Part shown: positions 1 to 64,000 of the stretch, piece after piece
Numbering within the stretch: the stretch's first letter is position 1
Layout of the letters: each line of letters starts with the position of its first letter
IMG/VR virus record: IMGVR_UViG_3300017917_001996
Location: 186,001 to 250,000 of that record
Reading direction: 5' to 3' (one strand)
Length of the DNA stretch: 64,000 nucleotides
Notes under the pieces: generated by a model
What the model saw: only the letters and a program-made list of their open reading frames with translations
Databases searched by the model: none
What the model was told of the DNA's origin: nothing
Position numbers and translations under genes: made by a program

Positions 1-1434
1 GGCACGGATGCAAACGGATATCTATCAGCGTGGCTAACTGGCGATGTAGCAGACATAACCGGAAGCACATCAATGACTTTGAATGCTTGGCATCATTTTG
101 CATTATCTGGTCAAACAGGATCTATTAATTTATTTTTAAATGGAATACAGCAAGGAGCAACTTATACAGGTGGAACAACTATCAGTTCTGGCGGATTACT
201 AACCCTGGGTGTAACGTCAACGGCTTTTCAAAATCTTTTGACAGGCTATTTAAGTAACATACGAATACTTAAAGGACAGGCGTTATATACATCGAATTTT
301 ACCGTTCCTACTGCACCACTAACAGCAATTGAAAATACAAGTTTGTTGACCTGCCAAAATACTACAATAGTAGATAACAGTACCAATAATTATACTATTA
401 CAAAAACAGGTTCTCCGTCTGTAAGTAGTCTAAGTCCTTTTGCAGTAGAGCCCGGTACGGTTCAATTGACAACCAATGGACGAACTCTTGATTTCCCTAT
501 CACTTTCGGTGAATTAACTAACGGATCAGGTGTAGTAAAATTAGATGGTGCGTTAACATTAGGAAGTACCAGATCTGTTACTCATACTATTGGTACCTTA
601 GATTTAAATGATTTTACTTTAACTGCATTAACGTATGTTTCTAATATTGGCAACAACAGATCTATTAATTTTAGATCAACGGGTCTAATTGTGTTGTCTG
701 GTAGCGCCGCAACAGTATGGGACACATCTACAGGTACAGGTTTCTCCTGGTCGGGTAACTTTCAAGTTAATTCAACATACGCCGGATCCACTGGAACTAG
801 AACATTTAACTTTGGAAATATCTCCGAAACATATGCACCTAATGTTAAGGTTAGCACAGGAGCAGGCGTGTTTAGTTTAGGTACTGCTGCTGATGTAAAA
901 GTAGTTACAGGATCTATAAATGACTTTGACCTAACTAGTTTTGCTGGTAACTTAAACAACAGCACAAGAACTATTTACGGTAATTTAACTATACCATCAA
1001 CTGGGGGAAATATAATTGCTGGTACTTCGACAACCACATTTGGTTCAACTTCAGGTGTAGTTAAAACTGTTAACACCAATGCTAGAACAACGGATTTTCC
1101 GTATACCTTTGACGGAGTTGGTGGTAACTGGCAGCTGACAAATAATTTAGTAACTAGCGCAAGTCGTATAGTAACACTAACCAATGGTACTGTTGATTTT
1201 AATCAGAAATCAGTAACCGCTGCTAACATTAGAGTATTAACTGGAAATGCTGCACTAACCAATTTATCAACGACATTAAATATTGTACACACCAGTGGAA
1301 ATTTAACAATCAATTCAGGAACCATCAATAGCGCAACAACTGGTACATATACATTAACAGCAGGTAATTTAATTTTGAGCGGACCTTTAAGCACTGGAGC
1401 ATTTACCAATAACGGTGGGGGAATTTTGTTATGA
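1..1434 (+). CDS. Tail-fibre/adhesin-like virion protein with LamG (ConA-like) domain and beta-helix-like repeats; 5'-truncated by the window; probably the N-terminal part of the next ORF
   Basis: Frame is open from position 1. LamG-type motifs WHHFALS...INLFLNG...GYLSNIRILKG. T/S/G/N-rich repeats (TTNGRTLDFPITF, LTNGTVDFN) shared with the downstream ORF. Confidence 0.7.
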   Translation, partial: GTDANGYLSAWLTGDVADITGSTSMTLNAWHHFALSGQTGSINLFLNGIQQGATYTGGTTISSGGLLTLGVTSTAFQNLLTGYLSNIRILKGQALYTSNFTVPTAPLTAIENTSLLTCQNTTIVDNSTNNYTITKTGSPSVSSLSPFAVEPGTVQLTTNGRTLDFPITFGELTNGSGVVKLDGALTLGSTRSVTHTIGTLDLNDFTLTALTYVSNIGNNRSINFRSTGLIVLSGSAATVWDTSTGTGFSWSGNFQVNSTYAGSTGTRTFNFGNISETYAPNVKVSTGAGVFSLGTAADVKVVTGSINDFDLTSFAGNLNNSTRTIYGNLTIPSTGGNIIAGTSTTTFGSTSGVVKTVNTNARTTDFPYTFDGVGGNWQLTNNLVTSASRIVTLTNGTVDFNQKSVTAANIRVLTGNAALTNLSTTLNIVHTSGNLTINSGTINSATTGTYTLTAGNLILSGPLSTGAFTNNGGGILL

Positions 1435-4400
1435 GTGACTTAACAGTTACTTCTTTTGTATCAACAGGAACCACTGCACGTAGCATTGATTTTAGTACTG
1501 GCAATATAATAGTGGCCAACAATGCAGGTGGTACATTAATTAATATGACTGCCACTGGTTTAACCGCTACCGGAGAGAGCACCGGCAATGGATTTATCGT
1601 TCAAAACAATAGCGCGAATGCTACAACATTAACCTTTGGGGCATTTACAGAACCCAACGCAATGAACTTGTCTATTGACCGTGGTACATATGCATTAACC
1701 CTAGCATCCAGTGGCGCATATAGAAACTTAAATTTTACTGGATTTGCAGGTTCTCTAACTAACGTAGCAAGTTCTATATATGGAAACTTGATATTGTCTA
1801 CTGGAATGACTCTAGTAGCTGGTACCGCTGCTTGGACACTAGCTGCAACAACAGACAATTGGACTGTCACCACAAATGGCAAAACTCTTGATTTCCCTCT
1901 TACCTTCGGTACTGCTACTAGTGCATTGGCTACCTGGATCTTACAAGATGCACTTACACTAGGAACAACCAGACTTTTAACTCTTACCGGCGGTAATTTA
2001 AATATCAATGACAAAACTGTTACAACTGGGTTGTTTGCTAGCAACAATTCAAATACAAGAAATATTAATTTTGGCAATGGTAAAATAGTCCTTAACGCTA
2101 GCACAGCCGTAACAGTTTGGACTACAGCAACGACCACAGGTTTAACTGTTTCTGGAGTTCCTTTGGTCGAATCCAGAGGTGGTGGTACAGCTATAACAAA
2201 AACTATTACACCTGGATCATTAAACGAAGCTAACGCTATTAATTTTAGCTTGCTTGAAACAACTGGCTCGGTTACGTATGTTATCACAGCCGGTGCAGTC
2301 AAGAACTTAACAATAAATGGTGCACAGACCCTTAGTAATACCGCGTTGAGTATTTACGGTCACATTATTCATGGCACAGGTAATGGCACCACTACTTTTG
2401 CTACTGGTACCAACGCATGGACACTGGCTAATACAGGTACAACTACTGGTAATAATTACGGTGCATTTTTCCCATCGGGCGGGTATTTAACTGTACCAGC
2501 TAATTCAAATTATGTATTCGATGGTGATTTTACTATAGAAGGTTGGATGTACTTTACAAATGTGGGCTTCGTTGACCCGCAAAGTTTATTTTGTATAGGA
2601 AACGTTAGTGCTGGGTTTGATGTTCGTTGGTTTAATAGTCGTTGGCAAATTAGTTTTAATGCTGGCGCCGGTACTGACATGGGAGGCACTGCTACAAATA
2701 ATACATGGATTCACGTGGCTGCTGTTAGAAGTGGGTCATCGGTTAAGTTATACATAAATGGCGTAGCCACAGGCACTACTATTACTAATAGTTCAACGTT
2801 GGGATATAGTAATGTAGCTCTCGGTATTGGCGCAGGCGGGGTGACTGCAGGAAACCCATTGCAAAACGGATATATTTCTAACTTAAGAATAGTAAAAGGA
2901 ATTGCAGTTTATACTAATAATTTTACTCCTCCTAGCGGTCCGCTTACTGCTACACAGAGTGCCGGAACCAATATTGCAGCAATACCAGGAACGGAGACTG
3001 TTCTTTTAACTTGCCAGAGCAGCACGTTTGTTGATAATTCGTCTTACGGAGTCACTCCTACTCAGGTATCTAATGCAGCAGTTTCTGCTTTAAGTCCTTT
3101 TACACTTTACTCAACCAGCACCAAAGCTGTAGGTCTTCGAGCAACTGTGGATTTCCCAATTACCGTAAACGGCGTTGGCGGAGAATGGGAATTAGATAAT
3201 AACTTAACATTGGGTGCAACAAGGGTATTCACTTTAACCAATGGTACTTTTGACTTTAATAATAGAACAATAACTGCCAGCGGCATAACTGTCTTAACAG
3301 GATCAGCAACTGCTCGAAATCTAATAACTACTCTAGCAGTTACACATACCAGCGGTAGTTTGACTTTGGGTTCAAACATCAGTACCGGAGCTTATACATT
3401 AACTGCCGGTAATCTGTTCTTGGGCACAAATACACTAACAATGCTATCGTTTGCTAGCAACAATTCAAATATAAGAAATATAGATTTTGCCACAGGCAAG
3501 ATAGTCCTCAGTAACAGTGCAACAGCAACAATTTGGACTACAGCAACTGTTACAAATTTAACAACTTCAGGATCTCGATTAATCGAATCTACTGGCGGAG
3601 GAACCAGCGTTTTAAAAACAATTAATCCTGGATCATTAAGTGAAGCTAATGCTCTTAATTTTAGTTTATTGAACGTTGGCGGTACAGTAACATATTCATT
3701 TAATTCTGGTTCAGTGAATAATTTATTAATTAACGGACAACAAACATTTGATAACACAGCTACATTGACTATATACGGTAACTATACACATAGCATCTCT
3801 AACGGAACTACAACATTTACTGCTAGACCAAGTGCGTGGGTATTTGCGAGTACAACGGGAATCAAAACAATAACTACCGCGTCTGCAACACACGAATTTC
3901 CTTGGACATTCAATGGTGTTGGTGGCACATGGTTATTGCAATCCTCGGTTACGCTTGGTATCAATGGTACACTAACTTTGACTAACGGAAATGTAGACTT
4001 AAACGGATATACACTAACCAGCGGTTTGTTTGCAACAGCAGCCGGAACTAAGTCGTTAATATTCAATGGCGGAACACTGGCAATTACAGGCTCTGGTGCT
4101 ACCACATTTAATAATGCAAATACCTCGCAGCTAATCCTTGATAAAGGTAGTAGTGTTGGTACAATTAGTCTGACTAGCGCCATCGCCAAAACATTTATAG
4201 GCGGCAACTTTGATTATTCAGGTGTTATTTTAAATCAAGGTGGCACAGGAACACTAACTGTAGCCGGATCAAACACCTTCGAAGATTTGTCGGCTACTAT
4301 TAGCACTACTGCAAACTCTACAATAACTTTTAGTTCAGGAACAACTACTACATGGAAAAAGTTTACACTCAATGGTACAGCCACATACCAACCAACTGTG

Positions 4401-5555
4401 GCTTCGGATACAGTTGATAGCCCGGCTACTTTCTACAAAGAACCAGAACCAAGTGGATTTATTACAGGTATTAACTACATTCGAGCACAGGATATAACTT
4501 TTACTCCTTTCGCAACAGATGGCACAGACTTTATACGCTGGCATATAGGAGCAAATTCTGTTATTGTCAGTAGTACTGGTGCCCTAGCGCAAACTTACCT
4601 TGCTGGTTCTACGCCTAAAGTCTATGTTATTGAAACAGGATCATCCTGGAAAGTGCCGAATGATTTTAATACTACTAATAATAGTATACACTTATTCGGA
4701 GGCGGTGGTGGCGGCGGCTCGAGTGTTAGCGCAATAACAGCCCGAATTGGTAGAAGCGCAGGAGCCGGCGGCGGGGGCGGCTATACTCGAGTAACTAACT
4801 TTAATCCAAAGAATTTAATTTCTGTAGATTATACAGTTGGTGCAGGCGGGCAAGGATCGACAATTTATTCATCGCCTGGGGGTAACGGTGGTTCTACAGT
4901 ATTTTCAACATTTAGCGCAGGTGGCGGATCAGGCGGTGCTGCAATGGCAACTTCGTTAAGCGGAGGAGCAGGTGGTACAGGATCCACAGCAAACGGCGGT
5001 GCAGGCGGTAACGGTACTGATGGTGGTTTAAGTACATATACCGGCGGCGGAGGCGGTGGCGGAGCAGGCGGCGTGTATGGCAACGGCGCTAGCGGAGCTA
5101 TTGGTGGATCCACTAATAGTGATTCAGTTGCAGGCGGTGGTGGTGGCGGTGGCGCAGCCAGCGGCGGTACTGCAGGATCCGCTGGATCGGGTGTTAGCGG
5201 CGGTAGCGGTGGTAACAACTCTTTTGGCATCGGCGGAAGCGTTTTCTCAACAACTGTTTTTTCACGAGCTTTTGCTGGTGGCGGTGGCGCTGGTTCTTAT
5301 GGTGGCGTGTACCTTGGCGCATCACCTAGACCTGCAACAGCAGGCGGTCATGGAACTGATATTTTAAATTCTGTTGGTGCTGGCGGCGGCGGTGGCGGCC
5401 AAAACCAACGAGCTGCTGGTGGAACAGGCGGAAAATACGGCGGCGGCGGCGCAGGCGGTGCCCGATCGGGGTCTTCTGGTCTTAATGGTGCTACTGGCGG
5501 CATTATCATTCAATATCTACCAGTTACACCAAAATTCCTAGGCTGGTTCAATTAA
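1431..5555 (+). CDS. Large tail-fibre/adhesin-like protein (1374 aa): beta-helix repeats, LamG domain, C-terminal Gly-rich domain
   Basis: Duplicated blocks (FASNNSNxRNIxF...PGSLxEANAxNFSLL). LamG motifs DFTIEGW, WIHVAAVR, GYISNLRIVKG. GGGGG-rich C-terminal third typical of phage fibre tips. Confidence 0.7.
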   Translation: MSDLTVTSFVSTGTTARSIDFSTGNIIVANNAGGTLINMTATGLTATGESTGNGFIVQNNSANATTLTFGAFTEPNAMNLSIDRGTYALTLASSGAYRNLNFTGFAGSLTNVASSIYGNLILSTGMTLVAGTAAWTLAATTDNWTVTTNGKTLDFPLTFGTATSALATWILQDALTLGTTRLLTLTGGNLNINDKTVTTGLFASNNSNTRNINFGNGKIVLNASTAVTVWTTATTTGLTVSGVPLVESRGGGTAITKTITPGSLNEANAINFSLLETTGSVTYVITAGAVKNLTINGAQTLSNTALSIYGHIIHGTGNGTTTFATGTNAWTLANTGTTTGNNYGAFFPSGGYLTVPANSNYVFDGDFTIEGWMYFTNVGFVDPQSLFCIGNVSAGFDVRWFNSRWQISFNAGAGTDMGGTATNNTWIHVAAVRSGSSVKLYINGVATGTTITNSSTLGYSNVALGIGAGGVTAGNPLQNGYISNLRIVKGIAVYTNNFTPPSGPLTATQSAGTNIAAIPGTETVLLTCQSSTFVDNSSYGVTPTQVSNAAVSALSPFTLYSTSTKAVGLRATVDFPITVNGVGGEWELDNNLTLGATRVFTLTNGTFDFNNRTITASGITVLTGSATARNLITTLAVTHTSGSLTLGSNISTGAYTLTAGNLFLGTNTLTMLSFASNNSNIRNIDFATGKIVLSNSATATIWTTATVTNLTTSGSRLIESTGGGTSVLKTINPGSLSEANALNFSLLNVGGTVTYSFNSGSVNNLLINGQQTFDNTATLTIYGNYTHSISNGTTTFTARPSAWVFASTTGIKTITTASATHEFPWTFNGVGGTWLLQSSVTLGINGTLTLTNGNVDLNGYTLTSGLFATAAGTKSLIFNGGTLAITGSGATTFNNANTSQLILDKGSSVGTISLTSAIAKTFIGGNFDYSGVILNQGGTGTLTVAGSNTFEDLSATISTTANSTITFSSGTTTTWKKFTLNGTATYQPTVASDTVDSPATFYKEPEPSGFITGINYIRAQDITFTPFATDGTDFIRWHIGANSVIVSSTGALAQTYLAGSTPKVYVIETGSSWKVPNDFNTTNNSIHLFGGGGGGGSSVSAITARIGRSAGAGGGGGYTRVTNFNPKNLISVDYTVGAGGQGSTIYSSPGGNGGSTVFSTFSAGGGSGGAAMATSLSGGAGGTGSTANGGAGGNGTDGGLSTYTGGGGGGGAGGVYGNGASGAIGGSTNSDSVAGGGGGGGAASGGTAGSAGSGVSGGSGGNNSFGIGGSVFSTTVFSRAFAGGGGAGSYGGVYLGASPRPATAGGHGTDILNSVGAGGGGGGQNQRAAGGTGGKYGGGGAGGARSGSSGLNGATGGIIIQYLPVTPKFLGWFN

Positions 5556-5558
5556 TTT

Positions 5559-5587
5559 TTGACAAAACTAAAACTAGGCTATATAAT
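5559..5587 (+). promoter_or_regulatory. sigma70-type promoter, probably leaderless
   Basis: TTGACA(5559)-N17-TATAAT(5582-5587); ATG 5 nt downstream; no SD. Confidence 0.8.
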
Positions 5588-5592
5588 AGCGT

Positions 5593-8500
5593 ATGAAAAT
5601 TGCTATTATAGATATAATTGGGCTTCCGTATGATGGTACAACGGTACACAATCAAGGACTAGGCGGAAGTGAAAGCGCAGTAACATTCATGGCCGAGCAG
5701 CTGGCTCGGTTGAATTTTGATGTAACTGTTTTTAATAACTGCAACATTGATCACGCCCGTCCTGGGGTATATTCGGGTGTACTGTATAGACCACTTGAAG
5801 ATCTAACTCAAGATCACGAGTTTGATATTGTTATTAGCAGCCGAACTATAATTCCATTTGTTGACCCACACAGGTATCACGAACTTAACGACAATCGTGC
5901 ATTTGCACTGCAACACTATAATCTCTATGACCGTGTAGTCTCCCGAGCACAAATGAGAATTCTTTGGATGCATGACACCTTTTGTCTAGGTGATAACATG
6001 ATCGAAGAGTTGGCTGTCAGCAATCGGATTACCGATATCTTTACACTAAGTGACTTTCATCTAACCTATGTGGCTAACTGCCATCACGGACGCCGCAGAA
6101 ATTTTGAAGTACTTAAACCAAAGTTGTTTATTACTAGAAACGGTGCTAACTGTTATCACAAAGAAATCGATCTAAAGAAAAAAGACCCAAATCTCTTTGT
6201 CTATAATGCCAGTGTGACCAAAGGAATGATACCCTTGGTTAATGAAGTTTGGCCAAGATTAAAAGCACAAATACCCGAAGCTCGGTTAAAGGTAATCGGT
6301 GGTTATTACAGATTTAGCGAAAGCTCGGGACCCGATCAGCAAGAACAAGATTGGCGACGAATGGTTGCTGATTCAAGGTATGCTGAGTTGGATATTGAGT
6401 TCACCGGAGTTATTCCACAAAAAGCAATCGGTGACATCTTAGCAGAATCTAATTTTATGATATACCCAACGGCGTTTCCTGAAACGTTTGGAATATCAAC
6501 ATTAGAATCATTACTTTACAATACTCCAGCAATTACTTGTAGATTCGGTGCTCTTGAAGAAATTGCAGTCGAAGGTGCTTGTTACCTAATAGACTATGCC
6601 GTTGAACCTAACAGTTTATTTCCTGATATCAATCGAGTTGAGCAAGTACAAAAATTTGTAGACCTGGCTGTACGTGCTTATCGTGATCCATATCTACATC
6701 AACAAAAACAACAATACTGTAACGTGGTCAAAGACATCGCTGGTTGGGATAGTGTAGCTCTACAGTGGAAGCAGCATTTCTATAAGAAAGCTGGAGAGTA
6801 TTTGTCGCGAGACGAATATCGTGCTGTGAGCAAAATCAATCACAAAGTGCACAAAATTTGGAATCGTCGATACACTAACCCTATAGAGTTTGAACACTAC
6901 AAGCCGGGTAATGAACAACCCATTGTGGTTGTGAGTACATTCTATAACTGTGCCAACTACATTGCACGTTGCATCAAAAGTGTAGCCTCTCAAGATTACG
7001 ATAATTACAGTGTCTACCTGGTTAATGATGCCAGCACAGACAACACGCTAGAAGTAATCAACCAAACATTATCCACATTGCCTGTGGATATTAGATCAAA
7101 GTTTAAAACAATCAATCGTGATACAAATGTTGGTGCAGTAAAAAATCAAGTTGAAGTATTTAGAAGTATTCGAGATCCTGAATCAATTGTTATGATTCTA
7201 GATGGCGACGACAGTTTAATAAACAACAATTCCATTTTTAGCTACTACAATTCTATCTATGATGGAACAACAGAGTTTACCTATGGTAGCTGTTGGAGTA
7301 TGGTTGACCGCATACCTTTGATCAGCCAACCTTATCCAGAACACATCAAACAGTCTCGAGCATATAGAGAGCATAGGTTTAATTGGAATATGCCTTACAC
7401 GCATCTTCGCACATTTAAACAATATTTGATTAACAATATTAACAATTCGGTATTCAAGGATCAAGATGGTAATTGGTTCCGTGCTGGCGGCGATGGTGCT
7501 ACTTTTTATAACTTAATTGAAGCAGCTGATCCAGATAAGGTTAAATGCTTACAGGAAGTTGTCTATAACTACAACGACACTAATCCACTGAATGATTACA
7601 AGATAAATGGTCACGAACAAAATAAAACTGCCGATGCTATTCTAAATCAAAAGAAAACAGAAAGCAAATTGTATTCGGTGATTGTTCCTACAATGTGGAA
7701 GACTGCTAAAACATTTGCAGGCTTTGCCAAATCTTTGTGTGCACACCCGTTAGTGGGCGAATTAATCATTATTAATAATCAAAGTGAGTTGACCCCTGAA
7801 GGACTCAACAATCCTAAAATTAGAATGATCGATCCGGGCAGAAATATCTATGTTAATCCTGCCTGGAACCTAGGAGTAAAAACAAGCAGATACGATCGTT
7901 TGTGTATTGTCAATGACGATGTTATATTTGATCTGACTGTACTAGAACGATTAAAAGATAGGCTAACACCCGAATCAGGAGTATTTGGACTTTGTCCTGG
8001 TGTAGCCGATTTTAACCAACCTCCGGTTATTAACGGTAATATCGATATTATTCCATGGTCTGGCCAACACACCTACGGCTTTGGTTGCTTGATGTTTATA
8101 CACAAAAAGTCTTGGCGAGAGATTCCTGCAGGATTAGAAATTTACTATGGCGACAACTTTATCTTTGACTTGCAGCTACATGAAAAGAAAACTAACTATC
8201 TAATAACCAACATGTTGTTCAAGTCCCAGTTTGCAGCCACGACATCAGACAAATCTATTACTGCTGGATTCTTAGAAAAAGAAACACCGATTTACGAACA
8301 AATAAAAAGCCAAGGATTTACAACTAAAAAACAAGAGATAGCACCTGCTATAAACAAAACCGCAATGCCTAAAAAAAGAATTTTAATTGCTATCCCTACT
8401 GCACGTAACATAGAAGCAGAAACATTTAAAAGCATATATGATTTAGAAATACCCGAAGGGTATACTGCCACGTTCCAATACTTCTATGGTTACAACGTTG

Positions 8501-9651
8501 ATCAAGTTAGAAATCTGATTGCTGATTGGGTAGTTAGAGGATTTGATTATTTGTTTAGTGTAGACAGTGATATTGCATTTCCGCCAGACACTTTGAAGAA
8601 GTTATTAGCACACGATAAAGACATGGTTTCTGGTTTGTATATTCAGCGCAAGCCCGGGCAGCATATCTTAGAAGTCTATGAGCATAATGGTCGAGGTGGT
8701 TCGAGTAACATACCCTATGAGAAAATTGTTGGACGAGGATTAGTAGAAATTGCCGGCTGCGGCTTTGGTTGTGTGCTAGTTAAAGCCGAAGTAATGCGAG
8801 CCATTCCTTACCCGCATTTTGTTTATCATAGTGCAATCGACCATAAAGACACTATCAGCGAAGATGTTGATTTTTGCCGTAAAGTGTTAGCTAAAAACTT
8901 TAAGATCTGGGCTGACACAACAGTGCAGTGCCGACATATTGGTTCAGCCGAGTTTGTTATTAACAACAACATTAAGCCAGTATCTGCCGAATCGAGACTT
9001 AGAGAATTACACAGTCAACGACTATTGCCACAAGCACATGTTGAATACTTGCAAAGACTAGCAGCATTGGGATTAAATCCTCCTGTGATATATGATCTCG
9101 GTGCTTGTGTGTTACATTGGACCAACGAAGCTCGTAGAATATGGCCCAATGCAAAGTACTATGCATTCGAAGCCATGAGCAGTTGCGAGTTCTTATACAA
9201 AGAAGATGGTATCGAGTACGCTATGGGTTTGCTCAGCGATGTCGATGGCAAAGAATTAGACTTTTATCAAAATGAAGAACATCCCGGCGGTAACAGTTAT
9301 TATCGAGAAAACTCAGAGGTGAATCCGCAGGCTCCTATGTATTTTAATGAATCTCATCGACGTCGTTTAATTAGTCGTAGTCTAGACAGCCTGGTAAAAG
9401 AAAAAGGTTTTGCTATGCCTGCCTTATTAAAAATGGACATACAAGGTGCTGAACTAGATGTACTACGCGGCTCTACACAGGTACTTCAGTCCGTGACTGA
9501 TGTTATCTTAGAGTTGCAAGTTGTTGAATACAATAAAGGTGCACCACTTCGAGATACCGTATTAGCATATATGGACAGTATCGGTTTTGACTGTATAGGT
9601 ATGTTCTGTAATAACGGTCCAGACGGGGACTATCATTTCAGAAAAAGATGA
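5593..9651 (+). CDS. Multidomain glycosyltransferase-methyltransferase fusion: GT-B (GT4-like), three GT-A (GT2-like) and an FkbM-type methyltransferase
   Basis: GT-B motifs GLGGSE and FPETFGISTLE; GT-A DxD motifs ILDGDD, IVNDDV, FSVDSDI; FkbM motifs IYDLGA and LKMDIQGAEL. Confidence 0.8.
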   Translation: MKIAIIDIIGLPYDGTTVHNQGLGGSESAVTFMAEQLARLNFDVTVFNNCNIDHARPGVYSGVLYRPLEDLTQDHEFDIVISSRTIIPFVDPHRYHELNDNRAFALQHYNLYDRVVSRAQMRILWMHDTFCLGDNMIEELAVSNRITDIFTLSDFHLTYVANCHHGRRRNFEVLKPKLFITRNGANCYHKEIDLKKKDPNLFVYNASVTKGMIPLVNEVWPRLKAQIPEARLKVIGGYYRFSESSGPDQQEQDWRRMVADSRYAELDIEFTGVIPQKAIGDILAESNFMIYPTAFPETFGISTLESLLYNTPAITCRFGALEEIAVEGACYLIDYAVEPNSLFPDINRVEQVQKFVDLAVRAYRDPYLHQQKQQYCNVVKDIAGWDSVALQWKQHFYKKAGEYLSRDEYRAVSKINHKVHKIWNRRYTNPIEFEHYKPGNEQPIVVVSTFYNCANYIARCIKSVASQDYDNYSVYLVNDASTDNTLEVINQTLSTLPVDIRSKFKTINRDTNVGAVKNQVEVFRSIRDPESIVMILDGDDSLINNNSIFSYYNSIYDGTTEFTYGSCWSMVDRIPLISQPYPEHIKQSRAYREHRFNWNMPYTHLRTFKQYLINNINNSVFKDQDGNWFRAGGDGATFYNLIEAADPDKVKCLQEVVYNYNDTNPLNDYKINGHEQNKTADAILNQKKTESKLYSVIVPTMWKTAKTFAGFAKSLCAHPLVGELIIINNQSELTPEGLNNPKIRMIDPGRNIYVNPAWNLGVKTSRYDRLCIVNDDVIFDLTVLERLKDRLTPESGVFGLCPGVADFNQPPVINGNIDIIPWSGQHTYGFGCLMFIHKKSWREIPAGLEIYYGDNFIFDLQLHEKKTNYLITNMLFKSQFAATTSDKSITAGFLEKETPIYEQIKSQGFTTKKQEIAPAINKTAMPKKRILIAIPTARNIEAETFKSIYDLEIPEGYTATFQYFYGYNVDQVRNLIADWVVRGFDYLFSVDSDIAFPPDTLKKLLAHDKDMVSGLYIQRKPGQHILEVYEHNGRGGSSNIPYEKIVGRGLVEIAGCGFGCVLVKAEVMRAIPYPHFVYHSAIDHKDTISEDVDFCRKVLAKNFKIWADTTVQCRHIGSAEFVINNNIKPVSAESRLRELHSQRLLPQAHVEYLQRLAALGLNPPVIYDLGACVLHWTNEARRIWPNAKYYAFEAMSSCEFLYKEDGIEYAMGLLSDVDGKELDFYQNEEHPGGNSYYRENSEVNPQAPMYFNESHRRRLISRSLDSLVKEKGFAMPALLKMDIQGAELDVLRGSTQVLQSVTDVILELQVVEYNKGAPLRDTVLAYMDSIGFDCIGMFCNNGPDGDYHFRKR

Positions 9652-9653
9652 AA

Positions 9654-9679
9654 CTAAATATCTAATACTAGATATTTAG
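9654..9679 (+). promoter_or_regulatory. Late-type promoter (CTAAATA) inside a perfect 11-bp inverted repeat
   Basis: CTAAATATCTA-ATAC-TAGATATTTAG, ending 4 nt before ATG 9684. Confidence 0.6.
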
Positions 9680-9683
9680 AAAT

Positions 9684-10613
9684 ATGACATTTGACCTAGG
9701 CGTTATACAAAGACAACAAAAACGTATTCCCTACGGTGAAGCGGTGTTTACAACTCCAGGTACATTTACCTGGACTGCACCCTTTTATGTTGATAGAGTT
9801 TGTGTAGTCTGCATTGGCGGCGGCGGTGGGGGCCAAGCTAGAAAAGATTCAACTCCAAATCATCTTCGTGGTGGTGCAGGCGGCGGTCTCGGCTGGCGCA
9901 ATCAAATTCCGGTAGTACCAGGACAAACCTATACTGTAGTAGTTGGTGGCGGTGCACCGGGCGGCGCAACTTCCGCTGCTATGACAGATAATGTTTACCC
10001 AACTAGCAATGGTGGAGATAGTTATTTTATTGATACTAACACTGTAAAAGGTGGCGGTGGCGCCAGTGCATCACCAGACGTATTTTATGCTCCAGGCGGC
10101 GACTACATTGGTGACGGCGGTGGCCTTGGTGGCGCAGGCGCCGGAGGTTTTGGGTTTTCTGGTTTAGGAAGCACAGGTGGCGGTGGCGGCGCTGGTGGCT
10201 ATCTCGGTGCAGGCGGAAATGCCGGAGGCTCTTTACAAGGGATGGATCCACAGCCAGGTCAAGGAGGTGCAGGAGGCGGCGGCGGTTCTCTCGATGATGG
10301 AGTAAATCCTAATCACGGCACAGGCGCCGGCGGCGGCGGTACTGGTATATATGGCATAGGTGAAAGCGGTATAGCAGGCACAAATTCGGCTACTACGCCT
10401 ACCGGTGGTTTAGGTGGTAGCAACGGCACCAATGGTATACGGCATAGCACTGTGTTTGTCGGCGGACGTGGAGGCGGACAGTACGGCGGCGGCGGTGCAG
10501 CCACTGGTTTTGATCCTATACCAATGGTAATTAAAGGTGCCGATGGCGGTTCGGGTGCAGTTAGAATAATATGGGGAACCAGCCGAAACTTCCCTGATGC
10601 CAATGTTGGTTAA
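9684..10613 (+). CDS. Glycine-rich virion/fibre-associated protein
   Basis: FTTPGTFTWTAP...VVCIGGGGGG...GAGGGLGW...VVPGQTYTVVVG...GSGAVRIIWG, a typical phage Gly-rich domain. Confidence 0.65.
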   Translation: MTFDLGVIQRQQKRIPYGEAVFTTPGTFTWTAPFYVDRVCVVCIGGGGGGQARKDSTPNHLRGGAGGGLGWRNQIPVVPGQTYTVVVGGGAPGGATSAAMTDNVYPTSNGGDSYFIDTNTVKGGGGASASPDVFYAPGGDYIGDGGGLGGAGAGGFGFSGLGSTGGGGGAGGYLGAGGNAGGSLQGMDPQPGQGGAGGGGGSLDDGVNPNHGTGAGGGGTGIYGIGESGIAGTNSATTPTGGLGGSNGTNGIRHSTVFVGGRGGGQYGGGGAATGFDPIPMVIKGADGGSGAVRIIWGTSRNFPDANVG

Positions 10614-10620
10614 TTGAGAC

Positions 10621-10656
10621 TTGATCTTTTGATTGGCATTTGCTATAGTAGCAAAT
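10621..10656 (+). promoter_or_regulatory. sigma70-type promoter with extended -10, overlapped by an 8-bp palindrome
   Basis: TTGATC-N17-TATAGT with TG at 10641; ATTTGCTA-TAG-TAGCAAAT at 10638-10656; ATG 10657. Confidence 0.65.
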
Positions 10657-11058
10657 ATGAAAAAAGTGTTTGTTAACGGCTCCTTTGATTTATTACATCC
10701 TGGGCACATTAAGTTATTAAATACTGCTCGTAGTCTAGGTGACTATCTAATGGTAGCCATAGACTCTGATCGACGAATAGCCGAAAAGAAAGGTCCAGAC
10801 CGTCCTGTTAACAATCAATTTACTAGATACGTTTTGATGAGCAACATCAAAGCAGTTGATCAAGTTGTTGTTTTTGACAGCGACAGTGAATTAGAAGATA
10901 TTATTAAAAATTTTCAACCAGACATTATGATGGTAGGCAGCGACTGGCGAGGACGTACAGTAATTGGATCGCAGTATGCAGGCCATTTAGAGTTTTTCGA
11001 AAGACAAGATGATTATTCAACTACCAGTATACTCCAAAATTATATTAATCGGAGATAA
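10657..11058 (+). CDS. Sugar-phosphate nucleotidyltransferase (RfaE/HldE domain II or TagD-like cytidylyltransferase family)
   Basis: GSFDLLHPGH (HxGH), IDSDRRI, KGPDRP, VGSDW, YSTTSI. Start placed at ATG 10657 after the promoter. Confidence 0.85.
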   Translation: MKKVFVNGSFDLLHPGHIKLLNTARSLGDYLMVAIDSDRRIAEKKGPDRPVNNQFTRYVLMSNIKAVDQVVVFDSDSELEDIIKNFQPDIMMVGSDWRGRTVIGSQYAGHLEFFERQDDYSTTSILQNYINRR

Positions 11059-11767
11059 CTGCATCGATCAATACCAATACGGCACTGTAGATCGTATTAG
11101 CCCTGAAGCTCCTGTTCCGGTGTTTAAGCCTGAATCAGAAGAATCTCGCCCTGGTATGGCTGCAAATGTTCAAAAAAACCTTGAAGCACTAGGACTAACA
11201 GTGGATGCATATTTAGGTCCGGCAAGCACTAAAACAAGATTGATAGATACCAGGAGTCAACAGCATATTGTTAGAATTGATAACGATGTACTGGCAGACC
11301 CAATTGATATATCAGGAATTGATTTCAAACACGCTCAGGCTGTGGTAATATCTGATTACAACAAAGGTTCAGTTACATACGACATGGTTGAACAAATTGT
11401 AGACCAATTTAAAGGACCTATTTTTGTTGATTCTAAAAAACACGAATTGGCAAGATTCGATGGATGCATTGTTAAGATAAATGAAAATGAATACCGTTCT
11501 AGAAATAGTATCAATGACAACTTAATTGTTACATTAGGTGCATATGGTGCTATGTGGAAACAGTACAACAATGAAGAATTCTTTGATGCAGAAAATGTAG
11601 AGATAGCTGATGTATGTGGAGCAGGTGACACCTTCCTTGCAGCTCTAGTTTATCAATATCTGAAATCAAAAAATATACCTGATGCGATTCGATTTGCTAT
11701 CCGTGCCAGCGCAGTTACAGTACAACATATAGGAGTATATGCTCCTAGACTAGAGGAAATTAAATGA
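11009..11767 (+). CDS. PfkB-family sugar kinase, RfaE/HldE domain I (heptose-7-phosphate kinase)-like
   Basis: RISPEAPVPV, ISDYNKG and DVCGAGDTF signatures. Confidence 0.85.
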   Translation: MIIQLPVYSKIILIGDNCIDQYQYGTVDRISPEAPVPVFKPESEESRPGMAANVQKNLEALGLTVDAYLGPASTKTRLIDTRSQQHIVRIDNDVLADPIDISGIDFKHAQAVVISDYNKGSVTYDMVEQIVDQFKGPIFVDSKKHELARFDGCIVKINENEYRSRNSINDNLIVTLGAYGAMWKQYNNEEFFDAENVEIADVCGAGDTFLAALVYQYLKSKNIPDAIRFAIRASAVTVQHIGVYAPRLEEIK

Positions 11768-12123
11768 CAAGACTAATGGGTCGAGTAGAAAAAGGTTGGG
11801 GTTCTGAAGAAATTTGGGCCACTAACGACAAGTATTGTGGCAAGCTAATGCACTTCAACACAGGTGCAAAATTCAGTATGCACTTCCATGCTACAAAGGA
11901 TGAAACTTGGTATGTTCTCAGTGGGCAGTTTAGTGTATTCTATATTGATACTAAAGATGCTACTTTACACGAAGCACAATTAAGTACTGGTGACACTTGG
12001 CACAATGCTCCGTTATTACCTCACCAGTTAGTATGCGTAGAAGCAGGTACAATTATTGAAGTCAGTACTCCGGACTCAGTTGAGGATAATTATAGAGTAG
12101 CAAAAGGTGATAGTCAAAAATGA
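11764..12123 (+). CDS. Cupin-fold protein (sugar isomerase/epimerase-like)
   Basis: KGWGSE...SMHFHATKDETWYVLSG...PHQL...IEVST cupin motifs. Confidence 0.75.
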   Translation: MTRLMGRVEKGWGSEEIWATNDKYCGKLMHFNTGAKFSMHFHATKDETWYVLSGQFSVFYIDTKDATLHEAQLSTGDTWHNAPLLPHQLVCVEAGTIIEVSTPDSVEDNYRVAKGDSQK

Positions 12124-12431
12124 AATATATTGTAGACATTGATGGTACTATCTGTACCAACACTAAAGGTGATTATCAAAGTGCAGAACCTTTTATGGAC
12201 AGGATTTCATACTTCAATAATCTGTTTGACCAAGGGCACGAAATACATTATTGGACTGCTCGTGGGGGCAATTCGGGTATCGATTGGACCACACTAACAC
12301 AACAGCAATTTGCCAATTGGCAGGTGAAATACACTACATTGAAGTTGGGTAAGCCTGTTTATGATGTATGGATTGATGACAAGGCTTTTAACGGTGACAC
12401 CTACTTTGAGGATGTTAAGCGTTACAGTTAA
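12120..12431 (+). CDS. Small HAD-superfamily phosphatase (capsule-biosynthesis-type)
   Basis: YIVDIDGTIC (DxDGT), YWTARG, GKP, WIDDKA. Confidence 0.75.
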   Translation: MKYIVDIDGTICTNTKGDYQSAEPFMDRISYFNNLFDQGHEIHYWTARGGNSGIDWTTLTQQQFANWQVKYTTLKLGKPVYDVWIDDKAFNGDTYFEDVKRYS

Positions 12432-12837
12432 CTTCGGCTACTTTAATTTTAGCCATAATAGTTTCTGAGTTAAAAGTTCTATTAACGCCAGGGTGTGTAG
12501 GTTTCGGAATAGAGGTCAATGGCACCCAAGCATAACCTACGTGTTCATTGTTTAACACAGGAACAAACTCGTACTCAACAGCAATAAAAAACGTATGGTA
12601 AACAAACTGTTCGTTGTTGCTGGTAAACATCTCAATGGGTACCATTTTAGGTGCAATGATAGTACCACCTAGTTCTTCTAGGATTTCTCTTTCTAGTCCC
12701 TGTGAAACAGTTTCGCCAGGGTTTATCTTTCCGCCTGGTAAACCCCATGTTGCTGACCAACTTCCTGACCCTCGTAACAAGAAAAGATAACGCTGAGTAT
12801 CTTTAGCATAAATCAGTGCGCCAACACCTTCGGTCAA
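12415..12837 (-). CDS. NUDIX hydrolase
   Basis: GGKINPGETVSQGLEREILEELG Nudix box. Start placed at the TTG overlapping the upstream TGA; the ORF track extends it to 12906. Confidence 0.85.
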   Translation of the reverse strand: MTEGVGALIYAKDTQRYLFLLRGSGSWSATWGLPGGKINPGETVSQGLEREILEELGGTIIAPKMVPIEMFTSNNEQFVYHTFFIAVEYEFVPVLNNEHVGYAWVPLTSIPKPTHPGVNRTFNSETIMAKIKVAEVNCNA

Positions 12838-14216
12838 GGCACGAAACTCCACGCCCCTGCGCCGTAACGTCCTTCCACTGATTTGGTCCATTGATTGTCT
12901 TTCCATTTGTATTGAGTATTAGTTCTAAGGTTGGTTACGTATTTTACATTAGTTGAGGCATTACTGTCAAAGGAAACAGTCCACTTAGCACCATCAAATT
13001 CAATAATATCATTGGTTTGAGCAATTAACTCAGGTTGACCTGGCTTGTGCCAAACGGCTGCGCCTTCGTCGTTGGCTGCATTGCCAATGTCATTGAGTAT
13101 CAAATACCTTGTTCCAGCAGCTGGTGTAAGTAAATCAGAATCTACTTTAACGTTTAAAGGATCAATGATTGCAGTGACAGGAGCAAGGTTATTAGCCGGA
13201 AGAGTGTCAATGATAGGTGTAAACAATAATAATGTAGCATCGCTTGGATGATATGCTACAGTACCGACTACAGTGGTTCCTGCTTGACTTAGTCTGATTT
13301 GACTGATGCCGTTGGTTAATGTTCCGTAATCTCTAATAATATCGACCCATTTTATATCATTAGTAGTAAATGAAGTAGCACCTGGTATAAAATCACTGGT
13401 GTAATCTGATGTAGAAATTTTCAATGTGTTGCCTATATACAGAACACCATAATTCGAAGGTGTGTAGATTCGTCTAGACAGTAACGTTGATTGACTTAGA
13501 TCAAATGTACCAGCAGCATGGTCGATGGTATTATTTGAATCCCATATGCTTTCAATGATACGCTGTATGACGCCCATCTTTTTAACTTTAGCAGGTGCAC
13601 TAAACCAAATTGGAATATCAAATGTTAATGTGGCTATGTCAATGGCGTCTTCGGCACCCATTGGAATTGTGCGGCTAGTAAAGTTAGTATCGGTTAATGT
13701 AACGTAGGTTAAGCTGGTCCAGTCTACATAGTTGTCTGTGCTTTGTATTTCTAAACTTGGATTGAACAAAACTGAAATTTGTTCTAGTAACTGTAACTTT
13801 TGCTCAGTATTACTGGTCCAGATATCGCATTTTAACGTCAGCATATATGGAACAGGCATTAATCTTTCAACTGTAATTAAGTCTCCCTGTTCGCTTGTAA
13901 ACTCGCCTGCTTCATTAATAGCACGTTCACGAAGATGTACCTTGCTGACATGGAATGGTTCTTGCATTCTTTTTTGGTCATAGCGTAATGCACTAATGTA
14001 CACACTCATAGCAGGCACAGTTGGTGTACTGTTTTCGCTATTGTTGCGTAGAATCATAGCTACCTGGCGGCTGCCGTCACCGTAATATATAGGTACCTGA
14101 AGTAGTGTAGGATTTCCTTGGTCATTGTATCCAATGGCCACTTGGAAATTACTCATCATCCTTATAAACTGCTGTAAGAATCTTCTTATCTGCCCTGAGT
14201 AAAAATATGAATTCAT
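12834..14216 (-). CDS. gp15: Tail sheath stabiliser / tail completion protein, T4 gp15-like, with C-terminal extension
   Basis: YFYSGQIRRF...QVPIYYG...PAMSVYISALRYD...PVPY pattern; adjacent to the neck gene. Confidence 0.65.
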   Translation of the reverse strand: MNSYFYSGQIRRFLQQFIRMMSNFQVAIGYNDQGNPTLLQVPIYYGDGSRQVAMILRNNSENSTPTVPAMSVYISALRYDQKRMQEPFHVSKVHLRERAINEAGEFTSEQGDLITVERLMPVPYMLTLKCDIWTSNTEQKLQLLEQISVLFNPSLEIQSTDNYVDWTSLTYVTLTDTNFTSRTIPMGAEDAIDIATLTFDIPIWFSAPAKVKKMGVIQRIIESIWDSNNTIDHAAGTFDLSQSTLLSRRIYTPSNYGVLYIGNTLKISTSDYTSDFIPGATSFTTNDIKWVDIIRDYGTLTNGISQIRLSQAGTTVVGTVAYHPSDATLLLFTPIIDTLPANNLAPVTAIIDPLNVKVDSDLLTPAAGTRYLILNDIGNAANDEGAAVWHKPGQPELIAQTNDIIEFDGAKWTVSFDSNASTNVKYVTNLRTNTQYKWKDNQWTKSVEGRYGAGAWSFVP

Positions 14217-14221
14217 TTTAA

Positions 14222-15331
14222 TTATTTGTAATCAGCACGAGGTTTCAATACTTCGTGTAAGTTTTGTTTTTCGTTGTGCGTATTACCATTCTTATCAACA
14301 AAGGTATTGCTATTGTTGATAAAGGTGTTACGTAGTGTATCATTACCATCGACACCATTGGTCAAATTGGTTCTTACAGAATCTTCGATCTTAATCCAAC
14401 GACGGCCGTCATATCTAAATAACCTATTTGGCATGTAATCAACACGCAGGCAGTAATCTCCTGTTGCAGGATTAGCTGGAAAACTAATACCAGAGGTCAT
14501 TGGTAAACCGTTTGGTGTTGAACCATCGCCAGTTAGATAACCTTTAACTGAAAAGTCCGGTGTTTCTGCGTTTTTAGATTTATGATAGATAGGAATAGTG
14601 TCGTATCCACTGCGTGGAACTTCAGTTTCTGCTTGTTCAACAATAGCGTCATTGATAAATTTATAGTTGTTGTAGGTACTAATCAAATCACCTAATGGTG
14701 TAGAATCAGGTTCGCCATCACCATCTGTGTCCACTGTCTTAATATTCTTAAGTATGTCTTTGTATTCTTGGCTATCTACTAGAGGATTTAATTTAACACG
14801 CCAAATGTGTGGCCACCAAGTTGCGCTAAATCCTTCAGAACTTCTAGTACAGTCGCTGACCACAAAGAAACGTTTTAGTGCAGCAGGTAAATCTGGGTTC
14901 AGCGCATCATAATCAGTTAGGTGTACTAACTCAAGTACGTCGCCGTTCATGATCCTACGCCCTAGAGTTTCAACCATGTCATTTAAGTGAAATGACATGA
15001 ATAGAGTACCTGTTTGTAAAAATAAACCAAATTGCGTTAGATCAAAGTCATTGTCGCTAACGGTGTAAATACCTCGTAGGCTGTAAACACTGGTATCGTA
15101 TTTGCGATCTCTGTTTTCCAAAAATAGTAAATCTTGGATGTTGAGTTCGCTTTGTGTAGTGTACGCAGGCCTAGTAGCATCTCCGGGTGGTTGATTGCTA
15201 GCTGCGGCACCTAGATATTTGTGTACTAAGATAGACGTACCGCCGATAAAAAACATCTCTGACATTCTGCGGTCAAAGAATTTGTAATCGTTTGTATGTT
15301 TGCCGTCTTTCCAAAGTGATAAACGTGGCAC
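14222..15331 (-). CDS. gp14: Neck / head-closure protein, T4 gp14-like
   Basis: QDLLFLENRDRKYD...LTQFGLF...MSFHLN...GRRIMNGDVLEL pattern; late promoter upstream. Confidence 0.6.
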   Translation of the reverse strand: MPRLSLWKDGKHTNDYKFFDRRMSEMFFIGGTSILVHKYLGAAASNQPPGDATRPAYTTQSELNIQDLLFLENRDRKYDTSVYSLRGIYTVSDNDFDLTQFGLFLQTGTLFMSFHLNDMVETLGRRIMNGDVLELVHLTDYDALNPDLPAALKRFFVVSDCTRSSEGFSATWWPHIWRVKLNPLVDSQEYKDILKNIKTVDTDGDGEPDSTPLGDLISTYNNYKFINDAIVEQAETEVPRSGYDTIPIYHKSKNAETPDFSVKGYLTGDGSTPNGLPMTSGISFPANPATGDYCLRVDYMPNRLFRYDGRRWIKIEDSVRTNLTNGVDGNDTLRNTFINNSNTFVDKNGNTHNEKQNLHEVLKPRADYK

Positions 15332-15354
15332 AATAATGTCCTTAGAGTATTAAT

Positions 15355-15362
15355 TATTTATG
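15355..15362 (-). promoter_or_regulatory. T4 late-type promoter CATAAATA
   Basis: Plus strand TATTTATG at 15355-15362, upstream of the GTG at 15331 with an SD-like TAAGGA. Confidence 0.65.
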
Positions 15363-15364
15363 GT

Positions 15365-15393
15365 TTGACAGGCTAACCGTTTTAGTGTATAAT
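15365..15393 (+). promoter_or_regulatory. sigma70-type promoter, back-to-back with the late promoter
   Basis: TTGACA-N17-TATAAT; ATG 15401 is 7 nt downstream. Confidence 0.8.
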
Positions 15394-15400
15394 TACAGTT

Positions 15401-15667
15401 ATGGACGACTTAGAAGCTGCAAAACAACGTTATGAAGCAATTTTGCCTGCGGCTACTGCAATTCGCAGTTCCAACGTCTGGATTGACTTACGTAGGATGA
15501 CTCGAAATTGTGTCAAAATCTTGGATGAAATCAGCAAAGAAAGTGTTGTTTGTAGACAACGGCATACGGTCACTGCAAAATATAATACTTTAGTTAAAGA
15601 TTATGTAGAAGCTGTAGATGTACTAGAAAAGTACGTAATGCTGGCACACCTATCTGGAGCCAGTTGA
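15401..15667 (+). CDS. Hypothetical protein (88 aa)
   Basis: ORF directly after a consensus promoter. Confidence 0.65.
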   Translation: MDDLEAAKQRYEAILPAATAIRSSNVWIDLRRMTRNCVKILDEISKESVVCRQRHTVTAKYNTLVKDYVEAVDVLEKYVMLAHLSGAS

Positions 15668-15692
15668 CACCCTGTCCAAAAGGCTATATAAT
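15664..15692 (+). promoter_or_regulatory. sigma70-type promoter
   Basis: TTGACA-N17-TATAAT, then SD AGGAG before ATG 15717. Confidence 0.8.
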
Positions 15693-15716
15693 ACAGTATT
15701 CACAACAGGAGTTCAC

Positions 15717-16874
15717 ATGGCTACAGTTGCCGGCGTTAAAATTAAGACCAAAGTGCCCAAGGCACGCAACCCGATCTTCTTTGACGAAAAGTACACTGGT
15801 GGTGAGCCCACATGGCCTGCTGAAGCCAAAGACTGGCCCGAAGATAAATTTGATAGCCGACTTCGAAAGAGTTTTTATTACTACAATTATTACTACAGTC
15901 AGAAAGACTGCAAGAAGTATGTTGTAGAATGGATGAAGTCTACTACAGAGTTTGACCGTGACGAAGTTCGTGCTTTTGAGCGAGCTAACGACAAATGGTT
16001 ACCTATGACAGCCTGTAGCCTAATTATGGCACATCGCCAAGGTATGCCTTTGCGTCCACGCCACATCGAGTTTTTGGACAAGTGTATTCTGGAAGTCATT
16101 GAGCGTAGCAAGGGCGAACCACAGGAAGAAGATGCAGTAGCAACACCTGCCCAGGTTGCAGCCAAACCTACTATCCAAGATCGTCTTAATGAAAAAACCA
16201 GTGAGCTAATTGGTGAGCTTGAAGGCAAATACGACGAGCTCGAAGGCACAAAATTCTATGATTGGTTTGTAGCCAATAACGTTGTGCAAAGCCAACTTGG
16301 CAAGTATGAAGCGGTCTACACCAAGCGTAAAGCTGAACTCGAAGAAGCACAAAGCAAAAAGGATGCACAGCTCAAAGAAGCCTATGCACATTACAAAGCC
16401 TCAGACTTTAAAAAGCACATTTCCTGGATCGATGATCTGCTAACTGCTATCGAGCAATACCGCGGTGTCAAGAAAGCGGCCAAGAAGGCACGAGTTAAAA
16501 AGGCACCTAGCAAAGAGAAAATGGTTGCCAAGCTCAAGTACGCCAAAGAGAACAAAACTCTTAAGGTTGTTAGCATTAATCCCGCTGATATTGTTGGCAG
16601 TGGCGAACTTTGGGTGTATAACCTTAAAACACGCAAGTTGGGCAAGTATGTAGCCGCAAGCTACCAGACTCTGGGCATTAAAGGTACAAGTATCACAGGG
16701 TACGATGTAGATAAGAGTGTGGCCAAGACCCTACGCAAGCCCGAGGAACAGCTCAAAGAGTTTGCCAAAGCGGGTAAAGTAGCTCTTCGTACATATCTAA
16801 AAGATATTAAGGCTGTTGAAGTTAAGCTAAACGGACGTATCAGCGAAGATGTTCTACTGCTAAAAGTGGCCTAA
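15717..16874 (+). CDS. Hypothetical Lys-rich early protein (385 aa)
   Basis: Long ORF with strong promoter and SD; no recognisable motif. Confidence 0.75.
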   Translation: MATVAGVKIKTKVPKARNPIFFDEKYTGGEPTWPAEAKDWPEDKFDSRLRKSFYYYNYYYSQKDCKKYVVEWMKSTTEFDRDEVRAFERANDKWLPMTACSLIMAHRQGMPLRPRHIEFLDKCILEVIERSKGEPQEEDAVATPAQVAAKPTIQDRLNEKTSELIGELEGKYDELEGTKFYDWFVANNVVQSQLGKYEAVYTKRKAELEEAQSKKDAQLKEAYAHYKASDFKKHISWIDDLLTAIEQYRGVKKAAKKARVKKAPSKEKMVAKLKYAKENKTLKVVSINPADIVGSGELWVYNLKTRKLGKYVAASYQTLGIKGTSITGYDVDKSVAKTLRKPEEQLKEFAKAGKVALRTYLKDIKAVEVKLNGRISEDVLLLKVA

Positions 16875-16884
16875 GAGTACCCTG

Positions 16885-16937
16885 TACAGTCCTGTTACAA
16901 GTATAAGTTTTTGACTAAATACTTGAACAGGATTGTA
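16885..16937 (+). promoter_or_regulatory. Late promoter CTAAATA (16915-16921) within a long hairpin that covers the SD of the gp13-like gene
   Basis: TACAGTCCTGTT-A-CAAGTAT (16885-16904) pairs with ATACTTGAACAGGATTGTA (16919-16937). Confidence 0.6.
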
Positions 16938-16942
16938 TTTTT

Positions 16943-18076
16943 ATGGCTACAATTAAACCCGGTTTAGACCCAATCACCAAAACACTTACAGCAGACAGCC
17001 TTGGTGGCCCAGGGCCTATTGCCTTTGACGAAACCACAGTTACTGCACTTGACACTAAGCGTAACGAAATAATTGATTACATCAGGTTGCGTCTCGGCGA
17101 CGGAATGGTCGATGTTGAATTAGATTCCGATCATTACTATTTGGCAATTAAAAATGCCTTGATTAAGTATCGTCAAAAAGCGCAAAATGCATACGAAGAA
17201 AGCTATGCATTTTTAAACTTGTTGCCCGAAACACAAGAATACATTCTACCACAAGAAATAATTACAGTCAGACAAGTATTTCGTAGAGGCATTGGTAGTA
17301 TCACTGGTACCACTGCAAGTCAGTTTGAACCTTTTGCATCGGGTTACTTGAACACTTACATGTTGGTAGCAGGCCGCGTCGGTGGCTTGTTAAACTATGA
17401 TCTGTTTGTGCAGTATCAAGAGCAAGCTATGAAGATGTTTGGTGGTTTTATGAATTTCCAATGGAATTCAGTTAGCAAGAAATTAACCTTGGTACGTAAG
17501 ATTCCAGACACTGGGCACACTTACGTAAGATTAAACTCTTTGACTGCTAGCGGAACAGCAGCCGGTAGCACAATAACTATCGTTACTGAAGATGTTTGGA
17601 ATGTTAGTGTAGGCAATAGTCTAGTAATCACCAATTGCCGAGTCAAAGGTTACAATGGTACCTATCAAATACAAACAGTCGATCTAGTTAATAAGACTGT
17701 CACTATTACTGCTAACGGCGAATTACAGGATACTTCGGTAGTTACATTTGATCTAAGAAGCACACAAGTTTGGAGCCCGACCACCGACGTTCCAACTGAA
17801 ACAGTTCTATTGCATACCTACAATTACAAACCTGATGTAATGTTGCTTAACGATCATTTAGTTTATCCTTGGTTACAGGAATATGCCTATAGCTTTGCTA
17901 AAATGATGCTAGGCGAAGCACGTAGCAAGTTTGCACAAATTGCTGGCCCACAGGGTGGCACCACACTTAATGGTGATGCATTAAAAACTGAAGCACTAAC
18001 TGAAATGCAAAAGCTCGAAGAAGAATTAAAGAACTATTCCGACGGTTCTATGCCACTAACTTGGGTAATTGGATAA
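16943..18076 (+). CDS. gp13: Neck protein / head-tail adaptor, T4 gp13-like, with an internal beta-rich insertion
   Basis: IIDYIRLRLG...VDVELD...H; C-terminal AKMMLGEARSKF...GPQGGTTLNGDALK..A...E. Confidence 0.75.
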   Translation: MATIKPGLDPITKTLTADSLGGPGPIAFDETTVTALDTKRNEIIDYIRLRLGDGMVDVELDSDHYYLAIKNALIKYRQKAQNAYEESYAFLNLLPETQEYILPQEIITVRQVFRRGIGSITGTTASQFEPFASGYLNTYMLVAGRVGGLLNYDLFVQYQEQAMKMFGGFMNFQWNSVSKKLTLVRKIPDTGHTYVRLNSLTASGTAAGSTITIVTEDVWNVSVGNSLVITNCRVKGYNGTYQIQTVDLVNKTVTITANGELQDTSVVTFDLRSTQVWSPTTDVPTETVLLHTYNYKPDVMLLNDHLVYPWLQEYAYSFAKMMLGEARSKFAQIAGPQGGTTLNGDALKTEALTEMQKLEEELKNYSDGSMPLTWVIG

Positions 18077-18441
18077 TGAAAATAAATGAAATAATCACCG
18101 AAGGCAAGCATAGAGAACCCTTGCGTCCAATGCATCGTTTAGCTTTGGACAATCTTACACAGTACGACCAATTAGACAACAATGCTAACCCTTATCTAGC
18201 ATATCGATTTGGTGTAGCATTAGCTGGTAGCCCTTCTCAAGATATCGATCAACGTGGACCAATTGGTAGTAATTTCAACATGGTTGATTACACCGATGCC
18301 GATGAAGAAATTCGAAAAGGTGCAGAAAAAGTTATGGGAATCAAGGCAAGTCGCAGCACAGGTCGAGGCTCCGAAGAGTTGCCATCTGTAAATACAACCA
18401 GTCCGGTGGCAAAACCTAAGAAAAACAAGTACGGCGTATAA
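18076..18441 (+). CDS. Probable internal head protein (N-terminal MKINEIITE leader)
   Basis: ATG overlaps the upstream TAA; leader resembles T4 capsid-targeting / I-x-E cleavage sequences. Confidence 0.6.
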   Translation: MKINEIITEGKHREPLRPMHRLALDNLTQYDQLDNNANPYLAYRFGVALAGSPSQDIDQRGPIGSNFNMVDYTDADEEIRKGAEKVMGIKASRSTGRGSEELPSVNTTSPVAKPKKNKYGV

Positions 18442-18487
18442 CTTGACACTGCTCTTTATGTAAATGTTTAGTATCTTATCCACTTCG

Positions 18488-18495
18488 TATAAATA
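18488..18495 (+). promoter_or_regulatory. T4 late promoter TATAAATA
   Basis: Exact consensus; ATG at 18501. Confidence 0.7.
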
Positions 18496-18504
18496 ATTAT
18501 ATGA

Positions 18505-18933
18505 GTGAAGAGATTTTTATTAAAATCTACTAGAAATAAAATGTCAAAATCTCAACTCAAACGTTTTCAAAAAAATAACGGAACTTTCCTCGGAAGGGCA
18601 CACAGCGTTGAGACGCGAGCAAAAATGTCACAGAAAGCATCACGACCTAAATCAGACAAATGGAGAGAGAGTGCATCTAAGAATAGAAAAGGTAGACAGG
18701 CACATAATAAAGGTATTTTACATTCAGAAGAAACTAAGCAAAAAATAAGAGAATCAGTTAAAGGTGAAAAAAACGGATTTTATGGTAAACACCATTCCGC
18801 TGAACAACGTGAAAAAAAACGACAGGAAAAACTTACATCTCCTAGACATACTTGTCCTCATTGTAGTAAAATAGTTGATGCAATGAATTATGCTAGATGG
18901 CACGGCAATAATTGTAAAAAGAGGATTATATGA
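18505..18933 (+). CDS. NUMOD3-repeat protein without a nuclease domain (homing-endonuclease remnant)
   Basis: HSVETRAKMS, HSEETKQKIRES, KNGFYGKHHS; C-terminal CPHC...RWHGNNCK; A-rich DNA. Confidence 0.6.
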   Translation: MKRFLLKSTRNKMSKSQLKRFQKNNGTFLGRAHSVETRAKMSQKASRPKSDKWRESASKNRKGRQAHNKGILHSEETKQKIRESVKGEKNGFYGKHHSAEQREKKRQEKLTSPRHTCPHCSKIVDAMNYARWHGNNCKKRII

Positions 18934-19538
18934 TATTAGGCTTAGTGGGTTTCATTGGTTCTGGCAAAGATACAGCAGCAGATTATCTAGTTAACTTTCA
19001 CGAGTTCCAGCGTGAAAGTTTTGCCTCTACACTTAAAGATGCAGTGTCTAATGTGTTCGGTTGGAACAGAGAATTACTCGAAGGGCGCACAAAGCATAGT
19101 CGAGAATGGCGTGAACAGCCCGATGAATGGTGGAGCAATCGACTAAACATGCATATTACTCCACGTTGGATATTGCAAAACTGGGGTACTAATGTACTGC
19201 GACAGCATTTCCATGATGATATCTGGATTGCCAGCTTAGAAAACAAACTGCGCCAAAGTAAAAACAATGTGGTAATTAGCGATTGTAGATTCCCTAACGA
19301 AATTACAGCACTACGACGCCAGGGTGGGCGTGTAATTTGGATCAAGCGTGGACACCTTCCTGTATGGTACGAGAATGCAGTATTAGCTAACCAAGGCGAT
19401 ATCTATGCTATTGAGTATCTTGAAGAAAACAATATACATCCTAGCGAAACGTCGTGGGCAGGAACTAACTTTGATCAGGTAATTGACAATAATGGGTCCA
19501 TTGAAGACCTATATAGCCAACTTAAAAATCTGGTATAA
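18930..19538 (+). CDS. gp1: Deoxynucleoside monophosphate kinase (T4 gp1-like)
   Basis: GFIGSGKDT P-loop, SFASTLKD, PRWILQNWGT, VISDCRFPNE, HPSE, IDNNGS. Confidence 0.85.
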   Translation: MILGLVGFIGSGKDTAADYLVNFHEFQRESFASTLKDAVSNVFGWNRELLEGRTKHSREWREQPDEWWSNRLNMHITPRWILQNWGTNVLRQHFHDDIWIASLENKLRQSKNNVVISDCRFPNEITALRRQGGRVIWIKRGHLPVWYENAVLANQGDIYAIEYLEENNIHPSETSWAGTNFDQVIDNNGSIEDLYSQLKNLV

Positions 19539-19863
19539 TTGGACCAGGCCGCCAACCAGTTTTTGTTATTTCTGCTTGGCAGTTCAAACACACTGTTTTT
19601 AAGTTAGCCCAATTGATGTTGTCTGTATTTCCGTCTGTATAGAACACATTTGACTGACTAAGGAACTTAAACTTAAACCCACAGCGGTCACATTTATCAG
19701 ATTTGCGGTAACCCGAGCGATACCAATTTGGTGCCTCGGGCTTTACCTTTTTTCCTCTGTGAATACAGCTAATGCAGGTTGTTCGATAATAAGCCTTACC
19801 ATTGCGGTAGTAGTTTAATGACACAGGATATTGTCGGCAAACAGGGCATATCTTTCTTTGCAT
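19522..19863 (-). CDS. Zn-binding protein with a degenerate HNH-like C-terminus
   Basis: CPVC...CISC; CDRCG...FYTDGNTDNINWANLKTVCLNC. Start placed at ATG 19863, 5 nt after GATAAGTA. Confidence 0.6.
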   Translation of the reverse strand: MQRKICPVCRQYPVSLNYYRNGKAYYRTTCISCIHRGKKVKPEAPNWYRSGYRKSDKCDRCGFKFKFLSQSNVFYTDGNTDNINWANLKTVCLNCQAEITKTGWRPGPIIPDF

Positions 19864-19928
19864 ATACTTACTTATCCTTAAAGGACCATGTAAAGGACCG
19901 CTAACCAGCTCGTTTTTGTAACTTAAAA

Positions 19929-19935
19929 ATAAATA
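19929..19935 (+). promoter_or_regulatory. Late-type promoter ATAAATA for the tail sheath gene
   Basis: Upstream of SD AAAGGA and ATG 19967. Confidence 0.6.
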
Positions 19936-19966
19936 ACTACAACCACGTTTACAAAGGACGATTATC

Positions 19967-22900
19967 ATGGCATTAGTATCACCAGGTTTACAACTAACAA
20001 TCACAGACGAGAGCCAGTACCTACCAACAGCAGTTGGTACTGTACCGTTTGTTGTTGTTGCTACCGCTGAAAATAAAAAAATTAATAACGTAACTGCACC
20101 AGGAACCTTAAAGGCTAATGCTGGTAAAGTCTACGGAATCACAAGCCAGCGCGAGTTGGCAACTACATTTGGTTACCCACTATTCCGTCAGAGTAGTGCT
20201 GGAACACCACTACACGGAAATGAATTAAACGAATATGGCTTAATGGCTGCTTACAGTGCATTAGGACTTGGAAATCGTGTTTGGGTAGTACGTGCTGACA
20301 TTGACCTAGATCAACTAGTTGGTACTTCTACTAGACCAACAGGAAATCCTGCAGATGGTACAAATTGGTTTGACACATCCTCAACCAGTTTTGGACTATT
20401 TGAATACAATAGAGAAAAAGACAAGTATGACAAAGTAACACCAATGTTGCTGACAACATACGATCAAGTTGATCTAGTTGGCGGTGTTGCAACACCAAAA
20501 GCATCTATTGGATCTATCGGTGACTATGCTGTATTTGTAAAAGAAGATACAAATAAGCTATTTTACAAAGCATCTGACAATGCTTGGAAGGCAGTTGGTT
20601 CTGCAAGCTGGAAAGATGCTCTACCTGTTGCAACAAGTACGACTTCAACAGTTAGTTTACCAGCTGGTAGTGCATTTAAGATTAACGGCACAACTGTTGA
20701 ATACACTAATGCTGGAGCCACAGCACTTACTTCAATGTCAGCACTAAAGACATTGATCGATTCGGCTGCAATTGCTGGTATTACTACTAGAATTAACTCA
20801 AATGGACAGTTAGAAATTCTTGCTGCCTCAAATGCTACCAACGGTGCTGCAAAAATTGAGTCTGCGAGTATTGCCACAGTAACTGCTGGTAATTTTGTAG
20901 TAGGACGTAGATACAAAATTAAAACAGTTGGTACAACAAGTTTTACAGCAATCGGGGCCTCGGCAAACGTAATAGGCACTATCTTCACTGCAAGTGGTGT
21001 TGGTTCTGGTAACGGCGATGCTGATCCTGTAGTTGAAAGTAGCTTAACAAGCATTGGTATTGACAATGCAACTTATGGCCGCGCTGAAGTACAGCATAGC
21101 TCATATGCATCTGTTCCAGAGTGGGCAATTGGAGAAACTGTTACTCGTCCAAGCGGAAGCCTATGGATCAAGACTACTGCACAAAGCAATGGTGCTAATT
21201 TTGTTGTTAAAAAATACAATTCTAGCCTAGGTGCTTGGAACACAATTGCAATGCCAATGTATGCTGACGGTTTTGAGGCTCTAAACGGGCTAGATCCTCT
21301 AGGTGGTGGCGTTAATATTTCCGTTGGAAGTTCTTTTGTCAAGTACAATCCTTTAAACAACGGTCAAGTTGGCTTCAAGTTTTACACATTAAAAACTCGT
21401 GGCGCTACAAAAGTAACAGGTGCTACTCCTGGCGTATTCACTTCAGGTGATTCTTTCAGTATAGTAGCTTCGAGTCCTGGTACTGCCAGTGTTACAACAT
21501 ACAATTGCACTATTAGTGGTACAACTGCAAGTGATTTTGTAGCATCTATTCTAGCAGCCAACATTCCAAATGTTACAGCACAACTTGATAATGGTGTTGT
21601 CAGTATTACTCATAAAACTGGCGGTATTGTTACACTAACAAACCTAACTGGAACACCAGTTACAACTGCTGGTTTCAATGCAAACACCTCCGGTGTTGTT
21701 GCTGATATTTGCTCAGGTGCTATTAACCTAACAAATTGGATCCCTACAGTTTACACATTCAGTAACCTTAAGCCATCTACCGATCCTAGCACCGGTACAC
21801 TTTGGTACTATATGAACCCAGCTGATGTTGATGTTATGATTAACACATCAACTGGTTGGAAAGGTTACCGTAATGTAACACGTGATGCTAGAGGTTACGA
21901 TCTATCCTTAACAGATCCAAATGGCGTTATTGTAAGCCCAACCAAGCCAACAACACAAAGTGGCTCTGCTGGTTCTGCACTAAAGCCAGGCGATCTATGG
22001 CTAGACACTAGCGATCTAGAAAACTATCCAAAGATTTATCGTTACAATGTAACAAATACTTGGGATTTAATTGATAATACCGACAAGACAAGCCAAAACG
22101 GCATTGCGTTTGCTGATGCACGTTGGGGCGGTTCTGGTACTGTAAATCCAGTTAGCGATGCATTCCCATCCGTTGCTAGCTTATTGACTAGCGATTATCT
22201 AGATCCAGATGCTCCAGACTATCGTTTATATCCACGTGGTACATTGTTGTTTAATACACGCCGCAGCGGCTACACCGTTAAGCGTTTTGTTGTTAATCAC
22301 TTTAACACAACATCGTTTAATGTTTCTGCAGGCGAGCTACCAGAGCAAACATCTGCATGGGTAAGCCAGCTTTCATTTAAGGCTGATGGTTCACCATACA
22401 TGGGTCACCAGGCACAGCGTCAAGCTGTAGTTGGCGCAATGAAGGCTGCTGTCGATGGAAACCTAGAGCTAAGAGAAGAAGGTTATCAGTTTAACATTCT
22501 AACTGCTCCTGGATATCCTGAACTAGTTAGCAACCTAGTAGCTCTGAACAGAGATCGTGCTGAGACTGGTTTCATTATTGGTGACACACCAATGGATCTA
22601 GTTGGTACATTAGGCGCAATTACCAAGTATGGCAACTCTATTGCAACTGGTGATTCTAATGTTGGATTGTTCTATCCAAGCGCATTAACCACAGACTTGA
22701 GTGGTAATGAAATTGCTGTTCCTGCTAGCCACATGATGTTACGTGTATTCCTACACAGCGACAACATGAGCTATCAGTGGTTTGCGCCAGCTGGTACACG
22801 TCGTGGTCTAGTAGACAATGCTACTGCAATTGGTTATGTTGACAGCAAAACTGGTCTATTTGTAAGAACAGGTGTAAGCCAACAGCTACGTGACGCTCTA

Positions 22901-23314
22901 TACGAGCTACGTATTAACCCAATTACACTACTACCAGGTTCTGGAATTGTTGCTTATGGTCAGAAGACTCTAAACCCAACAGCAGGATCGGCACTAGATC
23001 GCATCAACGTTGCACGTTTGGTAAACTATCTACGTACAGTACTACGTGGTGTAGCTAACCAGTTCTTGTTTGAGCCTAACGATAAGTTAACTCGTGATCA
23101 AGTTAAGCAAACTGTTGAAAGCGTATTCAACGATTTAGTTGCCAAGCGTGGTGTTTATGACTACCTAGTTGTTTGCGACACAACTAACAACACGCCAGAC
23201 CGTATTGCTCGTAATGAACTATACGTTGATGTTGCAGTTGAGCCAATGAAGGATGTCGAATTCATCTACATCCCAATTAGATTGAAGAACCCAGGATCAA
23301 TCGCTGCTGCTTAA
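19967..23314 (+). CDS. gp18: Contractile tail sheath protein (T4 gp18-like), enlarged (1115 aa)
   Basis: MALVSPGLQLTITDES; C-terminal WFAPAGTRRG, LYELRINPI, RINVARL, FLFEPND, IDxNELYVDVAVEP-type motifs. Confidence 0.92.
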   Translation: MALVSPGLQLTITDESQYLPTAVGTVPFVVVATAENKKINNVTAPGTLKANAGKVYGITSQRELATTFGYPLFRQSSAGTPLHGNELNEYGLMAAYSALGLGNRVWVVRADIDLDQLVGTSTRPTGNPADGTNWFDTSSTSFGLFEYNREKDKYDKVTPMLLTTYDQVDLVGGVATPKASIGSIGDYAVFVKEDTNKLFYKASDNAWKAVGSASWKDALPVATSTTSTVSLPAGSAFKINGTTVEYTNAGATALTSMSALKTLIDSAAIAGITTRINSNGQLEILAASNATNGAAKIESASIATVTAGNFVVGRRYKIKTVGTTSFTAIGASANVIGTIFTASGVGSGNGDADPVVESSLTSIGIDNATYGRAEVQHSSYASVPEWAIGETVTRPSGSLWIKTTAQSNGANFVVKKYNSSLGAWNTIAMPMYADGFEALNGLDPLGGGVNISVGSSFVKYNPLNNGQVGFKFYTLKTRGATKVTGATPGVFTSGDSFSIVASSPGTASVTTYNCTISGTTASDFVASILAANIPNVTAQLDNGVVSITHKTGGIVTLTNLTGTPVTTAGFNANTSGVVADICSGAINLTNWIPTVYTFSNLKPSTDPSTGTLWYYMNPADVDVMINTSTGWKGYRNVTRDARGYDLSLTDPNGVIVSPTKPTTQSGSAGSALKPGDLWLDTSDLENYPKIYRYNVTNTWDLIDNTDKTSQNGIAFADARWGGSGTVNPVSDAFPSVASLLTSDYLDPDAPDYRLYPRGTLLFNTRRSGYTVKRFVVNHFNTTSFNVSAGELPEQTSAWVSQLSFKADGSPYMGHQAQRQAVVGAMKAAVDGNLELREEGYQFNILTAPGYPELVSNLVALNRDRAETGFIIGDTPMDLVGTLGAITKYGNSIATGDSNVGLFYPSALTTDLSGNEIAVPASHMMLRVFLHSDNMSYQWFAPAGTRRGLVDNATAIGYVDSKTGLFVRTGVSQQLRDALYELRINPITLLPGSGIVAYGQKTLNPTAGSALDRINVARLVNYLRTVLRGVANQFLFEPNDKLTRDQVKQTVESVFNDLVAKRGVYDYLVVCDTTNNTPDRIARNELYVDVAVEPMKDVEFIYIPIRLKNPGSIAAA

Positions 23315-23325
23315 TTGGCAGTAAC

Positions 23326-23354
23326 AAAATAGGCACAGCAATGTGCCTATTTTT
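23326..23354 (+). terminator. Rho-independent terminator
   Basis: AAAATAGGCACA-GCAA-TGTGCCTATTTTT. Confidence 0.8.
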
Positions 23355-23417
23355 ATGACCAAAAATTAACAATAGTTTTAATGATTTTTATACCCGAAGA
23401 AAATTTATCCAAAAAAT

Positions 23418-23425
23418 GATAAATA
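23418..23425 (+). promoter_or_regulatory. Late-type promoter GATAAATA
   Basis: Upstream of SD AGGAG and ATG 23451. Confidence 0.65.
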
Positions 23426-23450
23426 TTTTTAACAGATTTAGGAGAAGACC

Positions 23451-24068
23451 ATGGCAGTAGCCTCACTCACAAGATTTACAGTACCTTTAGCAAACAACCA
23501 GAGTGCTAGCACTCAAGGTCTACTAATGCCTAAGCTACAGTATCGTTTCAGAGTTAGTTTCGAAGGCTTTGGTGTAAGCACCAACCGTATGGAACTAACT
23601 AAACAAGTTGTTTCTTTTACTCGTCCAACAGTTAACTTTGTTGATGTTGACGTTCATGTTTACAACAGTATTGTTAGACTAGCAGGTAAGCATTCGTGGA
23701 CTGACGTAACCACAAGCATCCGTGATGATGCAGCTGGTAACGTTACACGATTAGTTGGCGAACAGCTACAAAAGCAATTTGACTTTATGGAGCAAAGTAG
23801 TGCAGCCAGCGGCAGCGATTACAAGTTCATCACACGTTGCGAAATGTTAGATGGTGGTAACGGTGCTAATGAGCCAACTATCCTTGAGACATGGGAACTA
23901 TACGGTTGCTACATTAAAGAAGCTAACTATCAAGAAGTTAACTATGCTAACAGCGACCCTGTAACTATCCAGTTAAGCATTAGATTTGATAATGCTGTGC
24001 AAGTTCCAGGTGGTTCTGGTATTGGTACATTTATTGGACGTACTATCGGCGAAAACATTACTCAGTAA
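23451..24068 (+). CDS. gp19: Tail tube protein (T4 gp19-like)
   Basis: Follows the sheath; RPTVNF...LAGKHSW..VTTSIRDD...WELYGCYI...ITxRFDNA-type pattern. Confidence 0.85.
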   Translation: MAVASLTRFTVPLANNQSASTQGLLMPKLQYRFRVSFEGFGVSTNRMELTKQVVSFTRPTVNFVDVDVHVYNSIVRLAGKHSWTDVTTSIRDDAAGNVTRLVGEQLQKQFDFMEQSSAASGSDYKFITRCEMLDGGNGANEPTILETWELYGCYIKEANYQEVNYANSDPVTIQLSIRFDNAVQVPGGSGIGTFIGRTIGENITQ

Positions 24069-24084
24069 TATATTCGCTTACTCT

Positions 24085-24110
24085 AAAAGGGCCCTAGTTG
24101 GCCCTTTTTT
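24085..24110 (+). terminator. Rho-independent terminator
   Basis: AAAAGGGCC-CTAGTT-GGCCCTTTTTT. Confidence 0.8.
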
Positions 24111-24141
24111 TATGGCATAAATATTTGTACTAAGGATTATT

Positions 24142-25752
24142 ATGGCCGATATTTTTTCTGATTTAGCTAACTTTGCTGGAGACACTCTAAGGCAGGTGAT
24201 TACTCCTGACAATGTCAGGGATTATACTCATGCCAGTAAGTTGTTTGTTGGCGACCAGTATAGACTAGTTCCAAAGAACGGCTTTCTGTTTCACGTATTC
24301 ATTGATATTAATAATCCCTACCTAGACTTTCAAAATCCAAACTCACTAAGTGAAGTAGGTCTTATGGTTAAGAGTGCGGATCTACCGAGATTTACCGTTG
24401 AAACAAAAACACTCAATGCCTATAACAGACCAAACATTGTACAAAATAAAATTCGTTACGATCCTATAACAATTGCATTCCATGACGACAGTAATAACCT
24501 AATTCGTAATTTTTGGTCATCGTACATGAAGTATTACTACAGAGATAGTGATTACGCAGAGAATTCTTATGCTATCCCACACAAGTATTCACCACAACAA
24601 CTTAGTGGCTTTGGTTATTCGCCGCAACAGACTGCGCCTTATTTAAAGTGTATTCGTTTATATAGTTTGCATCAAAAGAGATTCAGTGAATACATTCTTA
24701 TTAATCCTATAATTAAGTCGATGAGACATGGTTCACATGCCCAGGATAAAATGGAAACTATGCAACATGAGATGACCATCGAATACGAAGCAGTTTTGTA
24801 CAACAGTGGTCGTACTTCTTTGGGTAACCCTAAAGGATTTGCTTTGTTACACTATGACACAATGCCAAGTCCAATTACCGGAGCAGGTGGTGGAGCAAGA
24901 TCGATATTTGGCCCAGGCGGTCTAATAGACACTGGCAAAGATGTTTTAGATGATATAAGTAATGGTAACTTTGGATCTGCGATATTCAAGGCAGCACGTG
25001 GTATTAACAATGCACGTGGTATGAATCTAAAAACCACTGCTATTACAGAGATAACAGATGCATTTAACCGCAGTATCAGGGAAAGTGTGACTTCTCAAAG
25101 AATTATGGTACCCAATATGACAGGGACATCTGGTATTGTTAATTCACCTTACAGTGGAATTGGAGTTAGCAATGCTGTGGCTGCTCTCGCTGGTGTTGTT
25201 GCTATCAGAGAAACAAGAGTTCCGGAACCGTTGAACAATCAACGCATCAATGACATACGACAGTCTACAGCCAGTGAGTATTCGTCGCAACTTACAAATT
25301 ATAAAAAAACCTTTCCTCCTAATCCTGGTATAGTTGCCAGTGCAAGTAATACAGGATCGTTGACGTTGCTCAATGACCAAAATACAATAAGACCGATTGG
25401 AGTTCAAGGTACAATTAACGAGACTACTCGAAAACAACAATTAGATAATAATATTAAATCAGCATCGGATGCAGTTACCAACGCCACTGTAGAATTAGCC
25501 AGAGCTAAGAATCAAGAAGCTAATGCCACTGCTGCTATAAGCATGTTAAACATAAAATTAAATGCAGCTCGTGCATTACCTTTATACAATCCTAGTAGAG
25601 AAGGCCTAATTCAACAATTAACACAAAGCATCGAACAGCAACAAAAAATTAAAGAAGATGCTGCTGCATTGGTTGCTACACTGACTGCCAAGCTGGCATT
25701 GCTAACACAAAAATTACAGGCTTTGAAATCTGAAAAGGATGCAATAAGATAA
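24142..25752 (+). CDS. Tail-tube-like baseplate protein (gp54/gp48-like) with a long C-terminal coiled-coil extension
   Basis: VKSADLPRFTVET...YNRP...YDPITIAFHDD tube-fold motifs; late promoter CATAAATA at 24116-24123. Confidence 0.6.
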   Translation: MADIFSDLANFAGDTLRQVITPDNVRDYTHASKLFVGDQYRLVPKNGFLFHVFIDINNPYLDFQNPNSLSEVGLMVKSADLPRFTVETKTLNAYNRPNIVQNKIRYDPITIAFHDDSNNLIRNFWSSYMKYYYRDSDYAENSYAIPHKYSPQQLSGFGYSPQQTAPYLKCIRLYSLHQKRFSEYILINPIIKSMRHGSHAQDKMETMQHEMTIEYEAVLYNSGRTSLGNPKGFALLHYDTMPSPITGAGGGARSIFGPGGLIDTGKDVLDDISNGNFGSAIFKAARGINNARGMNLKTTAITEITDAFNRSIRESVTSQRIMVPNMTGTSGIVNSPYSGIGVSNAVAALAGVVAIRETRVPEPLNNQRINDIRQSTASEYSSQLTNYKKTFPPNPGIVASASNTGSLTLLNDQNTIRPIGVQGTINETTRKQQLDNNIKSASDAVTNATVELARAKNQEANATAAISMLNIKLNAARALPLYNPSREGLIQQLTQSIEQQQKIKEDAAALVATLTAKLALLTQKLQALKSEKDAIR

Positions 25753-26132
25753 TGGCAACAAAACCGTCAAACTTAACTTCAGTAAATGCAGTAGAAATTA
25801 CATCTGGACAAGTTCCTTCATTTTTTAATAATTTCTATCAACCTGCCTATTCAGTGTCTCAGAATGTTGACGATGCTGTGCTAGCATTTTTTGAAAAAAT
25901 AACAGATGGACGTGAAGCTGCTAAAATTATGGCCAGTGCAGTTATCTATACTAGTTTGGCACAAAACATAGATCCATTGGAAACACTGCAAAAGTTTTCT
26001 ACTATGTCGTCGGAAGACTTAAATTCTTATGTAGCCATGTTCTTAAACTTAAACAGAGTTGGCACAAGCTACTTAGGAATTAATAATCGCCCACGTACAG
26101 GAAAATACGTGGCAAGAATGATTCGTCCATGA
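25752..26132 (+). CDS. Hypothetical protein (126 aa)
   Basis: ATG overlaps the upstream TAA in the structural operon. Confidence 0.65.
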   Translation: MATKPSNLTSVNAVEITSGQVPSFFNNFYQPAYSVSQNVDDAVLAFFEKITDGREAAKIMASAVIYTSLAQNIDPLETLQKFSTMSSEDLNSYVAMFLNLNRVGTSYLGINNRPRTGKYVARMIRP

Positions 26133-26563
26133 GTAAGTACGCACAAGGAAAGTATCAGATAAAAAATCCCGAAAAGTACACAGGCCGTAAAACCCCTACA
26201 TACCGTAGTTCGTGGGAATTTACATTTTGTACTTTTTGCGACAATAACCCAGCAGTGATACAATGGGCCAGTGAACCCTTTATGATTCCTTACAGGAATC
26301 CTTTAACTGGTAAGAATACTATATACGTTCCAGATTTTTTAATTGTGTACATGGATAAAAATCAGCAAAAACACGCTGAAGTAATTGAAGTAAAACCATT
26401 GAAAGAAACAACATTTGAGTCAGCTAAGACTGTTAGAGATAAAGCCGCTGTAGCACTTAATATGGCTAAATGGGAAGCTGCTCGTGCTTTTTGTAAGTCA
26501 TACGGGTTAAAGTTTAGAGTAGTTACAGAACATGATATCTATCAGGGCGCCCGCCGCCGATAA
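26129..26563 (+). CDS. gp4: Head completion nuclease (T4 gp4-like, TnsA-like fold)
   Basis: KNPEKY...YRSSWE...WASE...IPY...YVPDF...IEVKP...N.AKWEAA..FC......FRVVTE. Confidence 0.88.
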   Translation: MSKYAQGKYQIKNPEKYTGRKTPTYRSSWEFTFCTFCDNNPAVIQWASEPFMIPYRNPLTGKNTIYVPDFLIVYMDKNQQKHAEVIEVKPLKETTFESAKTVRDKAAVALNMAKWEAARAFCKSYGLKFRVVTEHDIYQGARRR

Positions 26564-26571
26564 ATATTCAT

Positions 26572-27066
26572 ATGACTAAGAAACTTGAAGAATTGTTTAA
26601 TTTGCCCGAAGGCGCCGAGCCTACACCTGAGCAAGAGAAAATGATTGCAGAAAGCCAAGAAAACCTTGAAGTGGCTAATGATATAATTGACCGAATCGAT
26701 CAAGCATTACCACAAGTCAAAGAACTGGATTCTGCTGACGATGAACTAGATGAGCTATCTAACCTTGCCAAGGAAAAGTTTCAAGATTTAATGGATTTAG
26801 GCATGAATGTTGAAGCACGTTTTAGTGGTACTATACTACAAACTGCTGGAGTCTTATTAGGACATGCTATTACTGCTAAACAAGCCAAAATTGATAAAAA
26901 GCTACGGATGGTTGATCTTCAATTAAAGAAAATGCGTTTAGATCAAGCTGCTAGTAAAGATGGAGATAAACTGCCTCCGATTGAAGGACATGCTACAGTA
27001 ATTGATAGAAATGAGCTGCTAAAGCAGATTCTAGCTAGTTCTAAATCCGAAAAGTCAGACAAATAA
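26572..27066 (+). CDS. Probable terminase small subunit (gp16-like)
   Basis: Helical acidic protein; the LxDLQLKK and terminal VIDRNELLK segments parallel gp16-like proteins; late promoter GATAAATA at 26559. Confidence 0.4.
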   Translation: MTKKLEELFNLPEGAEPTPEQEKMIAESQENLEVANDIIDRIDQALPQVKELDSADDELDELSNLAKEKFQDLMDLGMNVEARFSGTILQTAGVLLGHAITAKQAKIDKKLRMVDLQLKKMRLDQAASKDGDKLPPIEGHATVIDRNELLKQILASSKSEKSDK

Positions 27067-27092
27067 CATAAATATAGATATTAGGATTACCT

Positions 27093-27671
27093 ATGAAACC
27101 CTTTGCTCAATACCTACATGAAATGAATAAAGTCTATGAGTTCAGCATTAAAGTTGCTGGCATAGACTGCGACAAAACCCAACAGGAAAAGCTAAAGTCT
27201 GCTTTGGAGACTTATGCGGTTGAACATTTTGGACCAGTTAAAAGACTGCCAATTCAAGAACACGCAGACTTTCCGGGCTGTGGTCCAATGGAATGCCACA
27301 TGATTGATGTATCAGTTCGTTATCCTGTAGTCAGTGATCAAGTTGCACAATTAGTTGCCGAGAAGCTAAACATGCCTCGCAAGCAAGTCTTAGTTCGTAC
27401 CAAGGGCGAAGAAGCAATTCTAACCCAAACATTTGAGCCCAAAAAAGCCAAAGATGGTAGCGTACTAAACAATCCAGAACTAGACAGTGGTTCGGCTCAG
27501 GACCTAGTCGGTGAAGCTCGTAAAGAAAGTATGCTCAAAGAGTTAGAGTCACGTAAGTATGAATTTGCTGCCAAACCGGAAGCAGTTAAGACAGCAGACA
27601 TTCCAACTAACAACACAAGCCCAGTTGGTTCACGTCAAAACAAAATACCCAGCCCAGTAAAAGGAAAATAA
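27093..27671 (+). CDS. Probable internal head protein (leader MKPFAQYLHE)
   Basis: Leader resembles the T4 capsid-targeting sequence; late promoter CATAAATA at 27067. Confidence 0.6.
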   Translation: MKPFAQYLHEMNKVYEFSIKVAGIDCDKTQQEKLKSALETYAVEHFGPVKRLPIQEHADFPGCGPMECHMIDVSVRYPVVSDQVAQLVAEKLNMPRKQVLVRTKGEEAILTQTFEPKKAKDGSVLNNPELDSGSAQDLVGEARKESMLKELESRKYEFAAKPEAVKTADIPTNNTSPVGSRQNKIPSPVKGK

Positions 27672-27672
27672 A

Positions 27673-28815
27673 ATGGATTTCGCAAAAATATTAGCAAAAC
27701 TAGATTCTTTCGAGTCTAAACAAAATCTCAACGAGGGTTGGGACGATATGATGAAAGCTTCTAAAGAGAAGTCTAAGGAAGCCGACAAAGAAAAAGGCAC
27801 AGGCAAGTTTGATAAAAAAGAAACTAGCACTGGTACAGTTTACACACGTAAGTCTAGCACATTCGACGATGGCGGCGACGATAAGGACGTAAAGAAAGCT
27901 AAAAAGAAAGACAAGGAAGCCAAGAAAGATAAAAAAGATGTCAGCGAGTCAATGGCTGATTTGTTGAAGACCCTTGACGCTATTGTTGAGTCCGAGAAGA
28001 AGCCCGACGAAGATGGCGACGGTGTTCCTGATTGGGCTGACAAGAAGCCAGGCAAGGACGACAACAAAGACAAAGACGAAGATGACGACAAGGACGACGA
28101 CAAGGACGATGACAAAGAAAAAGTCGACGAAAGTAAAATTGACGAAGAAGAAGTTGAAGAAGGTCCTGAGATCCTAAAACTCAAAGCAGACCAAGCAAAA
28201 GCTAAAGGTGAAAAGTCATTTAAAGTCGGTGACAAAACTTTCCCAGTTAAAGAGTCCGATGAAGAAGTCGAAGAAGGTGTCGAAGACCGATTAAAGGATC
28301 TAGATCCTAAGAACCCAGTGAACATTCCTGCTTATCAGCGTAAAGCAAAGAGCGGCGACACTGCTGCCCTAGCTAAAGCTGCCACACCACCAAAGTCGTT
28401 GCAAGAGTGCTACGATCAAGCTATGATGGGCCAAGACGAGTCTGGCATGAACATTAGCAGCAACATGGATACTAAAACTGGCAGCAAGAGCTTGACTGTT
28501 AGCGCACGTGGCCAAGCTGCTGAAGAACTAGCACAGATTCTAAAACTATCTGGCCTAGTAGGTGGTGGTTCACATGCCGAAGAACCTGAAATGCATGTAG
28601 TAGCACAGGAAGAGTATGCTAACGAACCAAATCCAGTTGTACAAGGTATGGACGTACAAATGCAACAAGGCAACGACCTAAATCGTCCAAAGGGCACATA
28701 TCCTAAGGTTGCTGGTGGTGACAACCCAATGCAAGCAATGATGGAAGACAAGGAACTAATGATCCTTGAGGCTCGTTTAATGCAAGAACTTGAAAGCATT
28801 AAAGTTAAGAAATGA
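27673..28815 (+). CDS. Highly charged low-complexity protein, prohead core/scaffold-like
   Basis: D/K/E-rich tracts with repeated (L/V/I)-x-E-(S/G) motifs: LNEG, VSES, IVES, VDES, VEEG, VKES. Confidence 0.55.
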   Translation: MDFAKILAKLDSFESKQNLNEGWDDMMKASKEKSKEADKEKGTGKFDKKETSTGTVYTRKSSTFDDGGDDKDVKKAKKKDKEAKKDKKDVSESMADLLKTLDAIVESEKKPDEDGDGVPDWADKKPGKDDNKDKDEDDDKDDDKDDDKEKVDESKIDEEEVEEGPEILKLKADQAKAKGEKSFKVGDKTFPVKESDEEVEEGVEDRLKDLDPKNPVNIPAYQRKAKSGDTAALAKAATPPKSLQECYDQAMMGQDESGMNISSNMDTKTGSKSLTVSARGQAAEELAQILKLSGLVGGGSHAEEPEMHVVAQEEYANEPNPVVQGMDVQMQQGNDLNRPKGTYPKVAGGDNPMQAMMEDKELMILEARLMQELESIKVKK

Positions 28816-29030
28816 AATCTTTCAAGCAATACTTGGCTGAAGCAGAAATGCTCAGCCAAGTAAATGAAAACAGTAATCTGCCTGTTGCCAATGATAGCAC
28901 TAGTCCTATAAATGGTAGCAAGGTAGATTACGAGTTTGCAAATAAACTCAGACGTAACCCTCCAAAACCTAAACCACATGAAAGAATACAGAGTCCGGGC
29001 AAACCACTTTTCCCAACCAGAAATTCCTGA
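28812..29030 (+). CDS. Small probable internal head protein (leader MKSFKQYLAE)
   Basis: Close match to the T4 capsid-targeting sequence MKTYQEFIAE. Confidence 0.65.
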   Translation: MKSFKQYLAEAEMLSQVNENSNLPVANDSTSPINGSKVDYEFANKLRRNPPKPKPHERIQSPGKPLFPTRNS

Positions 29031-29262
29031 TGCTGTTATGGACAATCAGGACCTTGCAAATCTGCAAAGGTTAGCTGGTATACAGACCATTGGTGTTGGC
29101 AAACTTGCCGAAGGCAGTAACATATCAGTAACTGGTAACGAGAAAGGCGAGTTAATGAAGAAACACAATATTAAACCAGGAACCCCAGAATGGTTCCAAC
29201 TTTGGTTTACACTGCCATATCTGACAAACACTTCTCCATTGGACCCAAAATTTAATAGATAA
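28978..29262 (+). CDS. Hypothetical protein with LQRLAG motif
   Basis: ATG 28978 in the ORF-track frame; shares the LxRLAG motif with 32791. Confidence 0.55.
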
Positions 29263-29293
29263 TTTTTTTACCTTACTGGTGATAAATAAACAT

Positions 29294-30060
29294 ATGAATA
29301 ATTACTATGTTTATGCTTATCTCAGAGAAGATGGAACTCCTTACTATATTGGTAAAGGCAATAAAAATCGAGCATGGACTAAAGGTAAAGGGGAAATAGG
29401 AAAACCTAAGGACCTTAACAGAATAATAATTGTCGAAAAGAATTTAACACTAACTGGTAGTTTAGCAATCGAAAGAAGATTAATCAGATGGTATGGTAGA
29501 AAAGATATAGGAACTGGAATACTTCGAAACCGAACCGACGGTGGTGATGGAGGAAAAGGCGCTAATGCCGGCAATAAATTATCAGAAAAAATAAAAAGAA
29601 AATATCATTGTCACACAAAGGCAAAAAGAGAACCCCTATGTCTGAAGAATCAAAAAAGAAACTTTCAGAATCATTAAAGGGCAAAAACCTTGGAAAACAA
29701 AGATCAATTGAAACAAAACTTAAAATGTCTCTAACTCTCAAAGGAAGAAAAAGAGAACCGATGTCGGAAGAGACAAAGAAAAAATTAAGTGAGGCAAATT
29801 TGGGTAAACATATAGAACCATTTACAGAAGAGCATAAACAAAAAATATCAAATGCTCTTAAAGGAAAGCCTAAAAAACGAGAATCTGTAGAAAAACAAAG
29901 ACAAAAAATAATCGGAAGAAAACCAAGTATAAGCGAAAGAGAAGCATATTTAAATGCTTTAGAAAAAGGAAAAACTGTGTGCGAACACTGTAAAAAGATT
30001 TTTACATTGGGTAACTATCGTAGATGGCACGGTGACAAATGTAAGTTAAATCAAATTTAA
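29294..30060 (+). pseudogene. GIY-YIG homing endonuclease with NUMOD3 repeats, broken by a 1-nt frameshift near 29590
   Basis: YYVYAY...PYYIGKG...IERRLI...LRNRTDGG in one frame; NUMOD3 repeats (PMSEExKKKLSE) and CEHC...RWHGDKCK in the -1 frame; late promoter GATAAATA at 29281. Confidence 0.75.
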
Positions 30061-30086
30061 TATGTACCAGGATAAGTACATATATT

Positions 30087-31001
30087 ATGAGCGCTGAAAA
30101 TTCTCTAATTAAAAGACCGTATTCATCAGAATCCTATTCTCTCGAACAGTTACAGGAATTTGCTCGATGTGCTGACCCAATCAACGGGCCCAGGCATTTC
30201 ATGAGTAATTACTTTTATATACAGCATCCTATCAAGGGCAGAATGAACTATGTGCCCTTTGAATATCAAGATAGACTAATTGAAACATATCATAATTATA
30301 GATTCAGTATTAGTCTAATGCCTCGACAAACAGGCAAGACAACCAGCGCCGCAGGATATTTATTGTGGTATGCAATGTTTAATCCTGATAGTACTATTCT
30401 TATTGCTGCACACAAATACACAGGCGCTCAGGAAATTATGCAGCGTATTCGTTATGCTTATGAATTGTGTCCTGACTTTATTCGTGCAGGTTGTACCAGT
30501 TATAACAAGGGCAGTATTGAATTTGAAAATGGGTCGCGTATTGTGTCGCAGACAACCACAGAAACAACAGGTCGTGGTATGTCTATTACACTCCTATACT
30601 GTGACGAGTTTGCATTCGTAAGACCTACCATTGCTACAGAATTCTGGACTTCAATTTCGCCTACACTAAGCACTGGTGGTAAGGCTATTATTACTAGTAC
30701 CCCTAACAGTGACGAAGATCAATTTGCCTTGATCTGGAAAGGCAGTCAAAAGTGTATCGACGAGTTTGGCAATAAAACTGAACTTGGTGTAAATGGGTTT
30801 AAAGGTTACCAAGCCAATTGGTGGGAGCATCCTGACCGTGACGAAAAGTGGAAAGCTGAAGAAATAGGTCGTATTGGCGAAGAACGTTTTCGACGTGAGC
30901 ACGGGTGTTTATGTGGTTCATCTCTTATTAAAATAAAACATCCTAATGGTCTAATAGAAGAAGTTACTATAAATGCTTTAAAGTCTCTATTAAGTTCGTA
31001 A
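30087..31001 (+). CDS. terL: Terminase large subunit, N-terminal ATPase half fused to a 31-aa intein N-fragment
   Basis: Walker A MPRQTGKTT, Walker B LLYCDEFAF, ITSTPN; ends RFRREHG|CLCGSSLIKI...SS*. Confidence 0.93.
   Translation: MSAENSLIKRPYSSESYSLEQLQEFARCADPINGPRHFMSNYFYIQHPIKGRMNYVPFEYQDRLIETYHNYRFSISLMPRQTGKTTSAAGYLLWYAMFNPDSTILIAAHKYTGAQEIMQRIRYAYELCPDFIRAGCTSYNKGSIEFENGSRIVSQTTTETTGRGMSITLLYCDEFAFVRPTIATEFWTSISPTLSTGGKAIITSTPNSDEDQFALIWKGSQKCIDEFGNKTELGVNGFKGYQANWWEHPDRDEKWKAEEIGRIGEERFRREHGCLCGSSLIKIKHPNGLIEEVTINALKSLLSS
30906..31001 (+). mobile_element. Split intein N-fragment (31 aa)
   Basis: Starts with Cys1 at the conserved REHG|C site; intein block A-like CLCGSSLIKI; ends in a stop codon. 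Confidence 0.85.
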
Positions 31002-31016
31002 TTTTTGATGAAACGG

Positions 31017-31024
31017 TATAAATA
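31017..31024 (+). promoter_or_regulatory. T4 late promoter TATAAATA
   Basis: Exact consensus, 5 nt before ATG 31030; would drive the HNH gene and the IntC-TerL(C) gene. Confidence 0.75.
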
Positions 31025-31029
31025 ATAAT

Positions 31030-31713
31030 ATGAGAAAGCATAAACATCATATTATTCCTAAGCATGCCGGTGGAACCAATGATCCATCAAATCTAATAGA
31101 ATTGACTATAGAGGAACATGCAGAAGCTCATCGTTTGTTATATGAAACTTACGGTAGGTGGCAAGATCGTGTAGCCTGGCTAAGTTTGTCTGGCATAATG
31201 ACAAACCAAGAAAGGATATATGAGATTTTAAAAAATTCAAATCCCGGCGGGTATAAGCATTCTGAAGAAATAAAAAAACAACTTTCTGAAATGCGTAAAG
31301 GTAATAAAAATCCAATGTTTGGAAAAGTTGCTGCTAATAGTGGAATTAAACGACCTGGTATCGGTGGCCGGAAAAAAGGGTCAGGATGGTCTGACGCAGA
31401 AAGATTAAAACAATTAGAAGTTCGATCTCAACCGGGTTATTATGATTTTACTAAAGATCCGGAGAGGAATAAAAAAATAAGTCAGGCAACTAAAGGTAGA
31501 AAAGGTTCGGCATTAGGAAAAAAATGGTTTCATAATAACGAAATTGAAACATATTCATTTAGTTGTCCTATAGGCTTTATACCTGGTAGGTTACCTGGCA
31601 GAAAATCAAACAAGGAAGGACTGCTCTGGTACAATAACGGAATTGTTAATAAGCAATTTAAAGAAGGACAACAAGTAGAAGGATTTACTCGTGGAAGAAT
31701 TAATAAAAAATAA
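31030..31713 (+). CDS. Free-standing HNH homing endonuclease with NUMOD3 and two C-terminal W-x-N-N..G..(R/P)GR repeats
   Basis: HKHHIIPKHAGGTNDPSNLIELTIEEHAEAH; HSEEIKKQLSE..KGNKNPMFGK. Confidence 0.85.
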   Translation: MRKHKHHIIPKHAGGTNDPSNLIELTIEEHAEAHRLLYETYGRWQDRVAWLSLSGIMTNQERIYEILKNSNPGGYKHSEEIKKQLSEMRKGNKNPMFGKVAANSGIKRPGIGGRKKGSGWSDAERLKQLEVRSQPGYYDFTKDPERNKKISQATKGRKGSALGKKWFHNNEIETYSFSCPIGFIPGRLPGRKSNKEGLLWYNNGIVNKQFKEGQQVEGFTRGRINKK

Positions 31714-32023
31714 CATCGGCCTGCAAATTTTAACAGACACAGGCTGGTCTGATTTTTCAGGACTTCTAGTAAGGGGCAGAAAGAAAACGGTACAAATACA
31801 AACGACAAATAAAAATGTTATATGTACTCTAGATCATAAATTTTTTAAACCTGATTTTACATTTGTTGAAGCACAACAATTAAGACCTCGACAAAAAATT
31901 CTAACAATTAATGGAACAGAACAAGTAGTATCAATTAAGATTCTTGACGAAAGAGAAGTATACGACTTATTTCATGTCTCGAAAAATTATAGATTTTATG
32001 CAAACGGTATACTTGCTAAAAAT
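31691..32023 (+). mobile_element. Split intein C-fragment (111 aa)
   Basis: TxxH at residues 46-49; terminal Asn111 followed by +1 Cys at 32024. Confidence 0.85.
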
Positions 32024-32758
32024 TGCGAATTCTTAATTTTCGACGAAACACTGATCAATGCTTCTACCTTATTAGAAATGCAGGGCACAGACCCAATCGA
32101 AAAACAAGGACAAGTACGCTGGTATCATAAACCCAAACGTGGAAGTACCTATGTGGTTGCCTTAGATCCAAGTCTTGGTACAGGTGGCGATGCTGCTGCT
32201 ATACAAGTTGTTGAACTGCCAGCATGTAAGCAAGTTGCCGAGTGGCAACACAATAAAACAGATATACGTGGGCAAATTCGAGTACTTAAAGAAATCTGTA
32301 ATTATCTTTACGAAGAAATTGGAACACAAAACGACATCTACTACAGTGTTGAGAACAACACCTTAGGAGAAGCTGCCCTAATTGCTATCAGTGAAGTTGG
32401 AGAAGAAAACATACGTGGATCTTTTGCCAGTGAACCGCGTAATGGTCAGTCTCGTAAATATAGAAGAGGTTTTACAACTACAAACAAATCAAAACTAGCA
32501 GCCTGTGCTAAGTTAAAGAGCTTGATAGAAAGCAAGAAGATGACTATATCTAGCTCTAATTTAATTTCGGAACTTAAGAACTTTGTATCTCACGGCAGCT
32601 CGTTTGAAGCTAAAATTGGCGAAACTGACGACCTAGTAATGGCAATGATCCTGGTTATCCGTGTGATACAGTATCTACAGAGCTTTGATCCCACTCTAGA
32701 CAGTTATGTTAAGGATCACGACGAGTTCATAGAACCCATGCCCTTTATTTTGATGTAA
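31691..32758 (+). CDS. terL: Intein C-fragment (111 aa) fused to the terminase large subunit C-terminal nuclease half
   Basis: GTG start with AAGGA SD; CTLDH (block B), VYDL and YANGILAKN|CEFL (blocks F/G); RNase H-like nuclease motifs VALDPS, VENN, TDDLVMA. Confidence 0.9.
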   Translation: MEELIKNNIGLQILTDTGWSDFSGLLVRGRKKTVQIQTTNKNVICTLDHKFFKPDFTFVEAQQLRPRQKILTINGTEQVVSIKILDEREVYDLFHVSKNYRFYANGILAKNCEFLIFDETLINASTLLEMQGTDPIEKQGQVRWYHKPKRGSTYVVALDPSLGTGGDAAAIQVVELPACKQVAEWQHNKTDIRGQIRVLKEICNYLYEEIGTQNDIYYSVENNTLGEAALIAISEVGEENIRGSFASEPRNGQSRKYRRGFTTTNKSKLAACAKLKSLIESKKMTISSSNLISELKNFVSHGSSFEAKIGETDDLVMAMILVIRVIQYLQSFDPTLDSYVKDHDEFIEPMPFILM

Positions 32759-32790
32759 CTAAATATAGTATTAGGACTCAAGGTCGGAAT

Positions 32791-34206
32791 ATGAAAAATA
32801 TTGAAAAAATAGCTGAGGAACTGTTTGACAAGATCCGTAGTAGATTTGAAAAGATCACCATTGGTAACGAAGAAGCCAATGAAACTGATGATCCTGCTCA
32901 GGCACGTTTCTTTAATTTTGATTATGTTGACAGGAATGGAAAAAACTACGGCAACATCATGATTAATATCGTTGATGAAGAAAGTTTAAAAATTTACTTC
33001 AGCAAAAACATCAGCGACGAGTTAAGCGAAGAAGAACAACAGGAATGGTACAACTTTCTTAAAGATCTAAGATATTTTGCCAAGCGTAATTTGCTAACAT
33101 TCGATACCAGAGATATTAGCAGAAACAATTTAACTATAAGAGATGTAAAACAAGTAGCCAAAGATACATCAGTTGTGGATTCATCTGCGGCACCTACCAA
33201 TACTGCTACTTCAGTTAACGAAAGCAAGTTATATGGTAGCACAAGAACCAGTATCCAAGAGTTTGGCCCTGTACGTTTAATCATTCGTCACAACGAAGCA
33301 GTTAACGAAGAAATTCCTGGGGCACGTAGCCGCAAGATCCGTGCCTTGTTCATTGAGACAGATCAGGGCGAACGTTTCCGTATGCCGTTTACTAAACTAA
33401 GTGCGGGTCGTGCCATGGCACAACACCTAGCACACGGTGGACAAGTTCATGACGAAGCTGGACATCACATTGTGGAGATGGTCGAAGAAATGAATAGTCT
33501 AGCATTCTTTGCTCGTAACACAAGACATAGGATGTTCGAAGAATCTGAAACACAAGCCATGGTTGAAGCCGCAGTTGAACGTTATCAAACACTACGTTCA
33601 AATCTAAAGCACATGGGCGGCACTCGTGGTTATCAAAACTTTGCTGAAAATTTTGTACCAAATACTCCAGTTGACGAAGAATTTGATTTAGATGCACTTA
33701 AAGAACGTTTTGTTAAAAAGATGTTTGATGAGAGATTAACACAGGCATTACCTTATGTACAACGAGCATATCAGCAAAGACAAGCTGAATCTAATGATCG
33801 ATATGTTAACGAATTTGATACATGGGCCGACGATTTGGTGCAAGAGCAAGACGATGCAGAAACGCAAAATATAATGAAACTTGCCGATGTTATGCAGTCG
33901 CCTATTGCGGTAGGCATTGATGGTATTGATGCAATTAATGCCATCAAAGATTACGTATCCGATGACCAACTCTTTTCGGATATTACAGAACTAAGTCGTA
34001 ATGCTGGAATTGAAGCAGATGCTCGTCCACTAATTAACCAATGGGCAATGGACCAAGGCCATTCGGCATTGTACACCTCGGAACCAACTATTCCGACACA
34101 AGAACCTCCTGTACAAGATGACGATCAGCCGATAGCACCAAAACCGGAAGCAGATATTACAGAATCCGGTTTGCGGATGTTAAAAAGGCTAGCAGGACTA
34201 GCATAA
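32791..34206 (+). CDS. Hypothetical late protein (471 aa), possibly head-associated
   Basis: Late promoter CTAAATA at 32759; VNES and ITES motifs; C-terminal LKRLAGLA. Confidence 0.7.
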   Translation: MKNIEKIAEELFDKIRSRFEKITIGNEEANETDDPAQARFFNFDYVDRNGKNYGNIMINIVDEESLKIYFSKNISDELSEEEQQEWYNFLKDLRYFAKRNLLTFDTRDISRNNLTIRDVKQVAKDTSVVDSSAAPTNTATSVNESKLYGSTRTSIQEFGPVRLIIRHNEAVNEEIPGARSRKIRALFIETDQGERFRMPFTKLSAGRAMAQHLAHGGQVHDEAGHHIVEMVEEMNSLAFFARNTRHRMFEESETQAMVEAAVERYQTLRSNLKHMGGTRGYQNFAENFVPNTPVDEEFDLDALKERFVKKMFDERLTQALPYVQRAYQQRQAESNDRYVNEFDTWADDLVQEQDDAETQNIMKLADVMQSPIAVGIDGIDAINAIKDYVSDDQLFSDITELSRNAGIEADARPLINQWAMDQGHSALYTSEPTIPTQEPPVQDDDQPIAPKPEADITESGLRMLKRLAGLA

Positions 34207-34208
34207 TA

Positions 34209-34235
34209 AAAAGGCAGATCAATTCTGCCTTTTTT
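34209..34235 (+). terminator. Terminator hairpin, copy 1 of a direct repeat
   Basis: AAAAGGCAGA-TCAAT-TCTGCCTTTTTT. Confidence 0.8.
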
Positions 34236-34236
34236 C

Positions 34237-34265
34237 TTGCGTAATCAAAAAACATATTCTATAAT
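34237..34265 (+). promoter_or_regulatory. sigma70-type promoter for the OMP gene
   Basis: TTGCGT-N17-TATAAT. Confidence 0.7.
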
Positions 34266-34301
34266 AGTCGGAGTCTATGACTATTTAGAAGGAAATAAAA
34301 T

Positions 34302-34754
34302 ATGAAGAAAATCGCAATCGCATCTGTAATCGCTTTGGCTGCTACCGCAGCATCTGCATTAGAAGTTGGCACATCTGTCACTCGTGACTACTCTGGCGCA
34401 GAAAACCGTAATGGTGGCGGTATTAACCTAACTCAGCGTTATGGTGCAGTTGGCGTTACAGCCGGCTTTGATCGCTTTACAAAAGGCGAAAATGACCAAG
34501 ATCGTTACAGCGTTGTCGCTGGCTATGATGTTGCTAAGGTTGGCTCATTCACAGTGACTCCTAAGTTAGGTGTTGCGTATTTGAACAACCAAGTTGGTGA
34601 AAACGGCTATGCAATGACCGCAGGTGTTGGTGTTTCTACACCTATTACTAAACGAGTCACCCTAGGGCTAGACCTAGCAAGTCAACGTGGCCAAGACCGC
34701 GTTAAAGCCAGTGATGGCAACACTGTAGCAGTTGGCCTAAGCTATAAGTTCTAA
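34302..34754 (+). CDS. Outer-membrane beta-barrel protein (OmpA/OmpX/Ail-like, about 8 strands) with a signal peptide
   Basis: MKKIAIASVIALAATAASA| Sec signal; alternating amphipathic strands; C-terminal VGLSYKF BAM signal. Confidence 0.85.
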   Translation: MKKIAIASVIALAATAASALEVGTSVTRDYSGAENRNGGGINLTQRYGAVGVTAGFDRFTKGENDQDRYSVVAGYDVAKVGSFTVTPKLGVAYLNNQVGENGYAMTAGVGVSTPITKRVTLGLDLASQRGQDRVKASDGNTVAVGLSYKF

Positions 34755-34775
34755 TTTGAAAATTAGACTTAACCT

Positions 34776-34801
34776 AAAAGGCAGATTTATTCTGCCTTTT
34801 T
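34776..34801 (+). terminator. Terminator hairpin, copy 2 of the direct repeat
   Basis: AAAAGGCAGA-TTTAT-TCTGCCTTTTT. Confidence 0.8.
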
Positions 34802-34803
34802 CT

Positions 34804-34833
34804 TTGACATTGATAAATACTATATCATATACT
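34804..34833 (+). promoter_or_regulatory. Nested sigma70-type (TTGACA-N18-TATACT) and late-type (GATAAATA) promoters for the SSB gene
   Basis: Both motifs visible; GATAAATA at 34812-34819. Confidence 0.6.
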
Positions 34834-34900
34834 AATGCTTGTGCATTATTGTATGATTAGGCACTTTGTAAGACCATCTTAATTTTAAGGAGAAAACATT

Positions 34901-35932
34901 ATGGCAACATCATTGGCAGAAATTCGCGCTCGATTACAAGCGGCTGAGAACCGTGGCTCAACTGGTTCAACTATGAATGGCGAGTCAGCCATTTACGCAC
35001 ACTGGAACATTGCGGAAGGTACCAGTGCAAAAGTTCGATTCCTTCCTGACGCAGATACTAATAACACCTTCTTCTGGGTCGAACGAGCAATGATCAAGCT
35101 CCCATTTAGCGGAGTAAAGGGACAAGTAGATAGCAGACCAGTTGTTGTACAAGTTCCTTGTATGGAAATGTATGGTAAAGATGTTCCGTGTCCAATCCTT
35201 ACTGAAGTCCGTACTTGGTTTAAGGATCCATCACTGGAAGATATGGGTCGCAAGTACTGGAAAAAGAAGTCGTATCTCTTTCAAGGTTTTGTTCGAGAAA
35301 ATCCGCTGGCAGACGATAAAGCACCTGAAAACCCAATTCGTAGATTCATTATTAGTCCACAGATTTTTAATCTCATTAAGGCTGCGCTTATGGATCCTGA
35401 ACTTGAGAATCTTCCGACTGACTATGATGCTGGTTTGGATTTCACTATTACTAAGACTAGCAAGGGTGGGTACAGTGACTACAACACCAGCAAGTGGGCA
35501 AGAAAAGAAACAGCCCTAACATCCACAGAACAAGCTGCTATCGAGAATTACGGTTTGTTTGATCTATCCAGCTTCCTACCTAAGAAGCCTGGCGATGTTG
35601 AACTTAAGGTTATCAAGGAAATGTTTGAGGCCAGCGTTAACGGCGAAGAATACGATCCTGAGCGCTGGGGTCAATACTTCAAGCCAAGTGGTATGAACAT
35701 CGGTGGCAATGCGGCTGTACCAGCATCTGATGTAGATGCCGCAGAAGCAAGTTTTAAAGCCCCTACTACACCGGCACCAACAGCCGCAGCACCTGCTGAA
35801 TCGGCTAGTTCTCCCTGGGAAGACGATGCTGCTGAAGCAGCCGAAGCACCTGTTGTTACACCTAGTGCTAACAAAACATCAAGCCAACGTGCCGAAGACA
35901 TCTTGGCAATGATCCGTAATCGTCAGAAGTAA
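34901..35932 (+). CDS. gp32: Single-stranded DNA-binding protein (T4 gp32-like)
   Basis: AKVRFLP...CMEMYG..CP...YWKKKSY...NLPTDY..G.DF...K...GYSDYNTSKW; acidic C-terminal tail. Confidence 0.88.
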   Translation: MATSLAEIRARLQAAENRGSTGSTMNGESAIYAHWNIAEGTSAKVRFLPDADTNNTFFWVERAMIKLPFSGVKGQVDSRPVVVQVPCMEMYGKDVPCPILTEVRTWFKDPSLEDMGRKYWKKKSYLFQGFVRENPLADDKAPENPIRRFIISPQIFNLIKAALMDPELENLPTDYDAGLDFTITKTSKGGYSDYNTSKWARKETALTSTEQAAIENYGLFDLSSFLPKKPGDVELKVIKEMFEASVNGEEYDPERWGQYFKPSGMNIGGNAAVPASDVDAAEASFKAPTTPAPTAAAPAESASSPWEDDAAEAAEAPVVTPSANKTSSQRAEDILAMIRNRQK

Positions 35933-35945
35933 AATGTAAACTGAG

Positions 35946-35980
35946 AACCCTGCCGGTGCAACACCGGTGGGTTTCTTTCT
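35946..35980 (+). terminator. Probable terminator hairpin
   Basis: AACCC-T-GCCGGTG-CAA-CACCGGT-GGGTT followed by a T-rich tail. Confidence 0.6.
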
Positions 35981-35995
35981 ATAAGGGGAATATCA

Positions 35996-37060
35996 ATGGC
36001 CAAACCTTTTGACCTAAGTAAATTTAGAAAAAACATCACAAAAAGTATTGAAGGCTTGAGTATCGGATTTAACGATCCAACAGACTGGGTTAGTACTGGT
36101 AACTATGCACTTAACTATTTGATCTCTGGAGACTTCCATCGCGGAGTACCCTTGGGCAAAGTTACTGTGTTTGCTGGCGAATCTGGCGCAGGCAAATCTT
36201 ATATCTGTTCAGGTAATTTAATTCGACACGCACAAGAACAAGGCATCTATCCAATTCTAATCGATTCGGAAAATGCTCTAGACGAAGCTTGGTTACACGC
36301 ACTAGGCGTTGACACCAGTGAAGAAAAACTATTAAAAGTTAATATGGCTATGATTGATGACGTAGCCAAAATGATTTCGGAGTTTGTCAAAGAATACAAA
36401 ACATTACCCGATGACCAGCGTCCTAAGGTCTTGTTCATTCTCGACAGCCTTGGTATGTTGTTGACACCTACTGATGTTAATCAGTTTGAAGCAGGTGAAA
36501 TGAAAGGTGACTTGGGTCGTAAGCCTAAAGCACTGACAGCACTTGTTCGTAACTGTGTTAACATGTTTGGTAGCTTGAACATTGGTCTGGTTGCCACTAA
36601 CCATACCTATGCTAGCCAGGACATGTTTGACCCGGATGACAAGATCAGCGGTGGTCAAGGCTTTATCTATGCCAGCTCGATTGTTGTTGCTATGAAGAAA
36701 CTCAAACTTAAAGAGGACGATGATGGCAATAAGATTAGTGAGGTACGCGGTATCCGTGCTGCTTGTAAGATCATGAAAACTCGTTACGCAAAACCTTTTG
36801 AAAGCGTACAGGTTAAGATTCCCTACGAGACAGGTATGAATCCGTATTCTGGTCTCACCGATCTGGTTGAAGCCAAAGGTATGCTTAAGAAGGAAGGCAA
36901 TAGTCTTGTGTATACTACAACAGACGGCGAAATCATTAAGAAGTTCCGCAAGGGCTGGGAACGTAATGATGATGGTTGCTTGGATGTGATTATGAAAGAT
37001 ATTACTGCAAATCCTCAAGCCATAAGTAGTCAAGCAACAGTTGAAGAAACTGTTGAATAA
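35996..37060 (+). CDS. uvsX: RecA-like recombinase (UvsX)
   Basis: GESGAGKS, LIDSENA, FILDSLG, VATNHTY, SGGQGFIYASS, KTRYAKPF. Confidence 0.92.
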   Translation: MAKPFDLSKFRKNITKSIEGLSIGFNDPTDWVSTGNYALNYLISGDFHRGVPLGKVTVFAGESGAGKSYICSGNLIRHAQEQGIYPILIDSENALDEAWLHALGVDTSEEKLLKVNMAMIDDVAKMISEFVKEYKTLPDDQRPKVLFILDSLGMLLTPTDVNQFEAGEMKGDLGRKPKALTALVRNCVNMFGSLNIGLVATNHTYASQDMFDPDDKISGGQGFIYASSIVVAMKKLKLKEDDDGNKISEVRGIRAACKIMKTRYAKPFESVQVKIPYETGMNPYSGLTDLVEAKGMLKKEGNSLVYTTTDGEIIKKFRKGWERNDDGCLDVIMKDITANPQAISSQATVEETVE

Positions 37061-37076
37061 CTTCTAAAGGAAAAAT

Positions 37077-37304
37077 ATGAGCATTGAAGTAGATGTTCTC
37101 AGCGAAGTATATACTATTTTAAAGCAATACATTCCACAAAAAGATCGCCAGGAAGCTGCTGACCATATTATGAGCGTTGTAGTTGATTTACTCGACGATA
37201 ACGAACTTAAAGAATTCGGCGCTACTGATAACAATTTAAGTCGTGCATTTAAGGAATACGCCGGAGATGCTGACGACGAAGATTATGAGGACTACGACGA
37301 ATAA
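37077..37304 (+). CDS. Hypothetical acidic protein (75 aa)
   Basis: SD AAGGA; lies between uvsX and uvsY. Confidence 0.65.
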   Translation: MSIEVDVLSEVYTILKQYIPQKDRQEAADHIMSVVVDLLDDNELKEFGATDNNLSRAFKEYAGDADDEDYEDYDE

Positions 37305-37756
37305 TGTGGTACAATCGAGTTGTCGATGACATCTCAAACATACCGGACTTTATCACTTACTACGAAAATGAACTGGAGATAGCTAAGAAAGAATGCCGTA
37401 TCTCCGGTCATGTAGAAAAGAGTATTTCTGCTTTACCCGGTATTACCGAGCACCGTTTTAATCAACTACAGGAGATTGAAGCGGTGCTTAACTACCTCAA
37501 CATCCAGCTACGCAAAATTCGACGTAAGCATTTCCAAAAGTATTTGGAAGCCTATAATCGAGTTTTAACTAGCCGTGATGCTGAAAAGTATGTTGACGGC
37601 GAAGATGAAGTTATCGACTACGAAACAATTATTAACAGCGTGGCTCTGTTGCGTAATAAGTACTTGGGCATACTCAAGGGACTAGAGAGTAAGAACTTTA
37701 TGCAAGGGCATTTAGTTAGACTCAAATGTGCCGGTATGGAAGATTATACCATTTAA
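37304..37756 (+). CDS. uvsY: Recombination mediator UvsY
   Basis: YLEAYNR.LTSRDAEKYVDGE...YLGILKGLESKNF..G..RL..AG.ED pattern. Confidence 0.8.
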   Translation: MWYNRVVDDISNIPDFITYYENELEIAKKECRISGHVEKSISALPGITEHRFNQLQEIEAVLNYLNIQLRKIRRKHFQKYLEAYNRVLTSRDAEKYVDGEDEVIDYETIINSVALLRNKYLGILKGLESKNFMQGHLVRLKCAGMEDYTI

Positions 37757-37757
37757 A

Positions 37758-38018
37758 GTGAAAACATCTCAGCAACGGGCACAAGATTTACTAGATCAAT
37801 GGCAGCAGTTTAGAACCAGTGGTATCTGTGCCGATCTTTGGAATATACAAGAAAGCAAAGAGCAGCTAGAGCACCTTGCTCTTGGATTGTCTACTATTCT
37901 ATACTGTAATCCTGAAGATGTTAGTTTGGATCAGTCTTGTCAAGACTTTGAGCGTGAGCTTAGTAGATTTAAAAACAAAATCTACGACGACCTGCTCAAG
38001 GGTTTAAAAACTAAATAA
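37758..38018 (+). CDS. Hypothetical protein
   Basis: GTG directly after the uvsY stop, in the ORF-track frame. Confidence 0.5.
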   Translation: MKTSQQRAQDLLDQWQQFRTSGICADLWNIQESKEQLEHLALGLSTILYCNPEDVSLDQSCQDFERELSRFKNKIYDDLLKGLKTK

Positions 38019-38023
38019 CAGTT

Positions 38024-39556
38024 ATGCGAGATCTAATTAATATCATCACTGAATCACGTGGGCTTGGCGCACGTAAACCTGGCGAGGAGTTTGTTAATAC
38101 AACTAACCCCGAAGACAAAATCTTTATTAAAAGCGTGAGCTTTTACCCTGAAGATCGAGTTGCCTATGGTTCGTATGAAGAAATGGCCGCGGCGCTACAG
38201 AAAATTGTTAACGCTATCCCTAACGCCTATGTTGATTTAATTGGTAAATTTACTAACAAGGATCTAGCATTTGGTATTGCTATATTCTCTCGTCCTGGCT
38301 CGCAGGATCTAGCATTTGTAAAACCATACCGCGCAGTTAAGCCGGACCCAACACAAAACGCCTGGGATAATCAAACGGGTATTCCCGGTTTTAGATATAA
38401 CAGTAAATCGGCAGCTAAAACACAAGCAGGTATGACACCTCAGGATGTGTTAACCAAGCTGTCTGACCTAACTGCACAAGAAGTAGTAGACCAAGTTCAC
38501 GCTAAGTTTGGATCAACAAGTCCGTTGACTAAGTTTGCACAGTCTATTGCAGCAGGACAAAAACTTCCTATTGCTATTCCTGCAGATTCCACCATGAGCT
38601 TCTCGGCGTTTAGAGATTACTTCTGTGAACTCATGCATCCTATTGCACTACAGACAGGTAACTACAAAGGCAATGCTGGCGAAGCTGCCAGTAAGTTTTT
38701 AGGTGTTGGTGGTTTTGCTGAAACATTGATTAGTTTTGGTTCAGATAAGACCGAAGGACTCAGTGACAGTATTTTGATATCCGACACTGGCAAGAAAATT
38801 AAAGTAAGTAGTAAAGGTGCAGTTGGCGCAGAAGCCAGTAGCAAGAACGTTCTTGATGCTATCAATGAACTACAAGACTCTGATCTTAATAAAAAACACG
38901 CAGAAGTTATTGACTTGGTAAGAGACGTAGTTAAAGGTGGCCAAGGTGGTGCTCCATTGATATTGGGTGTTCGTTACAAAATCATTGGTACCGAGGATGC
39001 ACAAGACATACAAAACTTTAAAAAACTTCCTCCGACTAACTTGGATGCAGTTGCTCAGATGAAATTGAGCCCAAAATTAAAAAAGTTAATTGAAGAAAGA
39101 AACACAAACACACCTGAAAATTTAAATTTGTATTTTCACAGCATAGCCGCAGTAGCACATAAGGTCGCAGAATATGTTAACGAAAATACTAATTTCAGCC
39201 AGGCAGTTAGCGAGATACTAAACAACGGTGCTTTGGTCCAAGTTTACACCAAAGCCACAGAATCACCTACAGAATGGACAGTACAATCGTTTACAACCGT
39301 CTGGCCTAGCAATACAGTTACTGGTGTTAAGTTCAGCGCCAGCAAAACCTACTACAGTACAGGCATCAAAGGCAACTTTACATTTAAAATTCTACGTAAC
39401 GGTGCTAAAGACGTAGAGGATGAGCGTTCTACAGATGTAGCTATGCAATCCAAAGAGCCTGTGGCTACACCTGGTGTGCTTACAGGAAAACGCACCGAGA
39501 TACGACCAACTCGTGACAAAAAACCCACAGGAGATGTGGGCAGAGAAAAAAGATAA
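38024..39556 (+). CDS. Probable internal head protein (leader MRDLINIITE), possible PD-(D/E)xK-like fold
   Basis: Late promoter CTAAATA at 38011; E...SD...KVSSKG pattern. Confidence 0.6.
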   Translation: MRDLINIITESRGLGARKPGEEFVNTTNPEDKIFIKSVSFYPEDRVAYGSYEEMAAALQKIVNAIPNAYVDLIGKFTNKDLAFGIAIFSRPGSQDLAFVKPYRAVKPDPTQNAWDNQTGIPGFRYNSKSAAKTQAGMTPQDVLTKLSDLTAQEVVDQVHAKFGSTSPLTKFAQSIAAGQKLPIAIPADSTMSFSAFRDYFCELMHPIALQTGNYKGNAGEAASKFLGVGGFAETLISFGSDKTEGLSDSILISDTGKKIKVSSKGAVGAEASSKNVLDAINELQDSDLNKKHAEVIDLVRDVVKGGQGGAPLILGVRYKIIGTEDAQDIQNFKKLPPTNLDAVAQMKLSPKLKKLIEERNTNTPENLNLYFHSIAAVAHKVAEYVNENTNFSQAVSEILNNGALVQVYTKATESPTEWTVQSFTTVWPSNTVTGVKFSASKTYYSTGIKGNFTFKILRNGAKDVEDERSTDVAMQSKEPVATPGVLTGKRTEIRPTRDKKPTGDVGREKR

Positions 39557-39624
39557 CCGTTTTAGTTGACCTGATCTATAACTAGTGCTATTATTATGGT
39601 GTATTAACTCCATATAGGATCACT

Positions 39625-39846
39625 ATGTTGAAACCCAGCCATATTCGTACTCCCCGTACTCTCTCCGAATGCTACTTTTCTGCCGGTGATTCGACTATCG
39701 AACCTGCAATGTGGGGAAGTCGGTGGAATTCTGGTCTTCCACCAAAGAAACGTTTTATACTTAATAACCTGTCTGCGCTTTCTTCTATTGGTATAGGACT
39801 AGTTGTTATTGTTGCGGCATCTCTGTTAATGACCAATCTTAAATAA
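39625..39846 (+). CDS. Small membrane protein
   Basis: C-terminal hydrophobic helix; promoter TTGACC-N17-TATTAT at 39566-39594. Confidence 0.55.
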   Translation: MLKPSHIRTPRTLSECYFSAGDSTIEPAMWGSRWNSGLPPKKRFILNNLSALSSIGIGLVVIVAASLLMTNLK

Positions 39847-39855
39847 GGATCAAAA

Positions 39856-40005
39856 ATGTTTGAATCAATTGAAATCCGCCGTGCGGCTAATGGCTTTATC
39901 CTAGTCATTACTACCGAAGACGAGACCAAAGAATATGTCTACGACACTAGTCGTAAAACACTTAAAGTCCTCAAGGACTACCTGGAGTCAAAGTCTGCCC
40001 AATGA
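39856..40005 (+). CDS. Small hypothetical protein (49 aa, MFESIEIRRAANGFIL...), not in the ORF track
   Basis: SD TAAGGA; TGA overlaps the next ATG. Confidence 0.65.
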   Translation: MFESIEIRRAANGFILVITTEDETKEYVYDTSRKTLKVLKDYLESKSAQ

Positions 40006-40724
40006 ACCAATATGCATTTTTAGTAACCAGTGCTATTAATACCAAATTTGGTATCTTTAATAGTGAACAAAGACTTGAGCAAACTCTTGCTACTATTGCT
40101 AGCATAAAATCTCGTGTACCCGGTGCTAAGATTATCCTAGTTGAAATGGGAGCTATTCCCTTGACTGCAGAACAAACTCAAAGTCTTAGTAAAGAGGTTG
40201 ATCGAGTTCTAAGTTTTAACAGTGATCAAACTGTAATTGATCTTTTTAATAGCACTGACAATTGGGATGTTGTAAAAAACGTTACTGAGGTAATGTGTTT
40301 TGGTCAGGCATTGGCCACTTTAACTAATCACACCGACGTTCTTGATGGAGTACAGCGAGCTTTTAAAGTTAGCGGTAGATATACTCTTACTGACGACTTT
40401 GACATTAATTACTACAACCAGTATAATGTTCAGCATCATATTGTAGTTAGTCAGGCTAGATCTAGTCAGTTTCCTTATAACGTCACTGGCGTTGAACGTC
40501 AGTACATGAGTAGGCTATGGAGTTGGCCGATTTCTCTTACATCGGAAATACTTGATGTGTACACCCATGGTCTTGTTTATATGCAAGAGCGTATTGTCAA
40601 CGGTGGCTACTGCGATATTGAACACATGCTATATAAATTCCTAGATCACAATAAAATTATAGAAAAGGAACTGGTAGGTATTTGTGGTAATATTGGACCC
40701 AACGGTGCCGCAGTAAAAGATTAA
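40002..40724 (+). CDS. Putative glycosyltransferase-like protein
   Basis: FLVTSAI...FKVSGRY...SRLWS...DIEH; first gene of the second glyco island. Confidence 0.5.
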   Translation: MNQYAFLVTSAINTKFGIFNSEQRLEQTLATIASIKSRVPGAKIILVEMGAIPLTAEQTQSLSKEVDRVLSFNSDQTVIDLFNSTDNWDVVKNVTEVMCFGQALATLTNHTDVLDGVQRAFKVSGRYTLTDDFDINYYNQYNVQHHIVVSQARSSQFPYNVTGVERQYMSRLWSWPISLTSEILDVYTHGLVYMQERIVNGGYCDIEHMLYKFLDHNKIIEKELVGICGNIGPNGAAVKD

Positions 40725-41486
40725 ATGAATCCTTATATTAACGAACAAGACTGGAATAAGCTGCACGAACAATTTCAAACAGCACAGCCTTTTAGGCATG
40801 TCGTCATTGATAATTTTTTTAAACCTGAAGTTGCACAACAGTTATTTGACGAATTTCCAAACTATAATAGTGATGTTTGGAATGCACATTACAATAATCC
40901 GGTAGAAAACAAAAAGGCCTGCGATCATTGGACTAAATTTCCTCCGATGACCTATAGGGTCTTTAATTTTTTTTGCGGGCGTGAGTTTACGCACACTGTA
41001 GAACAGATCACAGGGCATCCTGAAGTGCTTCCTGATATTGGTCTACACGGCGGCGGCTGGCATGCTCATGCTAAAAGTGGCAAGTTAAACATACACTTAG
41101 ATTACAGTATTCATCCTAAACTCAAACTAGAGCGCCACTATAATCTAATTGTATATCTTACTCCAAATTGGAATTCCAGTTGGGGTGGCGGCCTTGAGTT
41201 TTGGTCACACAATCATGAAACTAATCAGCCCTTGCAGTGTGTTACTACAGTTGAGAATAAGTTTAATCGTGCTGTGATTTTTGATACAACACAAAATTCA
41301 TGGCACGGCTTACCCGAGGATTTAATTTGCCCTGATGATCAAATACGACGTAGCCTAGCTATGTATTATGTAACAAATCCTGAGACCAATGCCCCTGACC
41401 GCCTAAGAGCCAAATTTGCTCCGTATCGAGAGCAGAATCAAGACCAAGAAATTTTAGACTTTATTGAAAAGAGACAAAAACTATGA
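40725..41486 (+). CDS. 2OG-Fe(II) oxygenase (prolyl-hydroxylase-like)
   Basis: PFRHVVIDNF, HLD (HxD), WGGGLE, FNRAVIF, SWHG, RRSLAMYY. Confidence 0.88.
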   Translation: MNPYINEQDWNKLHEQFQTAQPFRHVVIDNFFKPEVAQQLFDEFPNYNSDVWNAHYNNPVENKKACDHWTKFPPMTYRVFNFFCGREFTHTVEQITGHPEVLPDIGLHGGGWHAHAKSGKLNIHLDYSIHPKLKLERHYNLIVYLTPNWNSSWGGGLEFWSHNHETNQPLQCVTTVENKFNRAVIFDTTQNSWHGLPEDLICPDDQIRRSLAMYYVTNPETNAPDRLRAKFAPYREQNQDQEILDFIEKRQKL

Positions 41487-42103
41487 ACGAAACTAGTAAA
41501 GCATTAATCCGTAGGCTTAACGACTCTCGTTATGCTAGTACATATTTCCGAGGTAACGGAATTGATATTGGTGCAGGGGACGATTCCCTTGGGCGTTATC
41601 AACAACAGTTTCCTTTGATTGAATCGGTTCGTGCTTGGGATATTCCCGATGGTGATGCCCAGTTAATGGAAAGTGTTGTAGATAATACTTACGATTTTGT
41701 ACACAGCAGTCATTGTCTTGAACATTTAAATAATCCTTTTGAAGCATTTAAAAACTGGATTAGAATTTGTCGTCCCGGCGGACATATTATTACTACAATA
41801 CCCGACGAAGATCTTTATGAACAAGGTGTGTTTCCTAGCACATTTAATAATGATCATAAGAGTTCATGGACCATTCTTAAAGGTAAGAGTTGGAGCCCTG
41901 TAAGCGTTAATGTTATTGAACTTCTTTATCAATTCCGTAACGAGATTGAAATCTTAAAGATTGAATTAGTTAATGGTAGTTTTAACTACAACCAGCCGCG
42001 CTACGATCAAACTCTTTATGGAATTAGCGAATGCGCCATTGAATTCATTGTTAGAAAGCGCCCACAGTCAGAAATTGATCGTCTAGGAAGACTACCCGAA
42101 TGA
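41483..42103 (+). CDS. Class I SAM-dependent methyltransferase
   Basis: GIDIGAG, DFVHSSHCLEHL, RICRPGG. Confidence 0.85.
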   Translation: MNETSKALIRRLNDSRYASTYFRGNGIDIGAGDDSLGRYQQQFPLIESVRAWDIPDGDAQLMESVVDNTYDFVHSSHCLEHLNNPFEAFKNWIRICRPGGHIITTIPDEDLYEQGVFPSTFNNDHKSSWTILKGKSWSPVSVNVIELLYQFRNEIEILKIELVNGSFNYNQPRYDQTLYGISECAIEFIVRKRPQSEIDRLGRLPE

Positions 42104-42930
42104 AAGACATCACTATTGTAGCCGTTGACACTTATGCACACGATCTGACTCGTTGTGCTATAGAACGTACTCTAGAAGAAATACCTTGTCGAGAAGTTCT
42201 AGTATTCAGCGACAAAAACATTTTTCCTGATGGTCGCTGGATCGATATTAATCCTATTGACATAGTTGGTTATAATACTTTGATGGTTAAACATTTATGG
42301 CCTTTTATTCGTACCGAACATGTACTAATTGTTCAGTACGACGGACTGGCTGTGAATTCCAATAATTGGACTGATGACTTTTTAAACTATGATTATATCG
42401 GCGCAATCTGGCCCTGGGATCACCACCCTCCTGAATATAAGGTGGGCAACGGCGGATTTAGTCTGCGTAGTCGAAAATTGATTGAAGCCTGTAAGAATCA
42501 TGACATGGCATTAACTAACAAGCTGCCCATGTACGAAGATTTGTATATCTGTGTGCACTACAAGAAGTACTTAGAAAGCCAGGGTATCCGTTATGCCGAC
42601 ATAAGTACAGCTAAAAAGTTTAGTCATGAGCACCATCCTGGTTACCAAGATACTTTCGGGTTTCACGGCACATTTAATGTTCCGTACTACTTAGACGATC
42701 AGTATTGTGAAAAGTTTATTGAACTGTTACCAGGGTGGACTAGCGAGGGCGTTCTTTTAATGGTAGCACATTGTTTCCAGGCAGGGAAATTTGAATTAGG
42801 TAAACTTGCACTAGAACAAGGTCGCCGAAAAACAGATAACTTTGATTCTCGTGTTAGACAGATTTTAACACAACATTCTAGCCAGTTTAACGGCGAAGAT
42901 TTTCAAACAATTTATCGACACTTAAAATGA
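42100..42930 (+). CDS. DUF5672-like putative glycosyltransferase
   Basis: LIVQYDG, YDYIGAIW, VGNGGFSLRS, EDLYIC, FGFHG. Confidence 0.75.
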   Translation: MKDITIVAVDTYAHDLTRCAIERTLEEIPCREVLVFSDKNIFPDGRWIDINPIDIVGYNTLMVKHLWPFIRTEHVLIVQYDGLAVNSNNWTDDFLNYDYIGAIWPWDHHPPEYKVGNGGFSLRSRKLIEACKNHDMALTNKLPMYEDLYICVHYKKYLESQGIRYADISTAKKFSHEHHPGYQDTFGFHGTFNVPYYLDDQYCEKFIELLPGWTSEGVLLMVAHCFQAGKFELGKLALEQGRRKTDNFDSRVRQILTQHSSQFNGEDFQTIYRHLK

Positions 42931-43814
42931 CAAGAACAAGTATATTAGTTAATAGACAAGGTGCAAGCGGCGATGTACTAATGACATCGCCTATTGTTCG
43001 TAAGTTGCATCAAGACTACCAAGGTAACTGCGACATTGATTTTTCTGTATGGCATGAATGTGCTCCGATGATCGAAAAGAATCCTTACATTAGGAAAGTT
43101 CTTCACACAAAACCTACAGAAGATTTAATTGCACAGTATGATCGTTATATTGACTTAGATCTAGTCTACGAACGTAACCCAGAAATTCATGCTGTTGATG
43201 CTTATGCACTACACGCCTTTGGTACTACAGACTTTGATCGAAGTTTAGAATTGCACACCGACAGCGCCGATCAAGAAGTTGGCAACAAGTTCCAAGAGAT
43301 TCTCGGAGGCAATTACATTGTGTTACATCAGCGTCGTTGGGCATGGCCAAGTAGAAACATTGACCCTGACATGTGGGCACAAGTAGTTAAACAAATACTT
43401 GAAAATACTTCGGTATATATTGTACAGGTTGGTCAGGCACACGAACCTTGTTTTACTGATCATCCGAGATTAATCGATGCTCGGGGACAATTTACTGTAC
43501 ACGAACTCAAAGAAGTTATTGGCAAAAGCAAATTATTCATGGGTGTCGACTCTGCACCCGGGCACATTGCGGCTGCAACCGAAACTGATATGTTGCTATT
43601 GTTCACCAGTGTGCGCGAAGAATATCGCAGACCCCTGCGTTCGAAAGGGCAATTTGTTCCTATCATTCCCGACATTGATTGCTACGGTTGTCATGCCAAG
43701 AACCCTGCACCGTGTACAACATTTATTTGTCACCGTGGTGATGTGGACTGCGTAAATAAGTTTAACTCGGAAGACATTGCACAACGAGCAATTGAATTAA
43801 TAAACGCACAATGA
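42927..43814 (+). CDS. GT9-family (ADP-heptose:LPS heptosyltransferase-like) glycosyltransferase
   Basis: [31 protein letters not shown]...C. Confidence 0.82.
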
Positions 43815-44950
43815 GATTCCATATTCTAGGATTACCTCACACGGTAACAAACAAAGCATACAATGCCTGTGCATACACACAGAAGGTTTGGAAATTTGGT
43901 AAAATGATGAAAGCTCGAGGGCACGAGATTATTCATTACGGGCACCCTGACAGTGACGTTATCTGCGACGAACATGTTAATGTTATTAGCAACCAAGATT
44001 TAGAAATTGCCTATGGTAATTACGATTGGCGTCGGAACTTTTTTAAGTTTGATGTTAACGACCATGCTTACCAGACATTCTATAAAAATGCTATTCGTGA
44101 AGTTGGCTTACGTAAAAAGAAACACGACTTTATCTTGCCGTTCTGGGGTTCCGGGCATAAACCAATCTGCGACGCACATCCTGACCTAATTACTGTTGAG
44201 CCTGGTATTGGGTATGCCGGTGGACATTGGGCAAGGTTTAAGATATTCGAAAGTTATGCGATTTATCATGCATATTATGGTTTAGATGCAGTAGGTAGAT
44301 GTAAACAGGACTGGTATGACGTTGTTATTCCTAATTATTTTGACCCTGATGATTTTGAATATGCACCTGAAAACAAAGAAGATTATTTCTTGTTTGTGGG
44401 TCGAGTATATGACGGTAAAGGTGTAAATGTTGCTATTCAAGCAACAGAAGCGATTGGCGCTCGATTAAAGATTGCCGGTCAAGGTAGTTTACAGGATATG
44501 GGATATCAAGAAATCCCCAAGCATGTAGAATTTATTGGTTATGCTGATATCGAAACTCGTCGACAGTTAATGAGTCGGGCACGAGCCGCATTTGCACCTA
44601 GTATGTATGTAGAACCATTTGGCGGTGTGCAAATTGAAATGTTAATGTCAGGTACTCCTACAATCACCACAGATTGGGGTAGTTTCTCTGAAAATAATAT
44701 TCATGGATTAACTGGTTATCGGTGCCGTACATTTGAACATTTTAAATGGGCTGCACAGAATATCGGTAATATCAAACCAGAAAACTGCCGTGCTTGGGCC
44801 ATGGATAATTTTAGTTTAGATCGCGTGGCTAAAATGTATGAGGAGTATTTTCAGTCAGTATTAAATATATACACTGGAAAAGGTTGGTATGAGTCAAATG
44901 ATAATCGAAAAGATTTAGATTATCTAGGTAGATTTATTCCAAAAATGTAG
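43811..44950 (+). CDS. GT-B (GT4-family) glycosyltransferase
   Basis: FLFVGRV...[25 protein letters not shown]. Confidence 0.85.
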
Positions 44951-44961
44951 GAGATAATATT

Positions 44962-45126
44962 ATGTCGTTTAGAGCCTGGTTACAAGAAATGTGGTATCTT
45001 CATGTAATTGAAATAGAACAATGGACCGGGCGAGAACCGACATATAACAGTCAAGATTATTTTCAACGTAATAAATGGTGGTTAAGACAAGCATTTAGAC
45101 AGTGGCAAAATCGAGAAATTTTGTAA
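44962..45126 (+). CDS. Small Trp-rich hypothetical protein (54 aa), not in the ORF track
   Basis: SD AGGAG; MSFRAWLQEMWYLH...NKWWLR. Confidence 0.6.
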   Translation: MSFRAWLQEMWYLHVIEIEQWTGREPTYNSQDYFQRNKWWLRQAFRQWQNREIL

Positions 45127-45190
45127 TACTTTTTGTGTACTAAAACCCTGTTCTTGACAGGGTTTTATTTTGGCAGTATAATTAGGGCAT
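45122..45190 (+). promoter_or_regulatory. Strong sigma70 promoter with an inverted repeat across the -35 box (copy 1 of a conserved element)
   Basis: AAAACCCTG-TTCTTGA-CAGGGTTTT; TTGACA(45154)-N17-TATAAT(45177); upstream TGTAATACTT..GTACTA. Confidence 0.8.
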
Positions 45191-45209
45191 GTCCAACAAG
45201 GAGATGCTG

Positions 45210-45536
45210 ATGCAAACTACATACCTCGACACTAAAGAAGCACCTAACAAGTGGTTTGCTCTGCAAGATCGTCGTATGCGTAATCACGCAAATCGTACAC
45301 TGTACACCGATGCCCAACAAGTTCGCCTTGAGCGCATTCGCCTTGCCCTGGAGATGGTTGTGCGCGGTACTGTTTACGAAGTTGCATACGGCCGTCGTAG
45401 CGCATCTGTAAAAGTACAAAACGGTGCAATCATTGCAGATCGTAAAATGTTGGCCTTGCTCGAATCAGACTGGAGTAAGGAAGGTATCACCAAGAAAGAA
45501 ACACCGCAAGGTTTTCAATATCACATGCCTCTTTGA
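45210..45536 (+). CDS. Hypothetical early protein
   Basis: SD AAGGAG favours ATG 45210; the ORF track starts at 45189. Confidence 0.65.
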   Translation: MQTTYLDTKEAPNKWFALQDRRMRNHANRTLYTDAQQVRLERIRLALEMVVRGTVYEVAYGRRSASVKVQNGAIIADRKMLALLESDWSKEGITKKETPQGFQYHMPL

Positions 45537-45546
45537 AAGTTAAATT

Positions 45547-45882
45547 ATGCCTTGTATGAACTACGACGACTCCTGGCGAGATAACTGGCACGACAGAGCA
45601 AAAATTACAGCACTATCAGAAATTACCAATAGGGTCTCTCGGGTCGCCTGCCGGGCACTTCGTGCCTTGGAACAAGGTACTAAAATCGAAGATGTCCTTA
45701 AAGATAAGGAAACTCGAGATTGGTGGGCCGCCCACAAGAAAGCCGACGACGCACGTATTGCTAAGGAAGAAAAAGCCAAGCAAAAACAGCTCGAGCTCAC
45801 AGAAGTTAAAAAGCAAGCTATTGCCAAATTGACCGACGAAGAGCTTGAAGCATTCGGCTTACGCAAAGATAAGAAGAAATAA
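45547..45882 (+). CDS. Hypothetical protein
   Basis: Tightly packed ORF in the early operon. Confidence 0.65.
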   Translation: MPCMNYDDSWRDNWHDRAKITALSEITNRVSRVACRALRALEQGTKIEDVLKDKETRDWWAAHKKADDARIAKEEKAKQKQLELTEVKKQAIAKLTDEELEAFGLRKDKKK

Positions 45883-45883
45883 C

Positions 45884-46222
45884 ATGGAAGAATCGCAACA
45901 AATTCCTGGTCTCGAAGACGATATTGTTGATGCTATTATCAACGGTGTCGGTAGTGGCTACATGGGTAAGTCTGAACGAGTAGCCAGAAAAGTCATGATC
46001 GAACTTCTACGTGCAGAACGAGCAGATTTCCTTTTACTGCGAGATGGCGAAGTCCAAGAATGGTGGGGTTCTGTATATAGTGGCATTCGTAAAAAGATTG
46101 ACGCATATAGAGAAAAGGTTCGTATTTACGAAGTCAAACTCAACGCATATAATCGACTTACCGCTCAAGAGCGTAAATCTCTTGGTATTAGAAAACCCAC
46201 TAAACCTAAGGCAGAACTATGA
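45884..46222 (+). CDS. Hypothetical protein
   Basis: ATG 1 nt after the upstream stop. Confidence 0.65.
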   Translation: MEESQQIPGLEDDIVDAIINGVGSGYMGKSERVARKVMIELLRAERADFLLLRDGEVQEWWGSVYSGIRKKIDAYREKVRIYEVKLNAYNRLTAQERKSLGIRKPTKPKAEL

Positions 46223-46398
46223 AACATGTAATCGAAACCCTTGAATCTAAAAACATTTACGATGTTTATTTTGCTAATGGTAAATTGTTTTTCCTTAATG
46301 AATGGGATGAGGATTCTATTCGCCGATTAATGAAAGATATTGCACCCGAGCTTAAAGAAACCGATATTGAATTAGATAGTCCAGAAACTAATTATTGA
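46219..46398 (+). CDS. Hypothetical protein (59 aa), not in the ORF track
   Basis: ATGA overlap with the upstream stop; fills the gap to the next promoter. Confidence 0.55.
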   Translation: MKHVIETLESKNIYDVYFANGKLFFLNEWDEDSIRRLMKDIAPELKETDIELDSPETNY

Positions 46399-46423
46399 CA
46401 CTGCTCTAGCTTAGTGCTACAAT
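46395..46423 (+). promoter_or_regulatory. sigma70-type promoter with extended -10
   Basis: TTGACA-N17-TACAAT with TG. Confidence 0.75.
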
Positions 46424-46447
46424 GCAGTTTTACACACAGAGGTCAAG

Positions 46448-46783
46448 ATGAAAGTTGTTCGCGAAACTACTGTTTGGAATCCTCCTGCCCCTAACGGCAA
46501 CCATACATATTTTGTCAATGACTCAATGACGCAGATGGTTGCCTACATTCGAGCTGGCACTCGCAAGAAGGTTACCTTTAGTAAACCAATAACCTTTGAC
46601 CGACGTGGTCGTACCTTTGTTGTTGTCAAGAACGTCGAAGATGAAAAGGAAAGCATCCGAGTCGAAGGTAGCAAAGGGCAAGTGTATAGTCTAACCAAGC
46701 ATGATGGCCAATGGCGTTGCAGTTGCCCTGGTCATGTGTACCGGGGTACCTGCAAGCACCTAAGCCTTGCGCCTAAGGAATAA
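46448..46783 (+). CDS. SWIM zinc-finger protein
   Basis: WRCSCPGHVYRGTCKHL (CxC...CxH). Confidence 0.75.
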   Translation: MKVVRETTVWNPPAPNGNHTYFVNDSMTQMVAYIRAGTRKKVTFSKPITFDRRGRTFVVVKNVEDEKESIRVEGSKGQVYSLTKHDGQWRCSCPGHVYRGTCKHLSLAPKE

Positions 46784-46785
46784 TT

Positions 46786-47025
46786 ATGGAAAAATGTTCA
46801 ACCTGCAGAAAAGATATAGACCCAAATTGTGATTACAATCAAGGACGGTGTCCGCATCGTCCTGCCACTACTACTGTTGAAAAAATTAAATCAGTAATGG
46901 CTTGGATCATTGTGGTTTTATCTGCAATTAACATATACCTTTACTGGGGAACTTCGGATGCCGTATATGCCTGGATTGTGGCATTTGTTGGCTGGTTAAA
47001 TGTTGCATTTTGTAAAGGAAAATAA
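46786..47025 (+). CDS. Membrane protein with a Cys-rich N-terminus
   Basis: CSTC...C...C..H followed by two hydrophobic helices. Confidence 0.55.
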   Translation: MEKCSTCRKDIDPNCDYNQGRCPHRPATTTVEKIKSVMAWIIVVLSAINIYLYWGTSDAVYAWIVAFVGWLNVAFCKGK

Positions 47026-47192
47026 TGGAAGTACAACCTAAAGATACTAGCCGCGGACATTTTTATGTTAGCCTTGTAAAAAGTTTTATTCGAATAGGAG
47101 CAGGTTGCTGGCTAATGGCAGGAAATTTGCTAATGGCAGGGGTATGTCTTATCCTAGCAGAAGTGTTAGGAATCGTTGAGGAATTGGTTTAA
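47025..47192 (+). CDS. Small membrane protein (55 aa), not in the ORF track
   Basis: HFYVSLVKSFIRIGAG...AEVLGIVEELV; overlaps both neighbouring start/stop codons. Confidence 0.6.
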   Translation: MEVQPKDTSRGHFYVSLVKSFIRIGAGCWLMAGNLLMAGVCLILAEVLGIVEELV

Positions 47193-47845
47193 TGAATTTT
47201 TCAAATGTCTTTTTAGATTTTCACTCGCCAAAGGTAGAAAAGCGTTCAGTTGAATTGCCTAATTCGGTAAATCGAAGACTGCTTATGAGCAACGTTTTCG
47301 GCGCCAAATTAGCAAAGTTTCTTGATCTATCAATGGATGGTGGCCCCTGGCTTGCAGGCGGTGCCGTTCGCAAAGTACTACTTGGCCAAACAATAGGGCA
47401 GTCTGATTGGGACATTTGGTTTAAATCTGCAGAGCAGTTTAGTCGCGCCGAAACTCTTATGCATCAACTAGGTGCTTCGGTTGCACACTCGTCTGAAAAT
47501 GCAATATCTTTTAAATGCGAATACGATGGGACCTTTCACAATGTTCAATTGATTCGTCGTAGGTATTTTGAGCGTCCAGAACAAGTTATTGGACAGTTTG
47601 ATTTTACTATTTGTCAGTTACTAACAGACGGCAACACTATACTAATGGGCGATGATACCGCCCTGGATCTTGATTCTAAGACAATACGTTTAGGGTCGTC
47701 ACCTATGCAGAACTATGTAATTTCTAGGTTAATCAAATACATGGTCTACGGTTATTACCCAAGTCAAGAACTCATTGAACACATCGAGTCGCAATCGGTT
47801 AATATTAATTGGACAGAGGGTCAACATGACTACGACGCAAGCTGA
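47192..47845 (+). CDS. Nucleotidyltransferase (CCA-adding / poly(A) polymerase head-domain-like)
   Basis: LAGGAVR, DWDIWF (DxD), FDFTICQ. Confidence 0.75.
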   Translation: MNFSNVFLDFHSPKVEKRSVELPNSVNRRLLMSNVFGAKLAKFLDLSMDGGPWLAGGAVRKVLLGQTIGQSDWDIWFKSAEQFSRAETLMHQLGASVAHSSENAISFKCEYDGTFHNVQLIRRRYFERPEQVIGQFDFTICQLLTDGNTILMGDDTALDLDSKTIRLGSSPMQNYVISRLIKYMVYGYYPSQELIEHIESQSVNINWTEGQHDYDAS

Positions 47846-48218
47846 TGCAGTCCTTCTTAGCCTACTAGGCCCAAGACCTGTGTTTTGGCGTAATCCTAAA
47901 TTTCCAGATACATTAACTGCCTGGAACGGTATATGCATGACACAGCGACATGCATTGATGTTAGCTGGAGAAAGATTTTGGGGTGCGTTTCCTACACCAG
48001 AGATGAAACATGCCGCAGACAGTCATTTGATGTTTTTGCACTCTGCAGGTGCGTTTGAGAATAGCGACAACTGGGGCAGGATCATTAACGGAAATTCTGG
48101 ATCAATGCACAATTGGTATCGCCGAAGACTTACACCATTCTTTGACAAAGAGCTAAAGGACCAAAAACCTCACGAAATTTTCAAATGGTTTGATCTAAAA
48201 GAATGGGCTAAAAACTAG
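47826..48218 (+). CDS. Hypothetical protein
   Basis: ATG 47826 in the ORF-track frame. Confidence 0.55.
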   Translation: MTTTQADAVLLSLLGPRPVFWRNPKFPDTLTAWNGICMTQRHALMLAGERFWGAFPTPEMKHAADSHLMFLHSAGAFENSDNWGRIINGNSGSMHNWYRRRLTPFFDKELKDQKPHEIFKWFDLKEWAKN

Positions 48219-48238
48219 GCTAAGTCAACCGAAAAAAT

Positions 48239-48311
48239 GTAATACTTGAGTACTACCTTTTAGAAACCCTAGTCTTGACCTGGGTTTCTGTCTGTGTTAT
48301 AATTTAGGCAT
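48239..48311 (+). promoter_or_regulatory. Strong sigma70 promoter with an inverted repeat across the -35 box (copy 2)
   Basis: AGAAACCC-N12-GGGTTTCT; TTGACC(48275)-N17-TATAAT(48298) with extended TG; upstream TGTAATACTT..GTACTA. Confidence 0.8.
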
Positions 48312-48354
48312 AGTAAGCAATAAGGAACAGCAAAAAACTTGTTTCAAAAAACGG

Positions 48355-48383
48355 TTGCACTGCTATCCAAAATCGCTTATAAT
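48355..48383 (+). promoter_or_regulatory. Second, tandem sigma70 promoter
   Basis: TTGCAC-N17-TATAAT. Confidence 0.7.
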
Positions 48384-48413
48384 AACAGCATACTGACACA
48401 CACAGGAGCCCAA

Positions 48414-49433
48414 ATGTCGCAAGCTAACATCCGCATCAAATCTGGCATGTACCGCACCTTTCCTGCAGACGGTAAGGTGTTTGCACTAGTTGAGCAGTAC
48501 AAGCGTACAGCCAAAGGCGGATATGTAACCGTTGTCAATGGTGGTGCATTTCCTGGCTTCCCTGACGAGATTCGCATCAAAGTTGAGGGACCTGCTGACT
48601 ACGAGTTTGTAACTGGCAACGATGCAGTTGCAGTTGCATCTGCAGAAGTTGCACCTACCCAGACTGATGAAGAACGCATTGCAGAAATTGCAGAGCGTTT
48701 TGACATCCTGCATGACATGACTAAGGCTGCAATCAGTGGCGACATCCGTGCTATGATTGTGTCGGGCCCGCCTGGAGTTGGCAAGAGCTTTGGTGTTGAG
48801 CAAGAAATCGAAAAGGCTTGCCTGTTGGATCAATTGGCTGGCAAACGAATCCGCGCCGAAGTTGTCAAAGGCAGTGCTACTCCTATCGGTCTGTACCAAA
48901 CCCTGTACAAATACTCGGATCCTAACTGCGTGGTTGTGTTCGATGACTGCGATAGTATCCTGCTTGACGATGTGAGTTTGAACTTGCTCAAAGGTGCTTT
49001 GGATTCGGGTAAGAAGCGTAAAATCAGTTGGCTCAGCGAATCCAGTGCCTTGCGCCGCGAAGGCATTCCTGACAGCTTCGAATTCAAAGGTAGTGTGGTA
49101 TTCATTACTAACCTCAAGTTTGATGCAATGAAGAGCCAGAAGCTCAAGGATCACCTGGACGCATTGCAGAGCCGTTGCCACTATCTGGACCTGACTCTTG
49201 ATACTATGCGTGATAAGATTCTGCGTATCAAACAAATTGCTCGAGACGGCGAACTGTTTGCAGACCTGGATATCTCCGAAGCTGGTAGCGATGAGATCAT
49301 CGAGTTTATGGACACTAACAAGAACAAACTGCGCGAAATGAGTCTGCGTATGGCTCTTAAGATCGCTCAACTCTACAAGAGCTTTCCGCTTCGTTGGAAA
49401 GCCCTGGCAACCACTACCTGTATGAAAGTTTAA
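48414..49433 (+). CDS. P-loop (AAA+-like) ATPase with a small N-terminal domain
   Basis: GPPGVGKS, VVVFDDCD, FITN (sensor 1), ALQSR (Arg finger); SD AGGAG before ATG 48414. Confidence 0.85.
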   Translation: MSQANIRIKSGMYRTFPADGKVFALVEQYKRTAKGGYVTVVNGGAFPGFPDEIRIKVEGPADYEFVTGNDAVAVASAEVAPTQTDEERIAEIAERFDILHDMTKAAISGDIRAMIVSGPPGVGKSFGVEQEIEKACLLDQLAGKRIRAEVVKGSATPIGLYQTLYKYSDPNCVVVFDDCDSILLDDVSLNLLKGALDSGKKRKISWLSESSALRREGIPDSFEFKGSVVFITNLKFDAMKSQKLKDHLDALQSRCHYLDLTLDTMRDKILRIKQIARDGELFADLDISEAGSDEIIEFMDTNKNKLREMSLRMALKIAQLYKSFPLRWKALATTTCMKV

Positions 49434-49435
49434 TA

Positions 49436-49588
49436 ATGAATTGGCTGGCACTAATCAATTTATATTTTGTATTTTTCAGTTGGCGTTGGGCTAACGAATC
49501 ATTCAAGAATGGAAACAATGGTGCAGGTTGGTTCAACATCTTTGCTAGTGCATTGAACGCCGCGGCAGTGGCAAGTGTCATTTTTTAA
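49436..49588 (+). CDS. Small membrane protein
   Basis: Two hydrophobic segments. Confidence 0.55.
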   Translation: MNWLALINLYFVFFSWRWANESFKNGNNGAGWFNIFASALNAAAVASVIF

Positions 49589-49598
49589 GGAGTTAGTT

Positions 49599-49781
49599 AT
49601 GACTTGGGTTTTGGTTTTGTTCCTTCATGCAGGTATGCTCAGCGAAAAAGATAGCATGGCTTTGACAAGTGTGCCAGGTTTCAAAACTGAAGCCGCTTGC
49701 CTGGCTGCTGGTAAACAAAGTGAGGCCTTGGGTAAACGCACTACTAAGGAAGTTAAGTTTGTTTGTCTTAAGCAAGACTAA
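49599..49781 (+). CDS. Small secreted/membrane protein with a Cys pair
   Basis: SD AAGGAG; WVLVLFL...FKTEAAC...FVCLK. Confidence 0.6.
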   Translation: MTWVLVLFLHAGMLSEKDSMALTSVPGFKTEAACLAAGKQSEALGKRTTKEVKFVCLKQD

Positions 49782-49792
49782 GGAGATTGATC

Positions 49793-49945
49793 ATGGAAAT
49801 GAAATGGGCAATGATTACCATGTGTGTATTGTTCGGTGGCATGTTTGTAGGTCTTAGTGTTGAAAAGTATCAACAAAACCAATGCCGCATCGCAAGTGTC
49901 CAAGCAGGTAAGTCTTCTGACGACATCGCAAAAATTTGTAAGTGA
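49793..49945 (+). CDS. Small membrane-anchored protein with a Cys pair (50 aa), not in the ORF track
   Basis: SD AAGGAG; N-terminal TM helix, then CRIA...KIC. Confidence 0.6.
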   Translation: MEMKWAMITMCVLFGGMFVGLSVEKYQQNQCRIASVQAGKSSDDIAKICK

Positions 49946-49952
49946 GGTAATT

Positions 49953-50396
49953 ATGGGACTTGATCAATACGCATACGTGGCTGCACAAGCCGGCGAACGT
50001 GATGCATACTATGATGCTGATGGTAGTTTTGAAGACGGCGAATGGGTAGTACCGGGCAAGACTAAGCCGCGTGAAATTGCCTATTGGCGCAAGCATCCTA
50101 ATTTGCAAGGCTGGATGGAGTTTACTTGGAAACGTAAGCTAATTGAGTCAAAACAAGAAGAGCCCAACGACGATGGTTGGGGCAGTAGCTTTAACGGTAT
50201 CGAATTGGAATTAACACTTGAAGATCTCGATGCACTCGAGCAAGATGTGTTGCATGGCAGACTGCCTAAGACTTCAGGTTTCTTCTTTGGTAATGATTCC
50301 GACGATCATTACAAGCAACATGACCTAGAGTTTATTAAACAAGCTCGTGTAGATATTGCATCCGGACTCAAAGTATTTTACAATTCAAGTTGGTAA
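49953..50396 (+). CDS. Conserved phage hypothetical protein (MGLDQY...YWRKH...GFFFG type)
   Basis: SD GAGG; recognisable phage motif set. Confidence 0.7.
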   Translation: MGLDQYAYVAAQAGERDAYYDADGSFEDGEWVVPGKTKPREIAYWRKHPNLQGWMEFTWKRKLIESKQEEPNDDGWGSSFNGIELELTLEDLDALEQDVLHGRLPKTSGFFFGNDSDDHYKQHDLEFIKQARVDIASGLKVFYNSSW

Positions 50397-50397
50397 C

Positions 50398-50610
50398 ATG
50401 AACGAAATAATTGAACAATTAGCTGAACTAGCAACCGAAGACATGGAGTTTGTTGACGATACTGTGTTGCGTGTTACAGCCGAGACAGGTATTGAATACG
50501 AGATACCTGCCGAATTCATTAAAGCATTTGCCGAATTGATTGTTCGTGAATGTGCTACGTTAGCATATGATGGACCTGGGGGCATTTTGGAACATTTTGG
50601 AGTTGAATAA
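50398..50610 (+). CDS. Phage hypothetical protein (FAELIVRECA...HFGVE type)
   Basis: Recognisable motif. Confidence 0.65.
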   Translation: MNEIIEQLAELATEDMEFVDDTVLRVTAETGIEYEIPAEFIKAFAELIVRECATLAYDGPGGILEHFGVE

Positions 50611-50975
50611 TGTCTGGCTACCACATGATTTTGAAGTGTGAAAAGATTAGAGAACGAGCCGACAAACTTGGCTTTATGCTTTGCTATCCTCGTAATGGTT
50701 GGGGTGGCAGTCGCGGTGATGACTATGTTGCTATTAAACCAAAGGACAAAGAAGCATTGCCTATCTATAGTCGCGATGCTGAACTGTTTTGTGGTACAAT
50801 CGACGATCTAGAATCATTCTTTCAAGGTATCGAGTGGGCACGACAGTACGACGACATGCTTAGAGTGTCTACGTCAGTCAAGCGTGAACGCAAAGAACAA
50901 GATTATAGAAATCAGAAACTTCTTCGAATGATTAAAGAAGGGCAAGACCCAGATGACCATTCCGTCCGAACATAA
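50610..50975 (+). CDS. Hypothetical protein
   Basis: Coupled start/stop. Confidence 0.65.
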   Translation: MSGYHMILKCEKIRERADKLGFMLCYPRNGWGGSRGDDYVAIKPKDKEALPIYSRDAELFCGTIDDLESFFQGIEWARQYDDMLRVSTSVKRERKEQDYRNQKLLRMIKEGQDPDDHSVRT

Positions 50976-51345
50976 AGTAGATATTATCCAAAGTGGCATG
51001 ACTTTTATGCGAGCTATCACAGAAGCCTACGGCGTCGACGAAGGCATGCGACTTTGGGATACTATTGCCGACACTCTTGACCCGGATTTCAAAGGTCAGA
51101 TTTTCTTAGCCATGCTCACCGGTCAATATACCAACGTCATTTATGTAACAGGGCACAATATCGGCGCTGATCGTGTTCGTATGATCAAGACTGTACGTAA
51201 CATTGATAAGCGAGGACTTGGTTTGAAAGAAGCCAAAGATATGTGTGATTCATTGAGTGCAGGTGTACCCTTTAAACTTGAAATTAATCCCGAAGCAAGG
51301 TCTATCAGCCTGAGCGAATTGCGTAAAGCAGGATTTTATGTATGA
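50953..51345 (+). CDS. Protein with a C-terminal ribosomal protein L7/L12 (bL12) CTD-like domain
   Basis: RVRMIKTVRNIDKRGLGLKEAKDMCD matches the bL12 KIxVIKxVR...GLGLKEAKxxVE motif. Confidence 0.65.
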   Translation: MTIPSEHKVDIIQSGMTFMRAITEAYGVDEGMRLWDTIADTLDPDFKGQIFLAMLTGQYTNVIYVTGHNIGADRVRMIKTVRNIDKRGLGLKEAKDMCDSLSAGVPFKLEINPEARSISLSELRKAGFYV

Positions 51346-51827
51346 AAAAAACATTCTATGAAAAAGTTGGCCGCAAATACGTACCAGTACGTGAGTACGA
51401 TAGCGACTTGGTAGATTCCTTACCCAAAGGTACTCACGTAATCATGTGCTACCCTGGCGGACAGTCGACTCGCTATAATGTAGACCCGAACTATGTGGCA
51501 CTGATTGCCGCAGGGCGTGTTGCCGAAGATGCTATTTCTGAGGCAATAATGAAAGCTACAGAAATTCGCAGGCAACAACGTTATGAAAAAGGCACACCGT
51601 TGACACCGGGCCAAAAAGCCGCTTGGGAAAAACTCGTCGAAGAGTTTGGCCCAGAAGCTAAACAACTTGAGTGGGCAAGTGTGCGAGAATGCGCTGAAGC
51701 TGGTAATCAGGCTTTACAAGAACAGGCAAATCTGTTATTATCTAATCCTACAGTTCGTGCAGCCTATGAACAATTTATTATGGTTTGCGAACTGTCCAAA
51801 GGTGCCACATACAAGGAAGACAAATGA
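51342..51827 (+). CDS. Hypothetical protein
   Basis: FYEKVGRKYVPV N-terminus; coupled. Confidence 0.65.
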   Translation: MKKTFYEKVGRKYVPVREYDSDLVDSLPKGTHVIMCYPGGQSTRYNVDPNYVALIAAGRVAEDAISEAIMKATEIRRQQRYEKGTPLTPGQKAAWEKLVEEFGPEAKQLEWASVRECAEAGNQALQEQANLLLSNPTVRAAYEQFIMVCELSKGATYKEDK

Positions 51828-52357
51828 TTACTCTTAAAGATTTTATGGAAACAGTTGACTATCGTATCACCGAAGGTAGTGACTACTACGGCCTAGGTCA
51901 GTCTGCATATACATTCACATACTGGAATGGTGATCAGGATGGTTGCAGTGTTAGCATAGTGTTTAGCACCGCCGACCAAGCAGTGCTAATTGCAGAAGTT
52001 TGTGACTATTCTGCAGATCGCGCATATCGTCTAATTTGTCCAAGTGTGCAAAATCAAAGAACGGACAAAGAGGCTTGGGATTCTGTTAAATGGACTGATC
52101 TGGAAACTGATCAAGACTGGCTGGAAAAAGCTGGTGCTATTGTTCGTGGCGAAGAGTACGATACTCGTGTAAGCATTCCTCTGGACTTCACAGACGAGGA
52201 ATTGCTCAAGTACATGATCATGGCACACGAACGTGAAATGACGTTTAATCAATTTGTTGAACAAGCATTGCAGAGTGCTATCGACGATTACAAAAATGAT
52301 CCTGATGGGTTCAAGGCTCGGGCTGCTCGTTGGAAAGAAATGAATGACCCTGCCTGA
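51824..52357 (+). CDS. Hypothetical protein
   Basis: ATGA overlap; SD AAGGA. Confidence 0.65.
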   Translation: MITLKDFMETVDYRITEGSDYYGLGQSAYTFTYWNGDQDGCSVSIVFSTADQAVLIAEVCDYSADRAYRLICPSVQNQRTDKEAWDSVKWTDLETDQDWLEKAGAIVRGEEYDTRVSIPLDFTDEELLKYMIMAHEREMTFNQFVEQALQSAIDDYKNDPDGFKARAARWKEMNDPA

Positions 52358-52598
52358 CGAAAGGTATCGAGCTGTCTTGTGGGCCGGACGTTTTCTTCGA
52401 GATGTGGCCTACAATACAAAACAGTATCCTCGTGTACCTGAGACTGTCAGAAAAGAAGCATCTAGCATTTTACGTCATTTTCCATTGGAATACGAAATGA
52501 AGTGTGCCGCAGAGGCTGCACCGGAAGTATTCCAAGAACGTATGGATCCATTGCATCGATTATTGGTACAGCACCAACAAGAAACCGAACAAAAATGA
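52344..52598 (+). CDS. Conserved phage hypothetical protein (MTLPDERYRA...PRVP...LRHFP type)
   Basis: Recognisable motif. Confidence 0.65.
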   Translation: MTLPDERYRAVLWAGRFLRDVAYNTKQYPRVPETVRKEASSILRHFPLEYEMKCAAEAAPEVFQERMDPLHRLLVQHQQETEQK

Positions 52599-52906
52599 CC
52601 ACATACATTGCTTACTTTGATAGTCTTGGGTTTGAGTTTATATTCGACTTGACTAACTATGAGCACGAGCAGTTGCTAGGTATACTTGGCGACAAGCCAA
52701 TAAGTAATCGTATTCCGCAATACGCTATCCTTCGTGCCAAGTCAAACCCACAAAGATTTCCTGAAATCTGGGCGTTTGATTCTGATGTAGACCAAAACAC
52801 TTTAGATGAGTTAGCAAGGGAATCGCCGCAGATGCTAGCCGACTTAATTAGGAAACACGGCGAGCCAATATATCAAACTCCAAAACAAAAGTCAGTTATA
52901 GTTTAA
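52595..52906 (+). CDS. Hypothetical protein
   Basis: ATGA overlap; ends at a terminator. Confidence 0.6.
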   Translation: MTTYIAYFDSLGFEFIFDLTNYEHEQLLGILGDKPISNRIPQYAILRAKSNPQRFPEIWAFDSDVDQNTLDELARESPQMLADLIRKHGEPIYQTPKQKSVIV

Positions 52907-52931
52907 TACCCGGAGCCCCGGGTATTTTTTT
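52905..52931 (+). terminator. Rho-independent terminator abutting the next -35 box
   Basis: AATACCCGG-AGCC-CCGGGTATT followed by a T run. Confidence 0.8.
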
Positions 52932-52958
52932 GACATTATCCTAGTAGTATGCTAAACT
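52930..52958 (+). promoter_or_regulatory. sigma70-type promoter, probably leaderless
   Basis: TTGACA-N17-TAAACT with extended TG; ATG 6 nt downstream. Confidence 0.7.
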
Positions 52959-52964
52959 TATAAG

Positions 52965-54092
52965 ATGCAAAAACAGTCTTTTCGTTACCTAGAAGATTAT
53001 ATTGAATACCTTGCTGGATTCCCTATGACTAATAATGTTAGGCCGGGTACAGTGAGCTTGGCTAGATACGACACGCAGATTGTTGCTAGTATTGCAAACC
53101 AAACGTTCAATGGTACCGGCTTCAGTGATCGACAAGCCCTACTAGCTCATAAGTTGGTAGTAAAGTATAAAAGGCAATTTGCCAACAATGGAATTCTAAT
53201 TGGCGAACATGAAGAAGACCCAAAGTTTCGATTACCACTTAGACAAGTTGATCGTTCTAAAATTATTACCCTTAATGATAAAAAAATTGTTGTACGTTTT
53301 CCCTACGACGTTAAAATGATTGATGCTCTACGAGAGTATGGTAAAAAGATTCCCAGCGAGTTGAGATTTAACAAACCCAATCGACAGTGGGAAGCTGACA
53401 TTACTGAACCAAGAGTTCTTTGGGCCTGCGAGTTTGCTGATAAATATGAGTTTGAGATTGATACGGTATTGCTAGAGCTTAGAGAAAAGATCGATCATTG
53501 CCAACAAATAAGGTATGCCATTGAGCTGGATTATGTTGACAATCAGATAGTTATTTCTAATGCTGAGTCTAGTCTATTAGATTATATTAACAGCAACGTT
53601 GGTGGACTTGGCAAAGACAATCTACTAAACTTAATTGACCAAAGTAGCATTTTAGGCTACACGGTTAGTGAAAAGATCATTACACTCTATGACTTCGGCC
53701 AAGTTGACAAAAGGTTAGCACTAAAGAAAGAAAGTCATTTTCCTTGGAATGACGAAGGCAGCTTTGAAAAAATCGTAGACTATGCTGAATGGTCGCAAAG
53801 ATATCCTATATTTGTTTTTGATCCATTGAACGAAAATAAACCTAATAACCCAGTCCTTGAAAAATTAAAAAATCATTTTAAAGACGAGTTAGAAGTAGTC
53901 GGCGCTCGACAAAAACGTATCGATTACCAAAATAAGAAGTGTGTATACTTAACCCACTGGCATTCTAGCTGGCAAATGAAGATTCCTTTGCTGGTTACAC
54001 TAACAGGGCTAATGGTTGGGTTAAAGAAACAACACATACTTCAGCACTCAGAAAAGATTGTATTTTCTTCTGAGATTCTCTATAATCCATAA
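52965..54092 (+). CDS. Hypothetical protein with a possible HARP-like segment, upstream of UvsW
   Basis: VVRFPYDVKMIDALRE...RFNKPNRQWE. Confidence 0.6.
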   Translation: MQKQSFRYLEDYIEYLAGFPMTNNVRPGTVSLARYDTQIVASIANQTFNGTGFSDRQALLAHKLVVKYKRQFANNGILIGEHEEDPKFRLPLRQVDRSKIITLNDKKIVVRFPYDVKMIDALREYGKKIPSELRFNKPNRQWEADITEPRVLWACEFADKYEFEIDTVLLELREKIDHCQQIRYAIELDYVDNQIVISNAESSLLDYINSNVGGLGKDNLLNLIDQSSILGYTVSEKIITLYDFGQVDKRLALKKESHFPWNDEGSFEKIVDYAEWSQRYPIFVFDPLNENKPNNPVLEKLKNHFKDELEVVGARQKRIDYQNKKCVYLTHWHSSWQMKIPLLVTLTGLMVGLKKQHILQHSEKIVFSSEILYNP

Positions 54093-54093
54093 T

Positions 54094-55587
54094 ATGCCTG
54101 AATGTATACTAGAAATACTTGACGAAGTAAACGTAAAAATTAAAGGGTTGGATTTAGACAGCCGTCGCCAACTAGTCAATCGATATAAATTTGAAATTCC
54201 TGGAGCAAGGTATTTGCCTGCTGTACGTCTAGGTCGTTGGGATGGCAAAGTAAGTTATTTTCAACTCAGTGGCAGTACTTATATTAACCTGTTGCCGGAA
54301 ATTTTACCTTGGTTAGAAGAACGGGGCTACAATGTTGAACTAGAAGATCAACGTGATTATCGCACACAGTTCAGCTTTGAGCAAGTACACGAAAAAAGTT
54401 TTGAGCACATACTGTGGCCCAAAGGACATCCTGCTGAAGGAAAGCCTATCATGCTACGTGACTACCAAGTTGAGGTAGTTAATAAGTTCTTGTCCAATCC
54501 ACAGTGTATACAGGAAATCGCCACTGGTGCTGGTAAGACAATTATGACTGCTGCCTTGAGCAATGCAGTTAGTCCTTATGGCCGTAGCATTGTTATTGTA
54601 CCTAACAAAGACCTAGTTCGCCAAACAGAAAAAGACTACATTAACATGCAACTGGATGTTGGTGTTTACTTTGGCGACCGCAAAGAATACAATAGGCGGC
54701 ACACTATCTGCACTTGGCAAAGTCTTAATGTTATGCTTAAGAATACCAAGAACCACGAAGCAGAAGTTACTATACACGAATTCTTAGAGGATGTAGTGTG
54801 CGTGATCGTTGACGAAGTGCACATGGCCAAGGCTGATGTACTTAAACAACTGCTAACAGGTCCTATGTCTCGAGTGCCGCTACGTTGGGGTCTAACTGGT
54901 ACAATACCCAAAGAGAAATATGAATTTATGAGCTTGTTCTGTAGTATTGGACAAGTCATTGGACGTCTCAGAGCCAGCGAACTGCAAGAGCAAGGTGTGC
55001 TGGCGCAGTGCCATGTTAACATTGTTCAGTTAGTTGAGTATGCAGAATACAGCAACTATCAAAGCGAATTGAAGTACTTGCTGGAAAACGATAAAAGAAT
55101 CGCTTACATCAGTAAGATGATCAGCAGAATCAAGGATTCGGGTAACACATTGATTCTAGTGGACAGGATTGGTGCAGGCAAGGCATTACAAGCTCATCTC
55201 AGCTCGTTGTTTAGTGTATTAAAAGATGCACCCGACGTAGTGTTTATTTCGGGCAGTACCAAGTCTGCTGATCGTCAAGATGAATACGAACAAGTTAGCA
55301 CAGCAAATAACAAGGTTATGATTGCTACCTACGGTGTAGCTGCTGTGGGCATTAACATTCCACGAATTTTCAATCTAGTGCTAATTGAGCCTGGCAAGAG
55401 CTTTGTGCGTGTTATCCAAAGTATCGGGCGTGGCATTCGTAAAGCCGAAGACAAAGACTTTGTACAGATCTGGGACATTACCAGCACCTGCAAGTTTGCC
55501 AAGAGACACCTAACACAGAGAAAGAACTTTTACAAAGAAGCCAACTATCCATTTACCATAGACAAAGTTGACTATCAAAAACAATAA
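54094..55587 (+). CDS. uvsW: SF2 DNA helicase, UvsW-like
   Basis: LRDYQ, ATGAGKT, IVDEVH, GLTGT, GINIP, QSIGRGIR; promoter TTGTAT-N17-TATAAT at 54058-54086. Confidence 0.9.
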   Translation: MPECILEILDEVNVKIKGLDLDSRRQLVNRYKFEIPGARYLPAVRLGRWDGKVSYFQLSGSTYINLLPEILPWLEERGYNVELEDQRDYRTQFSFEQVHEKSFEHILWPKGHPAEGKPIMLRDYQVEVVNKFLSNPQCIQEIATGAGKTIMTAALSNAVSPYGRSIVIVPNKDLVRQTEKDYINMQLDVGVYFGDRKEYNRRHTICTWQSLNVMLKNTKNHEAEVTIHEFLEDVVCVIVDEVHMAKADVLKQLLTGPMSRVPLRWGLTGTIPKEKYEFMSLFCSIGQVIGRLRASELQEQGVLAQCHVNIVQLVEYAEYSNYQSELKYLLENDKRIAYISKMISRIKDSGNTLILVDRIGAGKALQAHLSSLFSVLKDAPDVVFISGSTKSADRQDEYEQVSTANNKVMIATYGVAAVGINIPRIFNLVLIEPGKSFVRVIQSIGRGIRKAEDKDFVQIWDITSTCKFAKRHLTQRKNFYKEANYPFTIDKVDYQKQ

Positions 55588-55598
55588 AGAAAAACAAT

Positions 55599-56108
55599 AT
55601 GTCAAGAATTTTAAACTTAGATACCAATCGTGCATACGATATGAACGAGATACCCGAAGAGGTTGATGACCTTAGGTTCTGTGTGCTAGATAACAGCGAC
55701 CCGAAGAATCCTGATTACTTTTTTATACCATTAATCTTTTTAGAGAGCTTTAATAGCCCTGCACTGGTACTAAAAATTGGACCTTGGACAGTTAAAATGC
55801 CTGTGGACTGGCAACTGTTAATTGGCGAAAAGGATCTGGGCGATCTAGAAGTAGTACCATTGACCAGTATTAATGATCGCGGCTTTTGTGCATTTTGCTT
55901 TAATCCTATTAGCAGCTTTAGACCTGAATTTCATCCAGTTGAAATTGTAGACATCTATCAAGATGTTAAATGGTATTTTCCTAAACTCAAGCCCGGACAG
56001 ATGTTGGCAGTACCATTGGAGTCAGATACTGATAAACCTATGTGCGTGTATTTTGTCAAAGAGATTAGCCGAATGAGCGAAGTAGTTGATTTTAGCAAGG
56101 CATGGTAA
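55599..56108 (+). CDS. Hypothetical protein, possibly a degenerate Hint fold
   Basis: Beta-rich pattern LKIGPWTVKMPVDWQLLI...EIVDIYQDVKWYFP. Confidence 0.55.
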   Translation: MSRILNLDTNRAYDMNEIPEEVDDLRFCVLDNSDPKNPDYFFIPLIFLESFNSPALVLKIGPWTVKMPVDWQLLIGEKDLGDLEVVPLTSINDRGFCAFCFNPISSFRPEFHPVEIVDIYQDVKWYFPKLKPGQMLAVPLESDTDKPMCVYFVKEISRMSEVVDFSKAW

Positions 56109-56120
56109 TATAATACAGCT

Positions 56121-56579
56121 ATGAGTGATAAACTAAACATTGCCAACGAAATGCGAGCCTTTGATAACAAGGATCGCGGTTTCTATGATAGCCTAACTGA
56201 AGAAGAACGCAAGAAGTTCAGCACCTACTTAATGCTCAAGTGGGGCGCCAACGTAGAAGGCAGTCCCGAATTGCAAGAATGGTATTTGCGTGTGGTCAAT
56301 GATCGTGTAAATCTTAACTTTTTTGATTTAGGAAGACATCCTAAGTTGCAGTGGCTTCTGTGTACAACGGTGAGCCCTGGGCTAGGAGTAAAACGTCACT
56401 ATTGGATTACTTCCAAGCGTGGTAGTACCAGCAAAGCATATAAGTTTATTGAAAAACAATATCCTCATCTTAAACCCGATGAAATTGAACTGATGTTGCA
56501 GATCAACAGTCCAGATCAAATTAAGAGTTATGCACGAGCATTGGGTTGGGATGATAAACAGATCAAATCTGAGCTATGA
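56121..56579 (+). CDS. gp62: Clamp-loader small subunit (T4 gp62-like)
   Basis: FSTYLMLKW...HPKLQWLLC...KRHYWI; promoter TTGATT-N17-TATAAT at 56086-56114. Confidence 0.55.
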   Translation: MSDKLNIANEMRAFDNKDRGFYDSLTEEERKKFSTYLMLKWGANVEGSPELQEWYLRVVNDRVNLNFFDLGRHPKLQWLLCTTVSPGLGVKRHYWITSKRGSTSKAYKFIEKQYPHLKPDEIELMLQINSPDQIKSYARALGWDDKQIKSEL

Positions 56580-57280
56580 TTGTGGCAGAACCTGTAGTCA
56601 AATATACTTGTAAATTTTGTGGGAAGAGTTTTTCAAAAGAAACTACACTGATCTCTCACGTCTGTGAAAAGAAGCGCAGAGCACAACAAGAAAAAGAAGT
56701 CGGCGTACAGCTAGGTCTGCAAGCCTACTTGATGTTCTATCAAAGTACCCAAGCAGGCACTAAAAATAAAACGTATCAAGACTTTGCGGAAAGTCCATAC
56801 TATACTGCATTTGTAAAGTTTGGGCGCTATTGTGTGTCTATTAAGTGTATTAACTTTGCATCATTTACTCGCTGGCTACTACAGAACAACAAAAAGTTAG
56901 ACTACTGGTGTTCAGATAAGTTGTATGAAGAATGGATGGCAGAATACTTAAAGCGAGAGCCTGCACAAGATGCACTGGAACGAGCCATCAAGGAGATAAC
57001 CGAGTATGCAGAAGATCATCCAGAGCTTAAAAACGGCTTTCGGGATTACTTTAGGTATGCTAATAGTAATCGAATTTGTCATCATATCTGTAGCGGCAGG
57101 ATTAGTCCTTGGGTGGTGTTTAACTGCGCTAGTGGGGTAGAGTTTGTTGAGCGATTACCAGCAAATCAAGTTAACCTACTGTTACCGTGGATTGACCCAA
57201 CATACTGGAACGGGTTTTTTAAAGATAATCCCAACGATGTTCAATGGGCTAGGAGCATCTTAGCAGCAGCAGGATTATAA
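56576..57280 (+). CDS. Zinc-finger protein of the replication cluster (remote gp59 helicase-loader resemblance possible)
   Basis: YTCKFCGKSF...L..HVC; C-terminal SGRISPWVVF. Confidence 0.55.
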   Translation: MIVAEPVVKYTCKFCGKSFSKETTLISHVCEKKRRAQQEKEVGVQLGLQAYLMFYQSTQAGTKNKTYQDFAESPYYTAFVKFGRYCVSIKCINFASFTRWLLQNNKKLDYWCSDKLYEEWMAEYLKREPAQDALERAIKEITEYAEDHPELKNGFRDYFRYANSNRICHHICSGRISPWVVFNCASGVEFVERLPANQVNLLLPWIDPTYWNGFFKDNPNDVQWARSILAAAGL

Positions 57281-57281
57281 T

Positions 57282-57659
57282 ATGTCACAACTTAAAACAT
57301 GTGCCAAGTGCAATGAAACAAAAACGCTGGCTGAATTCTGCAAAGCCAGCGGCGGCAACTACTATAGATCCGAGTGCAGGGCGTGTGAAAAAGCATTAGC
57401 TAAAGTCAGAAAGCAAATTAAAGAATCTGCGCCACCGGTACCAGATAACTATTCCTGCCCTATATGCAATAGAACCGAAGCTGAAGTAAAAGGCCGCGGA
57501 GGTAAGAAGTCAGGTACATGGTGTTGTGATCATGATCATGTAACTAACAAGTTCCGGGGGTGGTTGTGTCATCAATGCAATAGAGCATTGGGCGGAATGA
57601 ATGACAGTGTCGATCGACTAAAAAATTCAATTAAGTATTTGGAAAGTTCAAGGAAATGA
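57282..57659 (+). CDS. Endonuclease VII-type (His-Me finger) nuclease
   Basis: CPIC...CCDHDH..NKFRGWLCHQCNRALG; N-terminal CAKC...CRAC. Confidence 0.82.
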   Translation: MSQLKTCAKCNETKTLAEFCKASGGNYYRSECRACEKALAKVRKQIKESAPPVPDNYSCPICNRTEAEVKGRGGKKSGTWCCDHDHVTNKFRGWLCHQCNRALGGMNDSVDRLKNSIKYLESSRK

Positions 57660-58252
57660 AATTCACCAGTGACGTTGATATAGACTTTGCAGATAGACAA
57701 AAAGTCTTAAGTTTAATCCGGCATGTGCCTGCGACTATAGCTGAAGGTACAGATCGTACAGCACACAATACTGGAATTTACGTTACTGACATTCCTGTAG
57801 ACCCATTTACAGGGCGTAGTGCAATAGATTATCGAGAAGCTGAACGTCGTGGTTATATTAAGCTAGACTTTCTTAATGTTGGGTTATATAACCAAGTTAA
57901 AGACGAATCGCATTTGCTAGAACTTATGCACCGCGAGCCACCTTGGCACAGGCTCTACGAGCCGGAGTTTTGTTCACAGTTGATCCACGTGAACAATCAT
58001 TATGATACACTGATTAAAATGCCCGAGGCTGTTAACAGTATTCCTAGGCTAGCTATGTTCTTGGCTATCATCCGCCCTTCTAAGCGACATCTAATAGGTA
58101 AGACTTGGGCAGAAGTTGCTCGGACTATATGGGACAAGCCCACGGATAACAGCTACTACTTTAAAAAGAGCCATAGCGTAGGCTACAGTCATCTAGTAGT
58201 AGTTAATATGAATTTGTTGGATCTAAACGGTCTTACGAATCAAGGTAATTGA
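57656..58252 (+). CDS. Miniature DNA polymerase III alpha (DnaE, family C) catalytic-core protein, 198 aa
   Basis: Collinear DnaE motifs DVDIDF, HNTGIYV, YIKLDFLNV, LAIIRP, YYFKKSHSVGY. Confidence 0.8.
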   Translation: MKFTSDVDIDFADRQKVLSLIRHVPATIAEGTDRTAHNTGIYVTDIPVDPFTGRSAIDYREAERRGYIKLDFLNVGLYNQVKDESHLLELMHREPPWHRLYEPEFCSQLIHVNNHYDTLIKMPEAVNSIPRLAMFLAIIRPSKRHLIGKTWAEVARTIWDKPTDNSYYFKKSHSVGYSHLVVVNMNLLDLNGLTNQGN

Positions 58253-58594
58253 CCGACGCTTACTGCGTTTTGATGCTATCTCTTTGAGATTAATCTGAGG
58301 TCCCATGCGGATCTCAACGTCTTTGCTGTTCATAGTTTTAACGCAAAACTTGAATTCAGCCCATTCTTTCTTTAGGAAAACGTTAATAGGAATTATCCTA
58401 TTGCTTTCCCACCACCATTGCTCTCCTAATTCTAGGAAACGCTTCTTCTGTTCAGGGAACTTTATACTACCAAAGTCGTAAATGGTAGTGATTTGCTCAT
58501 CGGAATTTTGTATGATTCCGATGTATTCGTTGCCCCCGTAAACCAAATAGGTTATAAAAGGGTACCGTGCGAGTAAGGGTTCGATTTCTTCCAC
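58223..58594 (-). CDS. Conserved hypothetical protein (WWWESNR.IPI motif)
   Basis: Coherent ORF convergent with and overlapping the mini-DnaE by 30 nt. Confidence 0.7.
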   Translation of the reverse strand: MEEIEPLLARYPFITYLVYGGNEYIGIIQNSDEQITTIYDFGSIKFPEQKKRFLELGEQWWWESNRIIPINVFLKKEWAEFKFCVKTMNSKDVEIRMGPQINLKEIASKRSKRRSITLIRKTV

Positions 58595-58613
58595 TGGGCT
58601 AAATATAAAAATA

Positions 58614-59108
58614 ATGATAACAATCTATTTATATCCAAATATAATTGACGTTCAATTTTGGGACGTAACTCTTTTCAGTGCAAGGAACCAATATATGTAT
58701 GCTAAACCTGTAGTCGTGTACCAAGGAATTGACAATCCTCTGCAGGTTCGCGTCAAGAACCAGGAGCAAACTCCGGTGAACATGACACCGTATTTACTGC
58801 AGGCCGAAATACAAGACCCTGATAGTTTCCTAACAGTAGAATCCTTTGGTATTCAATTTCAAAATGTTACCAAGGGTATAGGAACATTTGTAATCCCAAA
58901 AGATTTAGTAAATGGTTTAGAGCAGCGACGTTACAAGTTAACGTTTAAAGCTATAAACAAATCAAGCAACCAAGAACAGCCAGCATATATTGACCACAAT
59001 TATATGGTTCCGATGGATTTAATAGTGTTACCTGGTTATTATTCGACAATGCCTCCGGATGCCGAGGAAACCGACGACTTCTTAAAAATTGATGGTGGAA
59101 CAATATGA
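58614..59108 (+). CDS. Virion structural protein (Ig-like / BppU-N-like)
   Basis: Late promoter CTAAATA at 58599; VYQGIDNPLQVRVKN pattern. Confidence 0.5.
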   Translation: MITIYLYPNIIDVQFWDVTLFSARNQYMYAKPVVVYQGIDNPLQVRVKNQEQTPVNMTPYLLQAEIQDPDSFLTVESFGIQFQNVTKGIGTFVIPKDLVNGLEQRRYKLTFKAINKSSNQEQPAYIDHNYMVPMDLIVLPGYYSTMPPDAEETDDFLKIDGGTI

Positions 59109-62100
59109 GCTTAAACAACCAAGTTTTAAATTTAGATGCAAGACAGATCCTTTTAAAAAGAGGAAATGCAATAGTTAGCCAAGGTTACGTGGGTCCAATT
59201 GGCGAAATAACTTTAGATACAACTCTTAATACACTACGTATTCACGACGGTGTTACACCCGGCGGTACTATTATTCCTACTGCTGCTAACGTTGCAGCCG
59301 AAGTCACTGATGCAGTTAATGTAATTGGCGGAACTACTATTTCGGGACAGATTGCTACAGCACTTTTACCAGTATATGCAAATATTGCATTAGTAAATGC
59401 AAATGTATCTAGTTTAATTGGCAATGGCCCAACAACACTTAACACTCTAGCAGAATTGGCTGCTGCGGTTGATAACGATCCAGATTTTGGTGCTAAAGTT
59501 TTGCTAGCATTAACACAGGTACGTGCCAATGTTACCAATGAAGTTAACCGTGCAATTAACGCTGAACAAGTATTACAAACAGCGATCAATAATGAAGTTT
59601 CGGCTAGAACCGCAGCAAATGCAGTATTAGTCAGTTTGATAGGCACCCAATCTAACGCATATATTGCTGCTGACAGCGTACTTCAAAATAATATTAACAC
59701 AGAATCCGGATTACGAGTTGCTGCTTTTAATCAATTACAAACTGATATTAGTAATGAGGCTACTGCAAGATCTTCTGCTGACACAGCATTACAAGGCAAT
59801 ATCATTGCTGAAGCCACTGCAAGAGCTTCTGCAGATACAACACTGCAAACAAATATCAACAACGAAGCAACAACAAGATCTTCTGCTGATGCAGCACTCC
59901 AAGCAAACATTGATTCGTTGAACAATAGTTTATCAACTGTTGCTAAAACTGGTTTGTATTCAGACCTTTCCGGTAAGCCAACTCTATTAAGTCAGTTTAC
60001 CAATGATACAAATTTTGCAAACGTTTCTTATGTTGACACGCAAATTTCCAACATAATAAATGGTGCACCGTCAACTCTGGATACCTTAAAAGAAATTGGT
60101 GATGCATTCCAGTCAGCTGACGGTAATCTACTAGCAGCAATAAATTCTCTAACCAGCTCGAGCTCTTCGACAGTTGATGCCGAAGAAGCAGCTCGAATTG
60201 CAGCAGATACTGCTCTCCAGGCAAACATCGATGCTGAGACTACTGCTCGTATTTCTGCAGATACAACACTGCAAACAAATATCAACAACGAAGCAACAGC
60301 TCGTCTAAATGCAGACGCAGCGTTACAAGGTAATATTGATGCAGAAGCTACTGCTCGTATTGCAGTAGATACTGCACTACAAGGAAACATTTCTGCTGAA
60401 GTTACCGCTCGCACTGTGGCAGATACTGCACTACAAGGCAATATTGATGCAGAAGCTACAGCACGTACTAGTGCAGATACCACTTTACAGACTAACATTA
60501 ATAATGAAGCTACCACTAGGGCAAATGCAGATATAGAATTACAAGGTAATATTATTGCTGAAGAGACAGCCCGAATTGCAGCCGACTTGTCATTGCAAGG
60601 AAATATTACTGCCGAAACTACTGCACGTATTGCAGCAGATTCTGCATTGCAGGCTAATATTACTGCTGAGGAAACAGCCCGCATTGCTGCCGACACAGCA
60701 CTACAAGGAAACATTACTGCTGAAATTAGTGCAAGAGTAAGTGCCGATACTGCACTACAGGGTAACATAACTGCCGAAGAAACAGCAAGAATTGCAGCCG
60801 ATACAGCACTGCAAGGAAATATTACTGCTGAAGCTACTGCTCGTTCTAGTGCCGACACTACATTGCAGACAAACATTAACAATGAAGCCACTGCAAGAGC
60901 AAATGCTGATACTGCACTACAAGGCAATATTGATGCAGAAGCTACAGCACGTATTGCAGCAGACTCTGCATTGCAAGCAAATATTGAGGCAGAAGCAACG
61001 GCTCGTCAGTCTTTACAATCAAATTTACAAAGTCAAATTAATAACATCATTAGTAATGTTGACCCTGGTGCCTTAGACAGCTTAACGGAGATCGTTACAG
61101 CATTCCAAGGTTCTGATGGTAATATTATAACGGCACTTAATACGTTAAGTTCTGGCACAGGCTCTAATATTGCTGCTGAAGCTAATGCTCGTATTGCAAG
61201 TGACTTGTCACTACAGAGTAACATTGAAACACTAACAAATAGTCTAGCCAATGTTGCATTTACTGGAAACTATTCTGACTTATCAAATGTTCCACCAGCT
61301 CTGAATACTGGTGATGTGCAATTCCTCGACGACGAGATTTATACTCAAACAGGAAGGATGTCATTCTATACAGAAGGTGCAGTATTTCCTGAAATTAACA
61401 GAATTGACTTCAGTACAGATCAATTTGGTATTGATGTTACAGGTGAAATACAACTTTATGCTGGCACCAATCTAAGAGTTGTTACAAACAATGCTGTAAA
61501 TGGTAGAACTTGGGAATTCAAAGATACTGGATCTTTAGAACTCCCGGGCATTGAAGACGATACTACACCAGTGCTGGATTTCTTTGGTGGCCCAAGCGGC
61601 TCCTTAGGAAACCATATTGTAACACTAGCCAGCGATTGGACACTGAAAGTCAAGGCTCGTGCCGATGCTGCCAACGAAGGTCACTTATGGTTAGAAGCAG
61701 GACAGAATACCAAGATTGAAATCAATGGCTCGACTTCTAACATAAACTTAATTGCCAGCGATGGAGTGTCCACAAGCACTTGGACCTTTGATAGCAACGG
61801 TGATCTAACTGCTGCCGGTAATGTAATCAGCGGTAATGGCAGAATTAATTTTGTAGCTAACAGTTCCGGCGACGGTTACGGTTACACAACCATGGAACTA
61901 CGACCCGACACCAGTATTTCCAGCGATCAATACATTATCATTGATCCTACTGCTCCAAGCCACATACACATTCGTGCAGGCGGCACCCAGGATCAAAGTG
62001 GCGCACAGCTATTCTTAGGCGGCGAGAAAAACCACTTTACTGTTACCGATGGTGGCCTAACCAGAATGCAAACTGAGCAGCTGATGTCTACTGCTACCTA

Positions 62101-63067
62101 TAGCTTTAATACCACATTGGGCTTTAGTTCTGCGGTATGGAGCAGCGATGGATTAAATCATACGATTCTAATCACCGATCCTACTGTTGATGTTTATACA
62201 GCAGTCTGGGCATTGACCGGCGAAAGTTTAATTGAACTTTATGACGGTAACAACTATTATACTGTAACTTATAGTGGTTATGGTACTCCTGGACATCCTG
62301 CTCCTGTGACTTTAACTGTCAACGAAGCACCGCCTTCGAGTCCAATTAATCTAAATAGTATCTACATTGATATTAGACAGACTAGACAATCCTATGTTGA
62401 AGTCAATGGCACTGATATCCGTATGGAGGCCATGGACGACATCAGAATTTATAGTAACGATGTGTTTAGACTGTATAACAACTCAACAGTTGATCCAATT
62501 GAAATAATTGTTAATGCCGATGTTGGACCAGAAAAGCGATGGACGTTTAATGTTGGCGGAACAATAACCTTCCCCGACGATACAAATCAGTCAACTGCCT
62601 GGCTTGGGTCAATCGATCGAATTGAAAGCGGGTTAGCTAATGTAACTGTTGCCAACACTGGCGTAGTAAGTTTACCAGCGGTAAGCAATAGTCAGGTTAC
62701 AATTTCTGGTGCAACCAAAACTGTTAAAGGTAATCCATATTCAGTAAGAAGTGCCTATAGCAGTGAATACGAAATTTGGAAGGCCAGCTCTGAAGATGTT
62801 GTAGCAGCTAAGGTCACTGTCAGATTACACAATGACTATTATACTTACACTGAATTGTTTGATGTAATGCTAGTCAAAGAAGCAACTAACAATGCTAATG
62901 TCAGCTTTAGTGTGGGACCTAGAATTAAGTCCAATGATTCCTATCCAGACGGCGTTGTTGATGTAAGACTAAGCGACGGAAATAAACTGACCTTGTACTA
63001 TGCAAGTGTTCAAGGTGATGCCAGCTTCTACACATTTGATGCTGTTGAATTTACAAAAACTGTTTAA
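59105..63067 (+). CDS. Long tail fibre: Mtd-N-like head, 18-residue coiled-coil repeats, beta-rich C-terminus
   Basis: LLKRG...GEITLDTTLNTLRIHDGVTPGG; AExTARxxADTALQGNI repeats; APxTLDTLxEI motifs. Confidence 0.75.
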   Translation: MSLNNQVLNLDARQILLKRGNAIVSQGYVGPIGEITLDTTLNTLRIHDGVTPGGTIIPTAANVAAEVTDAVNVIGGTTISGQIATALLPVYANIALVNANVSSLIGNGPTTLNTLAELAAAVDNDPDFGAKVLLALTQVRANVTNEVNRAINAEQVLQTAINNEVSARTAANAVLVSLIGTQSNAYIAADSVLQNNINTESGLRVAAFNQLQTDISNEATARSSADTALQGNIIAEATARASADTTLQTNINNEATTRSSADAALQANIDSLNNSLSTVAKTGLYSDLSGKPTLLSQFTNDTNFANVSYVDTQISNIINGAPSTLDTLKEIGDAFQSADGNLLAAINSLTSSSSSTVDAEEAARIAADTALQANIDAETTARISADTTLQTNINNEATARLNADAALQGNIDAEATARIAVDTALQGNISAEVTARTVADTALQGNIDAEATARTSADTTLQTNINNEATTRANADIELQGNIIAEETARIAADLSLQGNITAETTARIAADSALQANITAEETARIAADTALQGNITAEISARVSADTALQGNITAEETARIAADTALQGNITAEATARSSADTTLQTNINNEATARANADTALQGNIDAEATARIAADSALQANIEAEATARQSLQSNLQSQINNIISNVDPGALDSLTEIVTAFQGSDGNIITALNTLSSGTGSNIAAEANARIASDLSLQSNIETLTNSLANVAFTGNYSDLSNVPPALNTGDVQFLDDEIYTQTGRMSFYTEGAVFPEINRIDFSTDQFGIDVTGEIQLYAGTNLRVVTNNAVNGRTWEFKDTGSLELPGIEDDTTPVLDFFGGPSGSLGNHIVTLASDWTLKVKARADAANEGHLWLEAGQNTKIEINGSTSNINLIASDGVSTSTWTFDSNGDLTAAGNVISGNGRINFVANSSGDGYGYTTMELRPDTSISSDQYIIIDPTAPSHIHIRAGGTQDQSGAQLFLGGEKNHFTVTDGGLTRMQTEQLMSTATYSFNTTLGFSSAVWSSDGLNHTILITDPTVDVYTAVWALTGESLIELYDGNNYYTVTYSGYGTPGHPAPVTLTVNEAPPSSPINLNSIYIDIRQTRQSYVEVNGTDIRMEAMDDIRIYSNDVFRLYNNSTVDPIEIIVNADVGPEKRWTFNVGGTITFPDDTNQSTAWLGSIDRIESGLANVTVANTGVVSLPAVSNSQVTISGATKTVKGNPYSVRSAYSSEYEIWKASSEDVVAAKVTVRLHNDYYTYTELFDVMLVKEATNNANVSFSVGPRIKSNDSYPDGVVDVRLSDGNKLTLYYASVQGDASFYTFDAVEFTKTV
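60176..61039 (+). repeat. 16 tandem degenerate 54-bp (18-aa) coding repeats
   Basis: Counted from the translation; a further 7 copies lie at 59534-59911. Confidence 0.85.
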
Positions 63068-63077
63068 GGTATAAGCA

Positions 63078-64000
63078 ATGACTAAAAAATTATTAAGAAT
63101 AGACGGAATACAAATTGGCGGAGCTTCGCTAACAGCTACTGGTAATACTGTGGTCACTAGTGGACCAGTTGATTTATCTAATAGTACCATTGCATGGACT
63201 TCAGTTAGTGACAAACCTATTTTTTCAAATATTGCCTTAAGCGGTAGTTATGCTGATCTATCAAATATACCAGTTACTGTAGAAACAGCAGCTATAATAG
63301 GAACTGACTTGCAGCTAACATACACTGATTCAACTACTGCTAATTTAGGATCAGTTATGGGCGCAACTGGACCACAAGGCATTCAGGGCGACACAGGAGC
63401 CACTGGACCACAAGGAATTCAGGGCGTTCAAGGCGACACAGGAGCCACTGGACCACAAGGGATTCAAGGGATTCAAGGGATTCAGGGAGATGTTGGAGCT
63501 ACAGGTTTAACTGGAGCCACTGGTGCCCAAGGCGACACAGGAGCCACAGGTCCACAAGGCATTCAAGGTGATGTAGGTGCCACTGGTGCACAAGGCGTTC
63601 AGGGCGTTCAAGGCGATACAGGAGCCACAGGTCCACAAGGGATTCAAGGGATCCAAGGCGACACAGGAGCCACAGGAGCCACAGGTCCACAAGGGATTCA
63701 AGGCGACACAGGAGCCACAGGTCCACAAGGCATTCAGGGCGATGTAGGAGCCACAGGTCCACAAGGGATTCAAGGCGACACAGGAGCCACAGGTCCACAA
63801 GGCATCCAAGGAGATACGGGTGCTACCGGTTTAACTGGAGCAACAGGTGCCCAAGGAAATACAGGATTAGGGTTTAAGATAGCTAAAACTTACTCTAGTG
63901 TTGCTGCTTTAACGGCCGATACTATTCCCACAGGGATCAATCAAGGTGAGTTTGCGTTAATTGACACTGGTGATGTTGAAAATGCAGAAAATTCTAGATT
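63078..64000 (+). CDS. Collagen-like fibre protein, 3'-truncated by the window; not in the ORF track
   Basis: [10 protein letters not shown]... then G-X-Y repeats; frame is open to the end of the window. Confidence 0.85.
63360..63866 (+). repeat. Collagen Gly-X-Y repeat, about 56 triplets ([12 protein letters not shown])
   Basis: Near-identical DNA repeats ggcgacacaggagccacaggtccacaagg. Confidence 0.9.

What the first reader, a model, noticed from the sequence alone, without database searches (positions are those of the whole stretch)
57656..58252. 198-aa miniature Pol III alpha that keeps all three catalytic aspartates
Seen: DVDIDF, HNTGIYV, KLDFL, IIRP and FKKSHS motifs in DnaE order within about 175 aa. 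Known: in E. coli DnaE the equivalent motifs (D401/D403, D555, FNKSH) span about 370 aa, and the enzyme also has PHP, thumb, clamp-binding and OB domains that are missing here. The gene sits with UvsW, a gp62-like clamp-loader subunit and a Zn-finger protein. Inferred: this is not the replicase. It may be a primase substitute or a short-patch/terminal nucleotidyltransferase in a T4-like replisome. I recall similar small proteins in related jumbo phages but cannot verify their characterisation.
Basis: partly seen in the sequence, partly recalled or inferred. Interest (0 to 1): 0.8.

Follow-up and report, generated by a model that had tools for sequence, protein, structure and literature searches.

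The report
Half of a split mini Pol III
This 198-residue phage protein is real and conserved, but it is only the metal-binding half of a two-gene, stripped-down relative of the bacterial replicative polymerase that was described by computation in 2021 and has no reported biochemical test that I could find.

Summary
The ORF (57656-58252, +, 198 aa) and all five motifs are there. In 84 diverse homologues D6, D8, D10, K69, D71, R140 and P141 are invariant. Profile-profile comparison, a confident AlphaFold model (pLDDT 95) and Foldseek all point only to Pol III alpha (C-family polymerases).

It is not a complete miniature enzyme. It starts exactly at the DxDxD strand and lacks the GRGS nucleotide-binding part of the palm. 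In cultured relatives (RaK2, 121Q, PA5oct, Atu_ph07, Slickus01) that part is a separate ~170-aa gene 11-182 kb away, next to the gp44 clamp loader in the four where I read that neighbourhood. Three natural fusion proteins (375-376 aa) join the two halves in DnaE order.

Iyer et al. 2021 (PMC7824862) already described this split minimal Pol III alpha in group 2.2 jumbo phages, alongside a family B polymerase.

The primase-substitute idea fails. A gp61-like primase and a DnaB/gp41 helicase lie on the contig that overlaps the end of the source contig, as in relatives.

I did not find the N-terminal half in the 108 kb I could read of this genome.

Verdict: a new member of a known, biochemically untested family.

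The parts
57656..58252 (+). Gene for the C-terminal (metal-binding and finger-stub) unit of the split minimal Pol III alpha, 198 aa. Its ATG overlaps the stop of the upstream gene (ATGA).
   Evidence: ORF. phrog_11778 E 4.5e-60. AlphaFold pLDDT 95, pTM 0.88. Foldseek top 8 PDB hits are all Pol III alpha. Top ~20 BFVD hits are all phage DnaE-type polymerases.
57671..57685 (+). Codons for D6-V-D8-I-D10, the DxDxD strand that carries the first two catalytic carboxylates. It is the very first structural element of the protein.
   Evidence: Invariant in 84 homologues. Through the natural fusion proteins it aligns with D503/D505/D507 of full-length phage DnaE (hhalign prob 98.8, E 1.2e-16). Strand 7-11 in the model.
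57764..57775 (+). Codons for H37-N-T-G40, equivalent to the HAAG motif of DnaE. Only 27 residues separate it from the DxDxD against about 107 in full-length DnaE. From my memory of the Lamers 2006 domain map, the missing ~80 residues are the thumb.
   Evidence: hhalign aligns residues 35-144 with DnaE 612-743 (prob 90.8, E 1.2e-6). Spacing in DnaE.
57860..57868 (+). Codons for K69-L-D71, the KxD strand with the third catalytic aspartate (equivalent of K657/D659 in the phage DnaE used here).
   Evidence: K69 and D71 invariant. Aligned.
58073..58078 (+). Codons for R140-P141 (the RPG motif of the DnaE fingers).
   Evidence: Invariant. Aligned to DnaE R739-P740.
58157..58174 (+). Codons for F168-K-K-S-H-S173 (the FN[KR]xH finger helix). 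About 80 residues of the fingers between RPG and this helix are missing, as is everything after the helix.
   Evidence: Residues 152-187 match Pol III alpha-sized families phrog_405 (positions 773-809 of 1190, E 4e-5), phrog_11165 and phrog_12219. K170 and H173 are at least 90% conserved.
54058..55587 (+). UvsW-type helicase, the first gene of the conserved module that ends with the C unit.
   Evidence: Pfam ResIII, DEAD, Helicase_C and UvsW_N. 46-54% identical to the RaK2, PA5oct and Phosso helicases in the same position.
55599..57280 (+). Three conserved small genes of unknown function between UvsW and the C unit: 55599-56108 (phrog_11279), 56121-56579 (phrog_11758) and 56576-57280 (phrog_11058, N-terminal C2H2-like zinc finger).
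   Evidence: PHROGs. Syntenic homologues in RaK2, PA5oct and Phosso. No similarity to any part of DnaE (hhalign prob below 1%).
57282..57659 (+). Endonuclease VII-like gene lying between the zinc-finger gene and the C unit. It is a sporadic insertion, not part of the module.
   Evidence: PF02945 E 1e-13. phrog_2633. Adjacent to the C unit in only 1 of 79 IMG/VR relatives.
58223..58594 (-). Convergent 123-aa gene (phrog_11637, unknown function) whose 3' end overlaps the C-unit gene by 30 bases. It is the most constant neighbour of the C unit.
   Evidence: PHROGs. Present next to the C unit in 67 of 79 IMG/VR relatives and in RaK2, PA5oct, Phosso and Atu_ph07. A reverse gene also follows the fused form. 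No lead from the ESM Atlas.

Best explanation
The gene encodes the C-terminal unit of the two-gene 'minimal DNA polymerase III alpha' of T4-related (group 2.2) jumbo phages.

Shown: the unit carries the metal-binding carboxylates (D6, D8, D71, plus D10), K69 and a stub of the fingers (RP, FKKSH). It has no PHP domain, clamp-binding domain or OB domain, and about 80 residues are missing between the DxDxD and the HAAG-type motif.

Inferred: those missing residues are the thumb.

Shown: the polypeptide begins exactly at the DxDxD strand. The preceding part of the same catalytic fold, with the GRGS loop that holds the triphosphate in C-family polymerases, is a separate ~170-aa protein in relatives.

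Inferred: the two proteins assemble into one Pol-beta-like nucleotidyltransferase active site, as they do covalently in rare natural fusions. The pair acts as a small, non-processive accessory DNA polymerase (gap filling, repair or recombination-dependent synthesis) beside the phage's family B replicase. It is not the replicase and not a primase. Alone, the 198-aa protein should bind metal but not be a competent polymerase.
For: Identity:
- Full-length phrog_11778 match.
- hhalign of the family against four full-length phage DnaE gives prob 90.8, E 1.2e-6 over residues 35-144.
- The DxDxD aligns with the DnaE catalytic DxD through the fusion proteins (prob 98.8, E 1.2e-16).
- The AlphaFold model (pLDDT 95) finds only Pol III alpha in the PDB (top 8, prob 0.82-0.98) and only phage DnaE-type polymerases in BFVD.

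Selection on the catalytic residues: they are invariant in 84 diverse sequences.

Split:
- The partner unit (Atu_ph07 gp316 region, PA5oct EST35_0288, RaK2 ORF162, 121Q gp56) ends in ...EFLK.
- It matches DnaE up to the residues just before the DxD (prob 98.2, E 5.9e-14) and hits PF07733 above threshold.
- The genus counts of phage records holding each unit are almost identical: Escherichia 34/34, Pseudomonas 11/11, Klebsiella 11/10, Erwinia 8/8, Salmonella 8/8, Xanthomonas 4/4.

Fusion:
- P0176, P0271 and P0272 (375-376 aa, 78-81% identical, from ENA and Logan) join N and C in DnaE order.
- The model of P0176 hits only C-family polymerases (15 hits, prob 1.00, E down to 3.5e-6).

Not the replicase or a primase:
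- Atu_ph07 has a split family B polymerase.
- gp61 primase and gp41 helicase lie just downstream in relatives and on the overlapping contig of this genome.

Literature: the same reading is given in Iyer et al. 2021.
Against: - The N-terminal unit was not found in the window, nor in the 44-kb contig that continues it (tblastn and motif scans). The first 186 kb of the 250-kb source contig could not be read. So the partner is unproven for this genome. Three other contigs of the same metagenome carry an N unit, but the sample holds several related phages.
- No physical interaction or activity has been shown for any member. I found no experimental paper.
- Plain sequence searches of the C unit against Pfam, NCBIfam and PDB sequences find nothing. 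The homology rests on profile-profile, fold and motif evidence.
- Foldseek TM-scores are modest (0.30-0.46), as expected with two large deletions.
- The fused model is only moderately confident (pLDDT 73).
- With no thumb and most of the fingers gone, templated DNA synthesis is an assumption.
Confidence: 0.65

Rival explanations
1. One reading: a self-sufficient miniature polymerase, either a primase substitute or a short-patch/terminal transferase, working alone.
For: All catalytic carboxylates and K69 are present and invariant. The protein folds confidently on its own in prediction.
Against: It lacks the GRGS triphosphate-binding part of the fold, which is a separate conserved gene in relatives and is fused to it in three natural proteins. 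A normal gp61 primase and gp41 helicase are present.
Confidence: 0.07
2. The N and C pair is a nucleotidyltransferase but not a templated DNA polymerase. For example, it could add nucleotides to DNA or RNA ends, make a nucleotide signal, or modify a protein or nucleic acid.
For: The palm belongs to the Pol-beta-like nucleotidyltransferase superfamily, stated for Pol III alpha by Iyer et al. 2021. That this superfamily includes many non-polymerase enzymes is my own knowledge. The thumb and most of the DNA-holding fingers are absent.
Against: The retained extra motifs (RP, FKKSH) are DnaE finger motifs rather than generic nucleotidyltransferase features. Both genes sit in replication and recombination gene clusters: UvsW, primase and helicase for C, and the gp44 clamp loader for N. 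All fold matches are polymerases.
Confidence: 0.15
3. An inactive relic of a DnaE gene, kept for a structural or regulatory role.
For: Extreme reduction. Some database records call homologues 'virion structural' or 'membrane' proteins, but these are only annotations.
Against: The metal ligands and K69 are invariant, as are R140 and P141, at a mean column identity of 29% across 84 sequences. That is the signature of a working active site.
Confidence: 0.05
4. A gene recently broken by the adjacent Endonuclease VII-like mobile gene, with the missing half just upstream.
For: An endonuclease gene abuts the start codon.
Against: The gene upstream of the endonuclease is the conserved zinc-finger protein, which has no DnaE similarity. 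The endonuclease is present in only 1 of 79 relatives, while the C unit has the same start and length everywhere. The split with a distant N unit is shared by cultured relatives without the endonuclease.
Confidence: 0.02

Closest known systems
Split minimal DNA polymerase III alpha of group 2.2 jumbo phages (Iyer, Anantharaman, Krishnan, Burroughs, Aravind 2021, Viruses 13:63, PMC7824862); C-terminal unit = phrog_11778. Examples are RaK2 ORF124, PA5oct EST35_0220 and Phosso gp437.
   Same: Same length and same start at the DxDxD. The same invariant residues. The same gene module (UvsW, three small genes, C unit, convergent small gene, then primase and helicase). 39-47% identity to the cultured members.
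   Different: It comes from an uncultured phage with no close cultured relative (no megablast match, best 47% protein identity). An Endonuclease VII gene is inserted upstream, and a 1320-aa fibre-like gene and a collagen-like gene lie between it and the primase. Its N-terminal partner has not been located.
Bacterial and phage full-length Pol III alpha (DnaE, DnaE1, PolC; PDB 2hqa, 5fkw, 2hpi, 4iqj, 5lew, 3f2b)
   Same: The palm carboxylates (DxD plus a third D) and the K before the third D. The HAAG-like, RPG and FNKSH-like motifs in the same order. These are the only fold neighbours found.
   Different: No PHP domain, no GRGS segment in the same chain, no thumb (about 80 residues deleted), about 80 residues of the fingers deleted, and nothing after the FNKSH helix, so no clamp-binding, HhH or OB parts. 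It does not reach the Pfam or NCBIfam thresholds.
Natural single-chain minimal form (P0176, P0271, P0272; 375-376 aa, metagenomic)
   Same: Its C half is 34% identical to the window protein and is likewise followed by a reverse-strand gene.
   Different: The N and C units are one polypeptide joined by a short linker. It is known only from short contigs (2.4-5.9 kb).

Membership tests
Split minimal Pol III alpha, C-terminal unit (phrog_11778; Iyer et al. 2021) | Full-length sequence match to the family profile | tested here: met
   phrog_11778 E 4.5e-60, residues 4-189 on profile positions 6-192 of 197.
Split minimal Pol III alpha, C-terminal unit (phrog_11778; Iyer et al. 2021) | About 190-210 aa, starting at the DxDxD strand, with the Mg-binding and template-binding motifs conserved | tested here: met
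   198 aa. D6, D8, D10, K69, D71, R140 and P141 are invariant in 84 sequences.
Split minimal Pol III alpha, C-terminal unit (phrog_11778; Iyer et al. 2021) | Conserved neighbourhood in a T4-related replication cluster (UvsW upstream, primase and helicase downstream) | tested here: met
   Synteny with RaK2, PA5oct and Phosso. The primase and DnaB-like helicase are on the contig that overlaps the source contig end by 82 exact bases.
Split minimal Pol III alpha, C-terminal unit (phrog_11778; Iyer et al. 2021) | A separate N-terminal (GRGS, PF07733) unit encoded elsewhere in the same genome | tested here: inconclusive
   Absent from the 64-kb window and the 44-kb continuation. 186 kb of the source contig was unreadable with these tools. 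N units lie on three other contigs of the same metagenome, but cannot be assigned. Present in the cultured relatives examined.
Split minimal Pol III alpha, C-terminal unit (phrog_11778; Iyer et al. 2021) | Co-occurrence with a family B (T4 gp43-type) polymerase | tested here: inconclusive
   No PolB in the window or in the 44-kb contig. Present in Atu_ph07 and stated for the whole group in PMC7824862.
C-family replicative polymerase (DnaE/PolC) as a complete enzyme | Palm with DxD and a third aspartate | tested here: met
C-family replicative polymerase (DnaE/PolC) as a complete enzyme | GRGS nucleotide-binding segment in the same polypeptide (PF07733 N-terminal part) | tested here: not met
   No such motif in the 198 aa, and no Pfam or NCBIfam hit. 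The motif is in the separate N unit.
C-family replicative polymerase (DnaE/PolC) as a complete enzyme | PHP domain, thumb, full fingers, clamp-binding and OB domains | tested here: not met
   The protein ends 25 residues after FKKSH. There are 27 rather than about 107 residues between DxDxD and H37, and 33 rather than about 115 between RP and the FKKSH histidine. Neighbouring genes show no DnaE similarity.
Primase (DnaG/gp61 TOPRIM type or archaeo-eukaryotic type) | Primase fold or motifs, or absence of a conventional primase in the genome | tested here: not met
   All fold matches are Pol III alpha. A gp61-like primase (zinc ribbon plus TOPRIM-like EGPFD motif; weak DnaG hits) and a DnaB-family helicase lie on the overlapping contig.

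The most novel reading that the evidence does not exclude
The break between the two genes may lie inside the catalytic Pol-beta-like fold, between the GRGS helix and the DxDxD strand. The phage would then build a C-family polymerase active site from two chains encoded tens of kilobases apart, one in the UvsW-primase cluster and one beside the clamp loader. If this two-chain enzyme is a true second DNA polymerase, these T4-like replisomes would use a B-family and a C-family polymerase together. It might, for example, serve UvsW-linked recombination-dependent restart or primer hand-off. It would also be the smallest known C-family polymerase core.
Probability: 0.35. Interest if true: 0.75.

Novelty: new member of a known kind. 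Interest (0 to 1): 0.4.

Why it matters
The family is very common: thousands of sequence clusters in metagenomes, and all RaK2-, 121Q-, PA5oct-, Atu_ph07- and XacN1-like phages found in the phage collection. It keeps a pristine polymerase active site, yet nobody has reported what it does.

It would define the minimal catalytic core of the bacterial-type replicative polymerase. It would also show whether T4-like replisomes employ a second, unrelated polymerase.

For the scan itself, the value lies in three corrections:
- The protein is half an enzyme, not a whole one.
- The concept is already published.
- The primase idea can be dropped.

Two small additions may be new:
- Natural single-chain fusions exist.
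- The split point falls directly before the DxDxD strand.

Tried and rejected
- Plain searches of the C unit found nothing: Pfam, NCBIfam, and hmmsearch of a 16-sequence profile against PDB sequences. Only chance hits at E above 0.1 appeared. Homology needed profile-profile and fold comparison.
- Megablast of the region against cultured phages gave no match.
- Search for the N unit in this genome:
  - tblastn with six N units and a G[RKS]GS motif scan of the window found nothing.
  - The same scans over the whole 43,972-bp continuation contig, read in four steps, found nothing.
  - Three IMG/VR scans with different N-unit queries never returned the 250-kb source contig. Each list is cut at 80 loci, so absence is not proven.
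  - The last 52 bases of the continuation contig match no other IMG/VR contig, so the walk ended there.
- Tested whether the neighbours are other pieces of DnaE: hhalign of four neighbouring proteins against DnaE gave prob below 1%.
- Split by the adjacent endonuclease: rejected.
- MAFFT alignments mixing many N and C units with the fusions mis-stacked the N units on the C half (A5, A6, A9). I used A8, with few C units, so the C half of the fused model is shallowly supported and the model is only pLDDT 73.
- The ESM Atlas gave no lead for the convergent neighbour.
- The PA5oct omics paper has no usable statement on these genes.

Full report
**Observation**

The window holds a single ATG ORF at 57656-58252 on the + strand, 198 aa. 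It contains DVDIDF (residues 6-11), HNTGIYV (37-43), KLDFL (69-73), IIRP (138-141) and FKKSHS (168-173).

The start codon overlaps the stop of the upstream gene (ATGA). The 3' end overlaps a convergent gene by 30 bases.

The ORF is a real gene of a large family:
- It matches the 197-position profile phrog_11778 end to end (E 4.5e-60).
- The word-indexed protein search returned 4958 clusters at 90% identity, the best at 90% identity.
- An exhaustive HMMER search of 1.84 billion representatives gave 401 clusters at 50% identity, nearly all 185-215 aa.

**Source**

The window is bases 186,001-250,000 of a 250,289-bp contig of JGI metagenome 3300017917 (Ga0192394_135679 = IMGVR_UViG_3300017917_001996).

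No cultured phage is close. Megablast finds nothing. The best protein identities are 47% (Agrobacterium phage Atu_ph07), 45% (Sinorhizobium phage Phosso and Pseudomonas phage PA5oct) and 39-42% (the RaK2, 121Q and GAP32 group).

**Is it Pol III alpha?**

Direct sequence searches are silent: Pfam, NCBIfam, and a family profile against PDB sequences.

1. In 84 homologues that are 29-90% identical to the query, D6, D8, D10, K69, D71, R140 and P141 are invariant. H37, G40, K170 and H173 are at least 90% conserved.
Their invariant columns include G-x-x-R-G-S (459-464), D503/D505/D507, H614-A615, K657/D659, R739, and F850/H854.
3. hhalign of the family against that alignment pairs residues 35-144 with DnaE 612-743 (prob 90.8, E 1.2e-6). 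This covers H37, K69/D71 and R140-P141.
4. The DxDxD pairs with D503/D505/D507 when the natural fusion proteins are used as a bridge (prob 98.8, E 1.2e-16).
5. The FKKSH region matches Pol III alpha-sized PHROG families at their positions about 773-809.
6. AlphaFold2 with the 84-sequence alignment gives pLDDT 95 and pTM 0.88.
7. Foldseek finds only Pol III alpha among solved structures: Thermus 4iqj, 2hpi and 3e0d, and M. tuberculosis 5lew and 7pu7, at prob 0.82-0.98 and E 0.003-0.025. Everything below that is noise.
8. Foldseek finds only phage DnaE-type polymerases in BFVD (about 20 hits).

TM-scores are modest (0.30-0.46) because two blocks of about 80 residues are missing relative to DnaE. 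One lies between the DxDxD and H37. From my memory of the Lamers 2006 domain map, this is the thumb. The other lies between RP and FKKSH, which is part of the fingers. The protein stops 25 residues after FKKSH.

The protein starts at the DxDxD strand and has no GRGS segment. Iyer et al. [quoted passage not shown] I recovered the N unit:
- The Atu_ph07 paper names gp316 as 'Pol III alpha'.
- The 177-aa ORF at that position ends ...GVGRGSCVSSY...KYDLDFSEFLE.
- Its homologues in PA5oct (EST35_0288), RaK2 (ORF162) and 121Q (gp56) align with DnaE up to the residues immediately before the DxD (prob 98.2, E 5.9e-14).
- N units pass the Pfam PF07733 threshold and give sub-threshold hits to NCBIfam DnaE models.

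The two units co-occur. The genus counts of phage records with each are almost the same. The units lie at these distances:

| Phage | Distance between N and C units |
|---|---|
| Slickus01 (141-kb genome) | 11 kb |
| 121Q | 31 kb |
| RaK2 | 34 kb |
| PA5oct | 44 kb |
| Atu_ph07 | 182 kb |

The N unit has its own constant neighbourhood: N, a small gene, a GroES-like gene, usually another small gene, then the gp44 clamp loader.

**Rosetta-stone evidence**

One representative in the exhaustive search was 375 aa, with the C-unit match at residues 190-370. Its first half is an N unit, and a short linker joins ...KEFIK to DFDID.

Two more fusion proteins (376 aa, 78-81% identical) come from other sources, so the fusion is not a one-off assembly error. 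All the contigs are short (2.4-5.9 kb).

The AlphaFold model of the fusion is only moderately confident (pLDDT 73). Even so, it hits 15 C-family polymerases and nothing else: E. coli 5fkw and 2hqa, Thermus, M. tuberculosis and PolC, at prob 1.00 and E down to 3.5e-6.

**Context and the primase question**

The module UvsW / phrog_11279 / phrog_11758 / zinc-finger phrog_11058 / C unit / convergent phrog_11637 is shared with RaK2, PA5oct and Phosso. In those phages a gp61 primase and a gp41 helicase follow within 1-3 kb.

In the window a 1320-aa fibre-like gene and a collagen-like repeat gene follow instead. The contig breaks inside the collagen repeats.

The last 82 bases are identical to the first 82 of another contig of the same sample (Ga0192394_131270 = IMGVR_UViG_3300017917_001604, 43,972 bp). 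That contig opens with:
- the end of the collagen gene;
- a 339-aa gp61-like primase (zinc ribbon, EGPFD TOPRIM-like motif, weak DnaG hits);
- a DnaB-family helicase.

The join runs through a repeat, so it is probable rather than certain. It does restore the expected gene order. A conventional primase is therefore present, and the primase-substitute idea is not supported.

**What I could not settle**

The N unit, gp44 and a family B polymerase are absent from the window and from the whole 44-kb continuation.

Three other contigs of the same metagenome carry N units. On one of them I confirmed the GroES and gp44 genes beside the N unit. The sample also holds at least one other C-unit contig and further primase contigs. 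I cannot say which N unit belongs to this genome.

The first 186 kb of the source contig was out of reach.

**Mechanism**

Shown:
- Conserved metal ligands and finger motifs.
- The missing GRGS segment.
- A separate conserved partner in cultured relatives.
- Natural fusions.
- Placement in replication and recombination clusters.

Inferred:
- The two chains complete one Pol-beta-like active site.
- The enzyme is a distributive accessory DNA polymerase.

Its substrate and its role (repair, restart, one-strand synthesis) are unknown. No experimental paper was found.

The neighbours show no DnaE similarity. The adjacent Endonuclease VII gene is a sporadic insertion, present in 1 of 79 relatives.

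**Verdict**

This is a new member of a family already described by computation. Interest is moderate. The open question of what the enzyme does is real and testable, but it is not a discovery of this scan.

Noticed in passing
window 57282-57659 (+): An Endonuclease VII-like gene (PF02945) sits between the conserved zinc-finger gene and the C unit, and its stop overlaps the C-unit start. It is adjacent to the C unit in only 1 of 79 IMG/VR relatives, so it looks like a sporadic, possibly mobile, insertion.
   Followed up: partly
window 58223-58594 (-): A convergent 123-aa gene (phrog_11637, unknown function) overlaps the C-unit 3' end by 30 bases. It accompanies the C unit in 67 of 79 relatives, in cultured phages, and next to the natural fusion gene. 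It may be a functional partner. No family or Atlas lead was found.
   Followed up: partly
P0176, P0271, P0272 (metagenomic; locus L343:1066-2193): Natural single-chain fusions of the N and C units (375-376 aa). These are the complete minimal Pol III alpha core in one polypeptide. I did not see fusions mentioned in the passages of the 2021 paper that I read.
   Followed up: yes
window about 63080-64000 and L009:15423-16634; L175:1-82: A collagen-like (G-x-y repeat) gene runs off the end of the source contig and explains the assembly break. An exact 82-bp overlap links it to a 43,972-bp contig of the same sample. That contig carries a primase, a helicase, ribonucleotide reductase, a DNA ligase and many small genes.
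   Followed up: yes
window 31691-32758 (+): This ORF has a terminase nuclease domain (Terminase_6C, E 3e-9) preceded by weak intein/HINT hits (PF14890, PF07591) at residues 31-107. It may be an intein-containing or split large terminase.
   Followed up: no
L005:5001-5576 (Atu_ph07, MF403008.1 58304-58879): The GenBank CDS of the Atu_ph07 C unit (AUZ94883.1) starts 27 codons downstream of an in-frame ATG. It therefore omits the invariant DIDIDF catalytic strand. This looks like a mis-called start.
   Followed up: partly
window 59105-63067 (+): A 1320-aa protein with many tandem alanine- and threonine-rich coiled repeats (fibre-like; weak Bactofilin hit in the precomputed table) lies where relatives have a short virion structural gene between the C unit and the primase.
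   Followed up: no
window 35996-37060 (+): A RecA/UvsX-like recombinase (PF00154, E 1e-12).
   Followed up: no
L337:15415-15594 (end of the 44-kb continuation contig): The contig ends in sequence with a tRNA T-arm-like motif (GGTTCGAATCC), perhaps a tRNA cluster that stopped the assembly. The last 52 bases have no match in any other IMG/VR contig.
   Followed up: partly
L007 (Alishewanella phage Slickus01, OQ508957.1): A 141-kb non-jumbo phage carries both units only 11 kb apart. The C unit lies about 1.5 kb from the clamp loader. The system is therefore not restricted to jumbo genomes.
   Followed up: partly
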